Assembly (NCBI RefSeq): GCF_020969955.1
Contig: NZ_JAHDSX010000001.1
Span: forward strand, 60,001 to 92,000
Reading direction: 5' to 3'
Length of the DNA: 32,000 bases
Origin: Allobaculum fili
GTDB lineage: Bacteria; Bacillota_I; Bacilli_A; Erysipelotrichales; Erysipelotrichaceae
Within the stretch, counting starts at the first letter, position 1. Each line of letters begins with the position of its first letter. Shown one piece after another: positions 1-32,000 of this stretch. The position numbers and the translations under genes were made by a program. The notes under the pieces are model-generated. The model was given only the letters and a program-made list of their open reading frames with translations. It searched no databases and was not told the DNA's origin.

Positions 1-258
1 CCGTCCATTACGATCTGTGTCTTCCTGACACTGACCAACTCGCTGAAACTGTTCGACCAGAACCTGGCTCTGACCAACGGCGATCCAAACCATTTAACCG
101 AAATGCTCGCGCTGAACATTTACCGCACCTTCTACGGCCGTTCCGGCCCGCAGTGGAAAGGTATCGGCCAGGCTAAGTCGGTTATCTTCTCGATTGCTGT
201 TATTCTGATCGGCTTCTGGCAGCTGAAAGCCACAAGAAGCAAGGAGGTACAGGCATGA
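1..258 (+). CDS. ABC carbohydrate transporter permease, C-terminal fragment (MalF/UgpA-type; 5' end lies outside the window)
   Basis: Frame +1 is open from base 1 to TGA at 256-258. The translation (..LTNSLKLFDQNLALTNGDPNHLTEMLALNIYRTFYGRSGPQWKGIGQAKSVIFSIAVILIGFWQL..) looks like the region after the EAA loop plus the last TM helix of binding-protein-dependent sugar permeases. Its stop overlaps the next permease start (ATGA, 255-258). Confidence 0.8.
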   Translation, partial: PSITICVFLTLTNSLKLFDQNLALTNGDPNHLTEMLALNIYRTFYGRSGPQWKGIGQAKSVIFSIAVILIGFWQLKATRSKEVQA

Positions 259-1106
259 GTGACGCAAAACGTAAAAGTTCCGCAAAAGAGGTCTGCCTCT
301 TTATTCTCATGGTCGTACTGGCCGTTCTGTGGATTTACCCGGTTTTCATGATTCTCGTCAACTCTCTGAAAGTGGAGAGTGCCATTACGACAAGCAGCGT
401 CTTTGACCTGCCGAACGCCGCGCAGTTTGCGGGCTTCGCCAACTATTCCGAAGCAATCAATTCGCAGGGATTCCTCGTTTCGCTTGGCTATTCCACGCTG
501 ATTACCATCACCTCGGTTCTCGCAATTATTATCTGCTGTTCGATGTGTGCCTGGTATATCACCCGCGTTCATACCAAGTTCAACAACTTCCTGTACTACC
601 TGTTCGTATTCTCGATGGTTGTACCGTTTCAGATGGTTATGTTCACCCTTTCGCAGACGGCGGACATGCTCAAACTGAACAACCCGTTCAACATCTGGGT
701 CATCTATCTTGGCTTTGGTGCCGGTCTGGCGGTCTTCATGTTCGCCGGCTTCGTAAAATCCATTCCGGTGGAAATTGAAGAAGCGGCCATGATCGACGGC
801 TGTACCCCGCTCCAGACGTTCTTCAAAGTCGTTATGCCGATTCTGAAACCGACGATGGTTTCCGTTACGATTCTGCAGGCGATGTGGATCTGGAACGACT
901 ACCTTCTGCCGACTCTGGTTCTGGATATCACGAAATACAAAACCATCCCGATGCTGATTCAGTACTTCCGCGGAAGCTACGGAAAAGTATCGATGGGTCC
1001 GATGATGGCCTCCATCATCATGACGATCATCCCGATTATCATCGTTTACATTCTTGGTCAGAAACACATCATCAAGGGTGTAGCCGCCGGTGCCGTCAAA
1101 GGCTAA
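255..1106 (+). CDS. ABC carbohydrate transporter permease (MalG/UgpE-type, 283 aa)
   Basis: AAGGAGG lies 7 nt upstream of the ATG at 255. The hydrophobic profile suggests six TM segments. The EAA-loop motif EEAAMIDGCTPLQTFFKVVMPILKP is present. The gene is translationally coupled to the upstream permease. Confidence 0.9.
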   Translation: MSDAKRKSSAKEVCLFILMVVLAVLWIYPVFMILVNSLKVESAITTSSVFDLPNAAQFAGFANYSEAINSQGFLVSLGYSTLITITSVLAIIICCSMCAWYITRVHTKFNNFLYYLFVFSMVVPFQMVMFTLSQTADMLKLNNPFNIWVIYLGFGAGLAVFMFAGFVKSIPVEIEEAAMIDGCTPLQTFFKVVMPILKPTMVSVTILQAMWIWNDYLLPTLVLDITKYKTIPMLIQYFRGSYGKVSMGPMMASIIMTIIPIIIVYILGQKHIIKGVAAGAVKG

Positions 1107-2268
1107 AGCGACCGTCAAAGATCTCGCCCGTCTTTCCGGCTGGTCTTTAGGCACAGTCTCCCGGGTGCTCAACCGCGCTCCGGGCGTCAGTGAAAAGGCC
1201 GTCGCGGATGTAGAAAGAGCGATTGCCGTCAGCGGCTTTGTTCGCAATGACCGGGCTTCGGCCCTGCGCCGCAAGGAAAAATCCGGCGTTCTCATTCTGG
1301 TGCACAGCCAGCCGTTCCCGTATTATCAGACGCTCGCTGAGCGTGTGAAAAGCCGGCTGGAAGGCCATAAGGAAATGGAACGCAAGCCCCTGACTCTGAT
1401 GGAGCTTTCCGCACAGGCAGGGGAAGATGAAATTCTTACGCGCATCGAGCAGACCAGCTGCGAATTGGTCATTGTGATCGGTGCCTCTCGACAGATGCTG
1501 ATGCATATTCATGGCCGGATTAAAATTCCGGCCATTTATTTCAGCGGGGATCTTTCCTCTCTGGACGCCAGCAGAACCGCCTGCTTCTTTTTGCCGATTA
1601 CCGAAATCGCCCAGCAGTGCACGGAGCTTCTTTTCGAAAACGGATGCCGCAGGATCGGCATTTTGTACGCCGACCGCGAAAATTCGATCGAAAGCGCGGA
1701 TTTCATTCTCGGTGTGCAGTACGCCTTCTATTCACGGAATCAGGTCTTTTCCCTGCAAAAGCAGGGCGTCTGCTGCACGTGTTCGAAAAATGCGGGCTAT
1801 GCCGGCCTGAAAGAACTCGTCTGGCAGATGCCGGATCTGGACGGCCTGCTCGTTTTTGAAGAAAACATGGCGCTTGGCGCGCTTCGCGCCGCGCAGGATC
1901 TTGGCTATGTTCCAGGAGAAAAGCTGAAGGTGATCACCCTGGCGCAGAGCGATCTTTGCGACTATGCCTGTCCAAGGCTTAGCGCGGCAAGACGGGATCT
2001 GGAGACGGAGGCGGGACAGCTTTCAAAAACGGCATTGAAAATGTTAGGATTTTTCCGGACCGACAGAGACTGCCATATTCCCGTCTCCTGGAGCATGTCC
2101 TTTGCGCCAAGCTGTCCAAAGCCGGGCGCAGACGGGATCCCGGTTTTTCCAAATGAAGATTCTGTTCCTCCGGAAAACGCTCAAAAAGACGAATCGAAGA
2201 CAGACCAGTCTGAGAATGACGAATCTCAGAAAGATCAATCGGAAAAAGAAGAATACGCGGGATCGTGA
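1090..2268 (+). CDS. LacI-family transcriptional regulator with an unusual acidic low-complexity C-terminal tail (392 aa)
   Basis: GTG start overlaps the permease stop by 17 nt. The N-terminal HTH ATVKDLARLSGWSLGTVSRVLN is a typical LacI/GalR signature and is followed by a periplasmic-binding-protein-like sugar-binding core. The last ~55 aa (..PNEDSVPPENAQKDESKTDQSENDESQKDQSEKEEYAGS) are not part of the normal fold. Confidence 0.85.
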   Translation: MPSKAKATVKDLARLSGWSLGTVSRVLNRAPGVSEKAVADVERAIAVSGFVRNDRASALRRKEKSGVLILVHSQPFPYYQTLAERVKSRLEGHKEMERKPLTLMELSAQAGEDEILTRIEQTSCELVIVIGASRQMLMHIHGRIKIPAIYFSGDLSSLDASRTACFFLPITEIAQQCTELLFENGCRRIGILYADRENSIESADFILGVQYAFYSRNQVFSLQKQGVCCTCSKNAGYAGLKELVWQMPDLDGLLVFEENMALGALRAAQDLGYVPGEKLKVITLAQSDLCDYACPRLSAARRDLETEAGQLSKTALKMLGFFRTDRDCHIPVSWSMSFAPSCPKPGADGIPVFPNEDSVPPENAQKDESKTDQSENDESQKDQSEKEEYAGS

Positions 2269-2406
2269 CGAAACGCTTTTGGAAAGGCTCCAGGAAAAGC
2301 TTCAGACCTATTGATACAATCCCAGAAATCCCCCTCTGAACGGGGATGGGACAGTCTTTGAAACGGAATGGAATAGAGCTTATACAAGCTTTAGAAAGAG
2401 TGAACT

Positions 2407-3963
2407 ATGCGAAAAAATGGAATCCTTCTTCACATTTCCAGTCTTCCTTCTCCTTATGGAATCGGAACGCTGGGCAAAGAAGCCTATGACTTCGTCGATT
2501 TCCTGAAACGCAGCGGACAGTCCGTCTGGCAGGTACTCCCCCTGTGCCCGACCGGCTACGGCGATTCTCCCTACGCTTCCTACTCGACGTTTGCGGGCAA
2601 CCCCTATTTCATCGATCTGGATCTGCTCGCTAAAGACGGCCTGCTCAATGAAGAAGACTACAAATATATCGACTGGGGCGAAAAAGCCGATCAGGTCGAT
2701 TTTGGAAAGATGTACAACAACCGTTATCCGGTTCTGGCCAAAGCGGTCAATCGCTTCCTGGAAAATCCGGATGCCGAGTATGAGACGTTCTGCAAGAAGA
2801 ACGCCCACTGGCTCGATGACTACGCGCTGTTCATGGCGTTAAAAGATGCCAACGAAGGCAAGGCGTGGCTCGACTGGGACGAAGAACATCGTCTTTACGA
2901 TGCGAAAAAGACTGCGAAATGGGCGCAGGAAAACAAGGATCGCATGGACTACTACAAAGTCATGCAGTATCTGTTTTTCAAGCAGTGGGACGCGCTGCGC
3001 GCCTATGCGAACGAAAACGGGGTAGAAATTCTCGGCGACCTGCCGATTTATGTCGCGCTCGATTCCGTAGACGCCTGGAGCCATCCGGAACTGTTCCTGC
3101 TCGACAAGGACGGCCGTCCAAGCGCCGTTGCCGGCTGCCCGCCTGACGGATTTTCCGCGGACGGCCAGCTCTGGGGCAACCCGCTCTACGACTGGGACTA
3201 CCATAAGAAAACCGGCTACGACTGGTGGATTCGCCGGATCGATCATCTGACCAAAGTCTTTGATATTCTGCGCATCGACCACTTCCGCGGCTTTGATTCG
3301 TTCTATGCCATTCCTTACGGCGCCAAAACTGCCAAGAAAGGCGAATGGCTCAAAGGGCCGGGCATCGATCTGTTCAAGGTCATGGAAAAGAAAATCGGCA
3401 AGCGCAACATCGTTGCCGAAGACCTGGGCTTCCTTACAGACTCCGTTAAGGAAATGCTGGCAGAATCCGGTTTCCCGGGCATGAAGATTCTCGAGTTCGC
3501 GTTTGATTCCCGCGACGACTCCGGATCGGAATACCTGCCGTACAATTATCCGAAAAACTCCATTGCCTATGCGGGAACGCACGACAATGAAACGATCCAG
3601 GGCTGGTTCCATTCGATTTCGCCGGAAGACAAAAAGTACGCCTGTGATTTCATGGATGCCTACAACCCGGATGAATACAACTGGGAAATGATGCGCACCG
3701 TCATCGCTTCGCCAAGCGATACCTCCATTCTGCAGGCGCAGGATCTGCTCAACCTTGACTCTTCCGCGCGCATGAACACCCCGGGCAAGCCTTCCGGCAA
3801 CTGGACCTGGCGTCTGACACCGGGCTGGCTGACTGACGATATCGAAGGCGCCCTGACCTGGCTGACCAAACTGTACGGCCGTGCGCCAAAGCCGAAAAAA
3901 GAAGAAGCCGAAACAACGGAAAGCAGCGAAACCTCTGCTGAAGCCGAACAGGCCTTCGCTTAA
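2407..3963 (+). CDS. malQ: 4-alpha-glucanotransferase (amylomaltase, GH77), 518 aa
   Basis: N-terminus GILLHISSLPSPYGIGTLG. Catalytic-region motifs LRIDHFRGF, VAEDLG and GTHDN are present. Length and motif order match GH77 MalQ. It carries a short KPKKEEAETTESSETSAEAEQ tail. Confidence 0.93.
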   Translation: MRKNGILLHISSLPSPYGIGTLGKEAYDFVDFLKRSGQSVWQVLPLCPTGYGDSPYASYSTFAGNPYFIDLDLLAKDGLLNEEDYKYIDWGEKADQVDFGKMYNNRYPVLAKAVNRFLENPDAEYETFCKKNAHWLDDYALFMALKDANEGKAWLDWDEEHRLYDAKKTAKWAQENKDRMDYYKVMQYLFFKQWDALRAYANENGVEILGDLPIYVALDSVDAWSHPELFLLDKDGRPSAVAGCPPDGFSADGQLWGNPLYDWDYHKKTGYDWWIRRIDHLTKVFDILRIDHFRGFDSFYAIPYGAKTAKKGEWLKGPGIDLFKVMEKKIGKRNIVAEDLGFLTDSVKEMLAESGFPGMKILEFAFDSRDDSGSEYLPYNYPKNSIAYAGTHDNETIQGWFHSISPEDKKYACDFMDAYNPDEYNWEMMRTVIASPSDTSILQAQDLLNLDSSARMNTPGKPSGNWTWRLTPGWLTDDIEGALTWLTKLYGRAPKPKKEEAETTESSETSAEAEQAFA

Positions 3964-4142
3964 ACCGATCGAAATTCTGTCCATAGCCGAAAAAAAGGAT
4001 GAAAAATTCTTGGAAAATTCATCTGGAAGGAACGGTAAAAAAGGCAGGAAATTACGGACAGACCGTTTGCGCTGGCTTATCGAAAAAGCGGGATTGGTCA
4101 AGAAATAAGCTTTATCGCATTTGATTTTTATCCAAAAAAGAT

Positions 4143-4187
4143 AACTTCCGGACAGCTCCTGCGGGCTTTCGTCCGGAAGTTTTTTAA
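4143..4187 (+). terminator. Rho-independent terminator downstream of malQ
   Basis: Perfect 11-bp stem: AACTTCCGGAC (4143-4153) pairs with GTCCGGAAGTT (4171-4181). It runs into TTTTTTAATTTT. Confidence 0.8.
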
Positions 4188-4301
4188 TTTTCAGAAAATT
4201 TTCAGCGGTTCGCAGGCACTGTTGTGTTGTCTGAATTTCAAGAACATGAAAGAATAGGATAGATTGAATATGTTCAGCCCAAGAAGGGCATGGAGAAAAG
4301 A

Positions 4302-6062
4302 ATGAACGATACAGTTTCGATGATTCTCGGCCTGCTGACTGGCGTAGCTCTCTTTCTGTTTGGAATGAGTTCCATGTCGGACGGCCTGAAGAAGGTTGCC
4401 GGTAACAAAATGGAAATGATCCTCTACCGGCTGACGAACTCCCCCCTGAAAGGTTTTCTGCTCGGAACAGCAGTAACCTGCGTGATTCAGTCTTCATCCG
4501 CTGCGACCGTGATGGTCATTGGCTTTGTCAATTCCGGAATGATGAAGGTCACACAGGCGATCGGCGTAATCCTTGGCGCCAACATTGGCACCAGTATTAC
4601 CGGATGGATCGTCTGCATGTCCTTTCTCGACGGAGCCGGATGGGCTTCCTACTTTTCCTCGACAACAATTACCGCCGTCATGGCGATTGCAGGCATGCTC
4701 CTGCAGATGTTTTCCAAAAAAGACACGACGAAATCTTTCGGCAACATTCTGCTCGGCTTTGCGGTTCTCATGACCGGCATGAGCATGATGTCCGGTGCGG
4801 TTGCGCCTTTGAAAACCGACCCGACGTTCATCAATGCGATGGCCACGCTCAATAACCCCATGATCGCCCTGCTGTTCGGTATCCTGGCTGCTGCGGTTCT
4901 GCAGTCGTCCTCGGCTGCCGTCGGCGTTGTGCAGTCGTTAAGCGTTACCGGCGCGCTGACGTTCCAGTCGACGTTCCCGCTCGTAATGGGCATCGGCATC
5001 GGCGCGTCCTGTCCTGTACTTCTGGCTGCCGTAGGCGCCAACAAGGACGGTGTCCGAACCTCGCTGGTTTATCTATTGACCGCGGTGCTTTCGACGCTGC
5101 TCGCCTCCGTTGTGTACTATCCGCTTGAAGCGGCCGGCATTCTGAACATGGCTTCAGATGTCATGAACCCGTTCTCGATCGCGGCGACGAATACGATTTT
5201 CCGCGCGCTGACGATGACGGCGATGCTGCCGTTTGTAAAGCAGATTAAGAAGCTCGTCTTCCTGATCGTGCCGGCAGATCCTGCGGACGAAGAAGATCTC
5301 GGCGACTTCGACAAACTGGAAGGCCGTCTTCTCGCCAACCCGGATCTCGCGTACCAGGCCGCCATGGATGTCATGGAAGGCATGGGCCGCAAGGCACGCA
5401 AAAACGTGCTGCGTGCAGTAACGCTGATCAATGACTATACGCCCGAGGGCTACCGCAAGGTTTCCGACCTCGAGCAGACACTGAATAAATACGAAGAAAA
5501 ACTCGGCAAGTATCTTGTTAAACTGACGGCTACCGGCGTTACGTATCGCGAATCGCAGAACATTTCGAAGTCGCTGCAGGCCATTGCGGACTTTGAAGCG
5601 ATCGGCGACTACGCCCTGTCCATTGCGGACATCACCAAGAGCATGAAGGAAAAGAAACAGAAATTTTCCATGCCCGCGCTCGATGAACTGAACGTCATCG
5701 CAGCGGCTGCAGAAGAAGCGGTAACGATTACGGTGGACAACTTCATGTCCAGCAACGTGGATGAGATCAAGCGCGTCTTCGCCCTTTCTCAGCTCGTTTC
5801 GCTTTCCGCTTCGCAGATTAAAAAACGCCACATCAGCCGACTGAAAGCCGGCACCTGCTCGATGGAAGCAGGCTTCCTGCAGGCGGACATTATTTCGGAT
5901 TTCCAGCGCATCGTAGACCATTGCGCGGCGATCGCTCTGGACGTGGTCAAGGAAGCGGAAAAGGACTTCTCGGTACACCGTTACCTGCGTGCCTACACCA
6001 CCGAAATGCGTCCGGATTATCAGGAAATGCTTCGTCAGTACGAAACAAAGTACTCGATCTAG
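4302..6062 (+). CDS. Na+/phosphate cotransporter family protein (NptA/YjbB-like) with a C-terminal PhoU-like domain, 586 aa
   Basis: Duplicated Na/Pi-cotransporter motifs QSSSAATVMVIGF and LQSSSAAVGVVQSL sit in a polytopic N-terminal half. The helical C-terminal half (..ALSIADITKSM.., ..RIVDHCAAIALDV..) is PhoU-like. I prefer the ATG at 4302 (GGAG 6 nt upstream) over the ORF-track ATG at 4290, whose purine tract abuts the start. Confidence 0.85.
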   Translation: MNDTVSMILGLLTGVALFLFGMSSMSDGLKKVAGNKMEMILYRLTNSPLKGFLLGTAVTCVIQSSSAATVMVIGFVNSGMMKVTQAIGVILGANIGTSITGWIVCMSFLDGAGWASYFSSTTITAVMAIAGMLLQMFSKKDTTKSFGNILLGFAVLMTGMSMMSGAVAPLKTDPTFINAMATLNNPMIALLFGILAAAVLQSSSAAVGVVQSLSVTGALTFQSTFPLVMGIGIGASCPVLLAAVGANKDGVRTSLVYLLTAVLSTLLASVVYYPLEAAGILNMASDVMNPFSIAATNTIFRALTMTAMLPFVKQIKKLVFLIVPADPADEEDLGDFDKLEGRLLANPDLAYQAAMDVMEGMGRKARKNVLRAVTLINDYTPEGYRKVSDLEQTLNKYEEKLGKYLVKLTATGVTYRESQNISKSLQAIADFEAIGDYALSIADITKSMKEKKQKFSMPALDELNVIAAAAEEAVTITVDNFMSSNVDEIKRVFALSQLVSLSASQIKKRHISRLKAGTCSMEAGFLQADIISDFQRIVDHCAAIALDVVKEAEKDFSVHRYLRAYTTEMRPDYQEMLRQYETKYSI

Positions 6063-6177
6063 TTCGCAAAATCGGCGGTACGTTTTGCAAAGTTCCTGTC
6101 TTTCTCTGCAGGCAGGATTGCATTTCCAATTCGCTTGAACCGCTCCTATGGCATTTGTTTTCCAAATTTAGAAAAAG

Positions 6178-6230
6178 CAGAACGCCCGATCTTTCCCTTA
6201 TTCTGGAACCGATCGGGCGTTCTTTGTTTT
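6178..6230 (+). terminator. Rho-independent terminator of the Na/Pi transporter gene
   Basis: Stem AGAACGCCCGATC (6179-6191) pairs with GATCGGGCGTTCT (6211-6223). It is followed by TTGTTTT. Confidence 0.8.
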
Positions 6231-6440
6231 GAGATACGGCAGATCGATGAACGCCTACGGATGCCGATGGATGTGGTGGCAAAGCTGTCTGTTCGCAGGA
6301 CAGGCGGAATATGCGAGCAATGAGCCGGCTGTATACGGCTGTATGAGCAGAACGTTCAAACTGTCCGCATACAAACCGTCCTGCGCGCTAAGCTGACCTT
6401 TGCGTGATGCAAATCCAGAACCTTAAGCTTCATACAGACA

Positions 6441-6490
6441 AAAAATAAAAGGCCTCTGTTCGCGCAGGAATCGCGCCCTGACAGAGGCCT
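6441..6490 (-). terminator. Rho-independent terminator of the minus-strand membrane-protein gene
   Basis: 10-bp stem: AGGCCTCTGT (6451-6460) pairs with ACAGAGGCCT (6481-6490). On the minus strand the hairpin is followed by TTTTATTTTTT (complement of 6441-6450). It lies 33 nt past the stop at 6523. Confidence 0.8.
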
Positions 6491-6522
6491 GTCGTGCAAT
6501 GGGAAAAGGATCGGGCAGCCGC

Positions 6523-7044
6523 TTATTTTTGCTTCTTGCTGCGGCGTGCGTTTCGCCATTCTTCTTTCTGCTTGAGGATTTCCTGTTCCTGACGACGGGA
6601 AATCATGTACTTTTCCTTTTTGCCGGAAAGTTCATACTGCTTGCCGTAGGCGGGAAGTTCCTTGATGGAAGAATAGGGGATTTCTTCGGTTTTGTAGAAG
6701 ATGCCCTGGCGATAGAAAACCATACGTCCGGCGTTCCAGCGGGAAACCGCCTTGCCGGCACAGAAAATGGCGATGCCGATAAAGCAGAGCGTTTCGGGCG
6801 CGAACTGCGTCGAGCCGGCCAGGGTGGACGCCTGCGTAGCGAAGGAGAGGGAAACGAAGGCCAGAATGATGTCGATCCAGATCCAGCCCTGATCGAATGT
6901 GGCCAGAACGGAACCTTCGTGAAGCTTTCGAAACTGCTTCTGTGCTGTCATCGAATCCCGAAGCGACACGACATTTTTGTAAAGGAAATAGACGGCCAGA
7001 ATGCACAGGGCGAAGCCGAGAAACCAGATTGCGTAAAAGGCCAT
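6523..7044 (-). CDS. Small integral membrane protein of unknown function (173 aa; about 3 TM helices plus a charged soluble C-terminal domain)
   Basis: AAAGGAG lies 8 nt upstream of the ATG at 7044 (MAFYAIWFLGFALCILAVYFLY..), so I trimmed the track ORF (start 7074). Hydrophobic helices are followed by ..GIFYKTEEIPYSSIKELPAYGKQYELSGKK.. and a lysine-rich end. It has its own terminator. I recognise no family. Confidence 0.6.
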   Translation of the reverse strand: MAFYAIWFLGFALCILAVYFLYKNVVSLRDSMTAQKQFRKLHEGSVLATFDQGWIWIDIILAFVSLSFATQASTLAGSTQFAPETLCFIGIAIFCAGKAVSRWNAGRMVFYRQGIFYKTEEIPYSSIKELPAYGKQYELSGKKEKYMISRRQEQEILKQKEEWRNARRSKKQK

Positions 7045-7226
7045 ATGTACAGCTCCTTTCAGAACGCTTGACAACTATTTTACCATTTTCCCTGCTGCTA
7101 AATAAACTGTCTGTTCGCGAATAAACTGAAAACGCTTTGAAAAAGGAAGTATCTCTTTTTGATTCGTCTAAAATGCTTTTCAACGGTCGGGTTTGTATCA
7201 TACAGGCAGGAGGTAATTCAAGACCT

Positions 7227-9500
7227 ATGGACATTGATTTGAACCAAACTCTCGAGAATATTGCAGAGTTCTATTATGGAAAACGTCTGAAAGACTGCAC
7301 AGACCGCGAACTTTACTACATTCTCCTGGATCTGACAAAAGATCTTTTAAAAGGCGTTGAAGAAATCAAGGGCGATCGCCGTCTTTATTACATTTCAGCA
7401 GAGTTCCTCATTGGGAAGCTTCTTTCCAATAACCTTCTTAACCTGGGCCTGTATGCCGAGGTACGGGACATCCTGAAAAAGAATGGAAAATCTCTTGCAG
7501 CAGTAGAAGAATACGAACCAGAACCTTCGCTGGGCAACGGCGGTCTCGGCCGTCTGGCTGCGTGCTTCCTGGATTCTATCGCAACCCTCGAACTGCCAGG
7601 CGACGGTGTCGGCCTGAATTATCATCTGGGCCTGTTCCACCAGGCTTTTGAAGACTACAAGCAGAAAGAATATCCGGATCCATGGCTGAGCGACAATTCC
7701 TGGCTTACGGATACGGGCAAGTACTTCCCGGTACAGTTCGGCGATTTCAGCGTAGATGCGCATCTGTATTCCATTGATGTGTGCGGCTACACGAAAAAGA
7801 AAAACCCCCTTATGCTGTTTGATCTCGACACGGTAGACGAAAGCATCGTACAAAGCGGCATCGGCTTTGATAAAGACGATATCCGCAAAAACCTGACACT
7901 GTTCCTTTACCCGGATGACAGCGACGACGCAGGCCGTCTGCTTCGCGTTTACCAGCAGTATTTCCTCGTCAGCGCCGGTGCGCAGATGATTATCGAGGAC
8001 ATGAAGGCTGCCGGCTATCCTTTACAGGAAATCTCCAGGCATGCCGTCATTCAGATCAACGACACCCATCCTTCCATGGTTATCCCGGAACTGATCCGTC
8101 TGCTCATGGAAAACGGTCTGACGCTCGATGAAGCCATCGAACAGACCAAACAGACCTGCGCCTACACCAACCACACCATTCTGGCGGAAGCGCTGGAAAA
8201 ATGGCCGATGGGATTCCTCGAACAGGTAGCGCCGCAGCTGCTGCCGATTATCGAAGAACTTGACAAGCGCGCCAAAGAACGTTCGGACAACCCGAAAACT
8301 GCGATTATCGACGAAAACGGCGTCGTTCACATGGCAAACATGGATATCCATTTCTCCAAGTCGACCAACGGCGTAGCCAAAATCCACACAGACATTCTGA
8401 AAGATACCGAACTTCATGATTTTTATGAACTCTATCCGGAAAAGTTCAACAACAAGACAAACGGCATCACCTTCCGCCGCTGGCTCCAGGCGTGCAACCC
8501 GCAGCTGACCGACTGGATTATTTCCAAGATCGGAACCGGCTTTTTGAAAAACGCCGATGAGCTGGCGAAACTTCTCCCGTTTGTGAAACAGCCCCAAGCG
8601 CTGAAGCAGCTGGCTGCGATCAAGCAGGAAAAGAAGGAAGAGCTCGCGGTATTCCTCAAAAACCGTCAGGGCATCGAACTCGATACCCATTCCATCTTTG
8701 ATATTCAGGTAAAGCGTCTCCATGAATACAAGCGCCAGCAGATGAACCTGCTTTCGGCCATTCACCTGTATCAGGAGATCAGGAACGGCTACAAGCCGGA
8801 ACAGAAAGTCACCATTATTTTCGGTGCCAAGGCCGCCCCGGCTTACATTCTGGCCAAGGATATTATTCATGCCATTCTCGTCTTCTCGCAGATTGTCGAC
8901 AGCGATCCGGAAGTTTCGAAATATATGCAGGTTGTCATGGTGGAAAACTATGATGTCACCTGTGCCGAAAAACTGATTCCGGCTGCGGATATTTCCGAAC
9001 AGATTTCGCTGGCTTCCAAGGAAGCGTCCGGTACCAGCAATATGAAATTCATGCTGAACGGCGCGGTAACCCTCGGAACCGATGACGGCGCCAACGTCGA
9101 AATTCACGACCTCGTCGGCGACGACAACATCTTCATTTTCGGAACAAAGAGTGAAGACGTCATCGAAAGCTACGCAAAAGGGGACTACCATCCGCAGGCC
9201 GTGCTCGAAGCAGAACCTGAGGTCAACGACATTGTGAACTTCCTGGTCGGCGAAGAAATGATGGCTCTGGGCGATCCGGAATGCCTGCATCGTCTGCACC
9301 ATGACATGACGACTAAGGACTGGTTCATGGCTCTGCGCGATCTGGAAGCCTACATGGCTGAGCGCAAGAAAGCGTATGCGGCTTACGCCGACAAGGATAA
9401 ATGGTATGCCATGGCCCTCACCAACATCGCAATGGCCGGCTACTTCTCCAGCGACCGCACCATCGAACAGTACAACAAGGATATCTGGAAACTGAAATAA
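7227..9500 (+). CDS. glgP: Alpha-glucan (glycogen/maltodextrin) phosphorylase, GT35, 757 aa
   Basis: The PLP-lysine motif EASGTSNMKFMLNGA is present, together with GNGGLGRLAACFLDS, TNHT and NGV..H blocks in canonical order. I chose the start at ATG 7227 (AGGAGG upstream; MDIDLNQTLENIAEFYYGK) rather than track position 7137. Confidence 0.93.
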   Translation: MDIDLNQTLENIAEFYYGKRLKDCTDRELYYILLDLTKDLLKGVEEIKGDRRLYYISAEFLIGKLLSNNLLNLGLYAEVRDILKKNGKSLAAVEEYEPEPSLGNGGLGRLAACFLDSIATLELPGDGVGLNYHLGLFHQAFEDYKQKEYPDPWLSDNSWLTDTGKYFPVQFGDFSVDAHLYSIDVCGYTKKKNPLMLFDLDTVDESIVQSGIGFDKDDIRKNLTLFLYPDDSDDAGRLLRVYQQYFLVSAGAQMIIEDMKAAGYPLQEISRHAVIQINDTHPSMVIPELIRLLMENGLTLDEAIEQTKQTCAYTNHTILAEALEKWPMGFLEQVAPQLLPIIEELDKRAKERSDNPKTAIIDENGVVHMANMDIHFSKSTNGVAKIHTDILKDTELHDFYELYPEKFNNKTNGITFRRWLQACNPQLTDWIISKIGTGFLKNADELAKLLPFVKQPQALKQLAAIKQEKKEELAVFLKNRQGIELDTHSIFDIQVKRLHEYKRQQMNLLSAIHLYQEIRNGYKPEQKVTIIFGAKAAPAYILAKDIIHAILVFSQIVDSDPEVSKYMQVVMVENYDVTCAEKLIPAADISEQISLASKEASGTSNMKFMLNGAVTLGTDDGANVEIHDLVGDDNIFIFGTKSEDVIESYAKGDYHPQAVLEAEPEVNDIVNFLVGEEMMALGDPECLHRLHHDMTTKDWFMALRDLEAYMAERKKAYAAYADKDKWYAMALTNIAMAGYFSSDRTIEQYNKDIWKLK

Positions 9501-9544
9501 GATATCCCCATCCGGCAATAGAAATCCGAAACAGAAATACGCAG

Positions 9545-9581
9545 TGCGCAGGGCCGTCGGCTTCTGCGCATTGTTCGTTTT
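9545..9581 (+). terminator. Rho-independent terminator after glgP
   Basis: Stem TGCGCAG (9545-9551) pairs with CTGCGCA (9564-9570) across a 12-nt loop. It is followed by TTGTTCGTTTT. Confidence 0.6.
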
Positions 9582-9909
9582 GCCCGTAAACCTTACGATT
9601 CTGCTTCAAATTGCAAAAACAGGATTTTTTTACACCCGTAGATCCGGGAAGAGGAAAAATATAGAATCAGCCAGCGACCCGCTTCGCGTCGGGCGTACGC
9701 AAAAATGACCGGGGAGTTTCTTTGCGTACCAATCCGGCTGCACGGTTCCTGGACAAAGTTGTCCGCTTTTTATGAAGCGCTCTTTCAGGGCGCGCAGGAC
9801 TTGTTTTACCCCCACTCAGGATTCACCCGAGCATCCGCAAAGGGATCCGAAAACAATTTACGTATTCGAAATACCATCCAAAAATAAAAAGGAGAATGAA
9901 CGGGCAGAT

Positions 9910-12900
9910 ATGAACCGACCTAGAATCAAAATTCCTTCTTTGATTCCCGTAGAAATCGAAGAGGAACCCAGAGAAACCGATTCTGTTTTTGCGCCTGAAA
10001 CCGCCCTCGAAACAGAATCTGCAGCCCCTGCACAGGCTTCTCTCATCACGACCAATTCCCCGCAAAACGATCATTCGCCCGCTAACCTGGAAGCGGGACA
10101 GGAAAAGGCTCTGTCCAGTACGGAGTCCCTTTCTCATGCCGAATTAACGGCCGCTATCCCTGAAGATCTGCAGCCGGCATCCGCCGATGCAGACGCGCCC
10201 AAAGCGCCGGAAAAGAGCGCGCAGAGCGTGCAGCCTGCCAGTGCGCCACAAGCAGCTAAATCCGAATCTGTCAGCACGGCACAATCGAAAGAATCGAGCG
10301 CACCGGCAATGAAAGCCGCAGAAACAAAGCCTTCTTTCCAGCCTGCAGCCCCTGCGCCAAAACAGCCGCTGAAACCGGAACAGGTTCTCGAAAAACTGGT
10401 GATCGATCCGATCGTCATGAAGCTCAATCCGCTTGACGATCCAACCGAGATTCCGCCGGCCATTTATGATCTGGCGGTCCAGATTACCGACAACTGGGAT
10501 CTTCTCGAACCTGTGTTCGATGCGCTTCGCACATCCCTTATCAGCAAGGATTATTCCTTTTCCGTCACTGCAAGAAACGGTGTGGAACGAAAGAAACTGG
10601 TGTCCATGCTTTCCGGCATGGCGGGGCTGATGGCCGGCGTAGCCGAAACCGGCAAAAATGGCGTATCCGTTTCCGGACGCCTGATCCCAACACAGCGAGG
10701 CATAAAATTTGTGAGCGGAAGTTTCCTTGAAATGGCGTGCTACCAGAAAGTCAGAAAAATCGTGGAACGTCTGGCAGCGCAGGAAAAAGTCAGCTGGGGC
10801 GTGTATCCCAACGTCGTTGTAACCGACAAGCAGAATGGACTTGCGGTCAATGAATTCGACATGGTCATTGTCTTCGACGAAGACCTTTACGTTGTTGAGG
10901 TGAAGAGCGGCCATCAGTTCTCGGATTATGACAAGTACATGGCCGTCATTAAGAACTACTCTCTGGAAGACCATTTCCTGCTGATCGGAAACAGCCTGAC
11001 GAAAAACCAGGCGGAGTATGTCCGCTACTTCTGCGGCTATGCGGTCTGCACTTTGCAGCCCAATTTCCTTTACGACACGCTCGCCACGCTTTTCAAAAGC
11101 GGTCTGAAAGCCTCCCGGGAAGCGGCAGCACGTGAAGAAGAAGCCAGACAAGCGCGCCAGGCAGAGTTTGAAGCCCAGCGCAAGGCGGCTATCGAGAAAT
11201 CCAAAGCCGAAAGTGCCATGCGTAAAGCCAAAGCGCAGGAAGCCGCCCGTCTCGAACGGGAACGTCTGGGAAAAGAACGCCAGGAAGCCCAGCGCCGCGA
11301 GAAGGAACGTCTCGAACGAGAACGCCAGAAAGCGGAATGCCGTGAGAAAGAGCGCCTGGAAAAGGAACGCCTTGCCTTAGAGCGCATGGAAGAAGATCGT
11401 CTGGAAAAAGAGCGTGCCAAAAAGGCGGAAGAAGAAGCCAAAGCGAACAAATCCGCAGCCAAACGGGACGACGCTTCCCAGACCCCTGCCAGTCAGACGG
11501 CCAGATCGGCCTCTGAGGCAAGCCAGAACGCGGAAGCAGCCAAACCTGCAGCAGAATCCGCCAAACCTGCAGCAGAATCCGCAGACGTGTTGAATCTCAC
11601 TGTCGCCAAACCGGCACAAACCGCGACTGCCAAATCCGTTTTAAAAACGGCGGAAAAAGAGCCGAAAGCGGAGCCGGTAAAGACACCCAAACCAGCAGAA
11701 ACGCCAGAAGCTCCTGAAGTCCCAGTAAACCCAGAAACTGGAGCCGAAGAAAAAGCTGAACGGCCGGAACCCGCAAACAGTGAAAAAGCGGAAGAAACCG
11801 TCGAAACTGCTGAGCCATCCAATGCGGAGAATTCCAGCGAACCTGTTATGGAAGCTGAACCCGAAGGCAGCAATACGGCAGAAGAACCGATCAGTCCGAC
11901 AGAGCTGTCCGCTGAAAAAGAATCTGAATCAGCGGAAACACCAGTCGAAACCTCGACGGATCTCGCTGGAGCGATCGAAAACACTGAACAGGTTCAGGAA
12001 GAAATGCCTGCCGCACCGGCCAAAGCACAGACGACGACCGAAACGCAGACAGAAACTCTGACTGTTGAAACGGGAGTGTCGAGTTCTGAAGCAGCGGAAA
12101 CGCCAGAACCGGAAGCGGAAGAAAAAGCAGAAACGGAAGAAGACTCTGCGGAAGCTTCCAGGGAAGAATCCGTTTCGACGGTTCCATCCAAAGAAGAAGT
12201 CAAAATGATTGCTGACGCTTCCAACGAAGAACGTCCAGCCGCACCTGCCGTATCCAGTGCAGAACCGGCTGAATCTCTCGAAAACCCGGCAAAAGCCGAA
12301 TCTGCTTCAGAAGACGAACAGACAGTACACCCTTCTGAAGCGTCTGAAACCGCGAAAACGGCAGAAGCATCGGAAGAAGCTGCTGAACCGGCGGTCGTTT
12401 CTGAAGAGACGTCCGCAAAGAGCGAAGACAATACGTCCAAGGCTGCGGATGAAAAAGCGGAAGGTCACCATGTCCTGACCGTTCGTCCGAATCATCTGCC
12501 GGCACCGGTGATTGCCTTTACGCTTACCGAAACCGAAACTGAGGTTTCTGCCCAGGCGGAAGCCGAAGAAGAAAAATTCGTACAGGACGTACTGAGCAAT
12601 CCGTCCGAAGAGACGAAGCAGCTGCTCGAAGAGGTCGAAAAAGCCGAAAAAGCGCTCGAGTCCGAGGCAAAACCGGCACCAGCCAAACGCCGTCGCACGA
12701 CAAAAGCCGAAGGCGAAAAGAAAGCCGCTCCAGCGCGCAGGGGACGCAAGCCTAAAGCCGAAAGCACCCAGACTGCAGAAACCGCCGAAACGGAAAAAGC
12801 AGCACCGAAACGCCGCCGCACGACGCGCAAAACGAAAGATGCAGCCGCCGAAACGGCGACAAAACCGGCAGCAGAAACCGCAGCGAGCCAAGAAGCCCAG

Positions 12901-13173
12901 GCTGCGGAAGCAAAGCCAAAGCGCAGAAGAAAAACCGCAGCCGCCAAGGAAGGAACCACGACAGCTGCTGCGGAAAACACTGCTGCATCCGAAAATTCCT
13001 CCAGCGGGGAAAAACCGAAACGCAAACGGAGAACCCCCGCAAAGAAAACCGCAGAATCCAGCGAAACGCCGGCCGCTCCAGCTGAAAACAGCGAGGAGAA
13101 GCCAAAGCGCAGACCCGGTCGAAAGAAAAAGACCGCAGAGGAATCTGCAGAGCAGGAAGGAGGAAATAGCTAG
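9910..13173 (+). CDS. Giant low-complexity protein (1087 aa) with an embedded PD-(D/E)xK nuclease-like core (Card1/DUF1887- or NERD-like), an ER/K charged helix, an acidic tract and a C-terminal AT-hook-like KRRR repeat tail; function unknown
   Basis: A single long ORF. ATG 9910 (MNRPRIKIP) is preceded by AAAGGAG at 9889-9895. The core spans about 10372-11112 and carries GSFLEMACYQKV ... NEFDMVIVFDEDLYVVEVKSG. The rest is compositionally biased, as detailed in the findings. The track start at 9772 has no RBS. Confidence 0.75.
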   Translation: MNRPRIKIPSLIPVEIEEEPRETDSVFAPETALETESAAPAQASLITTNSPQNDHSPANLEAGQEKALSSTESLSHAELTAAIPEDLQPASADADAPKAPEKSAQSVQPASAPQAAKSESVSTAQSKESSAPAMKAAETKPSFQPAAPAPKQPLKPEQVLEKLVIDPIVMKLNPLDDPTEIPPAIYDLAVQITDNWDLLEPVFDALRTSLISKDYSFSVTARNGVERKKLVSMLSGMAGLMAGVAETGKNGVSVSGRLIPTQRGIKFVSGSFLEMACYQKVRKIVERLAAQEKVSWGVYPNVVVTDKQNGLAVNEFDMVIVFDEDLYVVEVKSGHQFSDYDKYMAVIKNYSLEDHFLLIGNSLTKNQAEYVRYFCGYAVCTLQPNFLYDTLATLFKSGLKASREAAAREEEARQARQAEFEAQRKAAIEKSKAESAMRKAKAQEAARLERERLGKERQEAQRREKERLERERQKAECREKERLEKERLALERMEEDRLEKERAKKAEEEAKANKSAAKRDDASQTPASQTARSASEASQNAEAAKPAAESAKPAAESADVLNLTVAKPAQTATAKSVLKTAEKEPKAEPVKTPKPAETPEAPEVPVNPETGAEEKAERPEPANSEKAEETVETAEPSNAENSSEPVMEAEPEGSNTAEEPISPTELSAEKESESAETPVETSTDLAGAIENTEQVQEEMPAAPAKAQTTTETQTETLTVETGVSSSEAAETPEPEAEEKAETEEDSAEASREESVSTVPSKEEVKMIADASNEERPAAPAVSSAEPAESLENPAKAESASEDEQTVHPSEASETAKTAEASEEAAEPAVVSEETSAKSEDNTSKAADEKAEGHHVLTVRPNHLPAPVIAFTLTETETEVSAQAEAEEEKFVQDVLSNPSEETKQLLEEVEKAEKALESEAKPAPAKRRRTTKAEGEKKAAPARRGRKPKAESTQTAETAETEKAAPKRRRTTRKTKDAAAETATKPAAETAASQEAQAAEAKPKRRRKTAAAKEGTTTAAAENTAASENSSSGEKPKRKRRTPAKKTAESSETPAAPAENSEEKPKRRPGRKKKTAEESAEQEGGNS
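11539..11580 (+). repeat. Perfect 21-bp tandem duplication (2 copies) inside the giant ORF
   Basis: GCCAAACCTGCAGCAGAATCC occurs at 11539-11559 and again at 11560-11580. It is in frame and encodes AKPAAES twice. Confidence 0.95.
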
Positions 13174-14216
13174 TGGCGGAGACAACGGTAAATAAAGACA
13201 AATCGACGGTGAATAACCCGAAAAAATACGCTAGAAACAATACAGAATTTATTGCGGCTGACAAAATCACGTCCACGACCTTCTTCACCACGGGAGATGA
13301 GACGCTCGAGCGTCTCCATCCTGAGGGAAGCCGTACGCGTACGACGCTCGAAGCCGCGAAAGATGTTATGCAGGAAGTGGACTATGTCCTGGTCGAGGAG
13401 ATCGCCCGCTCCTGCTACCTTACCCCTTTGCAGTGCGCGGAGCTGGTCAGCCTCAGGCTGGCCAACTACTCCCGCAAGGCGATCTTCAATCACCTGACCA
13501 AACTCAGCAAGTACCATGTGCTGCAGGAAAAGGCGATTCTTCGCAAGGGAGGAACCAAACTGACCTGCTTCTCGCTCGATCTGTTTGGATCGCAGATTGC
13601 CAAGCAGTCCGTCCATATGCACGGCGGGAATGTCTATCTTTCCTATTCCAGACGCCGTGAACTCAACAAGCCGGAAAAGCCGCTGGACATTTTCCGTATC
13701 CTCGTCGGCAACCAGATTCTGGTGGGGATGCTCAAAAGCGGCGTCAGCATGAAGCGCTTCGGTGTTCAGGAAGTGTTCGCTTCCGTCAATCCGCAGGACG
13801 TAAAAAACGGTGCCATCATGCGTACGCCGGTCAATTTAACCCTCAATGACGGAAGCCGGCTGTTCTTTGAAGTCGTCCGCAATACGGACGAATCGCTCGA
13901 ACAGCTCTGTGAAAAGGTGAGTCGTTATTATTCGATTCTCGACAGCCAGTGGACGATGCTGGAAAGCCGCAATATGACGGATAAGACCAATATCTATGCC
14001 TGCTTGCCGCAGCTGGTAATCTGCACAGAAAGTCCGGCGGATGCCGAACAGGTGTATCAGGCGTTAAAAGAACGCAGTCTGATTCGCAAGGAAGATACGC
14101 TTCTGTTTACCGAAGACATTCTCCATCTGAAAAATTCGCTGATTTCCCTGTACGAATTCAAAGAAGACGGCAGCCGTCAATGGTATCGTCTGCCGGGCAT
14201 GAAACTCTACAAATAA
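13173..14216 (+). CDS. Winged-helix protein resembling the replication-relaxation (Replic_Relax, PD-(D/E)xK-related) family, 347 aa
   Basis: GTG 13173 shares one base with the upstream TAG (TAGTG). GGAAGGAGGAAA ends 9 nt upstream of it. The wHTH-like segment is VLVEEIARSCYLTPLQCAELVSLRLANYSRKAIFNHLTKLSKYHVLQEK..CFSLDLFGSQIA. It is followed later by RLFFEVVRNTDESLEQLCEKVSRYY, which resembles the fxEvDrgTe...l..K...Y block of Replic_Relax proteins. Confidence 0.6.
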   Translation: MAETTVNKDKSTVNNPKKYARNNTEFIAADKITSTTFFTTGDETLERLHPEGSRTRTTLEAAKDVMQEVDYVLVEEIARSCYLTPLQCAELVSLRLANYSRKAIFNHLTKLSKYHVLQEKAILRKGGTKLTCFSLDLFGSQIAKQSVHMHGGNVYLSYSRRRELNKPEKPLDIFRILVGNQILVGMLKSGVSMKRFGVQEVFASVNPQDVKNGAIMRTPVNLTLNDGSRLFFEVVRNTDESLEQLCEKVSRYYSILDSQWTMLESRNMTDKTNIYACLPQLVICTESPADAEQVYQALKERSLIRKEDTLLFTEDILHLKNSLISLYEFKEDGSRQWYRLPGMKLYK

Positions 14217-14350
14217 AGCCCGATCAAAACCGAAAAAGAAAAGGACAGAATGTTCTTCTGTCCCATAAAAAATCGAGGAATAGAAAGCCGGCTTAAACGC
14301 CCGGCAATCGATCTCGTCTGGTTTTTCCTTTCCGATTTCTGTTTCATTCG

Positions 14351-14389
14351 CGCGCTCATCCATAAGATAGTGGACGAGCGCGTTTTTTC
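14351..14389 (+). terminator. Candidate rho-independent terminator of the two-gene operon
   Basis: GC-rich 7-bp stem: CGCGCTC (14351-14357) pairs with GAGCGCG (14376-14382). It is followed by TTTTTTCTTCT. The loop is rather long at 18 nt. Confidence 0.5.
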
Positions 14390-14534
14390 TTCTGTATCGC
14401 TTCTGTATCGTTTAATACAATCTCGCTGGGAAAACCCTCCTGCCCTCAGACGCAAAGAAAGGATCAGGGTTCAGCTTCTGTGCGCAGATGTTTCGCCGGT
14501 TCTGGAAAAATGGTATTTCAATACAATAATTCCG

Positions 14535-14566
14535 TGGAAAAATTGTACCAGAATACAATTTTTCCA
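14535..14566. repeat. Perfect 13-bp inverted repeat (AT-rich hairpin) in the convergent intergenic region
   Basis: TGGAAAAATTGTA (14535-14547) pairs with TACAATTTTTCCA (14554-14566) across a 6-nt spacer. A partial direct copy (CTGGAAAAATGGTATTT, then AATACAAT) lies about 35 nt upstream. Confidence 0.7.
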
Positions 14567-14619
14567 GAATCATGCATTTTTTTGCACAACAGGGTTCGAA
14601 ATGGGGAATCTGCTATTCG

Positions 14620-14660
14620 AAAACAGAGAAAAAGCGGCAGAACACAGAGTGCTCTGCCGC
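14620..14660 (-). terminator. Rho-independent terminator of the msmK-like gene
   Basis: 8-bp stem: GCGGCAGA (14634-14641) pairs with TCTGCCGC (14653-14660). On the minus strand it is followed by TTTTTCTCTGTTTTC. It lies 64 nt past the stop at 14724. Confidence 0.7.
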
Positions 14661-14723
14661 AGGAATAACGATGGAAAGGAATGACCCGAAAGCTTCGGGA
14701 CTGTCCATTTGGCGAAAACGCGA

Positions 14724-15884
14724 TTAAGCGCTGCGCTCTTCGATTACGATGCCGGTATCCGGGTCAACTTCAACCAGGATATTGCGTCCAGTGTCCTTGT
14801 CGAAGAGGTGGATCCGGTCGGTGTTTACAGCGAGTTCAACGACATCGCCGGCTTTGGTCTTGGAAGAAGGATCCACTGCCGCGATGATCTGGGTTCCGTT
14901 GCAGTCTACGTAGAGGTTGCTGTCAGCGCCGAGCATTTCATAGACTTCCACTTTGCCTTTCGCCTTGGCTTCCGGGTGGCTTGCTACTTCTTCCGGATCG
15001 TCGGAAAGATCTTCCGGACGGATACCGAGGGTAACGGTGTCGCCGTCCTTGTAGCCTTTTTCGCGAACGCGGGCTGCGAATTTTTCTGGAATCAGGATAT
15101 TGTCGTCGCCGATCGTGAGGTACGTCTTGCCGTCTTTTTCATTGATGACAACGTCCATGAAGTTCATCTGCGGAGAACCGATGAAGCCGGCAACGAACTT
15201 GTTGATCGGATAGTCGTACAGGTGGGCCGGGGTATCGATCTGCTGCACTTCACCGTCGCTCATGACAACGATACGATCGCCCAGGGTCATGGCTTCGGTC
15301 TGGTCGTGGGTTACGTAAATAATGGTAGCGCCCAGTTTTTCATGCAGTTTGGAAATTTCTACACGCATCTGGCCGCGCAGCTTGGCATCCAGGTTGGACA
15401 GCGGTTCATCCATCAGCAGAACCTTTGGATGACGGACAATGGCACGTCCCATGGCAACACGCTGTCTCTGACCGCCGGAAAGCGCTTTTGGCTTACGGTC
15501 GAGCAGGCTGTCCAGACCGAGCGTACGGCTGGTCTGTGCGACACGCTTGTCGATTTCTTCTTTTGGCAGTTTGGCAATCTTCAGCGGGAATTCCATGTTT
15601 TCGCGAACCGTTAAGAACGGATACAGGGCGTAGGACTGGAAAACCATCGCGATCTTGCGGTCTTTTGGATCGAGATCGTTTACGCGGTTGCCGTCGATGA
15701 TCAGATCGCCGCCGGAAATTTCTTCCAGACCGGCAATCATGCGCAGCGTGGTGGATTTTCCGCAGCCCGAAGGACCTACGAAAATAACAAACTCGCCGTC
15801 TTTAACATCCAGGTTGAAGTCCTTAACGGCTTCAAAACCGTTTGGATACACTTTCTTAATATGTTTGAGATTGAGCTCTGACAT
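14724..15884 (-). CDS. msmK: Sugar ABC transporter ATP-binding protein (MsmK/MsmX/MalK-type), 386 aa
   Basis: Walker A GPSGCGKST, Q-loop MVFQSYALYP, signature LSGGQRQRVAMGRA, Walker B VLLMDEPLSNLD and H-loop IYVTHD are all present. A MalK-type C-terminal regulatory/OB domain follows. AAGGAG lies 5 nt upstream of the ATG. Confidence 0.93.
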   Translation of the reverse strand: MSELNLKHIKKVYPNGFEAVKDFNLDVKDGEFVIFVGPSGCGKSTTLRMIAGLEEISGGDLIIDGNRVNDLDPKDRKIAMVFQSYALYPFLTVRENMEFPLKIAKLPKEEIDKRVAQTSRTLGLDSLLDRKPKALSGGQRQRVAMGRAIVRHPKVLLMDEPLSNLDAKLRGQMRVEISKLHEKLGATIIYVTHDQTEAMTLGDRIVVMSDGEVQQIDTPAHLYDYPINKFVAGFIGSPQMNFMDVVINEKDGKTYLTIGDDNILIPEKFAARVREKGYKDGDTVTLGIRPEDLSDDPEEVASHPEAKAKGKVEVYEMLGADSNLYVDCNGTQIIAAVDPSSKTKAGDVVELAVNTDRIHLFDKDTGRNILVEVDPDTGIVIEERSA

Positions 15885-16137
15885 AGCTTCTCCTTTATAT
15901 ACGGCTGGGAAAGTATCGCCGGCCTCACGCCCGCAAAATGCTTTCTAAGAAATCTCAAAATATAAATGGGGATCTCATCTGGGTCAAGGCAGATACCCAT
16001 CCAGCTCTGACATTTTCAGAATAGGGGCTCAAAAGACGATGAACAAATCAGATGACTTGAAACGTTTCATTCCCTTCACGGCCAAGTTCAGCCGGAAAGG
16101 TCTTGAAAGTTCAGCTGGAGAAGATAGAAAATATATT

Positions 16138-16211
16138 TGTAAACTTTGCAAATCATATTGCAATTGCAACAGGATTTAGTAAATTATGATTAAGTTTAGT
16201 AAAACTTTACT
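16138..16211. promoter_or_regulatory. Divergent msmK/galT control region with palindromic candidate operators
   Basis: TGTAAACTTTGCAA (16138-16151) resembles a LacI/CcpA-type half-symmetric site. TTGCAATTGCAA (16158-16169) is a perfect 12-bp palindrome. AGTAAA-AC-TTTACT (16198-16211) has perfect 6-bp arms. TTTAGTAAA occurs twice (16175-16183 and 16195-16203). I cannot place -35/-10 hexamers confidently. Confidence 0.35.
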
Positions 16212-16243
16212 GGCCATCCAAGAGGCCATAGAAAGAGGAAAAA

Positions 16244-17740
16244 ATGGCTGATCAATCCATTCTGAAGCTCGTGGAATACGGCGTTCAGACCGGTCTGCTC
16301 CCGGAAAGCGAGCGGACGTATGCTGCCAACCTGCTTCTCGACCTGATGCACCAGGATGCATTGGATCAAACGGCTTACACCCCCGACGGATCCGAAATTT
16401 CTCTGCCGGAAGTCCTGAATAATCTACTGGACACTGCTGCAGAGCGTTCCATCATCGAAGACTCGATTACTTATCGGGATCTGTTCGATGCCAAACTGAT
16501 GAACGCTCTTCTGCCGCGCCCTGCCCAGATTCAGGAAACGTTCGAAAAACTGTATGAAGAAAGCCCGAAAGCTGCAACGGACTACTTCTACAAACTTTCT
16601 CAGGATTCCAACTATATTCGCCGCGATCGTATTGCCCGCGACGAGCGCTGGAGTGCCGATTCGCCGTATGGAGAAATCGAACTTTCGATCAACCTCTCCA
16701 AACCGGAAAAAGATCCGAAAGCGATCGCTGCTGCTAAATCCGCTCCGCAGTCGGCGTATCCAAAATGCCAGCTGTGCATGGAAAACGAAGGCTACGCCGG
16801 TCGTGTCAATCATCCAGGCCGTACAAACCACCGCATCATTCCTATCACCGTCAACAATTCCCGCTGGGGCTTCCAGTACTCCCCTTACGTGTACTACAAC
16901 GAACACTGCATCGTCTTTAACGGCGAACATACGCCAATGGCGATCAACCACGACACGTTCGTAAAACTGTTCGACTTCATCGATCTGTTCCCCCATTACT
17001 TCCTGGGCAGCAACGCCGACCTGCCGATCGTAGGCGGAAGCATCCTGTCCCACGACCACTTCCAGGGCGGAAACCACGAATTCCCAATGGCAAAAGCCGA
17101 AATCGAAGAAGAAGTGACGATTCCAGGATTTGAAGATCTCAAAGCCGGCATCGTGAAATGGCCAATGGCGGTTATCCGTCTGCGCGGAACTGACCGCACG
17201 CGCGTTATCACCGCAGCCGATCACATTCTCGATACCTGGAGAGGCTACTCCGATGAATCTGCCGGAATCCTGGCGAACGCCAACGGCGAACCGCACAACA
17301 CCATTACGCCGATTGCCCGCAAACGTGACGGCGAATACGAACTCGACCTCGTTCTGCGCTGCAACATCACCAGCGAAGAACATCCGATGGGTGTCTTCCA
17401 TCCGCATGCCCAGTGGCATCACATTAAAAAGGAAAACATCGGTCTGATCGAAGTTATGGGTCTGGCTGTCCTGCCGGCTCGTCTGAAAAAGGAAATGTCC
17501 GATCTGAAGAAAGCCATGCTCAACGGCGAAGATCTGCGTGCCGATCCGGAACTCGAAAAGCACGCCGACTGGGCCGAAGAAATCATGAAGAAATACGATA
17601 CGATCAATGCAGAAAATATCGATCAGATCATTCATGACGAAATCGGCATCGTCTTCACGCACGTTCTTGAAGACGCCGGCGTCTACAAAACCGATGCCGA
17701 AGGCCGCAAGGCGTTCCGCCGCTTCATCGACGCGCTTTAA
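16244..17740 (+). CDS. galT: UDP-glucose--hexose-1-phosphate uridylyltransferase (type 2 GalT), 498 aa
   Basis: The length and the motifs CQLCMENEGYAGR, SILSHDHFQGG and FHPHAQWHHI (the active-site His-x-His region) fit the roughly 500-aa Gram-positive GalT class. Confidence 0.92.
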   Translation: MADQSILKLVEYGVQTGLLPESERTYAANLLLDLMHQDALDQTAYTPDGSEISLPEVLNNLLDTAAERSIIEDSITYRDLFDAKLMNALLPRPAQIQETFEKLYEESPKAATDYFYKLSQDSNYIRRDRIARDERWSADSPYGEIELSINLSKPEKDPKAIAAAKSAPQSAYPKCQLCMENEGYAGRVNHPGRTNHRIIPITVNNSRWGFQYSPYVYYNEHCIVFNGEHTPMAINHDTFVKLFDFIDLFPHYFLGSNADLPIVGGSILSHDHFQGGNHEFPMAKAEIEEEVTIPGFEDLKAGIVKWPMAVIRLRGTDRTRVITAADHILDTWRGYSDESAGILANANGEPHNTITPIARKRDGEYELDLVLRCNITSEEHPMGVFHPHAQWHHIKKENIGLIEVMGLAVLPARLKKEMSDLKKAMLNGEDLRADPELEKHADWAEEIMKKYDTINAENIDQIIHDEIGIVFTHVLEDAGVYKTDAEGRKAFRRFIDAL

Positions 17741-17946
17741 TACAAAATCATTCTCAATTCTTCCCGGTTTGCAGGCGCATTATTCTGGAAAGAAAAGACA
17801 GAATCATCTGAAATAAAAGCGGCTTAAATCTCTAGCACTCAAAGACGTTTTCCCGCCGGCATCCGCCGGTGCGGATAAACCGCAATGGATGTCCTGCTTT
17901 ATATACAGCGGGATCCCAGTGAGGATCAGAAAGAAGGTAATCTGAA

Positions 17947-18972
17947 ATGAAAATCTTAGTAACGGGCGGTGCCGGCTACATTGGAAGCCACACCTGCGTA
18001 GAACTGCTCAACAACGGCTACGATGTTGTCGTTCTTGACAACCTGTACAACTCCAGCGAAAAAGCGCTCGACCGCGTAGAAGAAATCGCCGGCAAAAAAG
18101 TGAAATTCTACAAAGGCGACGTTCTGAACATGGACGATCTGAACCGCGTATTCGACAATGAACAGATCGATGCCGTCATCCACTTCGCCGGTCTGAAAGC
18201 CGTAGGCGAAAGTGTTCGCAAGCCAATCGAGTACTACAACAACAACATCGCCGGAACCATCAACCTGCTGGAAGCCATGAGAAACCACAATGTGAAAAAC
18301 ATCATCTTCTCCTCTTCCGCTACCGTTTACGGCGACCCGGCCGAAATGCCAATTACCGAAAAATGCCCGAAAGGCACCTGCACCAACCCGTACGGCTGGT
18401 CCAAATGGATGCTCGAGCAGATTCTGATGGACGTTCATACCGCAGATCCGGAATGGAACGTTATGCTTCTGCGTTACTTCAACCCGATCGGCGCGCATGA
18501 ATCCGGCCGCATTGGCGAAGACCCGAAGGGCATCCCAAACAACCTGCTCCCATATGTAGCACAGGTTGCCGTTGGTAAACTCAAGGAAGTCGGCGTATTC
18601 GGCAATGACTACCCAACACCAGACGGAACCGGTGTTCGCGACTACATCCACGTCGTTGACCTGGCGAAAGGCCACGTTGCGGCACTCGATCAGATCAAGC
18701 ATGGCGCCGGCCTGAAAATCTACAACCTCGGAACCGGACATGGAAGCTCCGTACTCGACGTTATCCACGCCTTCGAAAAAGCCTGTGGTCATGAAATTCC
18801 ATATTCCATCAAACCGCGTCGTGAAGGCGACATCGCTGCATGCTACGCAAAATGCGATCTGGCCAAAGAAGAACTCGGCTGGACAGCGCAGTACGACCTC
18901 GATGACATGTGCGAAAGCTCCTGGAAATGGCAGTCCAACAACCCGGACGGCTACAACACACCAGAAAAGTAA
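17947..18972 (+). CDS. galE: UDP-glucose 4-epimerase, 341 aa
   Basis: Rossmann motif KILVTGGAGYIGSH is present, with the SDR catalytic SSSATVYG and YGWSKWMLE (YxxxK) motifs. The GalE-typical end ..WKWQSNNPDGY is also present. Confidence 0.95.
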   Translation: MKILVTGGAGYIGSHTCVELLNNGYDVVVLDNLYNSSEKALDRVEEIAGKKVKFYKGDVLNMDDLNRVFDNEQIDAVIHFAGLKAVGESVRKPIEYYNNNIAGTINLLEAMRNHNVKNIIFSSSATVYGDPAEMPITEKCPKGTCTNPYGWSKWMLEQILMDVHTADPEWNVMLLRYFNPIGAHESGRIGEDPKGIPNNLLPYVAQVAVGKLKEVGVFGNDYPTPDGTGVRDYIHVVDLAKGHVAALDQIKHGAGLKIYNLGTGHGSSVLDVIHAFEKACGHEIPYSIKPRREGDIAACYAKCDLAKEELGWTAQYDLDDMCESSWKWQSNNPDGYNTPEK

Positions 18973-19070
18973 GCCGATAATCCCCGCGTTCTAAATGAAA
19001 AATCGCCCATAAGGCTACGCGAAGAAAAATCCAGAACGGCTGGATCGCCAGCCAGTACTCAATAAAATTA

Positions 19071-19149
19071 AAGCAGCAGGCAAATTTCCTGTAAGACCAG
19101 GTCTGAACAGACCGGTCAGACAAAGGAGAAGAAGCCTGCTGCTTTTTTA
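19071..19149 (+). terminator. Long-stem terminator after galE
   Basis: Perfect 11-bp stem: AAGCAGCAGGC (19071-19081) pairs with GCCTGCTGCTT (19134-19144), running into TTTTTTAA. The 52-nt interior can itself fold (GACCAGGTC/GACCGGTC). Confidence 0.65.
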
Positions 19150-19290
19150 ATGTCTTGAGTTAGTAAGCAGAAAGGAAAGCGGGAAAAAGGAGCGGAATCT
19201 GCATAGGCAAATCCATAAAGATGCGTGCGGCCTTCACGCAAGACGAGTCACCGGTTTTGGGCAAGGACAGTCACATTTCAGCATTTTTCT

Positions 19291-19338
19291 AAAAACGTGA
19301 GAATACGGTTCGAAAAATCGAAAAACACGTGAGAATAC
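19291..19338. repeat. Imperfect direct repeats in the 820-bp spacer upstream of ugd
   Basis: The core ACGTGAGAATAC occurs at 19295-19306 and 19327-19338, each preceded by an A-run. The tandem 8-mers CGAAAAAT and CGAAAAAC lie between them (19311-19326). A degenerate third copy, AAAAAAACGTAAAAA, lies at 19353-19367. Confidence 0.8.
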
Positions 19339-19795
19339 CGAGCGTAAAACTCAAAAAAACGTAAAAAGGTGTCGATCTGTTTGCTGGAAATACTAGGGTG
19401 AAGGCTGGCATGCGGTTATCAGATTTTCCTGTGAGGACGAAGACCGAGGATTCCTTTTGTCAGAAAATGGCCTTGAATAAGGGTGCCGGAAAATCGTGCG
19501 GAGTCCAGTTTTGCTAGAACAGCAAAGTTGAATTTGACTAGATTCATCTGAAAAAAGTGCAGAAACAGCCTCAAACGGCTGTTAAATTTAAAAACGAACC
19601 GAAAGAAATTGTGCACATAACTTGAATACGGGGCCAAAACAGCCCTTGTATAGCTTTCAATCTGTTAAATTATTCGTGTAACTCCTAAATCCAGTTGACC
19701 CGAACGGGCTGGCAGCTTTTGCAAAGTATGAACTGCTGACCATTTTTCCGAATGAGAGGTCTTTTGCGCGATTTGGGAAAGCAGAAAGGAACGCT

Positions 19796-21043
19796 ATGAC
19801 ATCAAAGCTGAAAATTGCAGTTGCGGGTACAGGATATGTCGGTCTTTCGCTTGCTGTGCTTCTGAGTCAGAAGCATCAGGTAACAGCTGTTGATATTATT
19901 CCGGAGAAAGTGGAAATGATTCAAAAACGGATTTCTCCGATCCAGGATTATGAAATCGAATCATTCCTCGCGACGAAAGATCTTGACCTGACAGCAACTA
20001 CAGATTCTGCATCGGCGTATCAGAATGCAGATCTCGTTCTGGTGGCTACGCCGACCAATTATGATTCCGAACGGAATTATTTTGATACGTCAGCCGTTGA
20101 ATCCGTTATTGAAGAAATTCGAACGGTAAATCCAGAAGCGTTTATCGTAATCAAGTCGACGATCCCTGTGGGATTTACCAAGTCGATCAATGAAAAATAT
20201 AAAACGGATCATATTCTGTTCAGCCCGGAATTTTTACGGGAAGGACATGCGCTTTACGATAATCTGTTTCCAAGCCGGATTATTGTCGGAGCAGATTTAG
20301 AAGATCCGATTCAAGTCGAAGCCGCCCATCGGTTTGGCGACCTTCTTAAGGATGCGTCCCAGAAAAAGGATGTTCAGGTCCTGTACATGGGATCAACGGA
20401 AGCAGAGGCGGTAAAGCTTTTTGCCAATACCTACCTGGCTCTTCGCGTATCGTTCTTCAATGAACTGGATACGTATGCGGAGATGAAAGGTCTGTCGACC
20501 CGAGACATTATCGATGGAGTCTGTCTGGATCCGAGAATCGGCTCCCAGTACAACAACCCGTCTTTCGGCTATGGCGGCTATTGTCTGCCGAAAGATACCA
20601 AACAGCTGCTCGCAAATTATGAACACGTACCACAGAACATGATTGGAGCGATTGTAGAAGCCAATCGAACTAGAAAAGACTTTGTAGCCGATCGTGTGCT
20701 GAAAATGGCAGGCTATGAGGAAGATACAGTCGATCGCTATTCGAAAAAGAAAAAACACCCGGTTACAATCGGTGTTTATCGTCTGACGATGAAAGCGCAC
20801 AGTGATAATTTCCGTCACAGTTCGATTCAGGGAGTTATGAAGCGTCTTCGTGCTAAGGGTGCGAACATTGTGATTTATGAACCGGCTCTTGAAGACGGAG
20901 CGACCTTCTTTGGCTCTCTCGTAGTGAATGATCTGGATGAGTTTAAACGAATCAGCAATGTGATCATCGCAAATCGAAACGGCAAAGAACTGTCCGATGT
21001 GCAGGATAAAATCTACACCCGCGATATTTTCCATAAAGACTGA
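19796..21043 (+). CDS. ugd: UDP-glucose 6-dehydrogenase (UDP-glucose/GDP-mannose dehydrogenase family), 415 aa
   Basis: N-terminal [16 protein letters not shown]-binding fold, FSPEFLREG, and the catalytic-cysteine motif [14 protein letters not shown] are present. Confidence 0.9.
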
Positions 21044-21192
21044 TGGTACGGACACAGTATGGTTTTGTCTGGCTGTGTCAGGCTCTTGAAAAACAGAAGC
21101 CAAATTACAGAACGAATTGCAGCGTTTCCATAATGGCGTTAAAAAAGGTGAAGTGTCTTAACACCAGGACTTTCCCGCTATGGGAAGAAGCT

Positions 21193-21220
21193 GGTGAAAA
21201 CGCTTCACCCTTTTTTCTTT
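21193..21220 (+). terminator. Rho-independent terminator after ugd
   Basis: Stem GGTGAA (21193-21198) pairs with TTCACC (21204-21209) across a 5-nt loop, then C + TTTTTTCTTT. An outer pairing with GGTGAAGTG near 21147 is also possible. Confidence 0.65.
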
Positions 21221-21434
21221 CCTGCTTAATGTACAGTCATTTTTGAAAAAGTCTGTACTTATATCGGCAAAATAAGAGGTAAATGGCATAAAAATAATTT
21301 TTATTAGATTATTCAAGCAATTCCCGTCAGAGGGAAATCTACCCAGTCTAGTTGCTTTTCGTGTAGTATATTATCGGTTTTGGCAAGCATGCTAAAAAGA
21401 CAAACCTGTTACAAATCTATATAGGAGCTTAGGT

Positions 21435-23165
21435 ATGAAGAAATTTTGGGAATTTTGGCTCAGACATCCATACTGGACAGCTTTCCTGGCCGTGTTTATT
21501 CCAAGACTGATTTTTACGGTGGGGATAAAGACGATGTCGATTTCCGGAGATGAAATCTTCTCTTTCTGGCCTGCTGCAAAACTGGCTGGATACGACTGGA
21601 GCGGCGTCATGGAAGGCTACCGCTATTACGGATTCGGGTATACGGCTCTGCTTACCCCGTTTTTTCTTTTGATCCGTGATCCGGCTGTGCTTTATAAAAC
21701 ATTAGTTGTTCTGATGGCGCTTTTTCAGAGTCTGACAGCACCCCTTGTCTGCTATTTGATGAAGCGGTTTTTTCATGTCACGAACCCTTTGCGAAGAATT
21801 ATTTCCGGAATTGTCTGCTCGTTTTGCGTAGCGCTTCGAGCGGTCTACACGTATCCGGAATTTTTGTACGACTTTCTGATCTGGAGCATTGTCTGGATTT
21901 TGCTGATTCTTACCGAGAAGGCGAGTCTGAAATGGACGATTTTTCTGTGGGTGGTGACCGGGTATGCCATAACCGTGCACAGTCGAGGAATCACCCTGGT
22001 TTTTGCGATCCTCGCTGCGGCAGTGCTTTATCAGATCTGGTTTAAAAAGCCTTTGCTGGACTGGCGAGTCACAATCGTACTGGCGGTTGCAGCTCTTCTG
22101 TTTTACAAGTTTGGAATTCAGTTCGTTCTCAATTACCTGGGAATGAATCGCCCAGTGGGAAATACGTCTGTAACCGTAAAATCTGGAACACTCTCCCTTT
22201 TCCTTGGAGAGCCTAAATCCTGGATCAGCTGGTTCTATATCATCCTTGGGCAGCTGAATGAAGGCATTATGATGAGTGCCGGGCTGGCTGTTCCGGCTGT
22301 CTGGATCCTCATGAAGATGATTTTTTCGAAAGCGGAAAGAATCAATGAGAACCGACAGATTCTTTGCGTAGCTGTCTTCAGCTTCGCAGCCATCATCATC
22401 ACGATCGGCGGTCAGTCCATTACAGAACTTTCAGCGGTTTATGAAGCGATGTTCACGAATGGAAACTGGGACGCTTTTCGCATGGTGACATACCTTCGCT
22501 ACTATGGGGCTTATGCGTCTCCGCTCCTGATGGCAGCAATCTGTGCGTTTCAGAACAAAGAGCGTCTTCAGTCCATTCTGGTTCCGTCCATTGTTACTTC
22601 ACTCCTGCTGCAGGGGCTGTTTGTGATTCTGGTTGTTCCATATATTAATCACTTTAATGGATCCGTCTGGAGCTATGCCCCATTCTTTGGAACCCGGGGA
22701 TTTGTAGACAACATCAGTACGGCAGCCTATCTGGCAGGCGTATTTGCGATGCTCCTTCTTCAGGGAGTGGATCTTCTCCTTCTTAAAAAGAATTTTAAAA
22801 AATGGATTCTGCCTTTGGCTGCTCTCGTCATGATTTACGTATATGGATTTAACTGTATCCATCATGAAGGGTATCGTTCCCGGCAAAATGCACAGGCAGT
22901 TGAAGAGGGAATTGCCTACATAAAGAAAAATGCTGCAGACCGCACGATTTATGTAGCCAATGTGCCGGCAGGTTCCGCTGGCCAGGGCGTGGCATGGCTT
23001 TATCAGTTTGCCCTTCCTGATATTCCAGTTCAGGAGTATACGTCCGTTCCCGAAGAAGATAACGCGGTGGTTATTACGAATACCGATACGGATCAAAACC
23101 TCCTCGATCAGGGCTTTCAGCCGACTGCCCTGAATGATGGCTGGTTCATATATGAAAGGAATTAA
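21435..23165 (+). CDS. Polytopic membrane protein, putative GT-C-fold glycosyltransferase (GtrC/GacL/ArnT-like role), 576 aa
   Basis: GGAG lies 7 nt upstream of the ATG. There are at least 10 hydrophobic segments. An acidic D39-E40 pair (GAT GAA, 21549-21554) sits after the first TM helix, where GT-C enzymes carry their catalytic acidic motif. The protein is paralogous to the product of 29787-31586 and sits immediately upstream of a GtrB-like gene. Confidence 0.55.
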   Translation: MKKFWEFWLRHPYWTAFLAVFIPRLIFTVGIKTMSISGDEIFSFWPAAKLAGYDWSGVMEGYRYYGFGYTALLTPFFLLIRDPAVLYKTLVVLMALFQSLTAPLVCYLMKRFFHVTNPLRRIISGIVCSFCVALRAVYTYPEFLYDFLIWSIVWILLILTEKASLKWTIFLWVVTGYAITVHSRGITLVFAILAAAVLYQIWFKKPLLDWRVTIVLAVAALLFYKFGIQFVLNYLGMNRPVGNTSVTVKSGTLSLFLGEPKSWISWFYIILGQLNEGIMMSAGLAVPAVWILMKMIFSKAERINENRQILCVAVFSFAAIIITIGGQSITELSAVYEAMFTNGNWDAFRMVTYLRYYGAYASPLLMAAICAFQNKERLQSILVPSIVTSLLLQGLFVILVVPYINHFNGSVWSYAPFFGTRGFVDNISTAAYLAGVFAMLLLQGVDLLLLKKNFKKWILPLAALVMIYVYGFNCIHHEGYRSRQNAQAVEEGIAYIKKNAADRTIYVANVPAGSAGQGVAWLYQFALPDIPVQEYTSVPEEDNAVVITNTDTDQNLLDQGFQPTALNDGWFIYERN

Positions 23166-23167
23166 GC

Positions 23168-24169
23168 ATGAAGCTAATTATTCAGATCCCCTGCTTTAAC
23201 GAAGCAGAAACCCTGGAAGTCGCTCTGAATGATCTTCCAAAGCATATTGATGGAATCGATGAAATTGAGTACCTCATTATCAATGATGGAAGCCACGACA
23301 ACACGGTTGAAGTCGCTAAAAAATGGGGCGTAAACTATGTCGTCAATTTTCGAAATAACAAAGGACTGGCCAGAGGATTTATGGCGGGTCTCGATGCCTG
23401 CCTGCGCAATGGAGCAGATATTATCGTCAATACGGATGCCGATAACCAGTACTGCGGAGAAGATATTGAAAAACTGGTACGCCCTATCCTGAATGGGGAA
23501 GCCGGCATGGTCATCGGCGAACGTCCGATTGATGATACAGAACATTTTTCTCCGCTGAAGAAGAAGCTCCAGCATCTTGGAAGCTGGGTGGTACGCAAAG
23601 CCAGTCAGACGGATATCCCCGATGCGCCAAGCGGTTTCCGTGCGTACTCCAGACATACAGCCATGCGAATGAACGTGGTGAATGACTACACCTACACTCT
23701 GGAAACCATCGTGCAGGCCGGTCGAAGAAAAATGGCTGTAACGAGTGTTCCAATCCGAACCAACCCGGAACTGCGCCCAAGCCGTCTTTTCCACAGCATG
23801 TTCGGCTATGTAAAGAAAAGCATGCTTACTATTCTGCGATCCATGATGCAGTACAAGCCGCTGTACTGTTTCACCATTCTCGGATCCATTCTCAGCCTGA
23901 TTGGCCTGATCGTGCTGATTCGTTTTCTTGTCTTTTATTTTCAGGGAGCTGGAAACGGTCACATTCAGTCTCTGGTTATCGCATGCATGTTGATTACGAT
24001 CGGCGTAATTGGCTTCTTCTGCGGACTGCTTGGAGACACAATTGCCGCAAACCGAAGACTGCTTGAAGAAGTTCAGTTTGAACTCAGACGAATGGACTAT
24101 GGCTTGAGTGAAGAAGAAGTGAAGCAAAAAGACGACCCGAACAAGGCTGGAGAATATGGTGGCGAATAA
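23168..24169 (+). CDS. GT2 polyprenol-phosphate glycosyltransferase (GtrB/CsbB/ArnC/DPM1-like) with two C-terminal TM helices, 333 aa
   Basis: IQIPCFNEAETL, LIINDGSHDNT, NTDADNQY (DxD) and PSGFRAYS are present. Two C-terminal hydrophobic helices follow (LYCFTILGSILSLIGLIVLI and LVIACMLITIGVIGFFCGLLG), as is typical of GtrB-type enzymes. Confidence 0.85.
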   Translation: MKLIIQIPCFNEAETLEVALNDLPKHIDGIDEIEYLIINDGSHDNTVEVAKKWGVNYVVNFRNNKGLARGFMAGLDACLRNGADIIVNTDADNQYCGEDIEKLVRPILNGEAGMVIGERPIDDTEHFSPLKKKLQHLGSWVVRKASQTDIPDAPSGFRAYSRHTAMRMNVVNDYTYTLETIVQAGRRKMAVTSVPIRTNPELRPSRLFHSMFGYVKKSMLTILRSMMQYKPLYCFTILGSILSLIGLIVLIRFLVFYFQGAGNGHIQSLVIACMLITIGVIGFFCGLLGDTIAANRRLLEEVQFELRRMDYGLSEEEVKQKDDPNKAGEYGGE

Positions 24170-25094
24170 AAAGATTGATGCGGTAGTGGTCACCTTCAAC
24201 CGTAAAGAAATGCTGATGGAGACGATTCATGCCATCCTGACCCAGACGTATCCTGTTAATCGGCTGATCCTCGTGGATAACAACAGTACAGATGGGACAA
24301 TTGAGCATTTGAAAGCAGCGAGAGTTCTAAACGATTCGCGTGTAGAACTTGTGGCATTAGATCAAAACACAGGCGGAGCAGGCGGATTTCATGCGGGAAT
24401 GAAGAAGTCCTATGAAATCGGCGATGCGGATTGGGTTTGGATTATGGATGATGACGTTGAACCGGCATCGGACTGTCTTGAAAAGCTAATAGAAGCAGAA
24501 GAAAAACTTCCGCAGCCCGTCAGTTTTTTAGCCAGCTCCATTCGAGGATTGCAAGATGAACCGATGAACGTTCCTAAACTCCCAAAAGGAATGACCACAG
24601 GATATGTCGATTGGTATAAGTATCTAGGGGATGGAATCGTAAATATATCAAAGGCTACGTTTGTATCGCTTTTGATTAATGCGGACGCAATTAAAAAATG
24701 CGGACTTCCCTGGGCTCCATTTTTCATCTGGGGTGATGATTCAGAGTACACACAGAGAATCATTCGGGATTTTGGCCCTGCATACATGGTGGGAAAAAGC
24801 AAGGCAGTTCATAAGAGAAAATCAGCAGATGCCCTGTCCATTGTAAAAGAAGACAATCCGAATCGAATCAATATGTTTTTTTACTACTACAGGAATAACT
24901 TGATCGGATATTGGGAGTATGAAGGTGCATTGTACCGTTTCCTGTGCATGGGGAAACTGGGCTATGATTTCTTCCACGTTTTATTTAAAGGGAAGTATAA
25001 AGCTAAAAAAATGGGAGTGATTTTAAAAGCTTTTAATGCTTTTGTCTTTGGAACGTATGACAGACAGTCCTTTAAAAATCGGAGTCAGATATGA
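24156..25094 (+). CDS. GT2-family glycosyltransferase (WbbL/rhamnosyl- or galactofuranosyl-transferase-like subgroup), 312 aa
   Basis: VVVTFNRKEML, LILVDNNSTDGT and WVWIMDDDVEP (acidic motif) are present. The start overlaps the upstream stop by 14 nt; GTG 24159 is an alternative start. Confidence 0.8.
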   Translation: MVANKKIDAVVVTFNRKEMLMETIHAILTQTYPVNRLILVDNNSTDGTIEHLKAARVLNDSRVELVALDQNTGGAGGFHAGMKKSYEIGDADWVWIMDDDVEPASDCLEKLIEAEEKLPQPVSFLASSIRGLQDEPMNVPKLPKGMTTGYVDWYKYLGDGIVNISKATFVSLLINADAIKKCGLPWAPFFIWGDDSEYTQRIIRDFGPAYMVGKSKAVHKRKSADALSIVKEDNPNRINMFFYYYRNNLIGYWEYEGALYRFLCMGKLGYDFFHVLFKGKYKAKKMGVILKAFNAFVFGTYDRQSFKNRSQI

Positions 25095-26110
25095 ATGAAA
25101 AAATCGCTGTAGTAATACCGGTCTATAACGTTGAAAAGTATATCTCCAAATGTATTGAGAGTGTCTGTACTCAAAGTTACCCCAACTTGGAAATAATTCT
25201 GGTTGATGATGGCTCTACAGACTCCTCAGGAGAAATCTGTGATGCATATCAGAAAAAAGATGATAGAATCCGAGTTTTTCATACTCCTAATAGAGGCTTG
25301 TCCGCAGCCCGGAATTATGGTGTTCAGCAGTCAGAATCTAACTGGGTGATTTTTATAGATTCGGATGATTTTGTAACCTCTAGATATGTAGAAGATCTCA
25401 ACACCATTCGTTTGAAGGCAGGAAGCGAAATCTCTGTCACTCAGGTAAAAAAAATAAATGAAGAAAGTGCAGCGTATATATATTCTCAGAGTGGACTGAG
25501 TAAACTGGCTGCACCGGATATTGTAAAAATGACTGTTTCGGATGCTCTTGCCAATATGTACTACAGGAAGGGAATTCCGATTTATGCTCCAGGAAAACTT
25601 TATTTAAAAAGCATCTTAACGAAGCATCCGTTTCGTATAGGCGAGCAGTATGAGGATTTAAGCATCATGCATCACCTTTTTTCCGAAGCAAACGCGATTG
25701 GCTTTGCACAAGTGGAAAACTATTATTACCTGCAGCGTCCATTCAGTATCGTCAATTCTAAGTTTTCGGAAAATAAGATGATTCAGATTCCAATTTGCAA
25801 GGAAATCCATCAATTTATTGAAGAGAAATATCCGAAAGCATTATGCGCAGCAGAATCAAAACAGTTTGTTGTAGCTCTGAATTTATATGTTGACGCTCGG
25901 ACTCATCACGCAGACAAACAGGTCCTTCGAAAGCTGAAAAAAGAAGCAGGCCGTTACGTGACTAATATTCAAAAAGACAAGAATAATTCAACTGCAATAC
26001 GTCTGCTGGCTAAATTGTTTCCTGCGAGTTTAGTGCTGCTTCCAAGTGCAATGCAGATCCTGAGGAAAGCGCAGAATGCAGGCTGGATTAAAATTAATAA
26101 CCCATTTTAG
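25091..26110 (+). CDS. GT2-family glycosyltransferase, 339 aa
   Basis: IAVVIPVYNVEKYI, IILVDDGSTDSSGEICD, NRGLSAARN and FIDSDDF are present. An ATGA overlap joins it to the upstream gene. CGGAG lies 6 nt upstream. Confidence 0.85.
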   Translation: MNEKIAVVIPVYNVEKYISKCIESVCTQSYPNLEIILVDDGSTDSSGEICDAYQKKDDRIRVFHTPNRGLSAARNYGVQQSESNWVIFIDSDDFVTSRYVEDLNTIRLKAGSEISVTQVKKINEESAAYIYSQSGLSKLAAPDIVKMTVSDALANMYYRKGIPIYAPGKLYLKSILTKHPFRIGEQYEDLSIMHHLFSEANAIGFAQVENYYYLQRPFSIVNSKFSENKMIQIPICKEIHQFIEEKYPKALCAAESKQFVVALNLYVDARTHHADKQVLRKLKKEAGRYVTNIQKDKNNSTAIRLLAKLFPASLVLLPSAMQILRKAQNAGWIKINNPF

Positions 26111-26122
26111 GAGGGCCACAAT

Positions 26123-27229
26123 TTGAATGGACTTGTAAGTGTAGTGATCCCTGTATATAACGGAGAAAAATTCCTCAAAGAAACTGTCAGCAGAATTCAA
26201 AACTCAAAATATGAAAACATAGAAATTATTCTTGTGAATGATGGCAGTACAGATACAAGTCAGCACATATGTGACGCTCTGGCAAAGCAGGATAAAAGAA
26301 TCAGGATCTTCCAAAAAGAAAATGGCGGAATCGCGGACGCCAGAAATTATGGAATGAGACAGGCAGTCGGTGAGTTCATCTGTTTTGTTGATCAGGATGA
26401 TGTAGTAGCACCGGACATGTATCAAGATTTAGTGACTCTGTTGAATCAGGATGATTCCGATTTTGCAATGGGTGGTACAGCAAAATTAGCGGGTGATGGA
26501 ACTACCCCTTTTGAAACTTTTGATGATGGCTGTTTTAACAAACAGCAAATTTATCACGATTTTTTTCTCTCAATGGTTTATGGCAGTTTTTTACCTGCTC
26601 AGGCCGAGAATTCAAAAAGACATTATCCATCTATTTGGAAATGCCTTTTTCGTAGAGCATTTATTGATGAAAATTCGCTGACGTTCAGAAAAATTATTGA
26701 CTTTGAAGATGATTTGACGTTTATGCAGGAAGCTTATTTGTATGCGAATTGTGTATCGACATCTTCAAAGATCTATTACTACTGGAGAATAAATCTAGGC
26801 TCTGAGAGTTATACATACAAATATATTAAAGATTATGATCAAAGATACAAAAATTATTATGATTATATTCTTGGGATCCTCGAAAAATCAAAACTTAGCG
26901 AGCAGGAGATCAGATCCTGGCAGCAAATTCTCTGCGGTCAGTATCTTATTGGAAAGATTGAGAATATTAATTCTCCGAATAATCCGGCTGGTTATTTTGA
27001 AAAAACGAAACAGACAAAAAAAGCAATACAGCACGTTCAAAACCAGACGGACTCCATTTCAAAGTTACAGGTCAGAAAAGGTGTGGTTAAAAACCGAGTT
27101 TTTCTTAGTCTGATTCGAAAGAGGTTTTATTTTTTGATTCCTCCCGCGGTCTACTTTTTTAATCGTGCCGGATCAAAAATGCAGAAGAATAATTTTTTAT
27201 CACACATTTCATACCTCACGAAAAAGTAG
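26123..27229 (+). CDS. GT2-family glycosyltransferase, 368 aa (TTG start)
   Basis: VSVVIPVYNGEKFL, IILVNDGSTDTSQ, NGGIADARN and FVDQDDV are present. AGGAGGG lies 6 nt upstream of TTG 26123. There is no in-frame ATG nearby. Confidence 0.85.
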   Translation: MNGLVSVVIPVYNGEKFLKETVSRIQNSKYENIEIILVNDGSTDTSQHICDALAKQDKRIRIFQKENGGIADARNYGMRQAVGEFICFVDQDDVVAPDMYQDLVTLLNQDDSDFAMGGTAKLAGDGTTPFETFDDGCFNKQQIYHDFFLSMVYGSFLPAQAENSKRHYPSIWKCLFRRAFIDENSLTFRKIIDFEDDLTFMQEAYLYANCVSTSSKIYYYWRINLGSESYTYKYIKDYDQRYKNYYDYILGILEKSKLSEQEIRSWQQILCGQYLIGKIENINSPNNPAGYFEKTKQTKKAIQHVQNQTDSISKLQVRKGVVKNRVFLSLIRKRFYFLIPPAVYFFNRAGSKMQKNNFLSHISYLTKK

Positions 27230-27303
27230 ATACTCAATTATTGACGATTGAAGGTTAGCTGCTAATTGAACTGGCTCTTGTTATTAGATTAGAAAGGCCC
27301 TAT

Positions 27304-28398
27304 ATGAAAAAGATTATCGCTTTGTATTTGCCTCAGTTTCATAGAATTCCTGAAAACGATGAATGGTGGGGGCCAGGATTTACGGATTGGGTGAATGTAA
27401 AAAAAGCTGTTCCCTTATTTAAAGGGCATTTACAGCCTAGAGTTCCTCTTAACCACAATTACTATGATTTAAGCGATCCCAAAGTTCTTGCAGACCAATC
27501 TAGTTTAGCCCTGGCTTATGGAATTGATGGATTTTGTTTTTACCATTACTGGTTTAATGGGAAGCTTCTGCTTGAAAAACCGGTTGAACAGTTACTGACA
27601 AATACGGATGTAAAAATTCCTTTTATGTTTTCCTGGGCTAATGAGACCTGGGCAAGGACCTGGGACGGTCGAGAAAAAAACATACTTATTCAGCAAGAAT
27701 ATGGAGGGGAAAAAGACTGGGAATCCCATCTGCAGTATTTTCTGCCCTTTTTTAAAGATGAGCGATACATCAAAATCGATAACAAGCCAGTTCTGCTTCT
27801 TTATACTTCTTCTCGAATTCAAAACTGTGCAGAGATGGTCGATTTTTGGAATAGAAGACTGCGCGAATATGGATTTGATGGAATCTATATTCTCGAAACG
27901 CTTAACTATATTCAGCCAAAGCCTGTTTTACCAAATGCTGCTGGGACAATGACCTTCGAACCTGTATATACTTTTTCGAACGAGATGAAAAAACAGAGCC
28001 TTCCAGCAAAAATCGATCGTTTTTTGAAGGTAAATATGAATTTACATAAACTTACGAAGTATGACTCAAAAAGTGTGTTTGAAAATATAGCCAATCGCTC
28101 GCAACCTGAAAACAATAACCCTTCAGTCTGTGTTGGATGGGATAATACAGCGCGAAAAGGGAAAAACGGCAGCGTGATGGTAGATAATGATCCGCAATAT
28201 TTTAAGGATACGCTGCATAAACTCATGACTGAAGATACGACAGGACCATTTGTATTCATCAACGCATGGAACGAATGGGCCGAAGGAACGTATCTTGAGC
28301 CAGATAACTTTTATGGAACCAGATATCTGGAAATCATTGAGCAGGAGAAACAAAGAGAGAAAACGAATGACGAAAAAACGGAAAAGCCTAAAATATAA
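27304..28398 (+). CDS. WbsX-family putative glycosyltransferase (GH99-like fold), 364 aa
   Basis: The N-terminus IIALYLPQFHRIPENDEWWGPGFTDWVNV is the hallmark opening of the WbsX family found in O-antigen and cell-wall polysaccharide loci. GWDNTARKG and NAWNEWAEG blocks occur further on. Confidence 0.75.
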   Translation: MKKIIALYLPQFHRIPENDEWWGPGFTDWVNVKKAVPLFKGHLQPRVPLNHNYYDLSDPKVLADQSSLALAYGIDGFCFYHYWFNGKLLLEKPVEQLLTNTDVKIPFMFSWANETWARTWDGREKNILIQQEYGGEKDWESHLQYFLPFFKDERYIKIDNKPVLLLYTSSRIQNCAEMVDFWNRRLREYGFDGIYILETLNYIQPKPVLPNAAGTMTFEPVYTFSNEMKKQSLPAKIDRFLKVNMNLHKLTKYDSKSVFENIANRSQPENNNPSVCVGWDNTARKGKNGSVMVDNDPQYFKDTLHKLMTEDTTGPFVFINAWNEWAEGTYLEPDNFYGTRYLEIIEQEKQREKTNDEKTEKPKI

Positions 28399-29836
28399 CT
28401 TCATTATTTATATTCTCCGAACTTTGGTTGTAACCTGCTCTTCCTTGTTGATTTTCCCTTACGCCTCTCGAATGCTTGGTGTAGCACCGATCGGTAAAGT
28501 CCAATACATTCAGTCAATCGCATCGTATTTTCAGCTCTTTGCCTCGTTTGGTGTGACGACTTACGGAATTCGTGAAGGCTCTAAACACAGGGATGAACCT
28601 GTATTGCTGAACAAACTAATTATTGAGCTGATTGTAATAAATTTTATCTGTACTGTGATTTCTCTAATCGCCTATGGATTGTTTACTGCTTTATTTATTC
28701 CAGATACTTACTCGAAACTGCTATGGGTATTTTCGGTATACATTATTGTCTATGGCTTAAACTTTGACTGGTATTTTAATATCTATGAGCAATACACCTA
28801 TATAACAATTCGATCTGTAATTGGTTCGCTTTTATCTTTAGTAGTTGTATTTCTTTTTGTCAAAAGTCCTCAAAATTATCTTATTTATGCAGTGTCAATC
28901 GTAATTCCTTATGCTGTCAGCTTTATTCTGAATGGCGGAGAGATTGTAAAGAATTTAACGCGTGTTCAATTGTCCTTGAAATCGATAATGCGTCACTTGA
29001 AGCCTTTGACGGTAATTTTTTCTGTTATTGTCGCGACGAACGTATATTCATTACTTGACTCCTCTATGCTTGGAGCTATGCAGGGAGATATGAGTGTGGG
29101 GCTCTATACAGCAGCTTCAAAACTGACCAGACTTGCTTCAACTTTTGTTACTGGAATATTCGGAGTATTTACTCCTCGTTTGACTTATTACATAGGCTTG
29201 GGAAACAAAGAAGAGTATCGCAAACTGGCAACAAAGATTGCTCGTCTGATTATGCTGGGCGGAATTTTAATTAGCGTATATATGTCAGTATTCAGCAGAC
29301 AGCTGATTACCCTGTATAGCGGTGAAGCTTATTTAGCTGCAGATCCCGCTATGAAAATTCTCTCTATTAATTTTCTGTTTTCGATTGTTGACTGTTATAT
29401 GGGATGGCAGCTCCTGGTGCCAAACAATAAAGAATCCGTCATGCTGAAAGCCACGATAGTCGGTTCAGTAATTGACGTTCTTCTTAATCTTCTTCTGATC
29501 CCCCGGTTTAATGTACTTGGCGCAACTGCTGCCACCTTTGCAGCAGAAATTTCAGTGTTTATTCTCCTCTTCTTAAATTGCAGGCACATGGTAAAACTCA
29601 ATTCGGTGAAAAGAACCGTACTCAAAACTCTTCTTTCTGTTGGCGTTACGGTGGTTGGTATATATGCTCTCCAATTAAACGTTCTGAATTGGAAAATGGC
29701 GCTGCTTGTGGTCCTCCCACTTGCCCTAATTGTGAACTTAATTCTCTTATACTTGCTCAAAGAAAAGACTATTTTAGAGGTGTGTGATGAAATCAGAAGT
29801 AGAATTTCAACCCGCAAATATTCGAAAAACCAGTAA
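28367..29836 (+). CDS. wzx: Oligosaccharide/polysaccharide flippase (Wzx, MOP/PST family), 489 aa
   Basis: About 12-14 TM segments with a basic N-terminus (MTKKRKSLKYNFIIYILRTLVV). The overall pattern is that of polysaccharide biosynthesis protein flippases. I set the start at ATG 28367, overlapping the WbsX-family gene by 32 nt; the track ORF start at 28250 lies deep inside that gene. Confidence 0.75.
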   Translation: MTKKRKSLKYNFIIYILRTLVVTCSSLLIFPYASRMLGVAPIGKVQYIQSIASYFQLFASFGVTTYGIREGSKHRDEPVLLNKLIIELIVINFICTVISLIAYGLFTALFIPDTYSKLLWVFSVYIIVYGLNFDWYFNIYEQYTYITIRSVIGSLLSLVVVFLFVKSPQNYLIYAVSIVIPYAVSFILNGGEIVKNLTRVQLSLKSIMRHLKPLTVIFSVIVATNVYSLLDSSMLGAMQGDMSVGLYTAASKLTRLASTFVTGIFGVFTPRLTYYIGLGNKEEYRKLATKIARLIMLGGILISVYMSVFSRQLITLYSGEAYLAADPAMKILSINFLFSIVDCYMGWQLLVPNNKESVMLKATIVGSVIDVLLNLLLIPRFNVLGATAATFAAEISVFILLFLNCRHMVKLNSVKRTVLKTLLSVGVTVVGIYALQLNVLNWKMALLVVLPLALIVNLILLYLLKEKTILEVCDEIRSRISTRKYSKNQ

Positions 29837-31586
29837 ATATCTTCCTTGGCTGTTAATCATCTTAGGCGTTGTAAGTCTTTTAGTTATTCCCTTGATTGGT
29901 TACAAACAGGTTTCCATTCCGCAGATTTATCAAGATGAATTTGGGTATTGGGGAGATGCGGCTTTTTTCAACGGACAGAACTGGTCGACTGTAATTTCGA
30001 CGATTCCGTACTATTCTTTTGGATATTCGCTGATCCTAAAGCTATTCATTAGCTTAACTGGATCCTATACGAATGCTTATGCCCTGGCCCAAATGGTTAA
30101 CGGGCTATGGTTAGCGCTAACGTTCCTGCTGTTAATTCGTCTTATCAAACTGCTCTATCCTAAAACTATTAAAAGCAGTTGGGCAATTTTTTTCGCTTAT
30201 ATATCCGTTGTCTATGCTTCGAATATTCTTAATTCCCATTTCACATGGCCTGAGTGTTTTCTTTCGCTCTTGGTCGTGATGTTGACTGTGCTTTTTGTTA
30301 AGTTGCTTAAAACATACAACTTGATTTATTTTATAAGTATTTCTGTTTTGTGTGCCTACATCTATTATGTGCATCAGAGAATGATAGGCTTTGTTCTCTC
30401 TGTTTTTATAATATTAGTTATCTCGGTTTTTTTTCAAAAAACAAAGAGAGATGCCATCTTAAAACTTCTCATTTTTTTCCTTACTTTTGGAATCATCTAC
30501 TTTTTGTTTTCGCTTTTGAAGACGGATCTGATCAATAATCTTTGGGTGTCCAGTCCTAGTTCCAATGTAAATAACATTAGCGGGCAGGCAGGTAATATTC
30601 GATATCTGTTTACTATTTCAGGTATACGTGATTTTCTGCTTTCTTTTTCCGGAAAGCTATTTTATCTGTTTACTGCGACTTTTTTTGTGATTCCACTTCT
30701 CTTGCTCCGTAGTGTGACAAGACTGTTCAAATGGATTCAGGGAAAATCAAAACGGCACCAAAAAACTGGGGAAAATGCCTGCGCGGATGAGTTGGCTTTG
30801 GTTTACTTATTTGTCTTATTGTCCTTTCTTTTATCCGCAGGAATCAGCTCGGTTTCCATGATTACTCCAACGACAATTAGCCATGTGGTTTATGGCAGAT
30901 ATTTGGAGCCTCTTTATAGTGTTGGTCTGGCCCTTGGATTTGCAGAGCTGTTTCTTAGAAAAATGAGTTTTACAGAGTTGTTGATCTTAATGGGTATTTA
31001 CGCTCTAACTGTTCTTTCGGTTTCCTGGCAATGCAATCAGGGTGAGCTTCGATGGAGAGCACCGGTGAACAATAGTGCAGTTACATGGTTCGTAAAGGAA
31101 AACTGGATTGAATTGAGAAACTGTCTCTTACTCACTGGGATTGGAGTGGTGCTGCTCTTTATGGCAGAGAGAAAACGGATTCTCTATTGCCTCATTCTAA
31201 CGATAATGGGGATTTACTGGATTGTTACGGGCAATCAAGCTTACAAGGATCACGTAAGTGATTGGGGTGCCTATCAAGAAGACAATGTGGCAATCTCAGA
31301 ATATATTCGCAATTTCGAAAATCAGCATGATGAAAACATACAGGTAGTTATTGTAAATAGCGATATTGGTCGGCTTCCGAGCCGTAACCCAGGCAATGGC
31401 TTGCAGTTTTTAAATCCAAATGCAGAATTTGAGGTCTACTCAGAATGGGATCAGAGTTTGGCTAAGACGTTCGAAAATGGAGATGTTCCCGGACTTCTTG
31501 TTACTTCAGAAGCCGCTGATATTGAAGGTTTAGATGAGCCTGTGTATACCACTGACCATTACCAGATCTATATTCTGAAAGAATGA
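29787..31586 (+). CDS. Polytopic membrane protein, second putative GT-C-fold glycosyltransferase (paralog of 21435-23165), 599 aa
   Basis: AGAGG lies 6 nt upstream of ATG 29787 (GTG 29784 is also possible). The gene overlaps the flippase gene by 50 nt. It shares with the 21435 product the N-terminal block DE(F/I)..W..A....W(S).V.....YY.FGY..L and a later VH(Q/S)R block. Its soluble C-terminal domain is about 120 aa. Confidence 0.55.
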   Translation: MKSEVEFQPANIRKTSKYLPWLLIILGVVSLLVIPLIGYKQVSIPQIYQDEFGYWGDAAFFNGQNWSTVISTIPYYSFGYSLILKLFISLTGSYTNAYALAQMVNGLWLALTFLLLIRLIKLLYPKTIKSSWAIFFAYISVVYASNILNSHFTWPECFLSLLVVMLTVLFVKLLKTYNLIYFISISVLCAYIYYVHQRMIGFVLSVFIILVISVFFQKTKRDAILKLLIFFLTFGIIYFLFSLLKTDLINNLWVSSPSSNVNNISGQAGNIRYLFTISGIRDFLLSFSGKLFYLFTATFFVIPLLLLRSVTRLFKWIQGKSKRHQKTGENACADELALVYLFVLLSFLLSAGISSVSMITPTTISHVVYGRYLEPLYSVGLALGFAELFLRKMSFTELLILMGIYALTVLSVSWQCNQGELRWRAPVNNSAVTWFVKENWIELRNCLLLTGIGVVLLFMAERKRILYCLILTIMGIYWIVTGNQAYKDHVSDWGAYQEDNVAISEYIRNFENQHDENIQVVIVNSDIGRLPSRNPGNGLQFLNPNAEFEVYSEWDQSLAKTFENGDVPGLLVTSEAADIEGLDEPVYTTDHYQIYILKE

Positions 31587-31654
31587 ACAACCCAATAAAA
31601 TTTTCAGAACTCCGCTCAGAAGATTTTGAATGCTTTACAAAAGAATGAAATCTA

Positions 31655-31724
31655 AAAAGCGAAGGCTTTAAGACCCGGATGTTTCTTAAAGAAATCCTCA
31701 GGAAGTCTGAAAGTCTTCGCTTTT
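31655..31724. terminator. Bidirectional terminator-like hairpin between convergent genes
   Basis: Stem AAAAGCGAAG (31655-31664) pairs with CTTCGCTTTT (31715-31724) and extends by GC/GT. The interior folds as CTTTAAG/CTTAAAG. T-runs are present when read on either strand. Confidence 0.55.
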
Positions 31725-31741
31725 GTTGGTGAAATGAGCTT

Positions 31742-32000
31742 TTATTTCGCAGCGGATTTTTCCGCAAGGCTTTTGCGAACGGAATTGTACAGACCGATCG
31801 CAAGAATCAGAATCGCGATCGGGCAGATCCAGGAGAGCAGGGTTCCGGACCAGGAAAGGATGGAATCCAGACCGGTGCAGGCGACAACGGCGCCGGCAAC
31901 GGTAAAGGTGATCAGCCAGGAACGGTAGGAAAGTTTGCCGAACGTTTCCTGGAAGTATTCCGCGCAGCAGGCGAGAAGACCGGAGCAGACGTTCAGGCAG
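31742..32000 (-). CDS. C-terminal fragment of a membrane (probably transport) protein; 5' end outside the window
   Basis: The reverse strand is open from the window edge to the stop (complement of 31742-31744). It translates to ..CLNVCSGLLACCAEYFQETFGKLSYRSWLITFTVAGAVVACTGLDSILSWSGTLLSWICPIAILILAIGLYNSVRKSLAEKSAAK. This gives two hydrophobic helices. GC content returns to the host-like level here. I do not recognise the family. Confidence 0.5.
   Translation of the reverse strand, partial: CLNVCSGLLACCAEYFQETFGKLSYRSWLITFTVAGAVVACTGLDSILSWSGTLLSWICPIAILILAIGLYNSVRKSLAEKSAAK

What the first reader, a model, noticed from the sequence alone, without database searches (positions are those of the whole stretch)
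10711..10905. PD-(D/E)xK nuclease-type catalytic signature in the globular core
The core contains FVSGSFLEMACYQKV (Glu codon at 10729-10731). About 40 residues later comes NEFDMVIVFDEDLYVVEVKSG (Asp codon 10858-10860, Glu 10897-10899, Lys 10903-10905). The pattern is G-x-(W/F)-x-E, then hydrophobic strand-D, then hydrophobic strand-E-x-K. This is the arrangement seen in Card1/Can2-type DUF1887 nuclease domains and in NERD domains (..EiD.vv....l.viEvK..G). In those families the domain is usually coupled to a ligand sensor (CARF/SAVED). Here the preceding ~110 residues (nt ~10480-10710) are unassigned and could be a degenerate or novel sensor.
Basis: partly seen in the sequence, partly recalled or inferred. 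Interest (0 to 1): 0.7.

Follow-up and report, generated by a model that had tools for sequence, protein, structure and literature searches.

The report
Sensor-less Can2-type nuclease with conserved partner
The flagged motif is real: it is the intact active site of a Can2/Card1-type (DUF1887) DNA/RNA-cutting domain that has no signal-sensing domain. Instead it always sits next to one conserved partner gene, in an undescribed gene pair found in the chromosomes of gut Firmicutes.

Summary
**Observation: confirmed.**
A further Glu lies at 10852-54.
- Each is unchanged in 125 to 126 of 127 relatives that share only about 25-40% identity.

**What it is.**
- Profile searches, a confident structure model (pLDDT 90.9) and fold search all place the roughly 230-residue globular core in the Can2/Card1/VC1899 (DUF1887) nuclease family.

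**Sensor idea: not supported.**
- The preceding ~100 residues match the N-terminal part of the Can2 nuclease domain itself, not a CARF or SAVED sensor.
- Typical family members are about 270 aa, too short to hold a CARF domain.

**New findings.**
- The gene (true start 9910) belongs to a family found only in Clostridia and Erysipelotrichales.
- Closer members share a short conserved N-terminal peptide followed by a disordered linker.
- The nuclease gene is almost always followed by one conserved partner gene of about 345 aa, here 13173-14216.
- About half the loci add a ClpP-like protease, a soluble VirD4-like ATPase and a membrane protein. This window has none of these.
- The window copy, from an Allobaculum, carries a 687-residue disordered tail whose length differs between strains.

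**Likely mechanism (inferred).** A metal-dependent nuclease controlled by its partner rather than by cyclic oligoadenylate.

**Verdict.** A new variant of a known kind, of moderate interest.

The parts
9910..13173 (+). Gene for the nuclease protein (1087 aa, stop TAG at 13171-13173). ATG 9910 is the likely true start, not the first in-frame ATG at 9772.
   Evidence: The gene call in strain variant P0105 starts at the equivalent Met. AAGGAGA lies at 9889-9895. The N-terminus aligns with the family N-terminus.
9910..9951 (+). N-terminal conserved peptide MNRPRIKIPSLIPV, a diverged form of the family motif M-[ILV]-K-A-x-A-L-x-x-V.
   Evidence: Alignment A1. The motif was matched in 21 of 108 sequences, all close members; distant members carry 'MSFIxxFLKPxS' instead.
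9952..10416 (+). Low-complexity, probably disordered linker (residues 15-169).
   Evidence: Only 4-12 hydrophobic residues per 50 aa. The region varies in length and does not align across the family. Model confidence is low at the start of the core query.
10417..10683 (+). N-terminal accessory sub-domain of the nuclease domain (residues 170-258; beta-alpha-alpha-beta-alpha-beta-beta). It is not a CARF or SAVED sensor.
   Evidence: Model secondary structure. Profile alignments map it to the post-CARF part of Can2-type proteins. Can2 and Cdn1 domain boundaries come from the papers. Scanned alone it has no Pfam match.
10693..11100 (+). PD-(D/E)xK catalytic core (residues 262-397; alpha-beta-beta-beta-alpha-beta-alpha-beta-alpha).
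   Evidence: Pfam PF09002 and PF08378, PDB profile hits, model, Foldseek.
10717..10731 (+). G-x-F-x-E motif on the first core helix (G270, E274).
   Evidence: Invariant: G in 124 of 125 and E in 125 of 125. It lies in helix 106-136 of the model.
10852..10860 (+). E-x-D motif (E315, D317) on the second core strand. It aligns with the catalytic Glu276/Asp278 of Can2.
   Evidence: Each kept in 126 of 127 sequences. Aligned to Can2 'NELD'. Can2 active-site residues are named in PMC7969007.
10897..10905 (+). E-x-K motif (E330, K332) on the third core strand, followed by S-G.
   Evidence: Each kept in 126 of 126 sequences. It lies in strand 169-176 of the model.
11110..13170 (+). C-terminal disordered tail (residues 401-1087). 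It has an Arg/Lys/Glu-rich segment at 11110-11454, an acidic E/A/S/T/P-rich segment at 11707-12609, and five basic KRRR / RGRKPK (AT-hook-like) motifs at 12682-13134.
   Evidence: Composition profile and strain variants: P0105 lacks residues 632-822. Degenerate 45-nt and 21-nt repeats. Typical family members of about 270 aa have no such tail.
13156..13165 (+). Shine-Dalgarno sequence (GGAAGGAGGA) for the partner gene, inside the end of the nuclease gene. The partner's GTG start at 13173 shares one base with the TAG stop.
   Evidence: Sequence read directly.
13173..14216 (+). Conserved partner gene (347 aa). It has a winged-helix-like N-terminal part (weak evidence) and a C-terminal domain of unknown fold.
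   Evidence: It lies downstream on the same strand in 20 of 21 family loci, directly adjacent except in L050, and also downstream of distant members. It has no Pfam, PDB, PADLOC, PHROG or NCBIfam match. The exact sequence equals WP_230266526.1, hypothetical protein [Allobaculum fili].

Best explanation
The globular core (residues ~170-398) is a complete Can2/Card1/VC1899-type (DUF1887) PD-(D/E)xK nuclease domain with an intact metal-binding active site: E274, E315-x-D317 and E330-x-K332. It has no CARF or other ligand-sensing domain.

**Shown here:**
- the fold assignment and family homology;
- invariance of the catalytic residues;
- absence of any detectable sensor;
- obligate linkage to one partner gene.

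**Inferred:**
- The protein is an active Mg2+/Mn2+-dependent endonuclease that nicks DNA and/or cuts single-stranded nucleic acid, as Can2, Card1 and Cdn1 do.
- In Can2-type enzymes activity depends on how two nuclease domains are positioned. Here the translationally coupled partner of ~345 aa would provide control or targeting in place of cyclic oligoadenylate.
- The conserved N-terminal peptide on its flexible linker would act as a docking element for the partner. In loci that have them, it might instead dock to the ClpP-like protease and VirD4-like ATPase.
- The pair most likely acts inside the cell in a genetic-conflict role, as a defence-like or toxin/antitoxin-like module.
- In Allobaculum the enzyme has gained a long disordered tail ending in basic AT-hook-like motifs, which probably tethers it to DNA.
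For: **Fold and family.**
- Pfam PF09002 and PF08378 at their thresholds; homologue L038 scores 32.5 bits on PF09002.
- PADLOC CARF_PDDEXK models at 1.2e-10 to 2.5e-15, plus the stand-alone model PDLC01131 'same family as the one fused to CARF (1XMX)'.
- Family profile against PDB sequences: Can2 6.4e-9, VC1899 1.6e-7.
- AlphaFold model with pLDDT 90.9 and pTM 0.88. Foldseek top hits are VC1899 at 3.8e-9, then Cdn1 and Can2, aligned over 229-256 columns.
- The motifs fall on helix 1, strand 2 and strand 3 of the core, as in PD-(D/E)xK enzymes.

**Catalysis under selection.** The catalytic residues are kept in 125-126 of 127 sequences at about 25-40% identity.

**No sensor.**. Typical members are 250-330 aa. 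The window has no CRISPR-like array and no Rfam hit.

**Partner linkage.**
- Downstream on the same strand in 20 of 21 loci and downstream of distant members.
- One-base stop/start overlap with a GGAGG upstream.

**Conflict-like evolution.**
- At a syntenic site, the nuclease core is 41% and the partner 44-53% identical to the A. mucilyticum copies. The flanking GalT and MalK are 88% and 82% identical.
- Distant relatives are fused to the DarT1-associated NADAR antitoxin domain.
- One locus has KptA/Tpt1 immediately upstream.

**Tail.**
Against: - No biochemical data exist for any family member.
- VC1899 keeps the same catalytic residues yet was inactive in vitro (PMC7969007), so conserved residues do not prove activity.
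- The partner's fold and function are unknown. The single-sequence model was unusable (pLDDT 44.8). It matches no antitoxin, immunity or defence family.
- Flanking genes in most loci are housekeeping genes, not defence islands.
- PADLOC recognises no system.
- The roles proposed for the N-terminal peptide and for the ClpP-like and VirD4-like genes are conjecture.
- The substrate, DNA or RNA, cannot be inferred: Cdn1 cuts only RNA.
Confidence: 0.55

Rival explanations
1. One reading: a ligand-gated effector. Residues ~157-260 would form a degenerate or novel sensor, a CARF/SAVED substitute, that binds a small-molecule signal and switches the nuclease on.
For: The closest characterised relatives (Can2, Card1, Cdn1) are all gated by cyclic oligoadenylate. 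NCBI names one member 'DUF1887 family CARF protein'.
Against: - These residues align with the post-CARF part of Can2-type profiles, which belongs to the nuclease domain in the solved structures.
- Scanned alone, they match no CARF, SAVED or other family.
- Members are too short for a ~150-residue CARF domain.
- The window has no CRISPR array and no cyclase context, and its neighbours are carbohydrate genes.
Confidence: 0.06
2. An exported toxin with an immunity protein. The N-terminal peptide and linker would be a secretion signal, the nuclease domain a toxin delivered to competitors, and the downstream gene its immunity protein. The VirD4-like ATPase, polytopic membrane protein and ClpP-like protease would form the export and processing machinery.
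For: - The layout is conserved short N-terminus, variable linker, C-terminal nuclease, then a tightly coupled downstream gene.
- About 10 loci add a VirD4/TraG-like ATPase, a multi-pass membrane protein and a ClpP-like gene.
- The pair diverges fast relative to its flanks.
Against: - The toxin domain is constant rather than polymorphic.
- The partner, at ~345 aa with a DNA-binding-like winged helix, is unlike typical small immunity proteins.
- About seven loci with enough downstream sequence, the window among them, lack the ATPase and protease genes.
- The window's tail, 687 aa with AT-hook-like motifs, fits an intracellular DNA-bound protein.
- Known T4SS substrates usually carry C-terminal signals (general knowledge).
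Confidence: 0.12
3. A DNA-processing module of an integrated mobile element. The nuclease and the winged-helix partner would act like a relaxosome, nicking at a specific site, and the VirD4-like coupling ATPase and membrane protein would move the DNA.
For: A T4SS coupling-protein homologue (PF02534, PF12696, PF10412) lies in the same operon in about 10 loci. UmuC/YolD genes lie next to one locus. Can2 is a DNA nickase.
Against: - No integrase, recombinase, relaxase or other T4SS gene was seen in any locus examined.
- tblastn found no match in 72,556 plasmids or 50,697 phages, and the DNA pattern found none in 2.9 million viral contigs.
- The site is syntenic between two Allobaculum species, with housekeeping flanks.
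Confidence: 0.1
4. A catalytically silent nucleic-acid-binding scaffold. The domain would only bind DNA or RNA, as VC1899 appeared to in vitro. The long tail would make the protein a nucleoid-associated or structural factor.
For: VC1899 keeps the active-site residues but was inactive in vitro. The window protein is about 80% disordered, with histone-tail-like basic repeats.
Against: Five catalytic residues stay invariant across 127 sequences while the rest diverges to about 25% identity, which argues for selection on chemistry. The tail is a lineage-specific addition that most members lack.
Confidence: 0.1

Closest known systems
Can2 / Card1 / Cdn1 (DUF1887, Pfam PF09002 Card1_endonuc; CARF4-clade type III CRISPR ancillary nucleases; PDB 7BDV, 8BAO, 8Q3Y-8Q44, 8Z4I/9U49)
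   Same: The whole nuclease domain is homologous, including the N-terminal accessory motif. The active-site signature is the same: G-x-[WFY]-x-E, then E-x-D, then E-x-K. These are the best sequence-profile and fold matches.
   Different: - There is no CARF domain and so no site for cyclic oligoadenylate.
- No type III CRISPR context was seen in the window or in the loci examined.
- It has a conserved N-terminal peptide plus a disordered linker.
- It is obligately paired with an unrelated ~345-aa protein.
- Family-profile scores are clearly bimodal: 216-318 bits for this family against 16-55 bits for canonical ~380-aa Can2-like proteins.
VC1899 of Vibrio cholerae (PDB 1XMX), founding DUF1887 structure
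   Same: It is the top Foldseek hit (E 3.8e-9, 19% identity, 246 aligned columns). It has the same catalytic residues (Glu291/Asp293) and is not linked to a demonstrable cA4 response.
   Different: VC1899 keeps a full N-terminal CARF-fold domain. No conserved partner has been reported for it in the paper read here.
Stand-alone 'PD_DExK' CRISPR-linked model (PADLOC PDLC01131, described as 'same family as the one fused to CARF, 1XMX')
   Same: It is also a CARF-less version of the same nuclease domain. Homologue L038 matches it at E 6e-6.
   Different: The match is weaker than to the CARF-fused models. That model is 205 positions long and comes from CRISPR neighbourhoods. The present family has the N-terminal peptide, the accessory sub-domain and its own partner gene.
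NERD domain (Pfam PF08378)
   Same: It belongs to the same PD-(D/E)xK superfamily and has the same E-x-D then E-x-K layout. The isolated core scores just above Pfam's threshold (23.1 against 22.1 bits).
   Different: The match covers only about 60 residues and is weaker than the overlapping Card1_endonuc match. The full-length protein scores below threshold (20.5 bits).

Membership tests
PD-(D/E)xK nuclease superfamily | An alpha-beta-beta-beta-alpha-beta core, with an acidic residue on strand 2 and (D/E)-x-K on strand 3. | tested here: met
   The model has helix 106-136, strands 140-150, 156-166 and 169-176, helix 186-193 and strand 200-204. E159/D161 lie on strand 2 and E174/K176 on strand 3, in alignment A2 numbering. 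Foldseek hits are all PD-(D/E)xK enzymes.
DUF1887 / Card1_endonuc nuclease domain (PF09002) | A profile match at or above Pfam's gathering score. | tested here: met
   The isolated core scores 26.5 bits against a cut-off of 26.4, which is borderline. The full-length ORF scores 23.2, below the cut-off. Homologue L038 scores 32.5 bits. The family profile hits Can2 7BDV at 6.4e-9.
DUF1887 / Card1_endonuc nuclease domain (PF09002) | Catalytic Glu/Asp (Can2 E276/D278) and the E-x-K motif are present and conserved. | tested here: met
   E315/D317 align with Can2 'NELD'. They are invariant in 126 of 127 relatives, and E330/K332 in 126 of 126.
Can2/Card1 CRISPR ancillary nucleases (CARF4 clade) | An N-terminal CARF (Rossmann-fold) domain that binds cA4 or cA6. 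| tested here: not met
   No CARF match for the full protein, the core or the isolated N-terminal sub-domain. Profile alignments begin after the CARF part of Can2-type models. Family members are 250-330 aa.
Can2/Card1 CRISPR ancillary nucleases (CARF4 clade) | Genomic association with type III CRISPR-Cas loci. | tested here: not met
   The 32-kb window has no repeat array. Annotated neighbours are carbohydrate and transport genes. None of the neighbours scanned in about 20 family loci is a cas gene. ORFs at 23168-31586 of the window were not scanned.
Can2/Card1 CRISPR ancillary nucleases (CARF4 clade) | A homodimer whose two nuclease domains form the substrate cleft on activation. | not testable with these tools
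   No multimer prediction was available.
NERD domain (PF08378) | A profile match at or above the gathering score. | tested here: inconclusive
   The isolated core scores 23.1 against 22.1 bits and the full-length protein 20.5. The match is overlapped by the stronger PF09002 match.
Type II toxin-antitoxin or known anti-phage defence systems (PADLOC-DB) | Partner or system genes match a known antitoxin, immunity or defence model. | tested here: not met
   The partner, the ClpP-like protein, the VirD4-like protein and the membrane protein have no PADLOC hit. The nuclease hits only CARF_PDDEXK, Csx1 and PD_DExK models.

The most novel reading that the evidence does not exclude
The nuclease and its partner may be the core of an undescribed chromosomal system of gut Firmicutes. 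A Can2-type nuclease would have been taken out of cyclic-oligoadenylate signalling and placed under protein-based control. The partner would hold or target the enzyme. In the full five-gene form, a ClpP-like protease and a soluble VirD4-like hexameric ATPase, anchored by a polytopic membrane protein, would recognise the conserved N-terminal peptide to activate, degrade or move the nuclease. That would be either a new defence mechanism or a new route for handling DNA.
Probability: 0.25. Interest if true: 0.7.

Novelty: new variant of a known kind. Interest (0 to 1): 0.5.

Why it matters
Can2- and Card1-type nucleases are known only as effectors switched on by cyclic oligoadenylate in type III CRISPR immunity. 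This family keeps the whole catalytic domain under strict selection but has no sensor. It is instead tied to one uncharacterised partner protein across Lachnospiraceae, Oscillospiraceae and Erysipelotrichales.

If the partner does gate the enzyme, it would be an independent way to control a potentially self-destructive nuclease. It would also give a handle on a five-gene operon that no defence or mobile-element catalogue searched here recognises.

There is a practical point too. Public annotation of some members as 'DUF1887 family CARF protein' is misleading, because they have no CARF domain.

The Allobaculum copies are a natural example of a folded enzyme that has acquired a disordered tail of several hundred residues. 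The tail's length varies between strains.

Tried and rejected
**Searches that returned too little.**
- The word-indexed homologue search with the core found nothing. With alignments it returned only 4 proteins. The exhaustive representative search was needed.
- The peptide-pattern scan of genome contigs found nothing. A hand-made degenerate DNA pattern for NEFD...ExKSG worked instead.

**Partner protein.**
- No hit in Pfam, NCBIfam, PHROGs or PADLOC, and none by PDB profile search.
- Profile-profile comparison with the nuclease family was negative (probability 0.3%), so the partner is not a detectable duplicate of the nuclease.
The single-sequence model was unusable (pLDDT 44.8), so no fold search was run on it.

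**Hypotheses tested and not supported.**
- Phage or plasmid origin: no matches.
- ClpP-like, VirD4-like or membrane-protein genes elsewhere in the window: none.
- Sensor hypothesis for the N-terminal sub-domain: no support.

**Literature.** Searches for CARF-less or Can2-like stand-alone nucleases, and for a ClpP plus VirD4 plus nuclease system, found nothing relevant.
Full report
**1. The observation**

- The finding lies in ORF 9772..13173 on the + strand.
- Reading the DNA confirms F-V-S-G-S-F-L-E-M-A-C-Y-Q-K-V with Glu at 10729-10731.
- It also confirms N-E-F-D-M-V-I-V-F-D-E-D-L-Y-V-V-E-V-K-S-G with Asp at 10858-10860, Glu at 10897-10899 and Lys at 10903-10905.
- The stated start, 10711, is one codon after the Phe at 10708. 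This is a trivial offset.
Shuffled sequences give 0.01 matches.

**2. Family assignment of the core**

- Pfam places the isolated core (10372-11112) on PF09002 Card1_endonuc at E 5.4e-6 and 26.5 bits, against a curated cut-off of 26.4. It places it on PF08378 NERD at 23.1 bits against 22.1.
- The full-length protein scores just under both cut-offs because of its long low-complexity regions.
- PADLOC's CARF4--CARF_PDDEXK model matches at 1.2e-10.
- An exhaustive HMMER search of 1.84 billion representative proteins found 104 relatives, 44 of them at E 1e-10 or better. Most are 250-330 aa.
- A profile of 39 of these hits the solved structures Can2 7BDV (6.4e-9), VC1899 1XMX (1.6e-7), Can2 8BAO and Cdn1 8Z4I.
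- With that alignment AlphaFold2 gave a confident model: mean pLDDT 90.9 and pTM 0.88.
- Its 17 best Foldseek matches in the PDB are VC1899 (3.8e-9), Cdn1 and Can2, aligned over 229-304 columns (229-256 for the seven best). Other PD-(D/E)xK nucleases follow.
- In the model the G-x-F-x-E motif lies on the first core helix, E-x-D on the second strand and E-x-K on the third. This is the canonical PD-(D/E)xK layout.

**3. Conservation**

- In the 39-sequence alignment the only invariant columns are G270, E274, E315, D317, E330 and K332, numbered from Met at 9910.
- Across 127 family sequences aligned to the family HMM, the five catalytic residues are kept in 125-126. The exceptions are fragments.
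- E315-x-D317 aligns with the 'NELD' of Can2, whose Glu276/Asp278 are its active-site residues (PMC7969007).
The nuclease reading stands.

**4. The 'sensor' idea**

- The ~100 residues before the catalytic helix form a folded beta-alpha-alpha-beta-alpha-beta-beta unit in the model.
- Profile alignments map them to the part of Can2-type proteins that follows the CARF domain. Core residues 28-202 align to positions 159-315 of a 364-position CARF_PDDEXK model. The L038 homologue's residues 55-214 align to positions 154-295. Family profile positions 38-181 align to Cdn1 residues 192-330.
- In the crystal structures the SthCan2 CARF domain is residues 3-151. Its nuclease domain is 166-366 and includes an extra motif of helices and two antiparallel strands. 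In Cdn1 the CARF-nuclease linker is residues 151-157 (PMC12825302).
- The whole globular core therefore equals a Can2-type nuclease domain.
- Scanned alone, this sub-domain matches no CARF, SAVED or other Pfam family, in the window or in four homologues.
- Upstream of it there is only a hydrophobic-poor linker.
- The window contains no CRISPR-like array and no Rfam family.

**5. The gene and its protein**

- The true start is most likely ATG 9910. It is preceded by AAGGAGA, and gene calls in other assemblies of the same species start there.
- The N-terminus MNRPRIKIPSLIPV aligns with the N-terminal motif M-[ILV]-K-A-x-A-L-x-x-V shared by the closer family members.
- More distant members carry a different short N-terminal motif, MSFIxxFLKPxS.
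- The 1087-aa window protein is built as follows:
  - residues 1-14, the N-terminal peptide;
  - residues 15-169, a disordered linker;
  - residues 170-398, the nuclease domain;
  - residues 401-1087, a tail.
- The tail has an Arg/Lys/Glu-rich stretch, then a long acidic low-complexity stretch. It ends in five basic KRRR / RGRKPK motifs that resemble AT-hooks.
- The tail is built from degenerate DNA repeats and varies between strains. P0105 is 893 aa and lacks residues 632-822. P0001 differs at the C-terminus.
- Typical family members have no tail. Only the closest relatives have acidic tails: A. mucilyticum P0002 has about 50 aa and P0003 about 270 aa.

**6. Genomic context and organism**

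- The neighbours are LacI, MalQ, a Na/Pi transporter and GlgP upstream, and MalK, GalT and GalE downstream.
- The downstream 347-aa protein is identical to WP_230266526.1 of Allobaculum fili.
- Allobaculum mucilyticum has the same gene order: glgP, nuclease, partner, malK, galT.
- GalT and MalK are 88% and 82% identical between the two species. The nuclease core is only 41% identical and the partner 44-53%.
- The pair therefore evolves much faster than its surroundings, or has been replaced by a divergent allele.

**7. The conserved partner and the extended operon**

- A degenerate DNA pattern for NEFD...ExKSG retrieved 63 loci from GTDB species genomes.
- Scores against the family HMM are bimodal:
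  - 216-318 bits for 18 loci. Seventeen come from Clostridia (Frisingicoccus, Fusicatenibacter, Roseburia, Mediterraneibacter, Bariatricus, Lachnoanaerobaculum, Dysosmobacter and others) or Allobaculum. One short fragment comes from a MAG labelled Odoribacter.
  - 16-55 bits for canonical ~380-aa CARF-nuclease proteins from Bacteroidota, Desulfurellales, Planctomycetota and methanogens.
- In 20 of 21 family loci a homologue of the window's 347-aa ORF follows on the same strand. It is directly adjacent except in L050.
- The same holds for more distant members: P0024 scores 213 bits and P0033 103 bits.
- In the window the partner's GTG start overlaps the nuclease's TAG stop by one base and has a GGAGG upstream.
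- The partner has a winged-helix-like N-terminal part, with only a weak Lrp/AsnC HTH similarity (E 0.087). Its C-terminal domain has its own invariant residues. It matches no known family and is not detectably related to the nuclease.
- About 10 loci continue with a ClpP-like protease (PF00574) and a soluble VirD4/TraG-like ATPase (PF02534, PF12696; Walker A present, no transmembrane segment). Some of these also carry a polytopic membrane protein.
- The window and about six other loci with enough downstream sequence lack the protease and ATPase genes.
- Flanks elsewhere are mostly housekeeping genes: a tRNA synthetase, aconitase, CobW, HtrA and LacI.
- Neither protein has a match in 72,556 plasmids or 50,697 phages. 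The DNA pattern has no match in 2.9 million viral contigs.

**8. Mechanism**

- Shown: a complete Can2-type nuclease domain with its active site under strict purifying selection, no sensor, and an obligate translationally coupled partner.
- Inferred from the biochemistry of Can2, Card1 and Cdn1: metal-dependent nicking of DNA and/or cleavage of single-stranded nucleic acid. In those enzymes activity is governed by how two nuclease domains are arranged.
- With no CARF domain, the most economical regulator is the partner protein. The N-terminal peptide on its flexible linker is a plausible docking element.
- Several features favour a conflict-type role, defence-like or toxin/antitoxin-like:
  - fast divergence at a syntenic site;
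  - patchy distribution;
  - fusion of distant relatives to the DarT1-associated NADAR antitoxin domain;
  - a KptA/Tpt1 gene next to one member.
- No known system model matches, and the neighbourhoods are not defence islands. This part is held at moderate confidence.
- Three rivals cannot be excluded without experiments: an exported toxin with an immunity protein, a mobilisation module, and an inactive DNA-binding scaffold. Each has specific evidence against it, listed under the rival explanations.

**9. Comparison and novelty**

- The domain is a member of the DUF1887/Card1_endonuc nuclease family. Some orthologues are already labelled 'DUF1887 family protein' in GenBank.
- One orthologue is labelled 'DUF1887 family CARF protein'. 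That label is wrong as far as a CARF domain is concerned.
- The protein is not a Can2/Card1 effector in the defined sense, because two defining features were tested and not met: the CARF domain and the type III CRISPR association.
- Three things appear undescribed in the literature searched:
  - the CARF-less family with its N-terminal peptide;
  - its invariant partner and the optional module of protease, ATPase and membrane protein;
  - the Allobaculum-specific disordered tail.
- I rate it a new variant of a known kind, with moderate interest.

Noticed in passing
window 11110-13170: The nuclease protein carries a 687-residue disordered tail: an Arg/Lys/Glu-rich stretch, then an acidic stretch, then five KRRR / RGRKPK AT-hook-like motifs. 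It is built from degenerate 45-nt and 21-nt repeats. Its length varies between strains; one variant lacks 191 aa (residues 632-822).
   Followed up: partly
window 9910-14216 compared with L017 3897-6286 (Allobaculum mucilyticum): The gene order glgP, nuclease, partner, malK, galT is the same in both species. The nuclease core is 41% and the partner 44-53% identical, while the flanking GalT and MalK are 88% and 82% identical. The module evolves far faster than its flanks.
   Followed up: partly
P0081, P0084, P0094 (L074 3345-5339): Distant relatives of the nuclease domain are fused to an N-terminal DarT1-associated NADAR (ADP-ribosyl-DNA hydrolase antitoxin) domain. P0094 stands alone, with no partner gene, next to fatty-acid synthesis genes.
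   Followed up: partly
L079 6308-6871: A KptA/Tpt1 RNA 2'-phosphotransferase gene (PF01885) sits directly upstream of a nuclease-partner pair. This is a second hint of a link to NAD-dependent modification of nucleic acid.
   Followed up: no
L038 2475-5696; also L055, L043, L057, L039, L044, L063, L005, L031 and L013: About half of the family loci extend the pair with a ClpP-like protease and a soluble VirD4/TraG-like ATPase. Some also carry a multi-pass membrane protein with an acidic C-terminus. This combination matches no PADLOC system.
   Followed up: partly
L050 6155-7447: In one Eubacteriales genome a gene for a membrane protein with a vWA-like DxSxS motif is inserted between the nuclease gene and the partner gene.
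   Followed up: no
Public records: NCBI names the Frisingicoccus orthologue 'DUF1887 family CARF protein' although it has no CARF domain. In Allobaculum sp. Allo2 the partner appears as two fragments of 136 and 132 aa, which may be a pseudogene.
   Followed up: no
window 25000-31000: G+C content falls from about 0.50-0.55 to about 0.37-0.40 over a run of same-strand ORFs downstream of a UDP-glucose dehydrogenase gene and a glycosyltransferase gene. This may be a horizontally acquired polysaccharide locus.
   Followed up: no
window 19291-19362: An intergenic tandem repeat of 32 nt in 2.3 copies lies upstream of the UDP-glucose dehydrogenase gene.
   Followed up: no
window 9541-9574: A terminator-like hairpin lies just after glgP. 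A 335-nt untranslated gap follows before the nuclease gene's start at 9910, and no sigma-70-like promoter was detected in it.
   Followed up: no
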